A DNA stretch of 64,000 bases from a virus (Duplodnaviria; Caudoviricetes): positions 1 to 64,000 of IMG/VR virus record IMGVR_UViG_3300026735_000021; one strand, 5' to 3'. The notes below the pieces were generated by a model. That model was not told the origin of the DNA and did not search any database. It saw only the letters and a program-made list of their open reading frames with translations. Below are positions 1-64,000 of this stretch, one piece after another. The position numbers and the translations under genes are program-made. How positions within the stretch are numbered: position 1 is the first letter of the stretch; every line of letters begins with the position of its first letter.

Positions 1-6238: not shown

Positions 6239-8509
6239 ATGGTAAAAGCAAAATTACACAACTATCAAAGATATGCTGCTGAATTTATAAAAACACGACC
6301 AATGTCCGGTCTATTTTTAGATATGGGCTTAGGAAAAGCTGTTGACGAAAATACAATCATACCTACACCTAAAGGTATGGCAAAAATCAAAAATATAAAT
6401 GTTGGTGATCCAATAATCGATAGAAAAGGAAATATTACACGAGTCACAGCTATATTTCGGCACAAAAATAAAAAAGCATACGAAGTAACATTAGCCGATG
6501 GTAGATCATTCATCTGTTGCGACGAACATCTCATTCCATTTTATGATAAAACGGAAACAATACACGAAAATATTATTCCATATATTCAGTCTAAGCCATT
6601 AAGTCAAATGCTTGACGATTATAAAACTGATAATAGTTCATCATCTAAATTCAAATATGCAATACCCCAAAACAAAGCGGTAAACTTTGACGAATATAAA
6701 AATCATAAAGAAACACCGTATAATGTAGGAGTAAAACTGGGATCAAATACAAATGACATTCCTTTTGAATACATGATAGACTCAATCCATAATCGAAAAC
6801 AATTATTAATGGGAATCCTTGATGTAAAAGGTAACATTAAGACCGAAAAAGATAACTCTCAACATTATTCATATTCATCACCCAACAAAAACAGAATTAA
6901 ACAACTAAAATGGTTAACACAATCGCTAGGGTATGCATCATACGTTCAAGCTAACACCTTACATATTTATTCTAACGAAGTTATTGTATCCACTGAAAAA
7001 TTAATAACCAAAATTAACACTGATTCATTGGCATCACCCTTAATTGATATGACTGATATTGTCTCAATTGTAGAAGTTGAACCTCGAAATATGGTATGCT
7101 TCACCGTTGACAACGATGAAAAACTATATTTAATCAATGATTTCATTGTCACTCACAACACTTTGACCACACTTACAGCCTTTAGTGAAATGGCTCAATC
7201 TGGAAAGCTTAAAGGTAACATTTTAATTATTGCCCCTAAGAAAATTGCAGTAAATACTTGGCCTGATGAAATTGAAAAATGGGATCACACGAAGAATGCA
7301 AAATATACAGTCATCACAGGATTATCTCCAAAAAAACGTAATGCTTTATTTGATGACATTGCAGCTAATCCAAATAAAGCTCAAATTTACATTGTCAATC
7401 GAGAACTTGTTCCAAAATTAGTTGAAAGATTCGCTAAAAATTGGCCATTTCCTAATGTTATTCTTGATGAATTACAATCATTTAAAGGTCATTCAAGTTC
7501 TCGATTTAAATCATTACGGAAAGTTAGAAATCAAATACGAATCATTGTTGGTCTAACCGGAACACCTGCGCCTAATTCTCTTATGGATTTATGGGCGCAA
7601 ATTACTATATTAGATGGTGGGCAACGATTAGGCCCAACAATATCAGCCTATCGTGAAGCCTTTTTTGATGCAGGACGAAGAACGCCTCAAGGTCAACCTT
7701 ATGAGTGGATACTCAAACCACATGCTGATGATGTTATTTTCAATCGAATCAATGACATTGCCATTTCAATGAAAGCTGCTGATTATTTACAAATGCCAGC
7801 CGTCACATATAACACAATCAAAGTAAAAATGACAGCACAAGAGAAAAAAGTATATAACACGCTCAAGAAGGAAAAAGTATTACCATTAATTGATGGTTCA
7901 GAAATTACGTCAGCCAATGCAGCTGTATTAACCGCACAATTGTTACAATTATCAAATGGGGCAATCTATAATAATGCCGCTGAAAAAGACACAGCTGATA
8001 TTGTGGTTTTACATGACCACAAACTAGAAGCGTTAGAGGAAATCGTAGATCAATCACAAGGGCAACCGCTTGTTGTATTTTATTGGTACAAACATGACTT
8101 AGTTCGATTGCAAAAAGCTTTTCCTCAGGCTGAAACATTTGATGGATCACGAGAACACAAAGATAAATGGAATCGTGGTGAAGTACCAATTCTATTATTA
8201 CAACCAAGCAGTTCAGGTCATGGACTAAACTTACAAGATGGAGGGCATATCGTTGTATGGTTTTCAATGCCAAACTGGTCACTTGAACTATATCAACAAG
8301 GAAATGCTCGAGTATATCGTCAAGGGCAAACTAAACCGGTAATTATCCACCATATCGTAACTGAAAACACGATGGACGATAAAGTCTTAGCCCGATTAGC
8401 TGAAAAAGATGAAAATCAAAACCATCTTATTGATGCAGTAAAGGCTGGCCCATCAATTCAAACATCCTTAATGGACGATTTAAAATCTGAATTAAAAAAC
8501 ACAAAATGA
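6239..8509 (+). CDS. SNF2-family (SF2) helicase/ATPase interrupted by an intein
   Basis: LDMGLGK|T Walker A split by the intein, ILDELQ Walker B, GLTGTP, SSGHGLNLQDGG and QGNARVYRQGQ motifs. Confidence 0.92.
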   Translation: MVKAKLHNYQRYAAEFIKTRPMSGLFLDMGLGKAVDENTIIPTPKGMAKIKNINVGDPIIDRKGNITRVTAIFRHKNKKAYEVTLADGRSFICCDEHLIPFYDKTETIHENIIPYIQSKPLSQMLDDYKTDNSSSSKFKYAIPQNKAVNFDEYKNHKETPYNVGVKLGSNTNDIPFEYMIDSIHNRKQLLMGILDVKGNIKTEKDNSQHYSYSSPNKNRIKQLKWLTQSLGYASYVQANTLHIYSNEVIVSTEKLITKINTDSLASPLIDMTDIVSIVEVEPRNMVCFTVDNDEKLYLINDFIVTHNTLTTLTAFSEMAQSGKLKGNILIIAPKKIAVNTWPDEIEKWDHTKNAKYTVITGLSPKKRNALFDDIAANPNKAQIYIVNRELVPKLVERFAKNWPFPNVILDELQSFKGHSSSRFKSLRKVRNQIRIIVGLTGTPAPNSLMDLWAQITILDGGQRLGPTISAYREAFFDAGRRTPQGQPYEWILKPHADDVIFNRINDIAISMKAADYLQMPAVTYNTIKVKMTAQEKKVYNTLKKEKVLPLIDGSEITSANAAVLTAQLLQLSNGAIYNNAAEKDTADIVVLHDHKLEALEEIVDQSQGQPLVVFYWYKHDLVRLQKAFPQAETFDGSREHKDKWNRGEVPILLLQPSSSGHGLNLQDGGHIVVWFSMPNWSLELYQQGNARVYRQGQTKPVIIHHIVTENTMDDKVLARLAEKDENQNHLIDAVKAGPSIQTSLMDDLKSELKNTK
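6338..7159 (+). other. Intein (274 aa, Ala1 start) with a degenerate LAGLIDADG homing-endonuclease remnant
   Basis: Starts K|AVDENTIIPTPKG; block B CCDEH; block F MVCFTV; ends IVTHN|T; LAGLIDADG-like LLMGILDVKG. Confidence 0.88.
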
Positions 8510-8601
8510 CATTAAATTTAAATTAAACATGGAATTTTAACTAAAAATCCAGTATAATATACATATATGCTTAATTTTAAAACCGAAAGGAGCCACCATA
8601 A

Positions 8602-10833
8602 ATGGCACAACCAATTTCACTAGAATCACTCCAAATTATCAAAAAAGATGGATCCAAAATTCCTTATGATAACAATAAAATCCAAGTTGCAATTCAAAAA
8701 TCAGCAAAACGAACAAATAATCCAGTAACTGACGAAGACATGGCTGACATCTTAGAAATCATTGAAGACTCAATCAAACGTTCAGTAACAGATAACACGC
8801 TAACTGTAATTCGAATGCATGAACTTGTACAATCGGCATTGCGTGTCATTCGAGATGATGTATATACGGAATATGCTCGATATCGCAACTATAAATTAGA
8901 AAATGATAGAAGTTTATCTGATTTAAAAGATCAAACTGATGGTTTGAAAAATACAACATATCGAGAAAATGGAAATAAAAATAGTGATTTAATTTCAACC
9001 AAACGAGCATTATTATCAGAAATGACAATGAAAAAACTTGTCATAAATTATGAACTAGATCCAGCCTTAGGTAAAGCTCACAATGATGGTGACATTTATA
9101 TTCATGATTTAGGTGATCGTTGGACAAGAACTCACAATTGTTGTCTCTTTGATATGGCTAATCTTTTACGTGATAAACCCGAAAAAGGATATGCTTACCG
9201 TTTAAATAACATGGAATATCAAGAACCCAAAACAGCATTAACCGCATTATCTGTAATGGGTGATATGATTTTATCAGCATCATCTAACCAATATGGCGGC
9301 TTTAGTGTTGTTGAAGTTGACTCAATTATCGCACCTTACGCTGACAAATCATACAATACTCATTTAGCATACTATTCTAAAATGCTTGGTGCTGGTGATG
9401 ACAACTATAAGTTGGCTAAACGTTTGGCTAAAGAGCAAACACTCAATGAGCTTAAGCAAGGGTATCAATCAATTGAGTATAAACTCAATTCGTTATCAAA
9501 TGCTCTCGGCCAAACACCGTTCGTAACATTCACATTTGGATTTGATACTAGTTTCTGGGGGCGGGAATTCACAAAAGCAATTTTAACAACACGTATGAAA
9601 ACTGACAACGTTGTATTCCCTAAATTAGTAATGTATTGTCGAAAAGAAATCAACACAAACGTTGATTCACCAAACTACGACCTCTTTGTATTAGCTAATC
9701 GTTGTACTCGTCATCGTATTTACCCTGATTACCTTAGTTTTGATTCAGGATTCTTAGCTGAAACATATGAACGTTCAGGGAAATGTTTAGGTCCAATGGG
9801 TTGCCGTAGTTTTCTATCATTCTTCAAAAACCCAACAACTGGAGAAGAAATTTACACAGGACGAGCAAATGTTTCTGTTGTCTCTGTTCACCTTGTTAAA
9901 TATGCAATTGAAGCAAATGGTGATTGGGATAAATTCTATGAATTACTCGACGCAAATACTAAATTAGCAATTGATGCAAACCAATGGTACCATGGTGAAG
10001 TTTCTAAATTAAAAGGTTCATCTAATCCATTATTTTGGGTTGAAGGTGGCGCATGGATGTCCGTTGGAATGGACGATGACGTTGCCCCTATTGTTAAAGG
10101 ATTCACAGCATCAATTGGCTTTGTCGGTTTAAACCAAGCTCTTAGAGCAATGGGAGTTGACACATCTGACCACAAAGAAGCCCAACAACGTGGTATTGAT
10201 ATTTTGAATCGAATGAACGAACAGATCAACCGCCGCAAAGACGAAGATGGAATCCTATACAGTCTATATGCTACACCGGCTGAATCATTATGCTATACAT
10301 TTAACAACATTATCCGTAAAAAATACGGAATCATTCCAGGTGTATCTGATAAAGATTACCAAACAAACTCATTCCACATTGACGTGTGGGATCATGTATC
10401 AGCTCCTGAAAAGATTTTACACGAAGCCCCATTCCATCAAATTGCACAAGGGGGTCACATCGGTTATGTTGAATTACCATATGGTGTATCTACGTCATCA
10501 CTTGAAGCAATTATCAAGTTTGCAATGGAGCAAGGTATGTATTTTGGAGCAAACGTAGTAAGTTCCGTATGTGCTAACTGTAATGAGCATGGCGATTTCA
10601 TTGATGAATGTCCAAACTGTAAGTCAAAAGACATCAACATTATTACTCGGGTATGTGGGTATTTAGCCGTACTGAAACGCAACGGAGAATATCGACAAAA
10701 CCCAGGTAAAATTGCAGAAACGATGCAACGTGTTGACCATTCTGGATTCGGTAATAACCATACATCAAGCTATGCAGAAGACACAGGTGTTGACCACATC
10801 TCAACATCAAAAATGGATCAATTCCTAAACTAA
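8602..10833 (+). CDS. nrdD: Anaerobic (class III) ribonucleoside-triphosphate reductase
   Basis: N-terminal ATP cone (IIKKDGSKIPYD), YIHDL, MGCRSFL, YATPAESL, CxxC pairs and the glycyl-radical motif RVCGYL. Confidence 0.95.
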   Translation: MAQPISLESLQIIKKDGSKIPYDNNKIQVAIQKSAKRTNNPVTDEDMADILEIIEDSIKRSVTDNTLTVIRMHELVQSALRVIRDDVYTEYARYRNYKLENDRSLSDLKDQTDGLKNTTYRENGNKNSDLISTKRALLSEMTMKKLVINYELDPALGKAHNDGDIYIHDLGDRWTRTHNCCLFDMANLLRDKPEKGYAYRLNNMEYQEPKTALTALSVMGDMILSASSNQYGGFSVVEVDSIIAPYADKSYNTHLAYYSKMLGAGDDNYKLAKRLAKEQTLNELKQGYQSIEYKLNSLSNALGQTPFVTFTFGFDTSFWGREFTKAILTTRMKTDNVVFPKLVMYCRKEINTNVDSPNYDLFVLANRCTRHRIYPDYLSFDSGFLAETYERSGKCLGPMGCRSFLSFFKNPTTGEEIYTGRANVSVVSVHLVKYAIEANGDWDKFYELLDANTKLAIDANQWYHGEVSKLKGSSNPLFWVEGGAWMSVGMDDDVAPIVKGFTASIGFVGLNQALRAMGVDTSDHKEAQQRGIDILNRMNEQINRRKDEDGILYSLYATPAESLCYTFNNIIRKKYGIIPGVSDKDYQTNSFHIDVWDHVSAPEKILHEAPFHQIAQGGHIGYVELPYGVSTSSLEAIIKFAMEQGMYFGANVVSSVCANCNEHGDFIDECPNCKSKDINIITRVCGYLAVLKRNGEYRQNPGKIAETMQRVDHSGFGNNHTSSYAEDTGVDHISTSKMDQFLN

Positions 10834-10854
10834 AAATAAATAAAAATCACAATT

Positions 10855-10878
10855 AGGCTGAGCTTTTCAGCCTTTTTT
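10855..10878 (+). terminator. Intrinsic terminator after nrdD
   Basis: AGGCTGA-GCTTT-TCAGCCT plus T tract. Confidence 0.7.
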
Positions 10879-10977
10879 ATGTGATAACCATAAAACACAC
10901 CTGAATTTTAAAAATAATAAATATCAACCCATCTTTATGATATAATTAGAATAATTCAGAAGAAAGGACAATACAAC

Positions 10978-11661
10978 ATGGCATATATTCATGCAATTTA
11001 TGATTTTGACATTGAAAACGATTTTGGGCAAGGACCAACAACAACAGTATTCTGGAACTATTGCTCATTTCATTGTACCGGCTGTTGGAACACTGACACA
11101 TGGGACAGAAAAGATGATCTATACATAGATAATGACGAACTTGTATCTCGTGTTATTAGAGCTTTAGATCTATATGGTTTTGATAAACACTTATCGTTGC
11201 TCGGTGGCGACCCATTAATACACGAGAACATAGAGGATACCCTTTATTTTCTAAAAGAAATTCGTAAACAAAAACCTAACCTCAAAATTGGTGTTTGGTC
11301 TGGATTCAAATTTGATTTCTTAACAAAACATCCAGATAAATATCCATTGCAAATTGAGGCGTTAAACCTTATTGACGTTTTAATTGACGGGCAATTTGTA
11401 ATTAAACGTAAAGTTAAAAATAGACGATACGGATCATGGAACCAACGAGTTATTTTAACCAAAGAATCGTTAAAACTAAACAAAATTGTACTTGAACCGG
11501 CATATGCCTCTGAAAATGGAGAAAAATTTACAACTAAAAACATTGACGGCAATATTATATTCGATAAATGGCTTCCTGTTCACAACAGTTGGCTATTATC
11601 AAAAGAAGAAATTGAGCAAGATATGATTGATACAATGAAAACCAAGGAGACGCAATCATGA
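10978..11661 (+). CDS. nrdG: Anaerobic RNR activating radical-SAM enzyme
   Basis: CSFHCTGC (CxxxCxxC), LLGGDP, IDVLIDGQF, GSWNQRVI; adjacent to nrdD; own extended -10 TGATATAAT at 10938-10946. Confidence 0.93.
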   Translation: MAYIHAIYDFDIENDFGQGPTTTVFWNYCSFHCTGCWNTDTWDRKDDLYIDNDELVSRVIRALDLYGFDKHLSLLGGDPLIHENIEDTLYFLKEIRKQKPNLKIGVWSGFKFDFLTKHPDKYPLQIEALNLIDVLIDGQFVIKRKVKNRRYGSWNQRVILTKESLKLNKIVLEPAYASENGEKFTTKNIDGNIIFDKWLPVHNSWLLSKEEIEQDMIDTMKTKETQS

Positions 11662-13877
11662 CCTTAAACGGACCAATTAACTTTGATTTTTATTCAGACA
11701 AAATTAACAAACTAAAAAAGAACCAAACACCAATGATTCCACAAACGAATCAATCAAAACAAAAAATTGATGGAATACGGTATGAACAATCACCAGTCCC
11801 TCAATACCAAATAATCCCATTATATTCTCATGTTTCAAATCGCTTTGTAGAGACAAAAGATCAGGCAATAAGGCAACTCACCAATGAGTTAAATATCCAC
11901 AGACCAGACTTACATCTTGAGGCTCTTGACATATTATTGCGAAAAAACCCAAAAATAATTAATACAATTATAGAGTTTTATTATAAGCATGAACGTCAAA
12001 TCAATCATGAATTAGATTTACAATCACATTTTGAAGATGAAATATCATATAAAATGTTAGATCTTATTGGACTTACCGTAAAATCAAAAGAAGATGAAAA
12101 AGAACAAGACATTAAAACCACAGAAATTGATGATGTACTCAAACGCGTGCGTATGAATCATCCAACAATATCAATGTCTAATTTAAAACTTGCCAACAAA
12201 GTATTTGATGCATTATATTATGCTCAAACAACGACACAAATTGGATTAAAATCAAAAAATCAAGAATTAAAAGAAGATATCGAAAAAAACATACAAAATC
12301 AAATACATTTATTATCACAGTTTGGCAATGTATTAGCCCAAGTTGTGCCATCTCTTTCAAACATTTATTCAAAAATGCAAATTGTAACCAACAATCGAAA
12401 CGAAGATTTGGCTGAAATCAAAAAGAGAACTAAAAAATTAGAAGCAATGGGGTTAACGGATAATAACGTATATGAACTATATGAAGCAACTCAAGCCATT
12501 GAAACCGATGGCCATGTATATACCGGAGCCGATATAGCTCTCAAAATTCACCCTTATGTTTTAGCTAAATATCAAGGAATTGATTTAAAATATAAAAAAC
12601 AGGAATTAAAACAATTACACAAGGCAACACTTCCAATCAGAGAAAATGCTGACACAATTGCTCAATATTTAATTCTTTTACATTTCATATCCGAAATAGT
12701 ACCGTCATCACGTGTATCCATTATTGTAATGTTTGGTATTGATGACAAAGACTACGTTATTAACAGAATTAATATGGAGCTTGTAGCTATTTCAAATAAT
12801 AACTCAACACCTGAGGACAATATAGTGCCATCTAAACTTTCTAATAGAATTATACCTATTAATGATCGGTTTCATAGCATTTCAGCATTTGATTTAAATA
12901 CATTATCATCTAAAAAGATTAAATTAGTTGAATCATTAATTAATATATTCTTTTCTGATGGTTTAATGCTCAGTGGTCAACCAATGACCGATCTATTAGC
13001 CAAATCAATTGTTCCAATGAACATGGTTGAATTAGCCTTATGCAATGAATCAACCCTTAAACATCAAATCAACACAGTAACCGATGCCTTAGCCGAAATA
13101 GACGATAAAGATGAACTCTTTTTACTATTTAAAGAAGCAATTGCTAGAATCTACATTGGGCAAGCGGCACTAGTCGAAAACATTAATGACAAAAATGAGC
13201 ATATTGCTAAGATTATTGATGAAAAAACCGAATCTCTTGAAAAAATTAAAACATTATCAACAGAATCAAATAAAAATGTAGAAAAAATCAAACAAAAAGA
13301 TAAACAAATTGAAGAATTAACACGGCAATTAAATCAAAAAGAATCACAATTAAATGACGTGAAATCTCAATATGATTGCTTAAGCAAAGATTTAGCACCA
13401 TTTGATCGACTAAAAAGTGCTCATGACGAATTATCATCTCAAAATGAAATTCTATTAGACCAACTTAATCGTATTCAACAATTACAACACGATAAACAAT
13501 CAAATGATACAACAATCGAACCATATGACGAATCAAAAGTCATTAACATATTAAACGATCACGCTGTTTGCGTAATTGGTGGCCACAATCATTGGCTTGC
13601 TGATATGCAGCGAATTCTACCAAAAGCCAAAATGTATGACCCTGATAAGAAAAATGCTACAATGGAGGCTATTGAAACAGCTGATATCCTAATAATCAAT
13701 ACATCAATACTAAACCATACATTATATCGCAGGGTTCAAGCGGCTATAGCTGAAAACCCAAACGTAAACATTGCGTACATCAACACACAAGGATCAAATG
13801 TATCTCGTTCATTGATGACCATAAACGACCAATTAGAATTATTATCAAATGCAAATACAAAAAACAATAACAATTAA
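11658..13877 (+). CDS. Hypothetical coiled-coil protein with a C-terminal DUF2325-like domain
   Basis: Long coiled coil at about aa 510-610; the C-terminal VCVIGGH...ADILIINTSILNH resembles DUF2325. Confidence 0.6.
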   Translation: MTLNGPINFDFYSDKINKLKKNQTPMIPQTNQSKQKIDGIRYEQSPVPQYQIIPLYSHVSNRFVETKDQAIRQLTNELNIHRPDLHLEALDILLRKNPKIINTIIEFYYKHERQINHELDLQSHFEDEISYKMLDLIGLTVKSKEDEKEQDIKTTEIDDVLKRVRMNHPTISMSNLKLANKVFDALYYAQTTTQIGLKSKNQELKEDIEKNIQNQIHLLSQFGNVLAQVVPSLSNIYSKMQIVTNNRNEDLAEIKKRTKKLEAMGLTDNNVYELYEATQAIETDGHVYTGADIALKIHPYVLAKYQGIDLKYKKQELKQLHKATLPIRENADTIAQYLILLHFISEIVPSSRVSIIVMFGIDDKDYVINRINMELVAISNNNSTPEDNIVPSKLSNRIIPINDRFHSISAFDLNTLSSKKIKLVESLINIFFSDGLMLSGQPMTDLLAKSIVPMNMVELALCNESTLKHQINTVTDALAEIDDKDELFLLFKEAIARIYIGQAALVENINDKNEHIAKIIDEKTESLEKIKTLSTESNKNVEKIKQKDKQIEELTRQLNQKESQLNDVKSQYDCLSKDLAPFDRLKSAHDELSSQNEILLDQLNRIQQLQHDKQSNDTTIEPYDESKVINILNDHAVCVIGGHNHWLADMQRILPKAKMYDPDKKNATMEAIETADILIINTSILNHTLYRRVQAAIAENPNVNIAYINTQGSNVSRSLMTINDQLELLSNANTKNNNN

Positions 13878-14193
13878 ATTAACAGCAGATGAACTAGCCC
13901 TACGATTAGGTTTTAATTATAGACTTAGTTGGGGACTTCCTAAACTGACATTCGACAATGCCATATATGATACAACATCAGTAGGATGGAATAAATTTAT
14001 TACCCAAAATCCTAATATTAATGTGGAATCGTTTTCAGAGTTGATAAATCAAAAAATAAAATTTTTAATAAAAAAAGAGATTTCATATGAAATCTCATCA
14101 TTCAACCATAAATTTATACCAACGGCTTCAGATCCAGAACTAAAATTGGACACACCTTGCGATTTAATCATTACATGTATCATGCCCGACTAA
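13849..14193 (+). CDS. Hypothetical protein
   Basis: ORF overlapping the end of the upstream gene, co-directional. Confidence 0.55.
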   Translation: MQIQKTITIKLTADELALRLGFNYRLSWGLPKLTFDNAIYDTTSVGWNKFITQNPNINVESFSELINQKIKFLIKKEISYEISSFNHKFIPTASDPELKLDTPCDLIITCIMPD

Positions 14194-14726
14194 TTAGGGA
14201 TTTTCATTTTATCACCTGCATAAATTAAATCAGGATTTTCAATATGATTTAAATCAACTAACGCTGACATCGGAACATCATTCGATACAGCCAGTTCACT
14301 TAACGTATCACCCCAAATAATCAAATAATCATGAGTGATAGGAGCAATAGCAACTGTAGCAGGAGATTCTTTCACTGGATTTGATTCTGATATAGGCTCT
14401 CTATCCGTACCCGGAGCTTCTTTCGCTGGATTTGATTCTGATATAGGTTCTCTATCTACACTAGCTGTACTACCATCAGATGAACTTGACTCTGTCGAAT
14501 CTAATTCATCATTATATGATGACGGACTTGTACTAATTAATGTAGATTGTTCCGTTGCTATTGTCGCAGATACAGGCTCATCAAAAATTCCGGTTGATAT
14601 TGCATACATACCAAGACCTAATGCTATTACGGCGAACCCACTAGCCAGACTAACACCCAATGTTGTTTGATCTAAAATAAATCCACTAGATTTATTTTTA
14701 TTTAACATTTTACGAGATTTTAACAT
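14190..14726 (-). CDS. Membrane-anchored LysM-domain protein
   Basis: N-terminal hydrophobic segment; C-terminal YLIIWGDTLSELA...NHIENPDLIYAGDKMKIP; TGCTATAAT promoter at 14766-14774 on the minus strand. Confidence 0.85.
   Translation of the reverse strand: MLKSRKMLNKNKSSGFILDQTTLGVSLASGFAVIALGLGMYAISTGIFDEPVSATIATEQSTLISTSPSSYNDELDSTESSSSDGSTASVDREPISESNPAKEAPGTDREPISESNPVKESPATVAIAPITHDYLIIWGDTLSELAVSNDVPMSALVDLNHIENPDLIYAGDKMKIPN
14361..14456. repeat. Two-copy 48-bp tandem repeat within the LysM gene linker
   Basis: DREPISESNP(A/V)KE twice; DNA CTGGATTTGATTCTGATATAGG repeated at a 48-bp spacing. Confidence 0.8.
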
Positions 14727-14841
14727 CTATCATAAACACCTCAATTCTATACACTTAATAGCATAATTATAGCAGAAATACTTAAATCTTACAATTGACT
14801 TAACGAAAAACAAATTGAAAAATCAACAGAAACGGAGATTT

Positions 14842-15888
14842 ATGGATAATATTAATCCTTTACCTTTATATAATAACAATCCAGATTACCCTGATGAACA
14901 CATAAAAACCATTTATGATAAATGGCGAAACCGAAAATTCAACATTGAACTACCAATTCATGTATTTGGTACCGGGTCAGAGGGTAACTCCGTGTTTTTA
15001 AAACCCGAACATACATTAATTGACCTAGGATTGCCGTACAAACGATACACAGAATATGATGTAAATTTCTTCTTAGACGTAGATTATTTAATCTTAACAC
15101 ATCATCATGGAGATCACCTTAACCCTAGTACGTTGTACAAAATTTTAAAATCATATCCTAATGTCAAAGTATTAATATCAGATTTCATGTTTGAATACAT
15201 TACAAGTAAACACTATAAACCAGTATTAAAAAAACGAGTTGACATTAACGGAAATACAATATATCGAACGGGCACCAATGGTTTACCTAACAAATCACGG
15301 CCAGAATACGAATTAGACCCATTAACGAATGAACCTATTGTTCTTGATCTACCCTGGCGTACAAAATTCATGGAATTTAGTTCACGATTTATTCCAGCTA
15401 AGCCAATGAATTTAAAAACACATACCAATGAAGAATTTTTATTTCATCCATTAACAACAAAACATGGCGACATCATTAATATTGCGATTCAAATCTATCA
15501 CGCAAAGTATAATTTAAAATTATTATATTCATCCGACTTAGATAATTTGCATGGAGCCACATCCTTCACAGATTTCAAAGGTGATATTCAACGGGTTGAA
15601 GGTATGTCTCAAACGAATTTCTATAATTGTGTATTACTAGAAGCAAACTATGATGAACAACTCATAGAAGACTGGAAAGAATCACATATTAAAGCAATCA
15701 AAGAAAAGAACTTACCAAGAGAATATGAAGACCGTGAAATTAATAATGTTATTGTAAGGTCTCAAGGAAACCTGAGACACATTTCAGAACAAGAAACCTT
15801 TGCGTACATTCAAGAGCATCTTACGGACAACGGGCTATTCATCCCGTTGCATGCATCCAAAACTTTTGGTACTTTATTGCAAGACTAA
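14842..15888 (+). CDS. MBL-fold metallo-hydrolase (probable nuclease)
   Basis: GTGSEGN, LIDLG, THHHGDH, LLEANYD, RHIS and LHAS motifs; ATG 14842 has RBS GGAG (track start 14815). Confidence 0.85.
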   Translation: MDNINPLPLYNNNPDYPDEHIKTIYDKWRNRKFNIELPIHVFGTGSEGNSVFLKPEHTLIDLGLPYKRYTEYDVNFFLDVDYLILTHHHGDHLNPSTLYKILKSYPNVKVLISDFMFEYITSKHYKPVLKKRVDINGNTIYRTGTNGLPNKSRPEYELDPLTNEPIVLDLPWRTKFMEFSSRFIPAKPMNLKTHTNEEFLFHPLTTKHGDIINIAIQIYHAKYNLKLLYSSDLDNLHGATSFTDFKGDIQRVEGMSQTNFYNCVLLEANYDEQLIEDWKESHIKAIKEKNLPREYEDREINNVIVRSQGNLRHISEQETFAYIQEHLTDNGLFIPLHASKTFGTLLQD

Positions 15889-16104
15889 TTATCAAATCAA
15901 TATAAACATTTGGGTAAATGCCCAAATGCATATATTGCGGGACATGAAATGTCCCAATTAAAATAATACTAGAAAAATATTTCTAGGATATAATTCAAAA
16001 TCTCTTGATATTCAGGAATAAATGAGTTATAATAGTTATTGTGATAACGAACATGATTCGAGACACAAAAAAGCAAAAACACACCCGAAAGGACACAAAA
16101 AATC

Positions 16105-16812
16105 ATGGTACAACGTAAAACACGCGAAGAATTAGGCGTAAAACCAGGCGACACAATTGTTGTCTCAGGAACCGTAGCTTATGCTCGACTCCTTAACAAA
16201 ATCAGCGGAGCTGAATTGGAACAAGACATCAAACAACGTCAAAGCCGCAACCAAATCCCAATCAACGATCCATATTACTCAATAACTCTTGAAGATGTGG
16301 AAATCTCACGTGGAGCAAATACTCCATTAGCTATCTTTACAGGACAAAGCGTTTACACACGTAAAACTGGTAAAAAAGCGATTTCACTTACATCTAAAAG
16401 CGCTTTTCCAGTAACATTCTTCCATGAAACAGGAAATGGTCAAGCTGTACAAATTACGCCTGACGCAGAATTTGCTGTAGGTCAAAAGATTTCAATTTTG
16501 ATCAAAGCATTCATGCCTAAATCATTCAATCGCATGTCATCATCACCTCAATCTGTATTGATTCCAGAAGGCGAAATCCAATACTACACAGCATCTGGAG
16601 CAGCTGCTGACCTCAATGGATTCGGGCTTACAGCAGCTAAAGAATTAGACGCAGTATCAACTCCAGAACTTCCAAAAGTAGAAGCAACACCGATGGAAAC
16701 ACCTATTGCCCAAGCTGCGCCTGCTGATCCGTTTGCATCAATGCCGGCTGCCCCAGCAGATCCATTTGCTCAAGCCGCAACTGCCAACGAAAACCCATTT
16801 GCTAACGATTAA
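16105..16812 (+). CDS. Hypothetical protein, possibly a single-stranded DNA-binding protein
   Basis: Beta-rich N-terminal part and an acidic flexible tail with ADPFA repeats ending NPFAND; lies next to a primase gene. Function is inferred. Confidence 0.45.
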   Translation: MVQRKTREELGVKPGDTIVVSGTVAYARLLNKISGAELEQDIKQRQSRNQIPINDPYYSITLEDVEISRGANTPLAIFTGQSVYTRKTGKKAISLTSKSAFPVTFFHETGNGQAVQITPDAEFAVGQKISILIKAFMPKSFNRMSSSPQSVLIPEGEIQYYTASGAAADLNGFGLTAAKELDAVSTPELPKVEATPMETPIAQAAPADPFASMPAAPADPFAQAATANENPFAND

Positions 16813-16841
16813 TATCCGTTAAGAGGGTAATGATAACCATT

Positions 16842-16875
16842 ATACCTGAATATAAATATTCAGGTATTTTTTTTT
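16842..16875 (+). terminator. Intrinsic terminator
   Basis: ATACCTGAATA-TAAA-TATTCAGGTAT plus T tract. Confidence 0.75.
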
Positions 16876-16893
16876 AAGGAGACCCTTTAAATT

Positions 16894-17937
16894 ATGTTTG
16901 AAAAATATAAAGTATACCCAACATCGGCATTTGCTCAAATGCCCATCATACAATCCATTAAAGACGAAACAGAATGGACGGTATCAACCGACAACAAAAT
17001 ACCTGTTGACATGAAGTATTTCCTCGATACACAAGGCTCAGTAAAACCTGCTAATGTATTAGCAGATGAATATCCTCTTGTTAAATTAAAAGATATGGAT
17101 ATTCCCATGTTAGACGGAATCAACCGTACATATCACTTACAAGCTCAAAAAAATCGAATTTTCATGGTAGACGTAGAGCCAAAAGCCTCACCATCAATTC
17201 TTGAATCAGCCATCAATTTCCCAGCTAATTATAAAGAAATTTCAAAAAATGGAGGTGTCCACCTTTTAATTAAAGTTCCAGAATCACTTATTAATGATGA
17301 AAACAAGTATTTATTCGACGGAACTGTATTTAAATCTGAAAAAGGTGACTTTGAATATATTTTCAATAATCACTTTATTACTTTCACTAAACGCATTGTC
17401 TTTGATAAGTCCCTTACTAACTTTAACGAAAACACTAAAGAATATGAACAACTCAAAGGCTTATTAATATCTATTGTTGAAATGGACAAAGAACGTAAGA
17501 AATTAAGAGATGCAGCTCGACTTGAAAAAGCGAAATACAAACCAAATGATATTCACACAAACTTAGTTGATCGTATTATGAAAGCTACTGTTATCAAAAA
17601 TGCAATAAAACGACAAAAAGAGCAAGAAGATTCAAACAATGATGACTCTCGTTTTGAACGTAAAATAGCCGTAGCTTGTGCTGGACAAGTAGAATATTTA
17701 CTAAACTATCTCAACACAATGCCACAAAGTCGTATTCTCTTTAAAGATTTCAATGATTCAGACGAAATAGAAACAATTCACCGTATGTTGATTGAAATAC
17801 TAGAGCATCGACCTAAACATGATGAATATAGATACGGTATGCCGTGGCTAATATATCAAGCATCAGAAAGTCTAACTTTTGTAAGATCACAAAAACGTAT
17901 TAAAGAATTAGAAAAGAAAGAAGCTAAGAAAAAATGA
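16894..17937 (+). CDS. Archaeo-eukaryotic primase (prim-pol) superfamily protein
   Basis: MVDVE (DxE), EISKNGGVHLL (SxxGxH) and EYIFNNHFITFT match AEP motifs I-III. Confidence 0.7.
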   Translation: MFEKYKVYPTSAFAQMPIIQSIKDETEWTVSTDNKIPVDMKYFLDTQGSVKPANVLADEYPLVKLKDMDIPMLDGINRTYHLQAQKNRIFMVDVEPKASPSILESAINFPANYKEISKNGGVHLLIKVPESLINDENKYLFDGTVFKSEKGDFEYIFNNHFITFTKRIVFDKSLTNFNENTKEYEQLKGLLISIVEMDKERKKLRDAARLEKAKYKPNDIHTNLVDRIMKATVIKNAIKRQKEQEDSNNDDSRFERKIAVACAGQVEYLLNYLNTMPQSRILFKDFNDSDEIETIHRMLIEILEHRPKHDEYRYGMPWLIYQASESLTFVRSQKRIKELEKKEAKKK

Positions 17938-18827
17938 CACTAAAAAAACCACTAATTGTTGGAGCAATTATTCTATCAGGACTTACCCTTGCGGGCTGTT
18001 CTAATAATAAATCAAATGATAAAGCTGAAATCATTGCTACAATGAAAGGCAAACAAGTAAATAGTCAAGAATTATATTCAGATATTAAAACCAACACATA
18101 TGCACAAAGTGCCATCAAGGATGCTCTCGTAACAGATGCATTCAACCAATTATATGCCGATAAAGTATCAGACAAAACGGTCAATTCGTTAGTATCAAAG
18201 GCAAAAGCCTCATATGGTGATAATTTCAAATCAATATTAACATCAAACAATATGACGGAAAATGAATACATAAAAACACTTAAAAAACAAGCCGTAGTTG
18301 AATATGGACTTAGACAAAACATTGATGTTTCAAAGGCTGATATGGAAAAAACATGGAAAAACTTCCACCCTGAATCAAATATTCAAATTGCCAAATTCAA
18401 TGATGAAACCAAAGCCAAAGACTTTGCAAAAAATGCAAAAACGGGTGACTTTGTGGGACTTGCTAACAAATCAGCTGTTAATAAAAATGATATTGCAGCC
18501 AAAGTTGACTCAGGCTCAGACACAATTCCAACGGAAGTCCAAGCCCAATTATGGAAACTTAAAAATGGAGAAATATCTAATGTAATCACTACAACCGATT
18601 CATCATACCAATCAACCTATTATGTTGTGAAAATGGTAAAATTGGGAGATAAAGGTTCTGACATGAAAAAATATGAAAAACGAATCAAAGAAATCACTCA
18701 AACTAGCAAATTGACAAATACTGACACAATGAATGCTACTATTGGTAAAGTACTCAAAAAAGCCAATTTCCAAATGAAAGATAAAGATTTATCAACGCTT
18801 ATGACATCATATCTTTCAACCAAATAA
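17934..18827 (+). CDS. prsA: PrsA-like foldase lipoprotein
   Basis: Lipobox LTLAGC, IATMKG, parvulin-like region (GDFVGLA, GEISNVITT, YYVVKM). Confidence 0.85.
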   Translation: MTLKKPLIVGAIILSGLTLAGCSNNKSNDKAEIIATMKGKQVNSQELYSDIKTNTYAQSAIKDALVTDAFNQLYADKVSDKTVNSLVSKAKASYGDNFKSILTSNNMTENEYIKTLKKQAVVEYGLRQNIDVSKADMEKTWKNFHPESNIQIAKFNDETKAKDFAKNAKTGDFVGLANKSAVNKNDIAAKVDSGSDTIPTEVQAQLWKLKNGEISNVITTTDSSYQSTYYVVKMVKLGDKGSDMKKYEKRIKEITQTSKLTNTDTMNATIGKVLKKANFQMKDKDLSTLMTSYLSTK

Positions 18828-18842
18828 TAGAAAGAAATATAT

Positions 18843-19133
18843 ATGACTAAGACGTCAATTGATAACGAACTACCAATTTCAACACATTCCTGGTTTAATG
18901 GTTCAATTTTAAATCAAAATGATAACACATCCTGGTATGATGACTTTGACCAATATGACGGAATATTTGACAACAAAACAATTATCAATCAAAATGATAA
19001 AATCATAGAATTATTATCGTCAATTGATACAAATCTTAAGAAATTAGTAGATGACAAATCAAGCAAAGAGTCAAAACCCCAAAAAAAACCATTATCAAAT
19101 GTCAATCATAACCTAGAAGGGATTAATATATGA
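18843..19133 (+). CDS. Hypothetical protein
   Basis: ORF in an operon-like arrangement with RBS. Confidence 0.55.
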   Translation: MTKTSIDNELPISTHSWFNGSILNQNDNTSWYDDFDQYDGIFDNKTIINQNDKIIELLSSIDTNLKKLVDDKSSKESKPQKKPLSNVNHNLEGINI

Positions 19134-19675
19134 AATATATACCAATTAGGCATATCAATCGAATGTTTCCATTTGAATTTTTTCAAGAACTCAATGAACG
19201 ATGGGATCAATGGGTACCAGAAAATCCGGCATTTACTATTCCATACACTACGTCATTCAAATTTTTAAAAGATTTTGACAAAAAAGCTATATTCACAGAA
19301 ACTCGAAATAAGCCTGACGCAAAAACGTTACGGGAAATCATTGCAAAACACAATATTATCAATTTAGATTTATTTCCTGTATTAATAATTGAACCATATG
19401 TGAAAAAAGAATTAATTAACACTCAGACGGGGAAAGTGGGCAGCACCAACTCAGACTTCCTCGTTGTTCAATATTTTGACTCAACGCATCGTCCTATTTT
19501 TGCAAATGATGTAACACTTGAATCAATTCGGCCAATACCCGAAATTTTATTTGATGACCCAAATCTATTTATTGGTGTAACCACATTCTCAGAAGAAGAT
19601 GGAGACTCTCAAATTGCCGTACTTCGAGCGCCTGACTTCATAGCTGACAATTTAACAACAGGAGAAACAAAATGA
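19130..19675 (+). CDS. Hypothetical protein
   Basis: 4-nt overlaps with both neighbours. Confidence 0.65.
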   Translation: MKYIPIRHINRMFPFEFFQELNERWDQWVPENPAFTIPYTTSFKFLKDFDKKAIFTETRNKPDAKTLREIIAKHNIINLDLFPVLIIEPYVKKELINTQTGKVGSTNSDFLVVQYFDSTHRPIFANDVTLESIRPIPEILFDDPNLFIGVTTFSEEDGDSQIAVLRAPDFIADNLTTGETK

Positions 19676-20352
19676 AATATCCATTAATAAAAGCACCATC
19701 TTGGCGACTTTTTATCCAAAAAGAATTTTACCAAGCCATTGGTATGATGGCAATGTCACAATTAGTTCTCCTTGTTGCAGCATTAATCCCCGAATATCCA
19801 AAAGCAAGTATAGCCTTAAATATTTTAGTAATGGCATTAACTCTTTTGACAATTATATTCGCATATAAAATCATTAAGACACAAGATGCATTAGATAACA
19901 AACCAAAAACAATTAATTTTAGTTGGAAACATTATGCTCTTTCCGTATTGGCTCTCGTCGGATACCTCTACATACAACCTGTCATTTCATCTCTATTCAA
20001 AATAGCGCAAGAATCACAAACAAACCAAGAATCAATAAACAGTATGATTTCAGCCGCGCCACTTGCAATGTTTATATGTGTTTCTATCATTGCCCCAATA
20101 TGTGAAGAATTAACATTTAGATTGCTATTGCCTAAATCATTCGGCAATTCAATTGTAGTATTCATCATCATGTCTATCTTATTTACAGCATTACACACAC
20201 CAAATGGAATATCCGGCTGGATGTCATATGGATTATTAGCCGTAATTCTTTTATCTACTCGGCTATTATCAGATAATATAACAAATAGTATTGCCACCCA
20301 TATTTCATGGAATTCCTTTACATTTTTATTATCGATACTACTTATTAAGTAA
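19672..20352 (+). CDS. CPBP (CAAX/Abi) family intramembrane metalloprotease
   Basis: Multiple TM helices, APICEELTFR, FTALH, IATHISWN. Confidence 0.9.
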   Translation: MKYPLIKAPSWRLFIQKEFYQAIGMMAMSQLVLLVAALIPEYPKASIALNILVMALTLLTIIFAYKIIKTQDALDNKPKTINFSWKHYALSVLALVGYLYIQPVISSLFKIAQESQTNQESINSMISAAPLAMFICVSIIAPICEELTFRLLLPKSFGNSIVVFIIMSILFTALHTPNGISGWMSYGLLAVILLSTRLLSDNITNSIATHISWNSFTFLLSILLIK

Positions 20353-20368
20353 ATGAGGTAATCCTAAT

Positions 20369-21874
20369 ATGAAGAAAAAACGTCAAATCAAAAATAAGAA
20401 TACATATAATTCGGATTCCATTATAATAAAAGCGGGTCAATGGTTTTTACAATCAAAACCCGCAAAAATAGCAACAGCTGGAATCTTAATAATAACAATA
20501 GGTGGCATACTTCTTTATAGACCAGCTATATCAACACTATTACATTATCAATTAAATTCAAAATCAAATGAATTAATGAATAATGAGCTAAATCCAAATA
20601 TTAAAAAATTAAATGAGATCAATAAACAGATAAATAGTCTATATGCCTATTCATCTAAACCATCATCTGATTATGCCACATCTATTATAAATAATTCAAC
20701 AAATAAAAAATTATCAATTGATGACTCTGATATGTATGCTGATATTAAATATGATGGATCAATCGATCTTGTTCAAAATAAAATATCAAAAGAAACATTT
20801 GATCCAAACAATGCCGCCAAATATACACAAAGTTTCATTAAAGCCTCTATATCAACGGATAATATTTCAAAATTAAAATTAGACTGGCAAAATATAAAGA
20901 AATTAACTATTCCTAAAATAAAAAATGACTCATTAAAATCTCAATTTAAAAAAGAAATCAAAGACTATAACAATACTAATGATTTAATCAATAATTTAAT
21001 TTTAAAATTCAAAACAGAGCAAGCTTTAAATTCATATACGGAAAATCCTGTATATACCACGCCTAAAGTTGATACAAAAGCTCCAATTTCTAAGCCAATA
21101 TCAGATAACGATATAAAATCACTAAAGAATGATATTTCCGATATTGATAAATACTCTGACGCAAATGTTCTACTTGTTGATAAATACACATTAGCCCTAA
21201 AATCAATAACAGATCAATCAGCAATTGCAAATTCAGTCATACAATTGATAAGTAAAGCAAAATCAGATCCATCAATTGAAACAATTAAAGCCGTAAATGA
21301 TCAATTAAATAAAATGCTTGACTCAACATTAAAATCAACGTATAGCGATCAACTCAAACCTATACAACAAGATTTTAATAAAAAACTCAACGAGGAAAAG
21401 GCTGCAAAAGCCAAATCTGATGAGAAAGCAAAACTAAAAAAAGAAAATGATGAATTGAAAAAAGAACTAGATAAAGCTAAACAATCTAGTTCATCAGTAG
21501 CATCTAGTTCTGATACTAAAAATTCCTCAACAACCGCGTCTTTTTCAGATAATCAATCACAAACGCAAACATCAACCACATCCGTCATAGACCTATCACC
21601 CAAAGCATCGTCACAAGGATTTGTATCTAATCCATCTGAGAACACCACGGTTAAATTAGGAGATACATCCATCATCCAAACAAATTTAGATATAACCAAT
21701 TGGCAAAAAGGTCAAATTCAAACATTCAAATTGAATGGTGCAAATCTAACAAAAACAATATCAGATACGCAAGATATTAATAAATCAAATCCAACTCGAT
21801 TATCTAAATCAGATGGATTAATTATTGCCAAATTTATAAACAATGACACATTGAGACTATATTACCTCGATTAA
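20369..21874 (+). CDS. Membrane-anchored extracellular protein with a coiled coil and Ser/Thr-rich linker
   Basis: Single N-terminal TM helix, coiled coil, SSSSVASSS linker, small C-terminal domain. Confidence 0.65.
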   Translation: MKKKRQIKNKNTYNSDSIIIKAGQWFLQSKPAKIATAGILIITIGGILLYRPAISTLLHYQLNSKSNELMNNELNPNIKKLNEINKQINSLYAYSSKPSSDYATSIINNSTNKKLSIDDSDMYADIKYDGSIDLVQNKISKETFDPNNAAKYTQSFIKASISTDNISKLKLDWQNIKKLTIPKIKNDSLKSQFKKEIKDYNNTNDLINNLILKFKTEQALNSYTENPVYTTPKVDTKAPISKPISDNDIKSLKNDISDIDKYSDANVLLVDKYTLALKSITDQSAIANSVIQLISKAKSDPSIETIKAVNDQLNKMLDSTLKSTYSDQLKPIQQDFNKKLNEEKAAKAKSDEKAKLKKENDELKKELDKAKQSSSSVASSSDTKNSSTTASFSDNQSQTQTSTTSVIDLSPKASSQGFVSNPSENTTVKLGDTSIIQTNLDITNWQKGQIQTFKLNGANLTKTISDTQDINKSNPTRLSKSDGLIIAKFINNDTLRLYYLD

Positions 21875-21900
21875 CAACAAGTATGTCACACGGAAATAAG

Positions 21901-21929
21901 TTGATATTTCAACAGATATGTGATATACT
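21901..21929 (+). promoter_or_regulatory. sigmaA-type promoter of the sec cluster
   Basis: TTGATA, 17-nt spacer, TG-A-TATACT. Confidence 0.7.
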
Positions 21930-21962
21930 TGTTTTGTTTAAAAATGAAAGGATCATGGTTAA

Positions 21963-24350
21963 ATGTCAAAATTACAAGAATCTTTATTTAAAAATCAAGA
22001 CAAAACCTATAACAAAAAATTAACAAATACAGTTAATCATATTCGTCAGATTGAGCATCAATATTCAACATTCGATGATATTCAATTGAAAGATGAATTC
22101 AAATCATTATTAACGGATATTCAATCCAACGTAAAATCAATAAACACAGCAATGCCTAATGTATTTGCGTTAATCTCAGTTGCCGCAACTCGAACACTAA
22201 ACATGACACCATACGACGTTCAAATTAAAGGCGCTATTGCTTTACATGAAGGTAACGTTGCCGAAATGAAAACAGGTGAAGGTAAAACATTAACAGCAAC
22301 AATGCCAATCATTTTAAATGCCATGTCTGGCAAAGGCGTTCATGTTGTAACCGTAAACGAATATTTAGCAAAACGTGATGTTACTCTATTATCACCTCTA
22401 TATAACTTCTTTAATCTCAGTATCGGGTTAAATTTAAACAATATGACAGCATACGATAAACGTATTGCCTATCAATCAGACATCATGTATTCAACAGCTA
22501 ATGAATTAGGCTTTGACTATTTACGAGATAATATGGTCAAAGACGCGGCTGAACGCGTAAGTCAACGGCCTCGTAATTTTGCGTTGATTGATGAAGTCGA
22601 TTCAATCTTAATTGATGAAGCCAAAACACCATTAATTATTGCTCAAATGAGTGCTCCAGCGTTAAAAGATTATATCCAAGCTGACCAGTTCGTTACAACT
22701 CTTAAAGATGACGATTATGAGATCGATCTTGAATCAAAATCTGTACATTTAACAAAAAGCGGTGAAATCAAAGCCAATAGTTATTTTAAAAAAGAGTCCG
22801 TATATGATGCCAAGAACACATCAATTATGCATCGAATAAATCAAGCCTTACAAGCTCGATTAATCCAAAAACTTGATGTGGATTACGCTATCATTCAAAA
22901 TCCTGAAAATCCAAATAATAAAGATATTGTTATTATAGACCAATTCACAGGACGGATTATGCCTGGTCGTCGATTCAATAATGGATTACATCAAGCATTA
23001 GAAGCCAAACACGCAAAAGACGGTGTAGCTATTCAAGATGAAACAGTAACAACCGCAACAATTACACTTCAAAATTTCTTTAGATTATATAACAAAATTT
23101 CTGGAATGAGTGGAACAGCTAAAACAGAAGAAGATGAATTTTCTGAAATTTACAACATGCGCGTTATTCCAATTGAAACGAATAAACCTCTTGCTCGGAT
23201 TGACTACGATCTTGAATTGTATTCAACAAAAGAAGGAAAATGGAATGCAATTGTTAATAGAATCAAAATCATTAACAAGAAAAAACAACCAATTTTGGTT
23301 GGAACATCATCCGTAAAAGATAGCGAATTGTTATCAAAACGACTAAAAGCCGAAAAAATAGAACACGTTGTTTTAAATGCCAAGCAAGATGAGCATGAAG
23401 CTCAAATTATAGCCCTTGCCGGAAATCAATCAGCCGTAACTATCGCCACCAATATGGCAGGTCGAGGAACAGACATCAAACTGGGTGAAAATGTTAAAGA
23501 ACTTGGTGGTTTATTTGTCCTTAGTACTGAATTAAATGATAGTCGTCGAATCGACGAACAATTAAAAGGTAGAGCCGGTAGGCAAGGCGATCCGGGAGCA
23601 ACATTAACAATTGCGTCATTACAGGATAATTTGTTCCAACGATTTGGCGCTCAATCAATACAAGACAAATTAATAGCATCTTGGCCAAAAGATAAACCAT
23701 TAACTCTAAACAAAACCGTCATAAAAATCCTACTTGATGCTCAAAAACGAGTGGAAGGATCGAACTATGATTCCCGAAAATCAACCCTTCAATATGATGA
23801 CATTGTCCGAGAACAACGAACAATATATTATTTAGATCGAAACATCGTTGTTAATGCAAAAACGGTAGATGAATTAATACCACACATTAAAAAAGTCACA
23901 TTAGCAATTGAACAAAACCCTGACCTTAGAGATAAATCCCAATGGCTCAATTGGAAAGATCACCATAACAATAAATCCTTAACTGACGTTACGCTTGACA
24001 CATTAGATAAAATGCCTGAAACAATAGCATTAGAAACAATTAAAGCTATTATTCTAAGCGCAATGGACGCATCTTGGATTGATCATATTGATGCTCTTGA
24101 CAAATTAAGATCAGGAATTAGTTACCGAAGTTACTCAGGTACAAACCCCGTTATTGCGTATCAAACCGAAGCCGCAGAATTATATAATAATCTCATAAAT
24201 TCAGTATACAAAACCGAAGGTCAAAATTACTTACGACTCCAATCCTATAAACCTCAAGAACGATCAGATGTTTATGATAATCAATTTAGTAAATCAATAA
24301 AAGGCTCTAAAACAAAATCAATGAAGAATTTTGTACGAACATTACATTAA
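21963..24350 (+). CDS. secA: Preprotein translocase ATPase SecA (compact, 795 aa)
   Basis: EMKTGEGKT, HVVTVNEYLA, IDEVDSILIDEA, GRIMPGRRF, TNMAGRGTDI, QLKGRAGRQGDPG; no C-terminal Zn-binding tail. Confidence 0.97.
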   Translation: MSKLQESLFKNQDKTYNKKLTNTVNHIRQIEHQYSTFDDIQLKDEFKSLLTDIQSNVKSINTAMPNVFALISVAATRTLNMTPYDVQIKGAIALHEGNVAEMKTGEGKTLTATMPIILNAMSGKGVHVVTVNEYLAKRDVTLLSPLYNFFNLSIGLNLNNMTAYDKRIAYQSDIMYSTANELGFDYLRDNMVKDAAERVSQRPRNFALIDEVDSILIDEAKTPLIIAQMSAPALKDYIQADQFVTTLKDDDYEIDLESKSVHLTKSGEIKANSYFKKESVYDAKNTSIMHRINQALQARLIQKLDVDYAIIQNPENPNNKDIVIIDQFTGRIMPGRRFNNGLHQALEAKHAKDGVAIQDETVTTATITLQNFFRLYNKISGMSGTAKTEEDEFSEIYNMRVIPIETNKPLARIDYDLELYSTKEGKWNAIVNRIKIINKKKQPILVGTSSVKDSELLSKRLKAEKIEHVVLNAKQDEHEAQIIALAGNQSAVTIATNMAGRGTDIKLGENVKELGGLFVLSTELNDSRRIDEQLKGRAGRQGDPGATLTIASLQDNLFQRFGAQSIQDKLIASWPKDKPLTLNKTVIKILLDAQKRVEGSNYDSRKSTLQYDDIVREQRTIYYLDRNIVVNAKTVDELIPHIKKVTLAIEQNPDLRDKSQWLNWKDHHNNKSLTDVTLDTLDKMPETIALETIKAIILSAMDASWIDHIDALDKLRSGISYRSYSGTNPVIAYQTEAAELYNNLINSVYKTEGQNYLRLQSYKPQERSDVYDNQFSKSIKGSKTKSMKNFVRTLH

Positions 24351-24387
24351 TGCACGTAGAAGCCATATTTATCCCATATGAGAAAGG

Positions 24388-24957
24388 TTGCAAATGGCCA
24401 AGGCAAATAGACCAAACATAAAATCAAGAACAACAGGGGGCATTATAATTGCCCTCATCATTATAGCTCTAGTTTTTCTCGGAATTAGATTTTTACCACC
24501 AGCCTATCAGGTCATGAAACAAGCAGATGCCACACCCTTTGAGGCTAAAATATTAACATTCAGAAAAGATGCGAAACAAGCACTGACGAACACGCCGAAC
24601 AAAGAAATTGACACAATTGCAACAGATCAATCACAAATTCATAAACCCGGCATGATCATATTCTATAAAATAAATTGCCCATTTTGTGAAGCCGCACATC
24701 AGGCAATTGAATCAAAAATCAAAGCTGTAAATACAACATCAGGTCGAAAAAATATTGTTTTTGTAAATGTTGAATCAGATTTAGGAAAAAAACTCGTTAA
24801 AAAATATAACATTCGATATGCCGCATCAATTACAATATTAAACAAACAAGGTAAATCATTCAACTTTACCCAGGCAGCCTTAGATGATAAACATAACCAT
24901 GTGGCGGATAACGATAGTATAAATAACGCATTTGACAAATATGCATCACTATTTTGA
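24388..24957 (+). CDS. Membrane-anchored thioredoxin-fold protein
   Basis: N-terminal TM helix and a CPFC motif. Confidence 0.75.
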   Translation: MQMAKANRPNIKSRTTGGIIIALIIIALVFLGIRFLPPAYQVMKQADATPFEAKILTFRKDAKQALTNTPNKEIDTIATDQSQIHKPGMIIFYKINCPFCEAAHQAIESKIKAVNTTSGRKNIVFVNVESDLGKKLVKKYNIRYAASITILNKQGKSFNFTQAALDDKHNHVADNDSINNAFDKYASLF

Positions 24958-24968
24958 AAGGTAACATC

Positions 24969-25115
24969 ATGAAGAAAACCAAATTTCCAATTAAATGGTT
25001 AACTCCAAAAGAAATAGTCAACATCACAACAAATGTTGTGATAATGGCTTGTTTCACTACAATATTCACAGCAGGAATTGCAGCTGGAATTGCATACCTC
25101 ATTAGTTTAATATAA
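24969..25115 (+). CDS. secE: SecE-like translocon subunit (48 aa, not in the ORF track)
   Basis: MKKTKFPIKWLTPKEIVNITTNVVIMACFTTIFTAGIAAGIAYLISLI; KWLTPKE resembles the SecE V.WP..kE motif and is followed by one TM helix; RBS GAAAGG; immediately upstream of secY. Confidence 0.75.
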   Translation: MKKTKFPIKWLTPKEIVNITTNVVIMACFTTIFTAGIAAGIAYLISLI

Positions 25116-25132
25116 AGGGAAAGGAGCAATAA

Positions 25133-26383
25133 ATGCTGTCAACACTCAAAAACGCAATCAAAATTAAAGATGTACAAAAAAGAATCCTATACACATTTGG
25201 AATCCTCATTATATTTCAAATTGGAATACATATACCATTGCCCGGAATTGATGCTAGTAAAATAGCATCATTACAAAATAATTCACTATTTTCAATGTTA
25301 AACTTAACATCAGGTGGAGCAATGGAATCATTTGGATTATTAGCACTAGGTGCATCACCTTACATCACAGCAAGTATTGTTATTCAATTGTTAGCTCAAG
25401 GTATTTTTCCAAAATACACGCTATTTTCTAAACAAGGGCGTGTTGGTCAACAGAAACTAGCAACAAGAACTAGATTTTTAACTCTAGTTTTTGGCTTTTT
25501 TCAAGCCATGACCTTAATGTCAACACTTCAATATTTAAAAACCCTAGGCTTTGCCCCATCATTTAATTTCACAACTAAAATGCTAATGTGCTTAGTTTTA
25601 GGAATGACATCATTATTTGTGGCATATCTAGGCGAAATGATAAATGAAAATGGTATCGGAAATGGATTATCATTAATCATTGCATCTGGTATTCTTGTTA
25701 ATGTCCCATCTTCAATTAATCAATGGATTTCCGATTACTTCATCAATACGAAAATATCAGCAAATTCCTTCATGGATATGGGTCTAATTATAATCTTGAT
25801 TATAGCCCTCATTTTATTTACCGTATATATCAACTCAGCTGAATGTCGAATTCCATTGCAATCCATGCAGAGTCCAAATCAAACAAACGCCCATTATTTA
25901 CCAATAAAATTAATGGCTGGTTCTGTTATTCCAGTCATATTTGCATCAAGTATCATTTCCATTGGCTCAATGATTACAACAGCTACAGGTAAAACGTATT
26001 CGTTCTTGAATTACAATACACTTGAAGGCGGATCATTATACGCTATTATGATTCTATTATTTGCTTATTTCTACAACGTGGCTCAAATCAATCCCGATAA
26101 AGTAGCCGATAATTTAGAAAAATCAAGTATGTATATCAAAGGCGTACCGCAATCAGAAAATGTATCATTTATTGGTAAAACCGTTATACGATTAACAAAC
26201 ATTGGTGCGCCTGCTCTTGTATTTATTGTAATGATTCCAATTATTATCACAAATACAACAAATATAACAACCCTTGATGGTGTGAGCGGAACAGGACTAC
26301 TTATTGTTGTGGGTGTGTTCACTGAGTTATATTCACAAATTAATGGTCTTGCCGCAAAACATCAATACCCACACATTCTCTAA
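25133..26383 (+). CDS. secY: Preprotein translocase channel SecY
   Basis: HIPLPG, LALGASPYITASIVIQLL, GIGNGLSLII, YLPIKL, AGSVIPVIFASSI, GTGLLIVVGV. Confidence 0.96.
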   Translation: MLSTLKNAIKIKDVQKRILYTFGILIIFQIGIHIPLPGIDASKIASLQNNSLFSMLNLTSGGAMESFGLLALGASPYITASIVIQLLAQGIFPKYTLFSKQGRVGQQKLATRTRFLTLVFGFFQAMTLMSTLQYLKTLGFAPSFNFTTKMLMCLVLGMTSLFVAYLGEMINENGIGNGLSLIIASGILVNVPSSINQWISDYFINTKISANSFMDMGLIIILIIALILFTVYINSAECRIPLQSMQSPNQTNAHYLPIKLMAGSVIPVIFASSIISIGSMITTATGKTYSFLNYNTLEGGSLYAIMILLFAYFYNVAQINPDKVADNLEKSSMYIKGVPQSENVSFIGKTVIRLTNIGAPALVFIVMIPIIITNTTNITTLDGVSGTGLLIVVGVFTELYSQINGLAAKHQYPHIL

Positions 26384-26395
26384 GAAAGGAATAAT

Positions 26396-26623
26396 ATGCT
26401 AATTTTAATTTACACATTACTATTGATTCTTAGTTTTATTATGGTAATTCTCATCATGAGCCAACCATCAAACCAAGAAACTTTAACAAGTGCGTTCACT
26501 GGCGGATCTAATCTTTTCAAGGAGAACAAGGTTCGAGGTATACAAAAAACACTTAAAAAGTATACTCTAATCACAGCATTACTAATTGCTATACTTGGAT
26601 TAGTATCACAATTCATACTATAA
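26396..26623 (+). CDS. secG: Preprotein translocase subunit SecG
   Basis: Two TM helices flanking ILIMSQPSN...SAFTGGSNLF...RG...L.K.T. Confidence 0.9.
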   Translation: MLILIYTLLLILSFIMVILIMSQPSNQETLTSAFTGGSNLFKENKVRGIQKTLKKYTLITALLIAILGLVSQFIL

Positions 26624-26657
26624 GAGATAGAGTGTAATGCTCTATCTCTTTTTTTTT
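26622..26657 (+). terminator. Intrinsic terminator closing the sec cluster
   Basis: AAGAGATAGAG-TGTAATG-CTCTATCTCTT plus T tract. Confidence 0.85.
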
Positions 26658-26671
26658 AAGGAAATATTATC

Positions 26672-27100
26672 ATGGAAAAAAAGAAAATTATAACAATTAT
26701 CACAGCCGGAATAGCACTAGTCTGCATTATCATTGGAGCCATTGGCGTCTATAATGCCTCACAAAAATCAATCAATATCAAATCATATAGCACAATGGAC
26801 ATTTATTCCAAGAGCTACAATCAGCCCAATCTCAACAACCACGTTCGTATTGAATATTATATGATGAAACCCGATAAACTAGCAATCAATACATTAGTGG
26901 AAGCATCAAAAACAAACAAATCTACGGTGTTCAATGTATATGACTTGACTCGAAAAATCAATTCTGGCGTCAAAAACCGAATGGGATTAAAAGCATCCCA
27001 TATTCGGGTAATATCAAGAGATAACAAACTATTATATTCTAAAGATCGACCATCTGAAAAAGACATTCAGAAGGCTATAACCGTAGCAAAAAAAGGATAA
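26672..27100 (+). CDS. Hypothetical membrane-anchored protein
   Basis: N-terminal TM helix; RBS AAGGA. Confidence 0.65.
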   Translation: MEKKKIITIITAGIALVCIIIGAIGVYNASQKSINIKSYSTMDIYSKSYNQPNLNNHVRIEYYMMKPDKLAINTLVEASKTNKSTVFNVYDLTRKINSGVKNRMGLKASHIRVISRDNKLLYSKDRPSEKDIQKAITVAKKG

Positions 27101-27104
27101 TTCC

Positions 27105-27587
27105 ATGAATTTAAAGAATGCGATTACAGAAGAAGATATACCTAATATAAAGTTGAACTTATATTCAACTTTTGGTATAATTTTAAACAAACATCATATT
27201 GAATCAAATACTGATAGTATAATTTGGGTCATTAGTCCGATTACAATCAACAAGAAACCCAAATCCGGCATTAGAGCTAAACTAGGATTTGACTTAGAAT
27301 CAAAATCAACAATAATTCTAAACTCTAATAATAATAGTTTAGACATTAACTCAGAAGCATTAGTATATAGCATGACCAAACTAATAGAATCAATTAAATC
27401 GCCATTATTAACAACAAATGAATCTGATATGATTGCATATGTTGAAAAACTCAATGATGAATTAACGAATCTCAACAATAATGCCGAATCACCTATTAAA
27501 GCCACAGCCAAAATGAAGTCATTAGGGGATATTCTTGCTATGATTGATCCAAATATTGAAAAATATGCAAAAAAAGGAAAATCATAA
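27105..27587 (+). CDS. Hypothetical protein, paralog 1
   Basis: Shares DIP.(I/L)K and (L/I).DIL..IDPN..Y motifs with the next ORF. Confidence 0.65.
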   Translation: MNLKNAITEEDIPNIKLNLYSTFGIILNKHHIESNTDSIIWVISPITINKKPKSGIRAKLGFDLESKSTIILNSNNNSLDINSEALVYSMTKLIESIKSPLLTTNESDMIAYVEKLNDELTNLNNNAESPIKATAKMKSLGDILAMIDPNIEKYAKKGKS

Positions 27588-28078
27588 TGTACAAAATAAC
27601 AACAATAAAAAATGCAAAAAAATTATCAGAAATGGATATACCAACACTAAAAAACATATATGGCTTCGTCTTAGCGTCGGGGTCTGACTCTATTGTTTCA
27701 ACGTGGGTACTAGACTTTGATATATCATACAAAAAGAAACGATCAATCATACCGTTTCTTCCTGCCAAATTTTCAGGACATATACAAGCTCATCATGCAA
27801 TCAATATTCAAAAACTAAACAATAAATCAAATATAAAATCACAAGAAATTTTAAATGAAATTTCATCAGAAATTCATAAGATGGATGAACCCTACATTGT
27901 TGATTCAAAAGCAGAAGCTGTAAAATATACAAATATTTTAAACTCTATTTTCGATGAAATTCATAAACACAATAATGATTCTCATTTATATGTTCATACC
28001 ATGTCTATCTACGATATTCTAAACACAATTGATCCAAACATGAATGAATATTTGAAAACCAGAAAACCACAATCATAA
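27587..28078 (+). CDS. Hypothetical protein, paralog 2
   Basis: TAATG overlap with paralog 1; shared terminal motifs. Confidence 0.65.
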   Translation: MYKITTIKNAKKLSEMDIPTLKNIYGFVLASGSDSIVSTWVLDFDISYKKKRSIIPFLPAKFSGHIQAHHAINIQKLNNKSNIKSQEILNEISSEIHKMDEPYIVDSKAEAVKYTNILNSIFDEIHKHNNDSHLYVHTMSIYDILNTIDPNMNEYLKTRKPQS

Positions 28079-28094
28079 TGATTGTGGTTTTTTT

Positions 28095-28895
28095 TTATTC
28101 ACGACGGAAACCCGCACCTAATGTTGATTCCCAAAATGTTGCCCATTTTCCAGCATTACTCATAACTGAGAAATTGCCCATAAATGCGTCCATTGCATAT
28201 TTGGGCGCTTCTTTTTTATCCCATTTAGACACAAGTTCACCTTGCACAACTCGTCGATATTCTGAATTAAAAGAATTACAAGTGACTAATGTTACTACAG
28301 GTTTGCCTCTATCCGTAGCTACACTATCATCTAAAACATCACTTTGCCATCGAGACACAGCTACTGTATTGTACACTCTATACTGATACACATGATCAAC
28401 ATCATTCAGCCAGATGTCCATACCTACCGTAACAACGTCTAATGGTGTAAATAACAAATAAGGATTGGCTAATCGATGACTACCTAATGAATAATTACCT
28501 TTACCCATAACTTCGCCCGGTTTCATTGTAGCCGCACCACTAACAGCATTCAAATTTGTTAAACCATCAAGGACAGGCAACAACATCCCTCTAGCTTGAG
28601 GTATAGATACTTCACCAACTAATTGAACATCACCATCATCAATAGCTTGGGCCGCAGCCGAAACCGACGCTTGATTATAATCTACAATTTTATCTTGTTT
28701 CCATCCCGTTCCATCCGGTTTAGATTTTGGCTTGACCATTTCCTGAGTCAATAATTTCTGAGGCTCACGTAATGTTTTCCAATATTTGACATTTGGATAC
28801 AAAAAAGTGGCAGAACCAACAAGAAGAAGAAGTATTCCTAATAATATATATATCTTATTACGTTTTTTTTTATTTTTCTTTTTTTTGTCTACCAT
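28095..28895 (-). CDS. srtA: Class A sortase
   Basis: N-terminal anchor, GNYSLGSH, VTLVTC and the downstream Arg (EYRRVV). Confidence 0.9.
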   Translation of the reverse strand: MVDKKKKNKKKRNKIYILLGILLLLVGSATFLYPNVKYWKTLREPQKLLTQEMVKPKSKPDGTGWKQDKIVDYNQASVSAAAQAIDDGDVQLVGEVSIPQARGMLLPVLDGLTNLNAVSGAATMKPGEVMGKGNYSLGSHRLANPYLLFTPLDVVTVGMDIWLNDVDHVYQYRVYNTVAVSRWQSDVLDDSVATDRGKPVVTLVTCNSFNSEYRRVVQGELVSKWDKKEAPKYAMDAFMGNFSVMSNAGKWATFWESTLGAGFRRE

Positions 28896-28905
28896 TTAGA
28901 CCACC

Positions 28906-29649
28906 TTATTTCATAACAACAGACATTCCCGTTATACCAACAAAAATTATCCAAACCCATACAACACAACACATCCAGTTAATTCCTGCAAACAGATATC
29001 GTATCAGTTTTTCACGGTGGCTGCCCGTTCTATAATAAAAGAACTTAGGTTTTCGCCCCCGTTTCATTACTGCACCAGAGCCATAAGTCACATATCCAGA
29101 AAATGGATTAAACCAGGCAATACCTTGCTTGCTAAAGGTATCTTCCACAATATGCCAAAAATAGCCAAACACCATCATATTATAATACGGACTATTTGCA
29201 AAATACCCAATACCCGTTAAAACTAATATTGCCCATATTGTATGCGTTATAGTACGATGCGGTATATATTTACTAAAAGGGAAATACCGGCCCAAATACG
29301 ACTTATCTGAGTCAATATCAGGTAATATAGATCCAACAATTCCTGCCACAAACAATAATAAAATATGAAGAATAATTCCAAACGAAAAGTGTGAAGAAAC
29401 GGTAGTATATCGATTAAAGAAATAACCCATATCATGCCAATTTAAACTAAAGACCGACATAAATACTGAGTTGGCTTCAAATATTAAAAATTTTAAAAAT
29501 GATACAGTATGAAAAGCCGAATCATGTATAAATGATGTGTCAACTTCCCGTAATGTACCACTATCTTCCCACGTTTTTAAAAAATATGATCCAAGTAATG
29601 ATGTGTTAATTACTCCAGCGGTCACTACCATATGCGACTTTCCCATCAT
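28906..29649 (-). CDS. Membrane metal-dependent hydrolase (YdjM-like)
   Basis: MMGKSH, GSILPDID, HRTITHT and HIVED motifs with TM helices. Confidence 0.8.
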   Translation of the reverse strand: MMGKSHMVVTAGVINTSLLGSYFLKTWEDSGTLREVDTSFIHDSAFHTVSFLKFLIFEANSVFMSVFSLNWHDMGYFFNRYTTVSSHFSFGIILHILLLFVAGIVGSILPDIDSDKSYLGRYFPFSKYIPHRTITHTIWAILVLTGIGYFANSPYYNMMVFGYFWHIVEDTFSKQGIAWFNPFSGYVTYGSGAVMKRGRKPKFFYYRTGSHREKLIRYLFAGINWMCCVVWVWIIFVGITGMSVVMK

Positions 29650-29663
29650 ATGATGATTCCCCC

Positions 29664-30080
29664 CTAAACTAAAGAATGCGAGCCATCATAATACGGATAA
29701 AAAGGAATACCCATATAAATCATGCCCGAAATTAAACACACATTTTGATAATCAGTATTTCCGGCAATATATAACGGATGATTACTTCTAAATCTATATG
29801 CTTTTTTGCTAACATTATCTCTAATCATTGCATTCAAAATATCAATTGATTCTTCAATATAAAATGATCCAAAAGCCGTACTTATAAACTTAACAAAATT
29901 GATTAACGAAATATCAATAACACTTGTGTCAGGAAAATCAACTTCATCATAAAACGGCTTAATTAAATCGCCATCGCCTTTCGTTATGAAATCCATCAAA
30001 GGTTGTTCTAACACCTCTAACATCATAAAACTTCGCACTTGATTTGTTTGTGCCAATCTATCACTCCGATCTTTTTTCAT
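29664..30080 (-). CDS. Hypothetical protein
   Basis: Co-directional with the next two genes and tightly spaced. Confidence 0.6.
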   Translation of the reverse strand: MKKDRSDRLAQTNQVRSFMMLEVLEQPLMDFITKGDGDLIKPFYDEVDFPDTSVIDISLINFVKFISTAFGSFYIEESIDILNAMIRDNVSKKAYRFRSNHPLYIAGNTDYQNVCLISGMIYMGIPFYPYYDGSHSLV

Positions 30081-30131
30081 TTTAATCTTAATTATATAAT
30101 ACTACATTATAGCTGAAATTTCAACAGAAAA

Positions 30132-31013
30132 TCACACTTCTATCAAAAACTCAACAGGTGTATTTAACAATTCAGCATAATAAGATATTCCTTTTGTAAT
30201 TTCATCTTTACTCATATCAATATAAAGATATACATCATCCCGTCCAGATAATAATATCGCTCTTGATTTGCCATTCTTTTTCAAAGCAGGCATATATCGT
30301 CCAAGCATAGACGTAGCCGTTGGTGCATCATCCACAATATCCGTAGACAACTTATAATAATGATAATCATCCGATAAATTATAAAAATAATTCATCATTT
30401 GAGTAAATATAACATCAGGTGTACCTTGAAACATCAAACGATTTAATTCAGGAAATACAATCGTATTATAACCAGACACAACTTCAGCATGAGACGTTAT
30501 CTTAACTTTAGGATCATTAGTTAATGTCACAACAGACTCTAACTCAGGCAAAACATTGACATCAACTAAAAGAAGCATTGCTCTTGCTTTTCGTACAAGA
30601 TCTATAGATGAATTTTCATCTATATCAGAAATAAAACTTGTGTTCCCAATTGTTTTATTTGTTGTAATATATGCGGATTTTTGATTAAATAATTTAATCA
30701 AATACGTTTCGAGATAATCAGCTTGTCCTTTAGATAATGAACCATCAACAAAACCAAAACATGCAAAATTTGTCCAATTACTCTTATTAACTAAATGCTT
30801 AGAGATTCTTGATTGTATTGATACAGCCGACTGACCAACATACACTCGGGATGTATCCCATATCATGTATATTCCAGGACCGTTAAATAACTTATTATTG
30901 AGCAAACGGTCAACATCAGATCTTAATCCTGATATTGTAAAAAAATTCGATAAATTAACAACACTCAAAGAATCATTCGATTCTTTATTAGATTCTATAT
31001 TTAAAATATTCAC
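30132..31013 (-). CDS. GIY-YIG nuclease family protein
   Basis: GIYMI...VYVGQS...SRISKH and YLETYLI; TGGTATAAT promoter at 31049-31057 on the minus strand. Confidence 0.8.
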   Translation of the reverse strand: MNILNIESNKESNDSLSVVNLSNFFTISGLRSDVDRLLNNKLFNGPGIYMIWDTSRVYVGQSAVSIQSRISKHLVNKSNWTNFACFGFVDGSLSKGQADYLETYLIKLFNQKSAYITTNKTIGNTSFISDIDENSSIDLVRKARAMLLLVDVNVLPELESVVTLTNDPKVKITSHAEVVSGYNTIVFPELNRLMFQGTPDVIFTQMMNYFYNLSDDYHYYKLSTDIVDDAPTATSMLGRYMPALKKNGKSRAILLSGRDDVYLYIDMSKDEITKGISYYAELLNTPVEFLIEV

Positions 31014-31273
31014 GTTCGTCCCTCACTTTAGTTGTATGTCTCAATAATATTATACCACATTTATACTGATATTTCGACATATATTGAAGTTACCTCATAA
31101 AGTAATCTTTTCAAGATTAAATTAATGATAAATCTATCATTTCATTTTTGATCTATAAAATATTGCACATTCGCGTTAAACCTTCGGTTTCGCTCATCGT
31201 GCCGATAAAATTATTGTAAATAATTAATACAAAAATTATTATAGGAAATAAACTATAAAAGGACTACAAAATT

Positions 31274-31972
31274 ATGCCACTACCTTTATTAAAAGATACA
31301 CTACCTTCAAACTGGAGCATTGAGCCAATGCCATCGCTATTGGCTACTCCTGAATTCATCAATTTCAACAAAACATTGATGGCATTAGAAGCTCAAAATA
31401 AACTTAGCCCTGGATACAATGACATCTTTAAAGCATTGAATCTGACATCACCTAATGATGTAAAAGTTGTTATATTGGGGCAAGACCCATACCCTCGTGA
31501 AAATGATGCGATGGGATTAAGTTTCTCAGTGAATCCAACCCAACCAATTCCTCGTTCATTAAAAAACATTTACAAAGAATTGGTTGACGATGTTGGTATT
31601 GATAATACAACCAAAACAGGTGATCTGTCATACTGGGCTAAACAAGGTGTACTATTATTAAATACAACACTCACAACAGAAACAACAAAAACAAATGCCC
31701 ATCGAAATAAAGGCTGGGAAGAATTCACAACAGCTATTATTCAATATTTGAATAATAATGCCACATCTGAAAAACCTATCGTATTTATTCTTTGGGGTAA
31801 TGCTGCTAAAGAAAAAGGATTCCTTTTGTCAAACCCTAACGTCTATAAGATCGAATCTCCCCATCCTAGCCCATTCTCAGCTCGAACAGGGTTCTTTGGA
31901 AGCAAACCCTTCAGTCAAACCAACATGTTCTTAGAAAGCCATTCAATGGATCCTATTGATTGGAGTGTATAA
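31274..31972 (+). CDS. ung: Uracil-DNA glycosylase (family 1)
   Basis: VILGQDPYP, GLSFS, GVLLLN, FILWG, HPSPFS. Confidence 0.96.
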   Translation: MPLPLLKDTLPSNWSIEPMPSLLATPEFINFNKTLMALEAQNKLSPGYNDIFKALNLTSPNDVKVVILGQDPYPRENDAMGLSFSVNPTQPIPRSLKNIYKELVDDVGIDNTTKTGDLSYWAKQGVLLLNTTLTTETTKTNAHRNKGWEEFTTAIIQYLNNNATSEKPIVFILWGNAAKEKGFLLSNPNVYKIESPHPSPFSARTGFFGSKPFSQTNMFLESHSMDPIDWSV

Positions 31973-31973
31973 T

Positions 31974-32363
31974 ATGCCATTATTAATGACAGCAATATGT
32001 GATTGTTGTAATAAGACAATGCTTTTTGACATTGATTCCGTATCAAAATCTGACGTTATATATCATGTCCGAAAAAACAAACATTGGCAATATGGCACTA
32101 AAGGCTTATTTTGTGAAAAGTGTAAACATCACTACAAATTAAAAACATGCAAACAATTAGAATTAAAAACAAAACTTAAAAATCAAATAGAATTACTTGA
32201 AGTATTCACCCGTGCCCTAACAGTTACAGACTTTGAAAATGAAACATTTCATTTAGACGAAACAAATACAACAACATGGATGTCTAAAGACGAAGTCGAA
32301 ATAAACATATTAAAAATTAAAGAAAAAATATCACAATTAAAAAGAAAGATTACAAATGATTAA
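31974..32363 (+). CDS. Hypothetical protein with Cys motifs
   Basis: CDCC and FCEKC; ATG 31974 with RBS GGAG (track start 31956). Confidence 0.6.
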   Translation: MPLLMTAICDCCNKTMLFDIDSVSKSDVIYHVRKNKHWQYGTKGLFCEKCKHHYKLKTCKQLELKTKLKNQIELLEVFTRALTVTDFENETFHLDETNTTTWMSKDEVEINILKIKEKISQLKRKITND

Positions 32364-32643
32364 TCCAAGATTAGAACAACTACCAGTAAAATCAGATGAA
32401 TTGATTATCCATAAAGGAACCCTACTTGAAATCTATAGTAACCCAGATGGCGTGTATGGCTCTCATATTACAGATAACGGAAGTTCAATGTTTACAGAAA
32501 TAACAACAGATATGACATTTGCTCAACTTATCATCAAAACACAAGATTTAGGACGAATCTCTGATGATACCATTACCTTTATTAAAATCATTGACACAAA
32601 CTCACGTGAAGCCCAAATGGCTAAATCAAACCCATTCAAATAA
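32356..32643 (+). CDS. Hypothetical protein
   Basis: Overlapping operon arrangement. Confidence 0.55.
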   Translation: MINPRLEQLPVKSDELIIHKGTLLEIYSNPDGVYGSHITDNGSSMFTEITTDMTFAQLIIKTQDLGRISDDTITFIKIIDTNSREAQMAKSNPFK

Positions 32644-32662
32644 ACTAAAAGGATTACTAACT

Positions 32663-33082
32663 GTGGAATTTCAAACAAAAAACTTTCCAATTGACGTCGT
32701 TTTAGAAAAGTCAAGAATTACAATTACACCAATTTGGGAAAAACCAACACCACAATACTGGAATTGTATCTTTGAGTCTACCGAATTAAAACGATTTCTA
32801 TCATTTTGTATTGATTCATATTTAAAAATAGGTGGAACAATTAAACAAATCAAACCTCAAGACAAACCATATAGTGAAGAACTTAATGTTTACAAAGATG
32901 AAATTGAAAGATCAATTACAACTGAACGCAATGGATTTAGTTTCATATGTTATACTGATCGAGAAAACGATGAATGGACATATTTAACAAAAGCTAAACT
33001 TCGTTATTTCATTGAACTATTACTACCAAGCTTAGAACAAAAAGCTATCAACCAACTACTCAATAAAGGAGAATCAATCTAA
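32663..33082 (+). CDS. Hypothetical protein
   Basis: GTG 32663 with RBS AAGGA (track start 32564). Confidence 0.6.
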   Translation: MEFQTKNFPIDVVLEKSRITITPIWEKPTPQYWNCIFESTELKRFLSFCIDSYLKIGGTIKQIKPQDKPYSEELNVYKDEIERSITTERNGFSFICYTDRENDEWTYLTKAKLRYFIELLLPSLEQKAINQLLNKGESI

Positions 33083-34434
33083 TGCTAAATATCACATTCA
33101 AACAACTTAACTCACTTATCCGCGCAGACATCAAATCAAATATTGCCCCAATCTTATTGGGAGAACCAGGTATTGGTAAATCATCATACCTTGAAAATCT
33201 GGCTCGTGAATTTAAAACAAAAGTATTCACATTACCTATGAACCAATTGGCTGACCGTGCTGACTTAACAGGTGCTCGTGTTGTTGAAACAACTGACTCA
33301 TATGACAGCTCTAAAACTGTGTTTAAACAAGAGTTCTTCCCTCACGCAACAATTATGGATTCAATTTCATATGCAAACGCCCATCCTGACGAATGCCCTA
33401 TCTTATTCCTCGATGAAGCAAACCGTACAGAAGATGGAATTACATCAGCAGCACTTTCATTCATTACATTACGTCGTGTTGGTACAATGGACTTTCCTAA
33501 GAATCTTCGATTCGTATTAGCCGGTAACGACAAAGGTAACATCACAGTATTTGACAAAGCATCAATTACACGGTTCTCTGTATACAAAATCACTCCAGAT
33601 GCTGAAACATTCTTAGAAAAGAATACTAATCTAAACCCATTTGTAAGTGACGTTATTCGTAAAAATCCAAGACTCATTACCCCTGATGAAAGCATGTCTG
33701 TTCAAACAATTGGATCAACTGACCCAGACGCTGATGATGAAGCATCTACAATGTTTGACATTAACGCTTTTGGTGACGAATCAGCTGCCTTTGACCAAAT
33801 GACTGTACCTCGTACAATCACAAGCGTATCAAACTGGCTTAATTCTCTTGGCGAAAATGGAATCAAGAAATCAGGGACAGATGAAGAACTCAAACTCATT
33901 CAAGATCTCAAATCAGAAACAATTTCTCAAGATAATGCGTCTCAATCATTGTTATTGTATGGTATCATTGCTCACTCAGGTAACTCAGAATTTTCTCATG
34001 ATTTAAATCAACTCATTGAGGAATATTTTACCAGCACAATGTCATCAGCCGCAACAGCTACAACTCAAGGTCTCATTCTCGATCGCTTCCGGCCAGAGCA
34101 AGATGTTATCAACACAATGTCTCGGGCAAACGACGTACCCGAAGTAGAAGCATTAATTTCCACGCTTGATACTGAACAACAAGAACGCCTATTCGTATGG
34201 CTGTTCGAAGAAGCCTCTGTTTTTGAAATCAATAACAAAGTAGCTGTGACAGCAGCTCTCAACTACGTGCTAAATAGCATTCAAACACTAAGCCGTGATG
34301 TAACTCAAGGTGTGACTGAAATCGTAAGTCATCACGAATCAGTATCTCGTGTGACACTTAATGCTATGGCTGCATCAAATACTCCAATTGCAAACTCACT
34401 CAACGGTTTGCTTAGAATGTCAGGATTGATCTAA
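33082..34434 (+). CDS. MoxR-like AAA+ ATPase
   Basis: GEPGIGKS, LFLDEANR, AGN sensor, ITRF arginine finger. Confidence 0.85.
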   Translation: MLNITFKQLNSLIRADIKSNIAPILLGEPGIGKSSYLENLAREFKTKVFTLPMNQLADRADLTGARVVETTDSYDSSKTVFKQEFFPHATIMDSISYANAHPDECPILFLDEANRTEDGITSAALSFITLRRVGTMDFPKNLRFVLAGNDKGNITVFDKASITRFSVYKITPDAETFLEKNTNLNPFVSDVIRKNPRLITPDESMSVQTIGSTDPDADDEASTMFDINAFGDESAAFDQMTVPRTITSVSNWLNSLGENGIKKSGTDEELKLIQDLKSETISQDNASQSLLLYGIIAHSGNSEFSHDLNQLIEEYFTSTMSSAATATTQGLILDRFRPEQDVINTMSRANDVPEVEALISTLDTEQQERLFVWLFEEASVFEINNKVAVTAALNYVLNSIQTLSRDVTQGVTEIVSHHESVSRVTLNAMAASNTPIANSLNGLLRMSGLI

Positions 34435-34473
34435 TCAATCCTTTCCTTTTATTAAAAACACGAAAGGTCAACA

Positions 34474-36246
34474 ATGAATATCCAAATTTCAAATCAAAAA
34501 CCAGCATTGTTGTACTTTGCATCCAAAGTACTTCCCAATATTCCAGTAATTACGGACGAATCAACTTATAACTCTGACAGACGTGATGCAATTTCTAAAA
34601 TGATGGTTGAGCCTATTTTTGAAAGCATTGTTCCAAACGTACCTGTCGACATTATTGACAACACAGACCCAAAAAATCCATTACCAATCACAAGTGATAT
34701 GATATCTGATGCCATTAACAGCTTATGGATCGACGATACACTTGATGTTGATACAGACGCTCAATTAAACGAGATTTATAGACAATCGCTACAGTATGGT
34801 CAATCATCTGACTGGTTAATTGATGAGCAATTAGTTGCAGAAGCATTAGCTCGTCAAAAATTGCCATTACCGGGAACAAACAATGGAGTTATCGTTCAAT
34901 ACACCGAAACGACAGACATTATTCCAACAGCAAAACAGCTTTTGGCCAAAACAACATCAACTTTGTCTGATTCTGATAAAGAATTATGGTTTGGAACTAT
35001 TGGGGCATATCTGCACCAAAACCAAAATCGTAATATTCTACCAATTACAGTCACCTCATCAGCAGCATTTGACCATCTTAAAGCTGAAATCAAAACAGCA
35101 TTATCAATGGTATCACCCCATTTAACTCTGGACACAAACAAAATGTTTAACGATCTTGACGCTATCTCAATCAAAGGTATGTTGTCATCAACATTTATGC
35201 TTCCCTCTGACAATGATGCCTACTCATTTTCACGGACATTGATGAGCATGTTAGCATCATTTGAAGCATCATTTCCAAATGAGCTATTCATCCAACCAAT
35301 CAATATCAGCCAATTGTTCAATCCAGAAAATATTGTCATTTTAAATCTTGAAGAATATTCACACGCGACAGCTCGTCAAATCAAAAATGATTGGGACAAA
35401 ATTAACCAAGCAATCAACATTAGTCAACGATGGAACATGGTTTCAAACAAAAAGCTTACTACAGCCAAGGCTATAAATCAGGCTACAACCAAAACCCAAA
35501 GTCCACATATTCGAAATAAAAAAGGGGGGCAAGTACATCGAGTAAAAACTCGACACTTTTCAGGAACACCTGTAACAAGTGTCCAAATGTTGCAGGCAAT
35601 GATTCGAGTCATTCAAGATACCACAACGACACGAAGAACGCAAAACATGTATAAGGTCAAAAAGCCGACATTCATGCGAGCAAACCGTCGAGATCCAAAT
35701 AATATCAATGCTATGGGCAAATTTAACACAAATAAATATCGACCAGATATTCATATCTATATTGATACATCTGGATCAATATCAGAAGCCCAATATAGAG
35801 ATGCTGTTATGAATATTATCTTGTTATCAAAAAGAATTTCAGCCAATTTGTTTATCACAAGTTTTGCAGATTATGTTACACAAACATACCAATTACAAAC
35901 CAAAGGATTATCCGTACAACAAATTTACGCAAACTTCATGCGTATTCCTAAAACAACAGGTGGTACAAACTTTGAAAATGTATGGTCTAAAATCGATGCC
36001 ATTGATAAGATCAATACAAAAGCAGGTAAGTCATATCAACTAAACTTTATGATTACAGACTTCGAGTATTCACTCTCTCGTAACAGACGATTCTCTCCGC
36101 AACAGGCATCTGTTAAAAATACATATTATTTGCCAATTTCTACAAGCAAAGCTCACTGGCAATATCTCGTTGATGCCGCAACATCATTTTCTAAAGAAAT
36201 GATGGCCGCTGGAGATAAAAATATTAGACAACGCATGTTGCTATAG
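34474..36246 (+). CDS. vWA (MIDAS) domain protein, partner of the MoxR-like ATPase
   Basis: IYIDTSGS, TGGTNF, MITD; directly downstream of the AAA gene. Confidence 0.8.
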   Translation: MNIQISNQKPALLYFASKVLPNIPVITDESTYNSDRRDAISKMMVEPIFESIVPNVPVDIIDNTDPKNPLPITSDMISDAINSLWIDDTLDVDTDAQLNEIYRQSLQYGQSSDWLIDEQLVAEALARQKLPLPGTNNGVIVQYTETTDIIPTAKQLLAKTTSTLSDSDKELWFGTIGAYLHQNQNRNILPITVTSSAAFDHLKAEIKTALSMVSPHLTLDTNKMFNDLDAISIKGMLSSTFMLPSDNDAYSFSRTLMSMLASFEASFPNELFIQPINISQLFNPENIVILNLEEYSHATARQIKNDWDKINQAINISQRWNMVSNKKLTTAKAINQATTKTQSPHIRNKKGGQVHRVKTRHFSGTPVTSVQMLQAMIRVIQDTTTTRRTQNMYKVKKPTFMRANRRDPNNINAMGKFNTNKYRPDIHIYIDTSGSISEAQYRDAVMNIILLSKRISANLFITSFADYVTQTYQLQTKGLSVQQIYANFMRIPKTTGGTNFENVWSKIDAIDKINTKAGKSYQLNFMITDFEYSLSRNRRFSPQQASVKNTYYLPISTSKAHWQYLVDAATSFSKEMMAAGDKNIRQRMLL

Positions 36247-36368
36247 CAACATGCCAATAAATTAGATTGCACAATTAAATTTGTGCTATCTCTTAAGTAG
36301 ATATACATCAATAATTATATCTATTTAATAGATAATAAAATATAAAAAATAGAAAAGGAAAAATTATC

Positions 36369-38285
36369 ATGGCTAATGGAATTCACAACTTCGGCAAAGG
36401 AAATAACTCAGGTTCAAACTCAGGAGGGGGTACTAATGGTACACCCATTGGCGCAATGCCATCCGGTGGATCAGCGTTTGCCTCACAACAACCAACAACG
36501 CCTGACGTATTAGAAAACTATAACGAAAAAGCAAAAAACGGTGACTTCCATGAAGCCCTATTTCGCGATACTCAAATTATCCAACTCATGAGTGTTCTTA
36601 CCACAGCAATGCATCCAAATGCATTATTGACAGGAGCTGCCGGTGTTGGTAAAACTCAAATTGTTGAAGAAGTTGCCCGTCGACTTGCCAATAACGACCC
36701 TATTACAACAGCAATTCTAGGCGGATATACTATTTACGAATTGCAAGTAAGTAAACTTGTAGCGGGTAAATCTTACGTAGGACAACTTGAAGAAGCACTT
36801 CATGAAGTAATCGAATTTGCATCTGATCCTAACGAAAAAGCTATTCTTTTCATTGACGAAATTCATCAATTGATGTCAAGCTCAGATCCAACCAGCGAAA
36901 AAATTGCCCAAATTCTAAAACCAGCATTAGGTCGTAAAGATCTCCATGTTATTGGCGCAACAACAACACAAGAAGCGACTACGTTCCTAAAAGACCCAGC
37001 CTTTTCTCGTCGTTGGTCTACCGTTATTGTCCCAGAATTATCACCCGCTGAAACCGTTGAAATTATCAAAAATTTAAAACCCGCCTTGGAAAAACACCAC
37101 AACGTTGCAATTCCAGACAAAATTTTAGAGCAAATCATCACATTAGGTGATCAACATAAGCAATATGGTTCTCACCGTCCTGATACATCATTATCATTAA
37201 TTGACAGAGCAATGAGTGACGAAAACATCAACTTTGAAAAACTCAAAGAAGAAGCTAAAAATGACCCGATGATTAAACAATACGTATCATCCGTAAAAAT
37301 GCCTGTATTATCTATCACTCAGGTTAAAAAATCAGCAATGTCCTTAATCACTGGATCAGAAACAGCCTTTGATGCCAGTGCTGACGAACTTCGTACAACA
37401 TTTAATGAAACAATTATTGGGCAAGATGACGCTAAAGAAAAAATCATTAATTCAATTGAACGTATGAACTTAAAACTCACTCGTCGAACTAAACCTGTAA
37501 GTTTCCTATTTGTTGGACCTACAGGTACGGGTAAAACCGAAATCACAGAACAACTTGCCAAAACAATCTTTGGAAGTAAACGTCGAATGATTGAAATCAA
37601 TTTGACAGAATACAGTGACTCATCAGCATTGACTCGAATCACCGGGTCTAGTGACGGATATGTCGGCAGTACATCTAAACGCGAACTACCTTTTGATTCT
37701 CTTGAAGCAAATCCTTATCAAGTTATTCTTCTTGACGAATTTGAAAAAGGAAGTAAGGCTGTACAACGTTTCTTTATGCAAGCCTTAGACAAAGGTCGTG
37801 TAATGACTAACCGTAATAAAGAAATTGACTTCACTCGTACAATCATCATTGCTACAACAAATGCCGGAATGACCAAACTCAATGAAAAACAAGTTGGGTT
37901 TGGAAATAACAACAAAACATTAGCCTCTGTTGCCTCAGCCTCAGATATTAATAAAGCGTTAGAACAAAGTTTCGACACAGAATTGCTTAACCGTTTTGAA
38001 CACATTGTTACGTTCAAACCAATGACAAAAGAGCAATATACTCAAATCCTTGCCGTTAAATACAATCAAATCGTAAAAGAAGCAACAGAAAGCCGTCATG
38101 ACTTAGATTTAAACCCTAAATCAATTAACTTGGAAGACGCAACGTCATACGATGTATTGACCAAATTAGCAGATGAATCCTATCTTCCTGAATTCAACGG
38201 CCGACCAGCAAGTAAAACAATTAACAAATATATTGAGGATTTCATCCTCAATAATGCATCATTAACTAAGCTGGATTTATTATAA
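36369..38285 (+). CDS. Clp/Hsp100 ATPase with two NBDs and no N-domain
   Basis: GAAGVGKT/LFIDEIH and GPTGTGKT/LLDEFEK; Gly-rich unstructured N-terminus. Confidence 0.9.
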   Translation: MANGIHNFGKGNNSGSNSGGGTNGTPIGAMPSGGSAFASQQPTTPDVLENYNEKAKNGDFHEALFRDTQIIQLMSVLTTAMHPNALLTGAAGVGKTQIVEEVARRLANNDPITTAILGGYTIYELQVSKLVAGKSYVGQLEEALHEVIEFASDPNEKAILFIDEIHQLMSSSDPTSEKIAQILKPALGRKDLHVIGATTTQEATTFLKDPAFSRRWSTVIVPELSPAETVEIIKNLKPALEKHHNVAIPDKILEQIITLGDQHKQYGSHRPDTSLSLIDRAMSDENINFEKLKEEAKNDPMIKQYVSSVKMPVLSITQVKKSAMSLITGSETAFDASADELRTTFNETIIGQDDAKEKIINSIERMNLKLTRRTKPVSFLFVGPTGTGKTEITEQLAKTIFGSKRRMIEINLTEYSDSSALTRITGSSDGYVGSTSKRELPFDSLEANPYQVILLDEFEKGSKAVQRFFMQALDKGRVMTNRNKEIDFTRTIIIATTNAGMTKLNEKQVGFGNNNKTLASVASASDINKALEQSFDTELLNRFEHIVTFKPMTKEQYTQILAVKYNQIVKEATESRHDLDLNPKSINLEDATSYDVLTKLADESYLPEFNGRPASKTINKYIEDFILNNASLTKLDLL

Positions 38286-38312
38286 AAAACATTTTATGAG
38301 AATCACAGTATT

Positions 38313-38344
38313 GCAATTACTTGTGCTAGACTACAAGTAATTGC
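38313..38344. promoter_or_regulatory. Perfect 12-bp inverted repeat upstream of the UvrD-like gene
   Basis: GCAATTACTTGT-GCTAGACT-ACAAGTAATTGC with no T tract. Confidence 0.5.
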
Positions 38345-38386
38345 CGATTAGTTTAGTGAAAATTAAACATATAAGGAGAACACCTC

Positions 38387-41300
38387 ATGCCTATCGTTAT
38401 TGACTCTAATAAAGATTTCAATGAACAAATCACAGAACAAACAAAAATGATTGTAACTGATGTTACACCAAAATTTTTCAACTCTAATTTTACAGGTTCA
38501 CCTACTCGAAAAACCGGGCATTTCAATGCCGATACTGATTCTCTTTTAAGCTATAACCTAAAAGTGGCCAAAGCATTATACGATGCCAATGTAACCCGAT
38601 TAAATAGATACGAAAATAGTGTAAATGATAATGTTATTGATCCTATTTTTGAGAAACACCAAGAAGAACACAACACACAATTCAGATACTTTGCAAACGT
38701 ACCAACCATTGCAGTTGAACCTCGTTTGTTTATGTCGACGTCTGACATTATGGCTAAATCTGATGGCCTTGTCTTCGATCATGACTCTGAAGTAATGGAT
38801 ATTGCCACATCAGATAATTGGCCAGTTATTGCTGAAAACGATGACTTTAAAACTACAGGTCGAGTAATCATTGCATCAATGAAATTGTGGGAAAAAACAA
38901 TTCCAGCCAAATCATCAGGCTCAGGTAAAAATGTCCGTGTGTTGGCAGGACAACCTCTTGCTTACATGGCTCTAGTTACTAGAAGTAAAAATGAAGTACC
39001 TGACGCCAAAACAATCATCACACAAAAAGTAACAGAAGTAACCCCTCATCAAGCTGTTATGACTATTGCTTCACTCTACCCTGACCTGTCAAAAGGTCTT
39101 TCGTCACGAAATATTGCCGACAATGTTCGTATTCACATTTCTCGTACAATCGGAGCGCCAAAAACTAATTTACCAACCGCTGTTGTTCAAGATTATTCAA
39201 AAAATGCTTTATCAAATGTTGCAGCAAATCTAATTAACCCAGCTAGCATTTCAACAATGCTTGCAACGCAAGCATTCAAAGTAAAAAACAGCTTTGAATC
39301 AATCACATCAGATCTTATTAATGCGGTCTTAAATGCGAAAGCCTCATCTGGCTCTAATATTGACGAAACAATGACATCAACAATTGAATCAATTGTGTCA
39401 TATAATGAAGCTTTAGCCAATCTTGATGAATCTATTTTATCCACCGCATATCTCTCTGATTTATACAGTAAACTCAAAGGATCAAATCTCCCAAAAACTT
39501 CAATTAATGCTATCTCTAAACGTTCACTTCGGTTGTTGCTAGCTCAACGTCTTCACGATTTAAATGAATTAAACAAGGCTGATGGGCTTTATAAACTAGA
39601 TCCAATTGATCCAGCCATTTCAAAAAAATATTCTTCAAATCCAAATTATTCAGCGCAACAAAAACGAATCATTTTGACACAAGAGCCCCTTGTCATTGGT
39701 CAAGCTGGCGCGGGATCAGGGAAATCTCATACCCTTGTTGGTCGTATTAATTACATCAAAGATCAAGGGCAAGACTTAAAAAATGTATTAGTATTGTCAT
39801 TTACAAACGTTGCTGCAACCGTTATATCTAATCGTTTTCCTGGAATTAAAAGTGAAACATTAGCAAACATGTTCAATTCAATTTACAACGCATCTTATCC
39901 AAAACAAGCATTAAGTCAACCATCAACCGTAGCTAATAGTATTTCATTACTAAACCCATCAGCTAAAATCTTTTCACTTAAAGGTTATTCTGTAGCAACG
40001 GTAATGGAGTTCATTGATACATTTTCATCAGCTGTTCGCAAATTTGACCAAACAGGATTCAAACGAGTAAACTTACAAGAAGTAACACGCGATGTAGCCA
40101 AAATTATTGAATCAAACATGGAACTAACCGAAATTGTATTAGATGCAATCGAACAAACAACCCTTGAGTTGCAACCAATTATTATCCATAATCAATTATT
40201 GGAATCAAATGCCAATCTTACAATCCCCGATAGATACCAAGATTTGAAATATATTATCACAGATGAATCACAAGATATTTCAACATTTGAATACATCTTA
40301 CTTCTTGAATTAACCATTCACTACAAGAGCCAATTACTTATCATTGGCGATGGCTCTCAAACCCTGTATGAATTCCGTAACTCTGACCCAAGATACATGA
40401 ATGCCCTCGAAGCGTCTGATGTATTTACATCATACAAACTTGATGTAAACTATCGATCAAATCAAGAAATTCTAACATTTGCAAATCAATTCTTACAAGT
40501 TATTGAAGCAAATGATCTTGCTCAAATCCAGTTGTCAGCATCGTCATTCAATATTCCAACTGTAGATTCTTTCAAAGAATCAATCAAAATTAAGAACAAC
40601 ATTATGCTATCTGCTAGACAATCAGATTATAATGAATCAATTGCCGATTTTGTTGAAAAAAGTGATGATTTCATCAATTGGGTATTACCAAAACTTCAAA
40701 ACAAAGAACAAGTTGCAATCTTAGGTTGGACTCGAGCTGAAGTTATTGCGGCATCAGAAGCACTCCAACGCTTAATGATCAAAAATAACCTTGATATTCC
40801 TATCACAAATATTATGTCAGATAATGAACGACCACTAACTATCATTTCGGATATTGTCGCTCAAGCACATAAAAACATTCTAAACATTAGTACATCATCA
40901 TCAGCTTATACATCACTCATTACAAAAGAACTGAAAGATCAAGTTGCTATAAAATACAATAAAGCATCACCTAAACAATTAGCATTCTTTGAGTCAGTTA
41001 TTGTATCAGCTATTACTCAAGTAACAAATGATCAAGCATGGAAAATCATGTTAACAGAAACTCGATCAGGGAAACAATCACGCCAAGCATTGGTTGGACA
41101 TCTTACTCGAGAACTTCTTCGAATTGAAACACGCAAAAATGCGATGGATCAATACCTTAATAAAAATAATGAAATTCCAAACTACGACGAATGTCCAATC
41201 ATTGTATCAACAATTCATGGAGCTAAAGGTCTTGAATTCGATCATACCATTGTATTATTTAACCAAAAGAAAAAGAACAGCACAAGTCAAGAAAGTCTTC

Positions 41301-41500
41301 GTATGTTCTTCGTGGCCCTTAGTCGTGCTAAGAAATCAGAATACATTATTAACTCAACAGTTGTTGGAACCCCAACCTCAGCCACATCTTTATTATCTAA
41401 TATGTTCGAAGATCCAATGCATACAGCATATCTAAGATCAATTATCGATATTGAAGATGCCCAATCTGCGCAAGCCAACCAACAAAATGAGACTACATAA
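38387..41500 (+). CDS. UvrD/REP-like SF1 helicase with a long uncharacterised N-terminal region
   Basis: AGAGSGKS, ITDESQD, VNYRS, STIHGAKGLEFD, FVALSRAK. Confidence 0.88.
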   Translation: MPIVIDSNKDFNEQITEQTKMIVTDVTPKFFNSNFTGSPTRKTGHFNADTDSLLSYNLKVAKALYDANVTRLNRYENSVNDNVIDPIFEKHQEEHNTQFRYFANVPTIAVEPRLFMSTSDIMAKSDGLVFDHDSEVMDIATSDNWPVIAENDDFKTTGRVIIASMKLWEKTIPAKSSGSGKNVRVLAGQPLAYMALVTRSKNEVPDAKTIITQKVTEVTPHQAVMTIASLYPDLSKGLSSRNIADNVRIHISRTIGAPKTNLPTAVVQDYSKNALSNVAANLINPASISTMLATQAFKVKNSFESITSDLINAVLNAKASSGSNIDETMTSTIESIVSYNEALANLDESILSTAYLSDLYSKLKGSNLPKTSINAISKRSLRLLLAQRLHDLNELNKADGLYKLDPIDPAISKKYSSNPNYSAQQKRIILTQEPLVIGQAGAGSGKSHTLVGRINYIKDQGQDLKNVLVLSFTNVAATVISNRFPGIKSETLANMFNSIYNASYPKQALSQPSTVANSISLLNPSAKIFSLKGYSVATVMEFIDTFSSAVRKFDQTGFKRVNLQEVTRDVAKIIESNMELTEIVLDAIEQTTLELQPIIIHNQLLESNANLTIPDRYQDLKYIITDESQDISTFEYILLLELTIHYKSQLLIIGDGSQTLYEFRNSDPRYMNALEASDVFTSYKLDVNYRSNQEILTFANQFLQVIEANDLAQIQLSASSFNIPTVDSFKESIKIKNNIMLSARQSDYNESIADFVEKSDDFINWVLPKLQNKEQVAILGWTRAEVIAASEALQRLMIKNNLDIPITNIMSDNERPLTIISDIVAQAHKNILNISTSSSAYTSLITKELKDQVAIKYNKASPKQLAFFESVIVSAITQVTNDQAWKIMLTETRSGKQSRQALVGHLTRELLRIETRKNAMDQYLNKNNEIPNYDECPIIVSTIHGAKGLEFDHTIVLFNQKKKNSTSQESLRMFFVALSRAKKSEYIINSTVVGTPTSATSLLSNMFEDPMHTAYLRSIIDIEDAQSAQANQQNETT

Positions 41501-41517
41501 GTAGTCTCTCTTTTTTT
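41489..41517 (+). terminator. Intrinsic terminator
   Basis: GAGACTAC-ATAA-GTAGTCTC plus T tract. Confidence 0.8.
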
Positions 41518-41872
41518 ATATTACAGTTCGTAAAAACCATGTAAAATGTGAAGTTACGTTAATACCCATTTATCTGAATCTTGTTCAGATTAACGATAAA
41601 TGAAATAAGGGCATACTGCCTACCTTTATCCAGTTAACATTTCTGTTTTCCAGACTATTAGTTTTTTTTATTGATCGTCTCAGACGGTGTCACTAATATG
41701 TAAATGAAACATCTACATCTATAGAATAACATTAATATATATAAATGTCAACTATAATGTAGAAAAAAAACATCATAAGCATAAAAATGAAAAGCAGAAG
41801 AAAACACGTTCAAATACAAGCAACTTATAGTAAAATATCACCTATTGGGTGTCATCAATGAAAGGATATCCC

Positions 41873-42613
41873 ATGATTGATATTCATAGCCATATATTAC
41901 CGAGAATCGATGATGGGGCCAAATCCTCATCAGAAACATTAGATTTACTAAAAAAAGCTGAAAAAGAAGGAATTTCATCAATAATTGCCACGCCTCATAA
42001 AAACCCTGAATTTAAGCCATCTATTGACACAATTACATCATTAGTAAACAAAACAAACACAATTGCTCAAAATAATAACCTTGATATAAATGTTTTAGTA
42101 GGGCAAGAAATCAGATTGTACGAAAATCTTGTATCTGATTTAGAAAACAACAATTTGTTAACATTAAATCAATCAAAATACATTTTAATCGAATTTCCAT
42201 CAAATAATGTACCCTATTATGCTCAAGACATTTGCTACCAACTACAAATGAGTAAATACCAACCCATTATCGTTCATCCCGAACGTAATACCGATATCAT
42301 AAAAAATCCAAATATTTTATATGATTTAGTCCAGCATGGGGCATTAGCTCAAATCACAGCCGGAAGTATCATCGGTAAGTTTGGGTCAAAAGCTAAAAAA
42401 ACAGCATTTAAATTGATAGAGCATGAATTGATTCATTTTATCGCAAGTGATACCCATCATTTAAAAACAAAAGATTTTCATATGAAAGCTGCTACAAAAA
42501 AATTATCTAAAATATACGGGCAGTATTATACTCAATATTTAATAGATAATGCAAAAAAACTTGTAAACAATGAAACGATTCAACCAGGCTATCCTCAACC
42601 TATTCGGAGATAG
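41873..42613 (+). CDS. cpsB: CpsB/CapC (YwqE)-like PHP tyrosine-protein phosphatase
   Basis: MIDIHSHILP, DDG, IATPH, GQEIR, VHPERN, FIASDTH; ATG 41873 with RBS GAAAGGA. Confidence 0.92.
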   Translation: MIDIHSHILPRIDDGAKSSSETLDLLKKAEKEGISSIIATPHKNPEFKPSIDTITSLVNKTNTIAQNNNLDINVLVGQEIRLYENLVSDLENNNLLTLNQSKYILIEFPSNNVPYYAQDICYQLQMSKYQPIIVHPERNTDIIKNPNILYDLVQHGALAQITAGSIIGKFGSKAKKTAFKLIEHELIHFIASDTHHLKTKDFHMKAATKKLSKIYGQYYTQYLIDNAKKLVNNETIQPGYPQPIRR

Positions 42614-42740
42614 AAAGAGTTCAACGTGAATCAATACTCAAAAACGCTTTATCAAACAAATTATTGAAAACTCAAACATAAACTTACAGTAAAATCAAAC
42701 AATTTAATACTGAGTTTCAATCAATTATTAAAGGACTATT

Positions 42741-43478
42741 ATGATTCCAAAAATTATTCACTATTGCTGGTTTGGCGGCAAAGATCTACCTAAAAATGTA
42801 CAAAAATGCATTGAATCTTGGCGAAAATTTGCACCAGACTATAAAATTAAGCGCTGGGACGAATCAAATTTAGATGTCAATGCCAATATTTATACTAAAG
42901 AAGCTTATAAACACAAGAAATATATCTTCGTATCAGACGTTGCTCGACTTTCCGTCGTAGCCAAATATGGCGGTTTTTACCTCGATACCGACGTAGAACT
43001 CATTAAACCCCTTGACGAACTTCGTAAATATGACGCTTTCATGGGAATTGAATCAGGAAAAACAAATGTTAATACAGGTCTAGGTTTTGGAGCCATTCCA
43101 AATCATCCTGTTATTATTGAAAACATGAACATGTACAAACATCGTTCATTTATTGATCATAAATCAGGCAAAATAGATTTAACCACAGGCATTACAATTA
43201 CAAAACAAGCTCTAGCCCAAATGCTTCCATCATTTGAAGTAACAAATGAGCCCGTAACCATATCTATGTCAAAAACATCATTAAAATTCACAATCCTGCC
43301 AATTGACTATCTATGTCCATACAATAGGGCATCAGGTAAAACACACATTACAGACAAGACTATATCAATTCACCATTATGATACATCCTGGAAATCAAAA
43401 AAAAGACAAATTTTTGAGATTAAAATTCGTCAAATACTCGGAGATCACATATATGACAAAATTAAATCACTAAAATAA
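42741..43478 (+). CDS. Glycosyltransferase family 32 (DXD)
   Basis: MIPKIIHYCWFGG, FVSDVAR, GGFYLDTDVE, HHYDTSW. Confidence 0.92.
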   Translation: MIPKIIHYCWFGGKDLPKNVQKCIESWRKFAPDYKIKRWDESNLDVNANIYTKEAYKHKKYIFVSDVARLSVVAKYGGFYLDTDVELIKPLDELRKYDAFMGIESGKTNVNTGLGFGAIPNHPVIIENMNMYKHRSFIDHKSGKIDLTTGITITKQALAQMLPSFEVTNEPVTISMSKTSLKFTILPIDYLCPYNRASGKTHITDKTISIHHYDTSWKSKKRQIFEIKIRQILGDHIYDKIKSLK

Positions 43479-43962
43479 GGACAAATAATGAAACTATCAT
43501 ATCCACAAGTACAAGCTCTCAAGTAAACATTATCTCAATTGATTGACGCAGACCCAAATCAAGGAAATCTTACTATTGAAAACATAACATCCCCAACAAT
43601 GGAATACTTCGTTAAATTGTTTTCAAAATGTAAACCCACATCCCCACTAACGATAGCCTCATTATTTTACTTTATTGACGAACAATTACAAACAGCACAA
43701 ATCAGACTAGAAGAAGATCTTAATTGAATTTCACAAAACCCATTTAGATTGGGAAATATCATCAGTTTCAAAATAAATATTAAATATTTAACACTAATCG
43801 CAGCATTATACGCAATAACATCTATTTTCTATTCTCTATTTTTACCATTATCAAAATAAATTGAGTATCAATTGTTGCTACAACATTAATGCTAATTGTA
43901 CTTTTAATTAACACCAATAAATTATTAAAGGTTAAACTTTAAACCGAAAAGGAATAAAAAAA

Positions 43963-44508
43963 ATGACATCAAACATTATTAACGACATCAAACGCCTCAA
44001 CATCTCAATTGACTCAGTAGAATACGACATCACGATTACAACCCCTGTAAATTTAGATGATTTACAATCAGCTGATAACCTACAATATGCTTTTGACTAT
44101 CCTCAAATCGATCCAAATACAAATCAACCTAAAATGGAAATCACAGGAGACAATGCTACATCGAGCGCCAATATTAATCTTAATGATTTTAATATTATTG
44201 TTCAAGATATTGCATTTGACGACCTCAAAGATGTTTTATCAGATATCATTCCATTCATGGACACAATCAATCGTATCAAAGAATACAAAAAGCCAATTTA
44301 CATCAAATTACCAAATGAAGAAGAATCTATTGAAATTGATATGATCATTCCCGTACCGAATGGACTCTCTCTTAAAATCGTCAATTGGGGAACTACAAAT
44401 CTACTAAAAGGAACACCAATCACCATTGAATTTGATGGAAAAATTGAAACAGTAATTGACAACACAGATTTGCTGAAACTTTTCAAAAATATCGCTCAAA
44501 ACCTATAA
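43963..44508 (+). CDS. Hypothetical acidic protein
   Basis: ORF with RBS AAGGA. Confidence 0.65.
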   Translation: MTSNIINDIKRLNISIDSVEYDITITTPVNLDDLQSADNLQYAFDYPQIDPNTNQPKMEITGDNATSSANINLNDFNIIVQDIAFDDLKDVLSDIIPFMDTINRIKEYKKPIYIKLPNEEESIEIDMIIPVPNGLSLKIVNWGTTNLLKGTPITIEFDGKIETVIDNTDLLKLFKNIAQNL

Positions 44509-44560
44509 TTGACAAGATATAATTTGTTATGCTAAACTATATTAAAATATAAACAATCAG

Positions 44561-45313
44561 TTGAAAGGAACTTCACAAGTTATGTACCCATCAAAATCAC
44601 TCATTACATTCGATCCGAAAAAATCTAAACCATTAGCAAAAAAGAATATTCTTCCAGGTGAATCTGTCATTACGATTCATCCAGGATTAAAGTATCCATT
44701 CAAAGGCTGTATTGTTAAATGTTTAGAACACACAGCAATCATTGAAATTACAGAAACTGTTAATATTCCCCAATCTAAAGATCCATCCGATAAAGCATTA
44801 GGTATTATGTTAAACAATAGAGTACTTGTTGCCTTTAATGAAATTTATAATTCAGACATCTTATGCCCATCCAATCATTTTATTAATCTTATGACCGAAA
44901 TTGATGACATTAAAAACGAAAAAAATAAAATTTATAATGAAATTAATTCAAAATTAGCTAAAATTGAAAATTTGAAAGAAGCAAACTTAGCCCTTCAATC
45001 AGTATTAGAACAAAAATGGAAAGATATTCGAAAATTCACAAAAGAATCAACAGCGCCTGAACTAACACCCGAATATCTATTAAATAACTGGACAAAAGAT
45101 GCACTAAAAGATAAACAACCGCAAATTGCTACAGCAAAACAAAACCGAGATGTAGCCCAAAATGAATTCGAAGTTACTCAAAACCAATTTGATGCCAATA
45201 CTTTATCAATGCAGTTTGCCCGACAAGAAATTAGTAATCTTAAACATAACCTAAATAATCTCGAGTCAAAACTAAACATTTTATCCTTGGCTAATAATCA
45301 AATGGCTATTTAA
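44561..45313 (+). CDS. Hypothetical protein (small beta domain plus coiled coil)
   Basis: N-terminal KOW/DUF2187-like segment GCIVKCLEHTAIIEI; C-terminal coiled coil. Confidence 0.55.
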   Translation: MKGTSQVMYPSKSLITFDPKKSKPLAKKNILPGESVITIHPGLKYPFKGCIVKCLEHTAIIEITETVNIPQSKDPSDKALGIMLNNRVLVAFNEIYNSDILCPSNHFINLMTEIDDIKNEKNKIYNEINSKLAKIENLKEANLALQSVLEQKWKDIRKFTKESTAPELTPEYLLNNWTKDALKDKQPQIATAKQNRDVAQNEFEVTQNQFDANTLSMQFARQEISNLKHNLNNLESKLNILSLANNQMAI

Positions 45314-45382
45314 ATATCTATTAAGTAACCATATCTTGAAATCAATGATATAATTAAAAGACATCATATTGATGTCTTTTTT

Positions 45383-46108
45383 TTGAAAGGAATCAAAATG
45401 CACACTAAAATCACATTTCAATCAGAAACCGACTGTATTACTATTAAATCATTAATGGGGATTATACCCAATTCAATAATCGATCCTAATATACTTATAC
45501 CAAAACCAAAAATACTCGAAGAATTTACATCAAGTGTAAATACAGATAAAAGTCAACAGTATGTGGCCTACTATTTGTCATCACTTCCAAAAAATATTCG
45601 AGATAAAATGCTTATTAAATTAAATAAAATACACCTTAATGACTCGGACAAAAGCGAACGCGATAACATTGAACCAAAAATAAACCAATTTTTGCACCCA
45701 TTATTATTATTAGAATGGCTTCGTATAAATAAATCATACGGATATGGCTACACCATATCAAATCAAAAAGAAATAGGAAAAAAATTGTTTGAAGCCATAA
45801 TTTCATGCCAATCTTATGACCTACCTCAATGGCTATTTTCTAATTGGGGAACAAAATGGCAACCAGAATTAGTATCTCAATCAGATCTGTCTATTTTATT
45901 CATTACGGCTGACACTCACCCATTTAAATATATAAGGAAATTATCGGAAAAAGCACCAAATATAGAAATGTATATTGATTTTGCTGATGAATCTCCTTTC
46001 AATAATACATTTGGAAACTATCTCATTCATAATGGTAATACCTCGATATTAGAACAAAAACCAAAATATGAAATTTTATCAAAAATAAAAAAAGGATATA
46101 ATTCATGA
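45383..46108 (+). CDS. DUF1281/YubB-like protein
   Basis: WLFSNWGTKW...FITA.T.P motif; likely ATG 45398. Confidence 0.65.
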   Translation: MKGIKMHTKITFQSETDCITIKSLMGIIPNSIIDPNILIPKPKILEEFTSSVNTDKSQQYVAYYLSSLPKNIRDKMLIKLNKIHLNDSDKSERDNIEPKINQFLHPLLLLEWLRINKSYGYGYTISNQKEIGKKLFEAIISCQSYDLPQWLFSNWGTKWQPELVSQSDLSILFITADTHPFKYIRKLSEKAPNIEMYIDFADESPFNNTFGNYLIHNGNTSILEQKPKYEILSKIKKGYNS

Positions 46109-46983
46109 AAAAAATTACCACAATATCAATTGCATTATTAGCTGCACTTTTAACTCTAACCGGTTGTTCTCAAATTAAAAACAATATTGACATCAAAAAA
46201 CAAGATGACAAATCAAAAACAGTAAACATTACCCAGCCATCAGTTGACAGCCACAAGAATTGGCCCAACCAAGCAACCGCAGCATATATCAGAGACAAAG
46301 ATGATATCAATAATATCACTAAATATCCAGAATATCATAAAGAAGTCAAGCCATTCATCACAACAAATGACCACGTAAAAACAAAAGAACAATGGACAAG
46401 GTACGACAAGCTTGACTCATTAGGTCGAGCTACAATGGCTACAGGTCTAATCAACAAAAATACACTTCTTGCTCAAAAAGATCTTGGCCGTCCACCCTTT
46501 TCTTCATCTTTAGTTATTGCCGGTGAACGCACCCCTAATCGTTTCACAGATAAATGGGAAAACGTATCAGGGTCTAAATCAAACAATCAAAAAGTCAATT
46601 TAAAAATGGCTAAATCATCATACAATGGTTGGCTTTATAACAAAAGCCATTTATTAGCATGGTCTCTAGGTGGAGATATGACCGACCATAATCTTATTCT
46701 CGGAACTCGTGCTCAAAATGTAGGATCAAACTACTCAAAAGACCCGGGTGGAATGAGCTATATCGAAACAAAAACTCGAGACTACCTTTATGCTAATGAT
46801 AAAGCTATAGTATTATATACAGCAATTCCCGTATATGACGGTGATGAATTATTACCTCGTGCTGTTTATGTTGAAGCCTATGATATTGATAATCCATCTA
46901 AATTTTCAATTGGAACATGGATATCAAATCAACAACAAGGTGTGTCTATTAACTACACCACAGGTGAAGCCAAAATCAAATAA
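46105..46983 (+). CDS. DNA/RNA non-specific endonuclease lipoprotein (streptodornase-like)
   Basis: Lipobox LTLTGC, LDSLGRAT, KSHLLAWSLGG, NLILGTRAQN, PVYDGDELLPR. Confidence 0.88.
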   Translation: MKKITTISIALLAALLTLTGCSQIKNNIDIKKQDDKSKTVNITQPSVDSHKNWPNQATAAYIRDKDDINNITKYPEYHKEVKPFITTNDHVKTKEQWTRYDKLDSLGRATMATGLINKNTLLAQKDLGRPPFSSSLVIAGERTPNRFTDKWENVSGSKSNNQKVNLKMAKSSYNGWLYNKSHLLAWSLGGDMTDHNLILGTRAQNVGSNYSKDPGGMSYIETKTRDYLYANDKAIVLYTAIPVYDGDELLPRAVYVEAYDIDNPSKFSIGTWISNQQQGVSINYTTGEAKIK

Positions 46984-46992
46984 GGAGCAATA

Positions 46993-48315
46993 ATGCTAGA
47001 AAAAAATCTTGTATCAACACTACTTAAAATCAAAGACACATCGTCGAAAACACAAAAACAACAAATTGTTAAAGAAAATGCGGATACACCATTGCTTAAA
47101 GAAGCTTTGGTGTTTATGTTAAACCCTTTTACAAAAATTGGAATCTCAACAATTTCATTATCAAAAGATATTGAACCTATTCAAGAATACACAGAATTTA
47201 ACACTGTGCTAGAATACCTTATTGACAACCCAACTGGATCAAATAAATCCATTGCCATCCTCTTAGGCTATCTCAATCAATTTGATGACACAACTAAATC
47301 TGTATTATCTGAAGTATTTGCTAAATCATTGAGTGTCGGCATGTCAGCAAAGTCTGTCAATAAAGCCTTTAATGAAAACCTTATTCCCATTTTTGATGTC
47401 CAACTTGCGTTTTCTATCGATAAATACATTCAGGATATCACTGAAGATGAAAAGTTGTATGTAACACAAAAACTTGATGGAACACGATGTATCGTCAAAG
47501 TACAAAACGAAACATCATGTGAATTATACTCACGTAAAGGTATAAAACAAGAAGGATTTGATGAATTAGAAAATGATATACTATCATTTATCAGTAAAAA
47601 TCAACACCTTATGCAACATTTTCCGAATGGAATCGTTCTTGATGGCGAACTCTTACTTAAAAATACAAAAAACCTTAGCGTTCATGAATTATTCAGAGCA
47701 TCAGCTAAAGAAATCCGCAAAAAAGGACAAAAATCAAATATTCAATTAAACATCTTTGATTGTATTCCCCTTGACGAATTCCTAACATCAGAAACATCAA
47801 GCAAGCCCTATTCTCATCGTCGAGAATCTTGGCTTAATGCTATGATTAAAACCGATTTAGTAGCACCTATCCCCTTGTTAGGCATTATTACTAAAGATCA
47901 AATTCAAAATTGGGCAACAATTGCAAAACAAAATAAATGGGAAGGCGTAATGTTGAATAGAGCAACAGGGCTTTATGCAAAAAAACGTTCTAAAGATATC
48001 CTAAAAGTAAAGCAAATGAAATCAGCTGACGTTGAAATTGTAGGATTTAACCAAGCCATCGAAGGCAAATTTAAAGGAAAACTAAAATCATTAATTGTTA
48101 GTCTAGGTAATGGAAAGACAACAGATGTAGGATTTGGTATCTCAGATAAACTTAAAACTGAAATTTGGGATAATCAAGATTTCTATCTAGGAAAAATGAT
48201 TGAAATTCAATATTTCCAAAAATCTGAAAACCAAAAAGGAGGTGAAGCATTGCGTCACGCAGGATTTACTCGATTCCGTTTCGATAAAACACCTGATGAT
48301 ACAAATATTGAATAA
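46993..48315 (+). CDS. ATP-dependent DNA ligase
   Basis: TQKLDGTR, LDGEL, IFD, EGVM, LKVK and OB-fold motifs. Confidence 0.93.
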   Translation: MLEKNLVSTLLKIKDTSSKTQKQQIVKENADTPLLKEALVFMLNPFTKIGISTISLSKDIEPIQEYTEFNTVLEYLIDNPTGSNKSIAILLGYLNQFDDTTKSVLSEVFAKSLSVGMSAKSVNKAFNENLIPIFDVQLAFSIDKYIQDITEDEKLYVTQKLDGTRCIVKVQNETSCELYSRKGIKQEGFDELENDILSFISKNQHLMQHFPNGIVLDGELLLKNTKNLSVHELFRASAKEIRKKGQKSNIQLNIFDCIPLDEFLTSETSSKPYSHRRESWLNAMIKTDLVAPIPLLGIITKDQIQNWATIAKQNKWEGVMLNRATGLYAKKRSKDILKVKQMKSADVEIVGFNQAIEGKFKGKLKSLIVSLGNGKTTDVGFGISDKLKTEIWDNQDFYLGKMIEIQYFQKSENQKGGEALRHAGFTRFRFDKTPDDTNIE

Positions 48316-48316
48316 T

Positions 48317-49267
48317 ATGGATAAATTAAAAGATAATCAAATCAGAAAAGCCATTGTTAAATCATTAAAAGGCCACATTCTTTTACACGAATTTACATTC
48401 ATGTTCAATAATACCATTGCAGACATCTTAGACGTAACATCAGATAAAATCACAAGTTACGAAATTAAAAGTGACTATGATTCATATGCCAGACTTCCTA
48501 ATCAAATCATTGGTTACAATAGCGTTTGTTCATTCAAATATATCGTAATCGGAGCATCAAAAGAATCATCAATATACGATCACATTCCTGATGATTATGG
48601 TATCATTGTGGCATCAAGCATTAACAACAAAATTGAATTAACAACAATCAGAAAACCTATTGAAAACAAAAATATTCAAGTAGAACCTATGATTGAATGG
48701 CTTCCATCAACAATAATTAAATCTATAGCTAAAGCACAACCCATAATTTTAGCAAAATATGATAACAAGAAAACACAAGTAAACAAAACACCTAAACACG
48801 TATTAATACAAGATATATTGTCTAATATGCGAAATGAAATCATCATTGAAGAAGCAATGACTTACCTCAAGTCCGACGGTCTAGCTACAAAACGAGACGA
48901 ACTCAAAGGCTGGAGAGATATAATCAAAAACAAAGAAAAGGCGTCTATAGACGCCGAGTATGGCTATCGTATTTCAAACTTCCAATACTGGACAGAAGAT
49001 TTAAAATTAGCCCAATCATCCAAACGTTGGTCAAGACTCAAAACATTAGACTCATATCTACCATTGTCATTATATAACAAAGCCGCTTACACATATAGAG
49101 CCCACTTTGACTTCGATGACTCTGAATCAATTGTACTAGTCTTTGATGACAACCCAAAACTATCATTTCCTGCGGAAAAAAGGCTCTTTGATACATTAGA
49201 ACAATCTTTAATTAACAAAGATCCTTATCAAAAAGTATTATTTAAATTAAAACTCAAATTTAAATAA
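48317..49267 (+). CDS. sce7726-family protein (PD-(D/E)xK-like)
   Basis: IADIL...YEIKSDYDSYARL..QI..Y; ATG 48317 follows the ligase stop (track start 48200 overlaps the ligase). Confidence 0.7.
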   Translation: MDKLKDNQIRKAIVKSLKGHILLHEFTFMFNNTIADILDVTSDKITSYEIKSDYDSYARLPNQIIGYNSVCSFKYIVIGASKESSIYDHIPDDYGIIVASSINNKIELTTIRKPIENKNIQVEPMIEWLPSTIIKSIAKAQPIILAKYDNKKTQVNKTPKHVLIQDILSNMRNEIIIEEAMTYLKSDGLATKRDELKGWRDIIKNKEKASIDAEYGYRISNFQYWTEDLKLAQSSKRWSRLKTLDSYLPLSLYNKAAYTYRAHFDFDDSESIVLVFDDNPKLSFPAEKRLFDTLEQSLINKDPYQKVLFKLKLKFK

Positions 49268-49271
49268 TACG

Positions 49272-49300
49272 AAAACTACTCTATAGAGTAGTTTTTTTTT
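49272..49300 (+). terminator. Intrinsic terminator
   Basis: AAAACTACTC-TATA-GAGTAGTTTT plus T tract. Confidence 0.8.
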
Positions 49301-49506
49301 ATATGCAAAACTTAATGTAAAATCTCATTTGCCAATAAAGATTTCACTCTTATTATATTATAAATCTTATAGTATAATAGATCATGTAGCAGAAGCTCAT
49401 ATTTAGCATTCTCTGCTATTTAATTTAACAATGCATAGCAATTTACCATAAATTAAAAGCAAGGGCTTAAAAGCCAAAATATCGCAATGTGCGAAAGGAT
49501 AAAATC

Positions 49507-52314
49507 ATGCCAACAATTTCACCATTTCAAGACTTACCTGTTGTTCAAGGATTTTTTGACATCACTAAAGTTAAAAGCTCCAACCGAGATTCCAAAATAG
49601 ATAAAGCATCAGATGATATGTCAACCATTGATCGGTTATGGTTAGAAGGTACATTTCATCAATTGAAATTGTCATCTACTCCTGAAAAACCAGAATATGA
49701 AACAATTCCACGAGTAACAATGAACATCAAAGATAATGACGTACAGATCAATGATCGTATTGTAATTACTGCTCGTAAAAAAGTTGAAAAAAGAATATTT
49801 AAGGGTCGAGAATACACTAATATTTCATTAGAGCCAATTCAATACAACAACCAATCCAGCTCTGACCGTCTAATATCTGAGCAATTTCAATACGGAACAA
49901 TGGCTCAGTTTTTACAAACCAATGTAAAAAATGTAGGTAAAACCACGTCTAAAAAATTAGTACAACTCTTAGGCACAGACGCTAAAACTTTCATCCAAAA
50001 TTTACTTCAATTGAAAGATCCCAACCACCCATTTAGTATGGAAATTAAAGGGTACAGGTCTGGTGACAAAATCTATAAAGGTCTTTATAATTATCTTGTT
50101 AATAAATTTCCAGAATTAGACCAAAGTTTATTTGTATTGTTCGAAGATTTAGAACGAGAAAAACTCATCAAACCAAGTGATCTCACCATTCCACATTTTG
50201 AATGGGCTCTCACACAAAACGAATGGGCTCATATTCAAAAACTAAATGAAAATTATACAAATGATCCATCAAAATTTATATGGACAAATCCATTTCAAGC
50301 CCTATTAACCAATATTGCGGAAAAACAAGGAATTGCTAGGCTTTATGGTTCTAAAATTAAACGATTAATTACAGCCATTCAAATTGCAAAATCAACACCA
50401 ATGGAAATTATTCTTCCACCGTTGTTGTATGATGCAATCATTACCAATACAAACAAAACAAAAGATACAGCCATTCCAGTTGATGCTGGCAATATATTCA
50501 CGCCTATGGCTAACGAAGTAAGAACATGGATGTATTCAAACCTATCTAAGCCTCATGATCAAACCTTAAGTTTACTCAATAATTTAGAAGCATTGGGAGA
50601 GCAACCCTTTTCATCATGGAACTTAGATCCAAAACAAAAATTGGTTAAATACTATGATGGCTACATTATGACAGCCAGACAATTCCAAATCAACAAAGAA
50701 TTAGCCAAAGAAATCAAATTTAGAACCAATCGAAAAACACAGCCATTAGTTGACCCTGATATTCTTGAACAAATTGTAATTTCGGAATTTCAAAAAGATA
50801 TTCCAAATGGAACACTTGACCCATCACAACTTGATGCCATCAAATTGAGCAATAAATCAACCATGTCTATCATCACAGGTGGGCCAGGTACGGGTAAAAC
50901 TACAATTGTAAAATATTTGTTAAAAGCTTGGCTATCACAGTGCCGAAATTATGCGGAATTCATTGAATCCGTCGCATTGATGGCCCCAACCGGGAAAGCC
51001 GCAAAACGAATGTCTGAACAAGTTCACAATATTGCTGGGCCATATACATTATCTCAATTAAAGGCCTCAACAATTCATTCAAGATTACAATTATCTATTG
51101 ACTCTAATGAATTCATGACAAGCAATGATGTCATCAAAGAATCAGGAAAAATTAAACTCGTTATTATTGATGAAGCGTCAATGTTAGACGAAGCATTAAT
51201 GAACGCAGTCTTATCTAAAATTGGAAGATCTATCAAAATCGTAATACTTGGTGACGTTGACCAAATTCCATCAATTTCTAACGGAAAAGTACTACAAGAT
51301 TTAATTGAATCTAATGTCATTCCTACATCAAAACTAGATGTAACACATAGAAACGGCGGGGTTATTGCCGAAAACGCAAGACATATCAGACACGGAGATC
51401 CTGTATCCGCCTGGAACTTATCACAGCCTGAATTTAAAATCATTAACAGTCCTGATTTTCCTGTTGACTCACTTCAAATGCATGAGTTCTTGTATACCCA
51501 TATCGCATCGAAATACTTACATCTAAAACCAGATGATTTCTCAAAATTTGCAGTATTATCGCCATTCAAAAACAAAGAAAAATTTAACAACGGCTTCAAT
51601 GCACCTCGATTAGCGACAGCGTTAATCAATGAAAATGTACAAAGAATCTTACATACACACCCAACACCACAAGAAACCCTAAATGTTAAGAAAACACCAT
51701 ATCCTAATGATTTAGGTACAAATTTCTACTTGAGAGACTATGTTATTAATACAACCAATTTTAATGTCATTAGTTTTGACAATGCGGCTGAGTGTAAAAA
51801 ATTTATTTTCCAAGTTATAAATGGGAATTACATCGGAAATGTAAATCAACAAGAACAACTAGCAAAACTAAATAATTACCATCATCACAAGGAAACCATC
51901 TTTAATGGTGATACTGGTTTTATTTATGACATCATTAATGGTGTAATTAGTAAGGCGACAGGTGAAGTAGTAAATGCTGCAATCATCAAAATTGATGATA
52001 TGTTCGTTCCGTTTATTGATGTAGAACTCACACAAATAGATTTGGCTTATGCTATTACAACACATAAATCACAAGGATCTGAATTTGACGAAGTTCTTGT
52101 AATTCAACCTGAATTTAATTCTTATTTGAAAAACATGACATCTCGTGAATTAATTTATACAGCTGTGACCCGGGCTAAAAAATCTGTTTCAATTTTAGGT
52201 GAATATGATTCCATCAATTTAGCTTTAGCTACTCGATCAAATCAACGGATTACTGTATTATCATCATCATTCTTACAATCAAATCCTATAACATTTAATA
52301 ATAAAAAGCCATGA
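49507..52314 (+). CDS. RecD2-like SF1B helicase
   Basis: TGGPGTGKTT, IIDEASM, LGDVDQ, AYAITTHKSQGSEF, YTAVTRAK; ATG 49507 with RBS GAAAGGA. Confidence 0.9.
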   Translation: MPTISPFQDLPVVQGFFDITKVKSSNRDSKIDKASDDMSTIDRLWLEGTFHQLKLSSTPEKPEYETIPRVTMNIKDNDVQINDRIVITARKKVEKRIFKGREYTNISLEPIQYNNQSSSDRLISEQFQYGTMAQFLQTNVKNVGKTTSKKLVQLLGTDAKTFIQNLLQLKDPNHPFSMEIKGYRSGDKIYKGLYNYLVNKFPELDQSLFVLFEDLEREKLIKPSDLTIPHFEWALTQNEWAHIQKLNENYTNDPSKFIWTNPFQALLTNIAEKQGIARLYGSKIKRLITAIQIAKSTPMEIILPPLLYDAIITNTNKTKDTAIPVDAGNIFTPMANEVRTWMYSNLSKPHDQTLSLLNNLEALGEQPFSSWNLDPKQKLVKYYDGYIMTARQFQINKELAKEIKFRTNRKTQPLVDPDILEQIVISEFQKDIPNGTLDPSQLDAIKLSNKSTMSIITGGPGTGKTTIVKYLLKAWLSQCRNYAEFIESVALMAPTGKAAKRMSEQVHNIAGPYTLSQLKASTIHSRLQLSIDSNEFMTSNDVIKESGKIKLVIIDEASMLDEALMNAVLSKIGRSIKIVILGDVDQIPSISNGKVLQDLIESNVIPTSKLDVTHRNGGVIAENARHIRHGDPVSAWNLSQPEFKIINSPDFPVDSLQMHEFLYTHIASKYLHLKPDDFSKFAVLSPFKNKEKFNNGFNAPRLATALINENVQRILHTHPTPQETLNVKKTPYPNDLGTNFYLRDYVINTTNFNVISFDNAAECKKFIFQVINGNYIGNVNQQEQLAKLNNYHHHKETIFNGDTGFIYDIINGVISKATGEVVNAAIIKIDDMFVPFIDVELTQIDLAYAITTHKSQGSEFDEVLVIQPEFNSYLKNMTSRELIYTAVTRAKKSVSILGEYDSINLALATRSNQRITVLSSSFLQSNPITFNNKKP

Positions 52315-52320
52315 CACACA

Positions 52321-52349
52321 AAAAGACTACAATATGTAGTCTTTTTTTT
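52321..52349. terminator. Terminator between convergent genes (likely bidirectional)
   Basis: AAAAGACTACA-ATA-TGTAGTCTTTT flanked by A and T tracts. Confidence 0.8.
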
Positions 52350-53706
52350 ATACATCCAAGATGAATCGTAATAAATCTAATACTTTTTCAGGATCACCAC
52401 CTGTTTCTAATTGAACAACAGAGCCAGCTGTAGCAACTTGCATCATTGTGTCGTAAGCCAAACGGGCTTTTGTACGAGGATTCGTATGAACATCTTTATA
52501 AGCTGGAATTCCAAACATATAATCAACAAATTTAGGAAATTCTTGTTTGACTTGAGGTTTGACATAAAGATTTGATAATTTTTCAATCTCTTTTTTACGT
52601 GTAGCCTCTGCCTTACGAGCTTGTTCCATTTTTTCAGCTAGAGCTTTAGCCTCGGCATCAGCTTTTGCTTGAGCTTCAGTATCACGCAAGCGTTGAGCTT
52701 CCTCTTGTTGTTTCTTGATTCGAGCCATTTCTTTAGCTTCTTGCTCACGCTTAATCTTAGCTTCAGCCTCAGCTTTTTCTCTTAATTCAGCGGCTCTACG
52801 TTCCGCTTCAAGTTTACGTTCTGCATTAATTTTTAAAGCCTCACCCTCAGTAATAACATATTGAGGTGATGGATTGGCTTTAAATCCAGTCAACAATTTA
52901 AACTGATCAACTGATGATAGGCCCCATGAGTTTGACTCAATAGATTGCAAGGCTGTGCTCCACTCAAACACAATGTTTGAAACATTTGTTCTTACTTTCT
53001 CTGTAATTTTTCGAGTCTTAGCTCCTGATACCAATTTTGGATTAATCAAACGGAATCGACTAAAGTCTTGAAGCTCTGGTGCCAATCTAGCAATAATATT
53101 ATATTGAGCAATACTTGCTTCAAATGTTGATTTCAATTCAGCCCATCGTTGATTTGCTCTATGTGCTGTGATATCATTTTTCAATTGATTAATATCGGCT
53201 TTGGCTGTAACTAAATCATCAAATTTAGCAGCTGTCAATTTGTCATCTAAATATTTAACAGCTTTATCACGTTGATCGTTAAAATAATCTTTAATGGCTT
53301 TTCTATCTTTTGTAATTGATGTGCTAAATGATGAAATTGCATCAAGAGCTTTCAAGTTTTCATTCAATGACTCTTCATCAATACTTTCAACAAACTCATC
53401 TGGATTTTTTCGCCAGTCAGTCAATAACATATCAACTTGTTTCAATTTCTCAGGAATTTCTGCAAGAATCTTATTAAAAGCATCTGTTTCAGCAACATCG
53501 GGTGTAATTTGAACGACAGCCATGCTCGTTTCAACCGGAGCACTTTCAAGTCGTTTATGGGTTGCTGTGCTTTCACCAATAATAGTTCCATCGGAATCGA
53601 GTAAATCAGCAACAGGCTCAAAAACCTCTTGTTGTTTTTCTTCAAAATCAACGTTTTGCTCTGTTTCTTGTGCCTGCGCAGCCCATGTATCAAAAATGTC
53701 ACTCAT
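52348..53706 (-). CDS. Hypothetical coiled-coil protein (DUF1351-like)
   Basis: KDRKAIKDYFNDQ segment and an EAERRA-type charged helix; TGCTATAAT promoter at 53744-53752 on the minus strand. Confidence 0.55.
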   Translation of the reverse strand: MSDIFDTWAAQAQETEQNVDFEEKQQEVFEPVADLLDSDGTIIGESTATHKRLESAPVETSMAVVQITPDVAETDAFNKILAEIPEKLKQVDMLLTDWRKNPDEFVESIDEESLNENLKALDAISSFSTSITKDRKAIKDYFNDQRDKAVKYLDDKLTAAKFDDLVTAKADINQLKNDITAHRANQRWAELKSTFEASIAQYNIIARLAPELQDFSRFRLINPKLVSGAKTRKITEKVRTNVSNIVFEWSTALQSIESNSWGLSSVDQFKLLTGFKANPSPQYVITEGEALKINAERKLEAERRAAELREKAEAEAKIKREQEAKEMARIKKQQEEAQRLRDTEAQAKADAEAKALAEKMEQARKAEATRKKEIEKLSNLYVKPQVKQEFPKFVDYMFGIPAYKDVHTNPRTKARLAYDTMMQVATAGSVVQLETGGDPEKVLDLLRFILDV

Positions 53707-53893
53707 AATAATAATATCCCTTCGATCTTTTTATCTATATCTTATTATAGCATAATTCGGCTGATATATCAACCAAGATGATATAAACCGCATATATTTT
53801 TTATATAGATCATCAGATATAATTTTTTTTTGAATATTATTCATTATAGGCGATACTTATCTTTTATATATAAATTCTTAATGCCACCCTAAA

Positions 53894-54939
53894 GTGGAAC
53901 CACTAAACATGACAGTGGTCTCGGTTCATCGTCACAGGTTCCACCGGTTCCACTTTGGTGGAACTTTTCAGTACACCAAAAATTAGTGTTTGTAATATTT
54001 CACGAACCACCATTGTAACAACGTTTATGCACGTTTTCGCATCAATTTATACAGTGCTAAATTTCGTGGTTCCAATGGTTCCACCAAATTTTGACAACCA
54101 TTTATAATATTGCTCCCTTTTTGACATACATTAAAGAAATCTAAGCATCATAGGGAGCAGAGCATTATTTCTAAATAATATATAAATATAGTGGAACTAG
54201 TGGAACTTAATTAACTAAGTCCGTGGTTGACACTTTTTGAGGTTCCACTTTTGGTTCCACTTTTGCTAAAAAGTTCCACCAAAGTGGAACTTTTGTTCAG
54301 TCTAACTGGAATTTTGGCTAAAAACATCACTCATTATATTCTAATGTATCTCATTTTCAGTCAAAATTTTTATAATTATTGCTGAAAAAAAATAAAGCAG
54401 GCGCCATAAAAAAGAGAGCATCCTACCCCATTTTCCTGTATTTTTAGACCAAAAGTGGAACCTGTAATATTTGCAACATTTATTTTTCCAAAATTTCACA
54501 TGACAAATCATGTTTCGTATGAATTGCTATTGACCCAATTATTTAAATTTTAATGTATACATTTATTGGAAAATTTCACAATATATAAGGTTCCACCATA
54601 ATATAGTTGAAATATGCCGTAATGTGGCATATTTCGTTTTATGAGAAATTGCAAATTATGATGACGACGAAGGTCTATTTTCTGTATTGATTTATAAGAA
54701 AATCCAAAGGTTCCACCAAAAAGTGGAACCGTAAATCATGACAACATCAAACCTTTAAACGTGTATTTCCAAAAAGTTCCACTAAAGTGGAACTTTTCAA
54801 TGAACATTGAGCCTCGTAATTTTACACTATAACTTTTTTCTAATTATTTTATAATAATGCCAAAAATAAATATCAATAATGATTTGTGAAAGCATAAACT
54901 TGGCAAAAAGGTTCCACTTTCAATCGACCAAAGTGGAAC
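53894..54939. repeat. Iteron-like GTTCCAC/GTGGAAC cluster; putative replication origin
   Basis: 19 exact heptamers counted by eye, in both orientations, within an AT-rich 1.37-kb gene-free gap between divergent genes. Confidence 0.8.
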
Positions 54940-55076
54940 CAAACAAAAATATTAACAAAGCCCGTAGTAATCATGCTTTGTAGCGTATTTTTGATAATAA
55001 TAATTTAAAAAAGAAATTGTTTATACAATTTTATTTTTTTAAATATTGTAATAAAACTCTTGAAAGGAAATAATCT

Positions 55077-55610
55077 ATGAACAATAGAGATACTGACACC
55101 CTACTCCAATGTGAGCGATTAAAAGAATTAATTAAAACTCAGCCATGGCTATCATACAAAGAATTGGGGGAACAATTAGGTGTAACCAAACAAAGAATTG
55201 GGCAAATAATCAAAAAAAATAATATATCTTATAATAAAACATTGAAACCATTATCTATTCAATATGGCGATGATGTTATCACGAATGCCTCAATGTTAAT
55301 GTTAAGCAATCCAAGTCTAATGATAGATGCAATACGAGAACAAACAGGTTTGAGTCAGACGGCTATTGAACGATTGAGATATACACTAAACCGAGAAACG
55401 CCTCAAGCCGAACATTCAAAACAACAAGTTGAAATCTTAAGAAAATTTGTTAAAGATAATAATTTAGAAGTAAATCCACATGGTATGACTGTCGATGATA
55501 TTTCATCTAAATTAGGTTGGTCAAAACAAAAATTGAATAAAATTCAAAGAGAAAATAATATTAAAATCTATTATCCAGTTGGTAGAAACATTGATTATTC
55601 CCCACGATAA
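55077..55610 (+). CDS. Multi-HTH DNA-binding protein
   Basis: SYKELGEQLGVTKQRIGQII plus two further HTH-like segments (IREQTGLSQTAIERL, VDDISSKLGWSKQKL). Confidence 0.7.
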   Translation: MNNRDTDTLLQCERLKELIKTQPWLSYKELGEQLGVTKQRIGQIIKKNNISYNKTLKPLSIQYGDDVITNASMLMLSNPSLMIDAIREQTGLSQTAIERLRYTLNRETPQAEHSKQQVEILRKFVKDNNLEVNPHGMTVDDISSKLGWSKQKLNKIQRENNIKIYYPVGRNIDYSPR

Positions 55611-55706
55611 TATAATCAATACGATAATAAATTCATTGACGAACACTGGCAATAGTGCTATAATGAAGTAAACGGCTGAAATGTCAACAGAAAAGGAACG
55701 AAATAT

Positions 55707-56537
55707 ATGCACGATTTGTACATGTGGTATCTAAATACTGTATCATTACCTATTAGGACAGTTTTATATAATATTGTAACTGCAATTGATATTATTTTAC
55801 GATATATATTATTATTCATAATGTTTATCCTTCATACCATTGATTTGATTTATATCCCTCTTATTGTATTTATAATTGGTGGGGGTTTAATATTCATCAC
55901 AATTTATACCATTACCGAATCCAAGAATATACCTCAATTAGTAAAGGACAATAGTAGAGATTCACACCTATTAAATGATGTAATATTTGCCCGCAAAGTT
56001 TTTGAACCAGATGAGCAAAAACACAATGGTGTATTTGAAAGCAAACTCAAAAAAAGATTGAAATTTGTGATTATAAAAGATCTTCTCACAATTGTTTTAG
56101 CCGTTATTATTGTATTGGCTATATCAAAATTTACACCCAATTCTACATATAAACAATTGAAAGATCATCATGATTATTATGCCGAATCAATTAATAAATA
56201 CAAAATCGTATCTGATAATTCATTAACCTTTGTTGGACTTATGATGACAAATGATCATTTTAATGCTGACCCCCATTCTCGAATGCTTGATTTCGTAAAC
56301 AAAGAATACCCAATGAACACACTTACAGCAATAGCCTCACAGTATCAATCAGCCACTAAAATCATAAAGAAAAATGGAAAAGATAAAAACGAAATTGATA
56401 ATTCCAAAAAAGTTGTAGCAAAAATCAAAGAAATCAATAAAAACATTGATAAAATTTACAATAACACCAAAGATAAAACAAAAGCTAACAAAGAAATTTA
56501 TGATAAGTATGGCGAGCTATCAACAATAACCCCATAA
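55707..56537 (+). CDS. Hypothetical membrane protein
   Basis: Several hydrophobic helices; RBS AAGGA. Confidence 0.7.
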   Translation: MHDLYMWYLNTVSLPIRTVLYNIVTAIDIILRYILLFIMFILHTIDLIYIPLIVFIIGGGLIFITIYTITESKNIPQLVKDNSRDSHLLNDVIFARKVFEPDEQKHNGVFESKLKKRLKFVIIKDLLTIVLAVIIVLAISKFTPNSTYKQLKDHHDYYAESINKYKIVSDNSLTFVGLMMTNDHFNADPHSRMLDFVNKEYPMNTLTAIASQYQSATKIIKKNGKDKNEIDNSKKVVAKIKEINKNIDKIYNNTKDKTKANKEIYDKYGELSTITP

Positions 56538-56543
56538 TATAAG

Positions 56544-56570
56544 GTCTGCAATATGCAGACTTTTTTTTTT
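56544..56570 (+). terminator. Intrinsic terminator
   Basis: GTCTGCA-ATA-TGCAGAC plus T10. Confidence 0.75.
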
Positions 56571-56666
56571 AAAAAGGTATAGTTTAACTTGACCTTTCTT
56601 TGAATTAATGATATGATAGTATTAGTTCAAATGACTGAAATTTCAACTTATATTCAAAGGATAACT

Positions 56667-56900
56667 ATGAAAACTTACAATTTAACCGAATTGCGGAAGA
56701 AATCAAAACTTACAGTAAAATCGATTACTTCCGAATTATCAATTACAAAAGCCACATTATATGCGTGGGAGAATGGAACAACACAAATACCATTATTAAG
56801 TCTTAAACGCTTATTAGAACTATATGGTGTTACAATGAAAGATCTTGACTGGGATAGCATCTTTAATAATTTAGAAAGCAAGCGCAATATTGTCGAATAA
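56667..56900 (+). CDS. XRE/Cro-family HTH regulator
   Basis: LTELRKKSKLTVKSITSELSITKATLYAWENG; ATG 56667 with RBS AAAGGA. Confidence 0.85.
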   Translation: MKTYNLTELRKKSKLTVKSITSELSITKATLYAWENGTTQIPLLSLKRLLELYGVTMKDLDWDSIFNNLESKRNIVE

Positions 56901-58521
56901 TGTGTCAACTACACAGCCTTATAAATTTATTACACAAACGCCTGATTACTTAAAATCATTTCTACTCAATTTAAAAATACCAAAGCCTTTAAGTTTAGAT
57001 GATTTATCTAAAATTGGTGAAACGGCTCTTATTGAAAAGAAATTAAGTGTAGAAACAAGTAATGCAGGTTTAGCGTCACGTGTACAAAAGCGTATCCCAG
57101 AGACGCTAGATTTTTTTGAAACGGCTGTGATTCTAACATTTATTATTCCCTTTAAAAATATTTATGTATCAAAAGAATCAAATGACACATTATTGGGAGC
57201 ATATCAAGCACAAGGACCAAATAAAGGTGTATACGAGACAAATATAGAAATTTTATATCGTTTAGTTGATGCCGTATCTCCACGCTTCAAAGATAAAGAT
57301 ATACAAGATACACTAAACAAAATAAAAAGAATTGTGCCCACAATACAACAGACAACTCATCCTGATTTAATTATTGCAAACAATGGAGTTTTCAATAAAA
57401 AATCTAAAAAACTAATGCCATTTAGTGACGATTATATTTTCTTAGCAAAATTGGCAATTAATTATGTTGAAAATCCAAAAAACCCTACAATTATAGCAGA
57501 TGATGGTTATGTATGGGACGTTGACACATGGATATCAGAATTAGCTGAAGATGATGATACTAATTTATTAATATGGCAAGTCATTTCTGACTTTATTCAA
57601 TCAGGATATTCTCGAGAAAAAGCAATCTTCTTCTATTCTCAATCAGGTAACAACGGTAAAGGAACACTTGGCCAATTAATGAAGAATATTGTTGGTAAAG
57701 GTAATTATAGTTCATTAGCCATTAACGATTTCAAACATGAATTCTTAAAAGAATCACTATTAGGTGTCACAGCCAATATTGCCGACGAGAACGATGTGGA
57801 TCAATATATTGATTCTGTTCGTGATTTTAAAGCGTCTATTACAGGTGATGACATCAATGTCAATAGGAAATTTGAGAAGCCAATACGTCTTCAATTCAAA
57901 GGGACAAATGTTCAAATGCTAAATGGTTTACCAAAAACTCGTGATAAATCAGACTCATTCTATCGTCGTTTAATTCTTGTACCGTTTATCAAGTCTTTCA
58001 CCAATAATGGTCAAAGAAAATACATTAAAGATGATTATATAAAACGAAAAGATGTATTAGAATATGTCTTATGGAAAGCATTCAATTTAGATTTTAATGA
58101 ATTCATTGTACCAAACAAATCACAGATTTTATTAAATGATTATAAGGAAATGAACAATCCCGTTATCCAATTCTGGGCTGAAATTGAGCCACAATTACAA
58201 TGGGATTTAGTACCAACACAATTCCTATATGATTTGTTTATTTCATGGTTCAACAAAAATAACCCAATGGGTAAACCTATAAGTCGACAATCATTTATGG
58301 ACTTGTTTAGATTGCAAATAGAAACATCCACAACCTGGATTAATAAATTTGAAAAAACAGATAAAGTAAAAACAGGTACTAAAATGGATGCAGACGAACC
58401 ATTAATTACAGAATATCAACTCAATGATTGGATGAATTCAAAAGCACGAACAACAACAAATCTTCAAAAATTGAGAAATTTTGATAGAAAAGCAGCCTAT
58501 CGTGGAATTGTTCGCAAATAA
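56890..58521 (+). CDS. D5/P4-family SF3 helicase (primase-associated) lacking an N-terminal primase domain
   Basis: IIANNGVFN (D5_N), SGNNGKGT Walker A, NIADE, ITGDDI.VNRK, FYRRLILVPF, C-terminal wHTH-like region. Confidence 0.88.
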   Translation: MSNNVSTTQPYKFITQTPDYLKSFLLNLKIPKPLSLDDLSKIGETALIEKKLSVETSNAGLASRVQKRIPETLDFFETAVILTFIIPFKNIYVSKESNDTLLGAYQAQGPNKGVYETNIEILYRLVDAVSPRFKDKDIQDTLNKIKRIVPTIQQTTHPDLIIANNGVFNKKSKKLMPFSDDYIFLAKLAINYVENPKNPTIIADDGYVWDVDTWISELAEDDDTNLLIWQVISDFIQSGYSREKAIFFYSQSGNNGKGTLGQLMKNIVGKGNYSSLAINDFKHEFLKESLLGVTANIADENDVDQYIDSVRDFKASITGDDINVNRKFEKPIRLQFKGTNVQMLNGLPKTRDKSDSFYRRLILVPFIKSFTNNGQRKYIKDDYIKRKDVLEYVLWKAFNLDFNEFIVPNKSQILLNDYKEMNNPVIQFWAEIEPQLQWDLVPTQFLYDLFISWFNKNNPMGKPISRQSFMDLFRLQIETSTTWINKFEKTDKVKTGTKMDADEPLITEYQLNDWMNSKARTTTNLQKLRNFDRKAAYRGIVRK

Positions 58522-58553
58522 AAAACACCCCAACTTGAGGTGTTTTTTTTTTT
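58520..58553. terminator. Terminator between convergent genes
   Basis: AAAAACACC-CCAACTTGA-GGTGTTTTT with flanking A and T tracts. Confidence 0.7.
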
Positions 58554-59763
58554 ATAAATCAGGGCCATCATTTTCTTTACTACGAGGCTTTGGTCTAGGT
58601 TTGAAATCTTCGGCTGTAATTTCCCGCTCAGGTAATTTTGGTGTATCATTAGAATTATCAACATGAAGGGAAACAACTGGTGTTTGTGGTTGAGACTCGG
58701 CCAGATTTACGAAATCATCGCCATCAAAACCACTAAATTCAATAGGATGACTCTCATACTCTTTTAAGGCTTGCTCTGCTGCCGCTAATGGATTTAAATC
58801 AACAGAAAAGTCATTGGTCAAATCTGCTTCAAATTCATTTTCATGTGACATATCCCGTTCACCACCATTTATAGCCTTATCAATTAAATCCGCATTATGC
58901 AATTGAGGTTGAGCGCCAGGCTTCACCGAATGATACGCGGGAACATATAGACCTCGAGACAAATTATCCATCAATGTACTCATATCGTCAGCAATCATTG
59001 GATCTGTTGGGAAATACAACGAATCCTCAAGCATATCATATCCCACTTTATCAATAGCTTCTTTTGTAACAACATCGGGATCATCCAAATCAGAATAAAG
59101 TCGTAATAATGATTTATAGTACGCAACAGAGGCATTGTCTAACATTTCACGATGAGCTTCACCATTTTCATCATAATTCAAATAACGTGTATTTTTTGTC
59201 ATGTGTTTAGTATAAGCTCTACTGGCTGCATAAATTTCTTCAGATGTTTCACCACGAAATGCTTTAATTAAATTAACTTGGAAACTACCATAAATAATAT
59301 CTTGATAATATGGATTATCAGCTTTATTTTGTGACCAATAATCTAAATCATATTCATCATTATATACATTTTTCATAATGTATTCTGCTAAAATTTCATT
59401 TGTCAATTCACCTTTAGGAACATTATCAACATACCCTAAGCGTTTAGCATCTTGTCGTAATGCGTCCATAAACAAATCATCATTAGTAGCTACATAATCA
59501 AAATCAACCATTGATGGTTGAACACGCATAATTTTTAAATCACGAGGAGGCTTATTTAACACTTCATCCACATCATAATCGTGGCTTAATCGTTCACTCA
59601 AATATTGTTGTAAACTTTGAAGCCCTTCTTCACACACAATATAAGCGGGATGAGATCGAGCACCATATCCATCCCAGCCCTCAGCATATTCTTTTTTTAA
59701 TCGGTCCAATTGAACATATTCATTTATTTCTTTTTTGGCAGCACGATCTGATAAAAACCCCAT
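58552..59763 (-). CDS. Hypothetical acidic protein
   Basis: 403-aa ORF with RBS GAGGTG; ends ENDGPDL. Confidence 0.7.
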   Translation of the reverse strand: MGFLSDRAAKKEINEYVQLDRLKKEYAEGWDGYGARSHPAYIVCEEGLQSLQQYLSERLSHDYDVDEVLNKPPRDLKIMRVQPSMVDFDYVATNDDLFMDALRQDAKRLGYVDNVPKGELTNEILAEYIMKNVYNDEYDLDYWSQNKADNPYYQDIIYGSFQVNLIKAFRGETSEEIYAASRAYTKHMTKNTRYLNYDENGEAHREMLDNASVAYYKSLLRLYSDLDDPDVVTKEAIDKVGYDMLEDSLYFPTDPMIADDMSTLMDNLSRGLYVPAYHSVKPGAQPQLHNADLIDKAINGGERDMSHENEFEADLTNDFSVDLNPLAAAEQALKEYESHPIEFSGFDGDDFVNLAESQPQTPVVSLHVDNSNDTPKLPEREITAEDFKPRPKPRSKENDGPDL

Positions 59764-59852
59764 ATGTCACCTCTTCTTTTCATATTATATCTATTATAAG
59801 AATAACACAAAATCAGTCAAAACCCTAATTTTGATTTAAACAAAAAAGACGA

Positions 59853-60164
59853 TTATTTCGTCTTTTCATTGTCCGAGCGCAAACGCCGTTTGTATGTTCG
59901 ACTTGCCGTAAATACAAATGACTTATGGGCAGGAATTTCATATTCTTCTTTTGATTTCGGATTTCGACCTTTATGCCCTTTTCGATCTTTCATTTCGAAA
60001 CGACCCCTACCTTGAAATCTAACCATATGGCCAAGTTCAACCTCGTCCTGAAGAATATCCCAAAACGCATCCACCATTTCTGTTGTTTCATCAACTGTTT
60101 TATTCAATTTGGCACTAAGCAAACGAACAAAATCACCTTTATTTAATTTGACAGGTTTCGTCAT
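59853..60164 (-). CDS. hup: HU/IHF-family DNA-binding protein
   Basis: LNKGDFVRLLS...VRFQGRGRF...RKGHKGRNPKSKEEYEIPA...F.AS. Confidence 0.92.
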   Translation of the reverse strand: MTKPVKLNKGDFVRLLSAKLNKTVDETTEMVDAFWDILQDEVELGHMVRFQGRGRFEMKDRKGHKGRNPKSKEEYEIPAHKSFVFTASRTYKRRLRSDNEKTK

Positions 60165-60390
60165 ATTCTAATCACCTTTACATCTTATTTTTCATTCTTA
60201 TTCAAAAATTATTTATATATTAATGATAACAAAAAAATACAAGAAAATCAACAGAAATCATTATTTGGGGGAAAAAAATAAAACCATGAACAACAAATAA
60301 ATGTCATTTCATGGTTTTTGTTTTCAACTTATTTATTCAACCGAGAATAATATAATCTTACATACAAATTATACCACACCCAACATAAAA

Positions 60391-60999
60391 TTACAAATCA
60401 AGATCATAATCATCTTTTTGTTTTTGTATATTTTTCTCATTTTTTGGCTCGATATCTGCCCCTGTGTCATCAATAGGCTCTGGATCACCAAACTCTACAT
60501 CAAAATCATTTTGCAACTCATTCGATTTAACTGTTCCCATTGTTTTTTGATGTTCTGGCTCAATTGCTCGAGAATAATCCAATTTCAGTTCCATATCCGG
60601 AATTGTATCCACAATTTCTTCATTTCGAATTTCATCTTGATAATCAGAAAATCCAACGAAAGCATCAACTGGCATTTTATAATGATCTTCAAAATTATCA
60701 GCAAATTTATCAGCAAAATCATGTTGATTTCCAGCCGTAGTGTCCACAACTTGTTTTAAATCATCTTTATCAATATCAATTGAATCAGACAATGCGTCAT
60801 ATAAATAACTATCAAAATCCTTTTTCATATCATTAAACATCAAAGCTTCACTTAAACTTTTACGTTGAACACTTTCTGATATTGTTTGAATTAAATCATT
60901 GATTCGCTTTGAATTTTGATCATCATCGAAATTACCAGCATAAATCTGACTCAATGCTTCAGTAACTTCTTCTTTTGTATACTGTTTCTTTTTGGTCAT
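60391..60999 (-). CDS. Hypothetical acidic protein
   Basis: Likely ATG 60999 with RBS AAGGTGG and a TGGTATAAT promoter at 61021-61029; ends DDYDLDL. Confidence 0.7.
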   Translation of the reverse strand: MTKKKQYTKEEVTEALSQIYAGNFDDDQNSKRINDLIQTISESVQRKSLSEALMFNDMKKDFDSYLYDALSDSIDIDKDDLKQVVDTTAGNQHDFADKFADNFEDHYKMPVDAFVGFSDYQDEIRNEEIVDTIPDMELKLDYSRAIEPEHQKTMGTVKSNELQNDFDVEFGDPEPIDDTGADIEPKNEKNIQKQKDDYDLDL

Positions 61000-61165
61000 A
61001 TAAACCACCTTTCTTATATAATTATACCATGATATCAAACAAATATGAAATATGAATTAAACGATGACCTCAAATGACAATAAAAATAATATTATGAAAC
61101 TTCTTTTTTTTAACTAAATTTGATATAATTTAAGAGTAATACAATAAAAAGGAAATAAATAAAAT

Positions 61166-62233
61166 ATGGAAAATAATTCGGATAGAATGGGGTTCGCATT
61201 AATCGCACTTAGCGTAGTAGCTTTTGTGTTACTTGCTGTGAATGGCCCATTGAAATCTACCGTCGGTGGCTTTTTTAATGGCTTTAACAATTGGCAAGAA
61301 TCGACATTTAGTCAAATCTTGAATAAAATTAATCCTAATGACGCTAAGTGGGTCACAAAAGGCGACTGGGGCTCAAATAGTAAATTTGTTGTAGATAAAG
61401 ATGGTAATGCTGTGATTTATGCGATGGATGCATCGAAACCGATCATATTTCATAATATGGCGTCTGAAAATGCAAAATTACCAAAAGATACCTTGACAAC
61501 GCTTACCTTTCAGGATAAGGTTCAAGGTGACACAAATAGTTCAATGGCGAGCGCATTTTCTTATAATAGATATAGAAATCTCAAGACCATCCATAATTTG
61601 GATACGAATGTCGATACATCTAATGTTATGGATATGAGTTGGATGTTCTATAATTCAAAGCTAACATTAGTTGGTGATTTGAGTCAATGGAATACATCGA
61701 AGGTGACTAATATGGATTCAATGTTCAGTCATTCAAAGCTAACATCAATTGGTGATTTGAGTCAATGGAACACATCGAATGTTAAGGATATGAGTTTTAT
61801 GTTCATTGGTTCACAGTTAAACTCAGTTGGTGATTTGAGTAAATGGAATACGTCAAATGTGACGAATATGGGGTATATGTTCAGTTTTTCAAAGCTAACA
61901 TCAGTTGGTGATTTGAGTCAATGGAATATGTCAAAAGTGACTGCTATGGGTGATATGTTCTATGATTCAAAGCTAACATCAGTTGGTGATTTGAGTCAAT
62001 GGAATACGTCAAATGTGACGAATATGGGTGAGATGTTCACGAATTCAAAGCTAACATCAGTTGGTGATTTGAGTAAATGGAATACGTCAAATGTGACTAC
62101 GATGAAAGGGGCGTTCAGTTCTTCAGAGTTAACGTCAGTTGGAGATTTGAGTAAATGGAATACATCGAATGTTACGGATATGAGATATATGTTCCGTGAT
62201 TCAAAGCTAACGCCACCATCATGGTATCATTGA
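61166..62233 (+). CDS. BspA/DUF285-type leucine-rich-repeat surface protein with a short hydrophobic leader
   Basis: Seven full and one partial 26-aa repeats (NTSNVTNM..MF..SKLTSVGDLSQW); TGATATAAT promoter at 61121-61129. Confidence 0.9.
   Translation: MENNSDRMGFALIALSVVAFVLLAVNGPLKSTVGGFFNGFNNWQESTFSQILNKINPNDAKWVTKGDWGSNSKFVVDKDGNAVIYAMDASKPIIFHNMASENAKLPKDTLTTLTFQDKVQGDTNSSMASAFSYNRYRNLKTIHNLDTNVDTSNVMDMSWMFYNSKLTLVGDLSQWNTSKVTNMDSMFSHSKLTSIGDLSQWNTSNVKDMSFMFIGSQLNSVGDLSKWNTSNVTNMGYMFSFSKLTSVGDLSQWNMSKVTAMGDMFYDSKLTSVGDLSQWNTSNVTNMGEMFTNSKLTSVGDLSKWNTSNVTTMKGAFSSSELTSVGDLSKWNTSNVTDMRYMFRDSKLTPPSWYH
61613..62217. repeat. 78-bp coding tandem repeats of the BspA-like gene
   Basis: GTTGGTGATTTGAGT(C/A)AATGGAA recurs every 78 bp. 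Confidence 0.9.
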
Positions 62234-62318
62234 TAAATACGGGCATTAAACCCTGACTATCATGAAGAGCTTGATGCTCTTTTTCTTTTTGTATAAATTT
62301 GCTGATAAGTTGTGTTAC

Positions 62319-62400
62319 TGGCTTTTTTAATGGCTTTAAACATTAACAAGAAACCACATTCAGTAGTATTTTAAGCAATGAGTCTGATGGAAATTCATAA
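62319..62400 (+). pseudogene. Degenerate second copy of the BspA leader segment
   Basis: 21-nt exact match to 61267-61287; continues in the same register as GFFNGFKH*QETTFSSIL versus GFFNGFNNWQESTFSQIL. Confidence 0.65.
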
Positions 62401-62601
62401 CAACAGATTGTTTTGCAAATGTTCCGCTATATAACAACATGATAACCCAATCATTAATTTCGCAATACCACATTACACTAAGAGCCCATATTGGCTTCAT
62501 ATGATGCTTTTATTATTAAAGTGATAACTTATACAGGACAATGCCGACATGAGCCTTAAAATCAAAACTTAGGGCATTTAATTGGTGTTTTTATCAAAAT
62601 G

Positions 62602-62637
62602 AAAAGGATAACTTAATTGTTATCCTTTTTTTTTTAT
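62602..62637. terminator. Terminator after the RNAP-like gene (likely bidirectional)
   Basis: AAAAGGATAAC-TTAATT-GTTATCCTTTT plus T tract. Confidence 0.8.
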
Positions 62638-62642
62638 TATAA

Positions 62643-63998
62643 TTATGGTTCTAAATCATCTGACGATGACGATTTAGCCATATTTACAGTATGTTGTGAT
62701 ACCTCTACATTAGATAAATCAACTGAAGATTTTTCTTTTGGTAAAGGTTTTTCTAGGTTAGCTTCTACTTCACGTTGTTGAATTGCCACTTTATCGAGAA
62801 TATCTTGTTTAAGCAATGTTGTTTCATCTGTTGCTTCTCGCATTTTAAGTGGCGCAAATTGTTGACTACGTTCACCTTCAAGGAGACTTCTATTCTTTTC
62901 AGCCAGTGCAATCAAACGATCATAACCACCACCATATGCAACTTGGTCAAGAGGTGATCCTTTTTCTTTTGCAATTTCTTTGATTGATTTAACGGCTGTT
63001 GTGCCATTTTCACTCATAAGATTAGCAATTGTATCAAGATATTCTTCGTTGAAATCAACGCCCAATTTTTCAGAAAGAACATGAGTCATTTCTGATTTGA
63101 ATTGGCGTGCCGAAATATCTTTTTGTTTACCATCTGCTGATTTACCACCATATAAATTATTCAATGAACTTGACAATTCATCATTGATGATTTTAGCTTG
63201 ACGAGGGTCATGCTTAATTTGAAGTGTACCTTGTGTGATTGGATATGTGATTTCAAGGGCAGCTTTCATATCGTCATCACGCAATGCCGCAACCAATTTT
63301 TGAGAGAATCCACCGGCTAAACCAGTATCATCAGATTTAACACCCGTTGCTTCTTGAATGGCTTGAGCATCACTAAGGTTTTTGATTGGACGTTCATTGA
63401 ATTTTTTAACTTCAATTTTTCCAGATTCAATTTGTTTAGACAATTTGTCACTATCTGATTCAACTTCATACCCAAAATAATCCATCAATTCAACAAATTT
63501 GCTAGGACTACCTTTTGCTTTGTTTTTAACCATTTGGGCAAATGATTCAACCATAGACTGTTTATCATCTAATCGAACATAATCCCCACCAAACCCATGA
63601 TCACGGAAAGCCTTATGGCTATAATTATTCAAATCGCGCAATGCTTTTTTAGTCAACATGCCTGTTGCGTCTTTAGCATTTGCATTTGCTTTAGCTTGAT
63701 TTAAAAGATCTGTTACTTCAGTAGAACCTGTATCTTTCAAAGCTTTAGCTTCAGCTGAAGACAAATCCATTCCGCTTTGGAAATATAAATCATACTGTCC
63801 ATCTTTATTCAAACCAGCACCAAAATCAAGCATGTTAGCTTCGTGTCCAAACAATTCTTTCAATTGTTTATTAGCTTCAGGTGAATGTAATTTGATAAGA
63901 CCCATTGTATCACCATCAAAGTCCATATCATGTGATTTGTCCGCAATTGGATTAATTGAAATACCATGAACAGATTCATCATGTTTAACGGTAAAGGC
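62643..63998 (-). CDS. C-terminal part of a large two-barrel (DFDGD) RNA polymerase-like protein, 5' end outside the window
   Basis: The frame is open to the window edge: AFTVKHDESVHGISINPIADKSHDMDFDGDTMG, matching the beta-prime-type I..P....(N/A)xDFDGD active-site context. Confidence 0.72.
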   Translation of the reverse strand, partial: AFTVKHDESVHGISINPIADKSHDMDFDGDTMGLIKLHSPEANKQLKELFGHEANMLDFGAGLNKDGQYDLYFQSGMDLSSAEAKALKDTGSTEVTDLLNQAKANANAKDATGMLTKKALRDLNNYSHKAFRDHGFGGDYVRLDDKQSMVESFAQMVKNKAKGSPSKFVELMDYFGYEVESDSDKLSKQIESGKIEVKKFNERPIKNLSDAQAIQEATGVKSDDTGLAGGFSQKLVAALRDDDMKAALEITYPITQGTLQIKHDPRQAKIINDELSSSLNNLYGGKSADGKQKDISARQFKSEMTHVLSEKLGVDFNEEYLDTIANLMSENGTTAVKSIKEIAKEKGSPLDQVAYGGGYDRLIALAEKNRSLLEGERSQQFAPLKMREATDETTLLKQDILDKVAIQQREVEANLEKPLPKEKSSVDLSNVEVSQHTVNMAKSSSSDDLEP

Positions 63999-64000
63999 AC

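Follow-up and report, generated by a model that had tools for sequence, protein, structure and literature searches.

The operon at positions 21901-26657 of the 64,000-nucleotide stretch of DNA analysed here (the window) is likely to encode a complete second canonical Sec translocase, carried by a giant conjugative element. A promoter, secA, a thioredoxin-like gene with a CPFC motif, secE, secY, secG and a terminator form this single operon, which to judge from the sequence is intact and under purifying selection, with dN/dS values of 0.05-0.31 across all five genes. Sec genes are usually regarded as single-copy chromosomal housekeeping genes and serve as phylogenetic markers. An earlier note on this DNA had claimed a complete SecA-SecE-SecY-SecG set on a mobile element; the claim is borne out, without the spc or nusG context of chromosomal copies, and the promoter, the five genes (including a 48-aa open reading frame read as secE) and the terminator all lie where the note had placed them. 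The note had also called such a set unusual for a plasmid or phage, which overstated the case: element-borne Sec sets are already known from databases and two papers (Lactobacillaceae megaplasmids; PMC7446861, PMC12934698), and the window operon is a further variant of this kind.

Gene order and expression signals of the operon

Many independent contigs from metagenomes, including one from fermented milk, carry this operon with its genes in identical order. Synteny extends across the independent assemblies L004-L007, L011-L013 and L105-L108 (the sister loci; contigs up to 150 kb), and at least 11 different samples yielded assemblies with this gene order. All operon features lie on the plus strand. 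The putative sigma-70-type promoter (21901-21929) has a -35 element TTGATA, a 17-nt spacer and an extended -10 element TG-n-TATACT, matching 10 of 12 consensus positions in a consensus scan with the TG present. Its -35 and extended -10 positions are kept in a sister lineage of 72% identity in which the remaining spacer has diverged; the -35 element and TG-n-TAYACT are in place in L012, L013, L004 and L005, with the flanking spacer changed. At the other end, a terminator-like intrinsic hairpin (26622-26659; 13 pairs, hairpin at 26622-26650 followed by a T run) occupies the equivalent place in L011 and L012, where base changes preserve the pairing, while L005 also has a hairpin and T run at this position, with a different stem sequence.

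Canonical SecA, SecY and SecG

The first gene, secA (21963-24350), encodes a 795-aa protein of the canonical type. In an NCBIfam scan it exceeded the cut-offs of NF009538 (833.6 bits against 814) and TIGR00963 (807.8 against 800) and fell under those of all four SecA2 models (score/cut-off: TIGR03714, 658.8/930; TIGR04397, 733.6/1085; TIGR04221, 528.7/725; NF012136, 593.5/1100). The Pfam domains SecA_DEAD, SecA_PP_bind, P-loop_SecA and SecA_SW are present, and among solved structures the SecA chain of 1TF2/1M6N matches best (682 bits). The motifs MKTGEGKT, DEVDSILIDEA and NMAGRGTDIKL are intact when aligned to the SecA chain of 1TF2; the protein possesses the Walker A, Walker B and arginine-finger motifs together with the preprotein cross-linking, wing and scaffold domains of a canonical SecA. 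The C-terminal zinc-finger tail is absent, and the final 40 residues contain no Cys. The dN/dS of secA is 0.05-0.18.

The 416-aa product of secY (25133-26383) is also canonical, scoring 312.4 bits against the NCBIfam model TIGR00967 (cut-off 253.6) and falling under the SecY2 cut-offs (TIGR02920, 121 against 249.6; NF009082, 135.6 against 353). Its alignment to the solved SecY chains of 8Y9Y/7XHA/5EUL (248 bits) covers the full length of the 10-TM protein, residues 1-412 matching 1-425 of 8Y9Y_Y. The 75-aa product of secG (26396-26623) has two TM segments, at residues 1 and 52, and scores 52.7 bits against TIGR00810 (cut-off 30.85) and 47.5 against Pfam SecG. Selection on both genes is purifying (dN/dS 0.05-0.15 for secY and 0.07-0.17 for secG).

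A 48-residue SecE

Between the thioredoxin-like gene and secY lies a 48-aa open reading frame (24969-25115) with a ribosome-binding site, GAAAGG, 7 nt upstream. Its product is a predicted SecE in a minimal single-TM form. The HMM search that the earlier note had proposed narrowly missed the curated cut-offs (Pfam PF00584, 21.6 against 22.7; TIGR00964, 18.8 against 27.55), although profile comparison identifies the protein as SecE and the L005 orthologue, 62% identical to the window copy, passes Pfam at 25.5 bits. Among solved chains, SecE proteins were the sole matches to the 48-aa sequence at E≤10, and a profile of the 48-aa family matched the SecE chain of 8YA0/7XHA/5EUL with an E-value of 5.9e-7; the similarity spans the conserved W-x-x-x-K-E motif and the TM helix. 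The family profile retrieved nine matches from 1.84 billion proteins, five of which are bona fide SecE (50-77 Pfam bits), and a true-SecE profile ranked the 48-aa frame first among 2,420 six-frame pieces (E 4.6e-11); these two results are not fully independent, because the proteins behind the true-SecE profile had been retrieved with the element's own SecE profile.

Structure prediction lends this assignment weak support. The predicted complex of SecY and the 48-aa protein scored 0.40, compared with 0.00 for the best of three controls, a pass that may reflect no more than likeness to solved SecYE complexes. The same mark lets through 58 of 80 solved complexes and 2 of 110 mismatched pairs, but passes at 0.60 or under comprised just 7 of the 80 solved complexes and both passing mismatches. 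Across runs of the predicted complex, contact agreement was at least 94% and the partner pLDDT at least 69.

Across the sister lineages the length and ribosome-binding site of secE are kept, with a dN/dS of 0.14-0.28. Taken together, the profile searches, the conserved position and the purifying selection indicate that the hidden SecE-like frame of the earlier note is a real, if usually overlooked, secE: public gene calls include it at only one of the 11 sister loci inspected (L011; not L004-L007, L012, L013 or L105-L108).

A thioredoxin-like protein within the operon

The gene between secA and secE (24394-24957; likely ATG at 24394, alternative upstream TTG at 24388) probably encodes a membrane-anchored extracytoplasmic thiol-disulfide oxidoreductase. 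Its product has an N-terminal TM segment, scores 21.3 bits against Pfam Thioredoxin (under the 23.5 cut-off) and matches the solved protein disulfide oxidoreductase 1A8L with an E-value of 1.2e-5. The segment IIFYK-x-NCPFCEA is invariant across three lineages, the gene has a dN/dS of 0.15-0.31, and the order strand-CxxC-helix in a poor structural model (pLDDT 52.8) is compatible with the fold.

Phylogeny and comparison with known Sec systems

In phylogenies of SecA and SecY, an analysis of the kind that the earlier note had suggested, the element copies of each protein form one long-branched clade nested within Lactobacillales. Both clades (seven rows each) have 100/100 support, with stems of 0.80 for SecY and 0.66 for SecA, and long-branch attraction, flagged by the tree analysis for SecA, could inflate their monophyly. 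More distant sets occur on larger contigs: secA-secE-secY-secG on contigs up to 237 kb, beside a gene for an HU-type DNA-binding protein (L008), and secA-secY-secG on contigs of 353-364 kb, beside genes for a ParA/CbiA-type ATPase, TrbL and TadE (L014).

The housekeeping SecA/SecYEG of Bacilli share domain architecture and catalytic motifs with the window proteins and provide their best solved matches (1TF2/1M6N for SecA; SecY-SecE of 8Y9Y/7XHA/5EUL). They differ in being encoded at four chromosomal sites rather than in one mobile-element operon, and the window proteins are only 41-49% identical to them, with a SecE of only 48 aa and a SecA that lacks the zinc-finger tail. The earlier note's description of the system as divergent is supported, and the system is not of the SecA2/SecY2 type.

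The accessory Sec system (aSec; SecA2-SecY2-Asp1-5 of streptococci and staphylococci) is chromosomal. Like the window set, it couples an additional SecA/SecY pair to small partners resembling SecE and SecG (Asp4 and Asp5; PMC5076819), and it is a system of Gram-positive cocci tied to surface-protein display. The earlier note's background statement that aSec uses Asp proteins rather than its own SecE and SecG was imprecise: in that system SecY2 has Asp4 and Asp5 as its SecE- and SecG-like partners (PMC5076819). In contrast to aSec, the window SecA and SecY pass the canonical models and fail those for SecA2 and SecY2. Asp1-3, GtfA/B and serine-rich repeat proteins had no match in Pfam and NCBIfam scans of the window ORFs of at least ~90 aa and of ten ORFs in the other 22.6 kb of the record, or in a PHROGs scan of ORFs of this incomplete element. 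On these model scores and scans, an aSec identity was rejected.

Closer likenesses come from other giant elements. A "third SecY-SecA system" (secY3-secA3) was mentioned in 2020 on one Lactobacillaceae megaplasmid (PMC7446861), and RefSeq megaplasmids of L. kefiranofaciens (pWW1, NC_015598) and L. crispatus (NZ_CP047143) carry annotated secG-secE-secA-secY; in the Sec cluster of the L. reuteri LL7 megaplasmid (NZ_CP041677), secE is absent from the gene table. These clusters share with the window a complete canonical-type set, here on Lactobacillales plasmids of 137-200 kb, that is separate from the chromosomal genes and whose SecA and SecY also form long-branched clades inside Lactobacillales. 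They differ in gene order (G-E-A-Y as opposed to A-trx-E-Y-G), in having SecG within a ~290-aa protein (75 aa in the window), in lacking the CxxC gene and in a SecY only 33-36% identical to that of the window. With 100/100 support, the megaplasmid copies fall into a clade of their own, which may or may not go back to one ancestor with the element copies.

According to a 2026 preprint, "Hodor" megaplasmids carry a SecY-SecG-SecE operon, which its authors propose exports giant surface proteins (PMC12934698). Like the window element, Hodor is a giant conjugative element whose own Sec channel adjoins a sortase, in a surface-protein module. Six IMG/VR records of 89-389 kb, filed as viruses, are Hodor-type elements that carry SecY; VirD4 was present in three of five tested SecY-carrying records. 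The preprint does not mention SecA, which the window has, and no SecA exceeded the cut-off in the tested Hodor-type records. The window record further differs in its CxxC oxidoreductase and PrsA, in the absence of trigger factor (no Trigger_N match), in a MobL-type relaxase and in a SecY identity of ~30%. With SecA present, no Trigger_N and a sortase below the class E and class C cut-offs, the region was not assigned to the Hodor surface module. Inocles, giant extrachromosomal elements of oral Streptococcus, resemble the element in their 32% G+C, giant plasmid-like form, VirD4, sortase A and many cell-wall and membrane genes, and they have a Lactobacillales host, as the element probably does (PMC12340149). 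Their marker InoC (~454 aa, PF13814 domain) had no match in the 86.6 kb analysed of this ~58% complete record, and SecA and SecY are unmentioned in the main text of that paper.

Neighbouring genes and proposed role

The operon is flanked by genes with predicted roles in the handling of exported proteins. A PrsA-like lipoprotein foldase (17934-18827, plus strand; lipobox LAGC, N-terminus MTLKKPLIVGAIILSGLTLAGC) scored 146-191 bits against NCBIfam PrsA models, all under their equivalog cut-offs, and its gene is syntenic in L004-L007 and L105-L108. Also syntenic in the sister loci are genes for a CPBP/Rce1-like intramembrane protease (19672-20352, plus strand; Pfam Rce1-like 58.9 bits) and for a sortase with an N-terminal membrane anchor (28095-28895, minus strand; Pfam Sortase 57.6 bits; TIGR01076 40.6 against a cut-off of 39.35), the latter having its highest class-specific scores with the class E and class C models, though under their cut-offs. 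Many element genes encode membrane-anchored products. A simple motif scan found no LPXTG-type sortase substrate in the fragment. From these neighbours and the membrane-anchored genes we infer that the translocase may export the element's own substrates.

SecA and SecY probably derive from a Lactobacillales-type ancestor, acquired once per gene on the present trees, and have since been inherited with the elements, evolving fast but under purifying selection; the gene for the membrane-anchored CxxC oxidoreductase is inserted between secA and secE. In the mechanism that we consider likely, the four Sec proteins would assemble in the host membrane beside the host's own Sec apparatus, where they would translocate envelope proteins or insert them into the membrane. 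Their cargo would chiefly be the element's membrane-anchored, lipoprotein and secreted products, to be folded by the PrsA-like foldase, oxidised by the CxxC oxidoreductase, processed by the CPBP protease and anchored by the sortase. The earlier note had called the system self-contained. That goes too far: signal peptidase, YidC and SRP/FtsY were all without a match in the 86.6 kb analysed, so the machine is not self-sufficient.

It is possible, though we consider it on the unlikely side, that the operon is a spare general translocase, providing host independence, with extra capacity or continued export in any new host after conjugation and no substrate preference. The canonical type of the Sec genes, the many membrane-anchored products and the element's duplication of housekeeping-like functions (NrdDG, ligase, Clp-type ATPases, helicases) would fit such a role, whereas the lack of signal peptidase, YidC and SRP in the fragment does not, and reliance on generic host partners would predict closer similarity to host proteins than the identity observed. 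A narrow, dedicated pathway, in which the channel accepts a few element surface proteins that host Sec handles poorly, such as adhesins or mating-pair factors, seems to us a doubtful reading. It is in keeping with the long stems of SecA and SecY, which resemble those of specialised paralogues, with the tight linkage that the operon keeps, in one lineage after another, to the genes for sortase, PrsA and the CxxC protein, and with the precedents of aSec with Asp4/Asp5 (PMC5076819) and the Hodor export proposal (PMC12934698); SecA and SecY nevertheless exceed canonical equivalog cut-offs and fall under every SecA2/SecY2 model, Asp1-3, GtfA/B and serine-rich repeat proteins lack matches in the scanned ORFs, and the fragment yielded no giant protein that could be a candidate substrate.

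The carrying element

The record is filed as viral in IMG/VR and is an incomplete linear contig (CheckV 58%), of which 86.6 kb were analysed, comprising the window and the other 22.6 kb. A coupling protein, VirD4 (TraG-D_C and T4SS-DNA_transf domains; L002:4967-6331), and a MobL relaxase (L002:18373-19998), both in partial ORFs, together mark it as conjugative. Further genes encode TnpB, a reverse transcriptase, NrdDG, a ligase, helicases, a D5-type primase, Clp-type ATPases and homing endonucleases. The record contains no tRNA, and no ribosomal-protein genes and neither the rplO-secY-adk nor the nusG context were found around the operon. In our reading, the record is part of a giant plasmid-like element that is conjugative and probably resides in a lactic acid bacterium.

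The IMG/VR classification and the phage-like replication genes (D5 primase-helicase, NrdDG, homing endonucleases) would suit a jumbo phage that uses the Sec genes for its own membrane or lysis proteins, a reading that we hold to be very unlikely. Capsid, portal, terminase and tail families had no match in the ten PHROGs-scanned ORFs of the last 22.6 kb, nor virion families among the window ORFs scanned with Pfam, in a search not dedicated to virions and with ~42% of the element missing; moreover, VirD4 and MobL pieces are present, and other SecY-carrying IMG/VR "viruses" also have VirD4. That these are housekeeping sec genes of a host chromosome or a chimeric assembly, as the canonical-type genes and incomplete contig might suggest, is highly improbable given a gene order repeated in independent assemblies, the absence of the rplO-secY-adk context that every chromosomal SecY control shows, conjugation and mobile-element genes in the flanks, and a closest chromosomal SecY of just 41% identity.

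Implications

A second canonical Sec translocase on a giant conjugative element has practical consequences. Element-borne SecAYEG can mislead marker-based binning and taxonomy, and the five genes constitute a compact natural secretion module that is a candidate for Lactococcus or Lactobacillus production strains. SecE can apparently be as short as 48 residues and still be predicted functional, and gene callers routinely miss such ORFs.

More speculatively, and with considerable reservation, secA-(secE)-secY-secG might be an old, single-origin "third Sec system" of several deeply diverged families of giant conjugative Lactobacillales elements (contigs of 150 to ~360 kb), a core function rather than cargo, that now acts as a substrate-specific channel which they need for their own surface proteins. 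If so, this channel would serve, for example, mating-pair formation or host-cell remodelling. Giant elements of lactic acid bacteria, those in fermented milk included, could remodel the cell surface through an export, folding and anchoring line of their own.

An operon for a complete Sec translocon

Five genes lie tightly packed on one strand, with a promoter-like site at one end and a hairpin at the other. The ORF listing and sequence reading show that the coordinates given in the earlier note are exact. On the + strand of the window, the promoter-like site (21901-21929; TTGATA, 17 nt, TG-n-TATACT) is followed by secA (21963-24350), a thioredoxin-like gene (24394-24957), a 48-codon ORF (24969-25115), secY (25133-26383), secG (26396-26623) and a hairpin of 13 pairs leading into a T run (26622-26650). 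The ATG of the thioredoxin-like gene is preceded by GAGAAAGG, with an in-frame TTG at 24388, while GAAAGG stands 7 nt upstream of the 48-codon ORF. The G+C content of the operon (0.33-0.35) is like that of the remainder of the record, and purifying selection acts on each of the five genes.

Three of the products were identified with curated NCBIfam models. SecA exceeded the canonical cut-offs (NF009538, 833.6 against 814; TIGR00963, 807.8 against 800), as did SecY (TIGR00967, 312.4 against 253.6) and SecG (TIGR00810, 52.7 against 30.85). None of the four SecA2 models was passed by the window SecA (529-734 against 725-1100) and neither of the two SecY2 models by the window SecY (121 and 136 against 250 and 353); on these scores a SecA2/SecY2 identity was rejected. 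The window SecA matched the solved SecA chain of 1TF2/1M6N with 682 bits, and its Walker A, Walker B and arginine-finger motifs are all intact. It ends without the Cys-rich zinc-finger tail, which is likewise absent from the 787-aa chromosomal SecA of Lactobacillaceae. The alignment of SecY to the solved chains of 8Y9Y/7XHA/5EUL likewise runs from end to end.

The 48-aa ORF encodes a SecE-like protein

The earlier note had proposed the 48-aa ORF as a hidden secE and suggested an HMM search as a check. The outcome of that check was divided: the window copy fell slightly under both curated SecE cut-offs (Pfam, 21.6 against 22.7; TIGR00964, 18.8 against 27.55), and its orthologue in the lineage with 72% SecY identity passed the Pfam cut-off with 25.5 bits. 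When 177,635 distinct solved chains were searched with the ORF, three SecE chains and nothing else were returned at E<=10. A profile combining the ORF with its relatives matched the SecE chain of 8YA0/7XHA/5EUL (E 5.9e-7) and picked up a second SecE chain, 3DL8_C. Against 1.84 billion proteins the same family profile gave nine matches, two of them family members and five of them short proteins with Pfam SecE scores of 50-77 bits. When these bona fide SecE proteins alone were used to build a profile, the window ORF came out on top of 2,420 six-frame pieces (E 4.6e-11); this test is not fully independent, as its proteins came from the search with the element's own profile. The next ranks were taken by the same-position ORFs in two other element lineages (L005 and L008) and then by the SecE genes of Lactobacillaceae megaplasmids.

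Conservation of the gene points the same way. The 48-codon length is conserved, and so are its position and its ribosome-binding site; differences fall mainly at third codon positions, and dN/dS is 0.14-0.28. A 47-aa ORF overlapping secE in the +2 frame of L005 was considered and rejected: it is absent from the matching stretches of the near relatives L011-L013, and the way in which differences are spread over the codon positions agrees with the secE frame instead.

Prediction of a complex between SecY and the 48-aa protein lent weak support (score 0.40; best control 0.00), with contact agreement of at least 94% and a partner pLDDT of at least 69. Of 80 solved complexes 58 attained the mark used, as did 2 of 110 mismatched pairs; a pass with a score of 0.60 or under, however, was seen for only seven of those 80 and for both of the passing mismatches. 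Since SecYE complexes have already been solved, this support may reflect likeness only. Taken together, the solved-chain matches, profile searches, orthologue score, conserved gene features and dN/dS argue that the hidden gene is a real secE.

A probable CxxC oxidoreductase gene within the operon

The thioredoxin-like protein has an N-terminal membrane anchor and only two cysteines, both in a CPFC motif. The surrounding string IIFYK-x-NCPFCEA is unchanged across three lineages. Scores against thioredoxin families were weak, and a solved protein disulfide oxidoreductase was matched at E 1e-5. The structure model (mean pLDDT 52.8) was too poor for a fold search and was used solely for the order of secondary-structure elements. 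The gene probably encodes an extracytoplasmic thiol-disulfide oxidoreductase.

Recurrence and origin of the Sec genes

The operon recurs in other contigs at several distances. The closest loci (L011-L013; longest contig 9 kb) share the synteny and have SecY proteins 93% identical to that of the window. In the 72% lineage (L004-L007, L105-L108; longest contig 150 kb) the complete PrsA-to-UDG block is present in the same order, and the promoter elements and terminator position are kept; one member, JARIFR010000037, is a contig of a khurunga fermented-milk whole-metagenome assembly and not a genome bin. More distant elements carry secA-secE-secY-secG, with the CxxC gene absent (L008-L010; SecY 42%, longest contig 237 kb), or secA-secY-secG (L014-L015; SecY 45%, longest contigs 353-364 kb), the latter with no SecE-like ORF detected within the 13 kb examined. 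In L014 (3794-7433) and L015, secA and secY overlap and secG comes next. The sec genes of the L014 lineage are adjoined by a ParA/CbiA-type ATPase, TrbL and TadE; NADAR and GmrSD are also present.

Phylogenies were built for SecY (24 rows) and SecA (19 rows); SecA2/SecY2 rows were left out, that question having been decided on the NCBIfam scores and not on the trees. The seven element copies of SecY form one clade (100/100 support, stem 0.80) nested among chromosomal copies of Lactobacillales that are themselves united with 100/100 support, and the three copies from Lactobacillaceae megaplasmids group in a clade of their own, again at 100/100. The SecA tree gives a like picture (element clade 100/100, stem 0.66). 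On these trees each gene would have been captured once from a Lactobacillales-type source and would have evolved fast afterwards; long-branch attraction is possible.

The surrounding element

From ~17.9 kb to 29.6 kb the window holds mostly cell-envelope genes: a PrsA-like lipoprotein (lipobox LAGC), a CPBP protease, a 501-aa protein, the sec operon, a 142-aa anchored protein, a sortase and a YdjM-family protein. The 501-aa single-pass membrane protein (20369-21874) is encoded immediately before the sec promoter and kept in sister loci; its poor structure model bears a faint likeness to the extracellular domains of the division-site protein MapZ (TM 0.41/0.51). Outside this block lie a signal-peptide protein (5188-5991) and an anchored DUF285 protein (61166-62233). 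A DNA/RNA non-specific endonuclease (46105-46983) has a lipoprotein signal, LTLTGC, and would be a surface-tethered, element-encoded nuclease. A simple motif scan of the fragment revealed no LPXTG-type tail, and signal peptidase, YidC, SRP/FtsY and trigger factor were looked for in it and not found.

The window covers the initial 64 kb of a linear 86.6-kb IMG/VR 'virus' record with a CheckV completeness of 58%. Domain scans identified TnpB, reverse transcriptase, SNF2 helicase, NrdD/NrdG, UDG, GIY-YIG, MoxR- and Clp-type ATPases, UvrD- and RecD-like helicases, an ATP-dependent ligase, a D5-type primase, the lipoprotein nuclease, CpsB, a glycosyltransferase and the DUF285 protein. The reverse transcriptase gene (3838-4800; 320 aa) has ~700 nt upstream without a long ORF. 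In the remaining part of the record (L002), pieces of a VirD4 coupling protein (L002:4967-6331, record 68967-70331) and a MobL relaxase (L002:18373-19998, record 82373-83998) both lie on the - strand. The record contains no tRNA, and virion families had no match in the general domain scans, which were not a dedicated virion-gene search. Because of these features we read it as part of a giant, plasmid-like conjugative element, apparently a conjugative megaplasmid that has been classed among the viruses. A host-chromosome reading was rejected on gene context and recurrence.

A scan of species genomes found no carrier genome, only chromosomal secY with identity of <=37%. The IS605-type TnpB (33-1151) is 88% identical to a copy in the Lactococcus allomyrinae chromosome, which together with the sister lineage in fermented milk gives a weak hint at the host.

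Comparison with known element-borne Sec systems

In RefSeq, the order secG-secE-secA-secY is annotated on the megaplasmids of two species, L. crispatus and L. kefiranofaciens, and a 'third SecY-SecA system' has been noted on the L. reuteri LL7 megaplasmid (PMC7446861). The LL7 gene table lists secG, secA and secY and no secE; an unlisted ORF between secG and secA (L099:3127-3300, plasmid NZ_CP041677) matches the SecE profile at E 8e-4 and is probably secE. The 'secG' genes of these megaplasmids (L016:3476-4342, L099:2250-3131, L100:2522-3403) encode ~290 residues, four times the normal SecG, so that SecG seems to be fused to another domain.

Hodor megaplasmids carry SecY-SecG-SecE together with a trigger factor and a sortase B, and their authors propose export of giant surface proteins, with SecA going unmentioned (PMC12934698). 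Within IMG/VR, a single-protein scan for SecY relatives found none, and an alignment-based scan found only distant SecY (~30% identity) in six giant records of 89-389 kb (L109-L114). VirD4 was present in three of five tested records, the larger three, and a SecA match over the cut-off in none of the five; these 'viral' records resemble the published Hodor megaplasmids. For Inocle, giant elements of oral Streptococcus, a sortase and a signal peptidase are reported and Sec genes go unmentioned in the main text (PMC12340149). The published Inocle primer had no exact match in IMG/VR, and the marker domain PF13814 had none in the 86.6-kb record (58% complete).

In summary, the earlier proposal of a complete SecAYEG on a mobile element is borne out: the set is intact, under selection and recurrent in other contigs. 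As a kind, element-borne Sec sets are already on record. This one is set apart by a clade of its own for SecA and for SecY and by the operon order A-trx-E-Y-G, and is also distinctive in that SecA is part of the set and a probable CxxC oxidoreductase gene lies within the operon.
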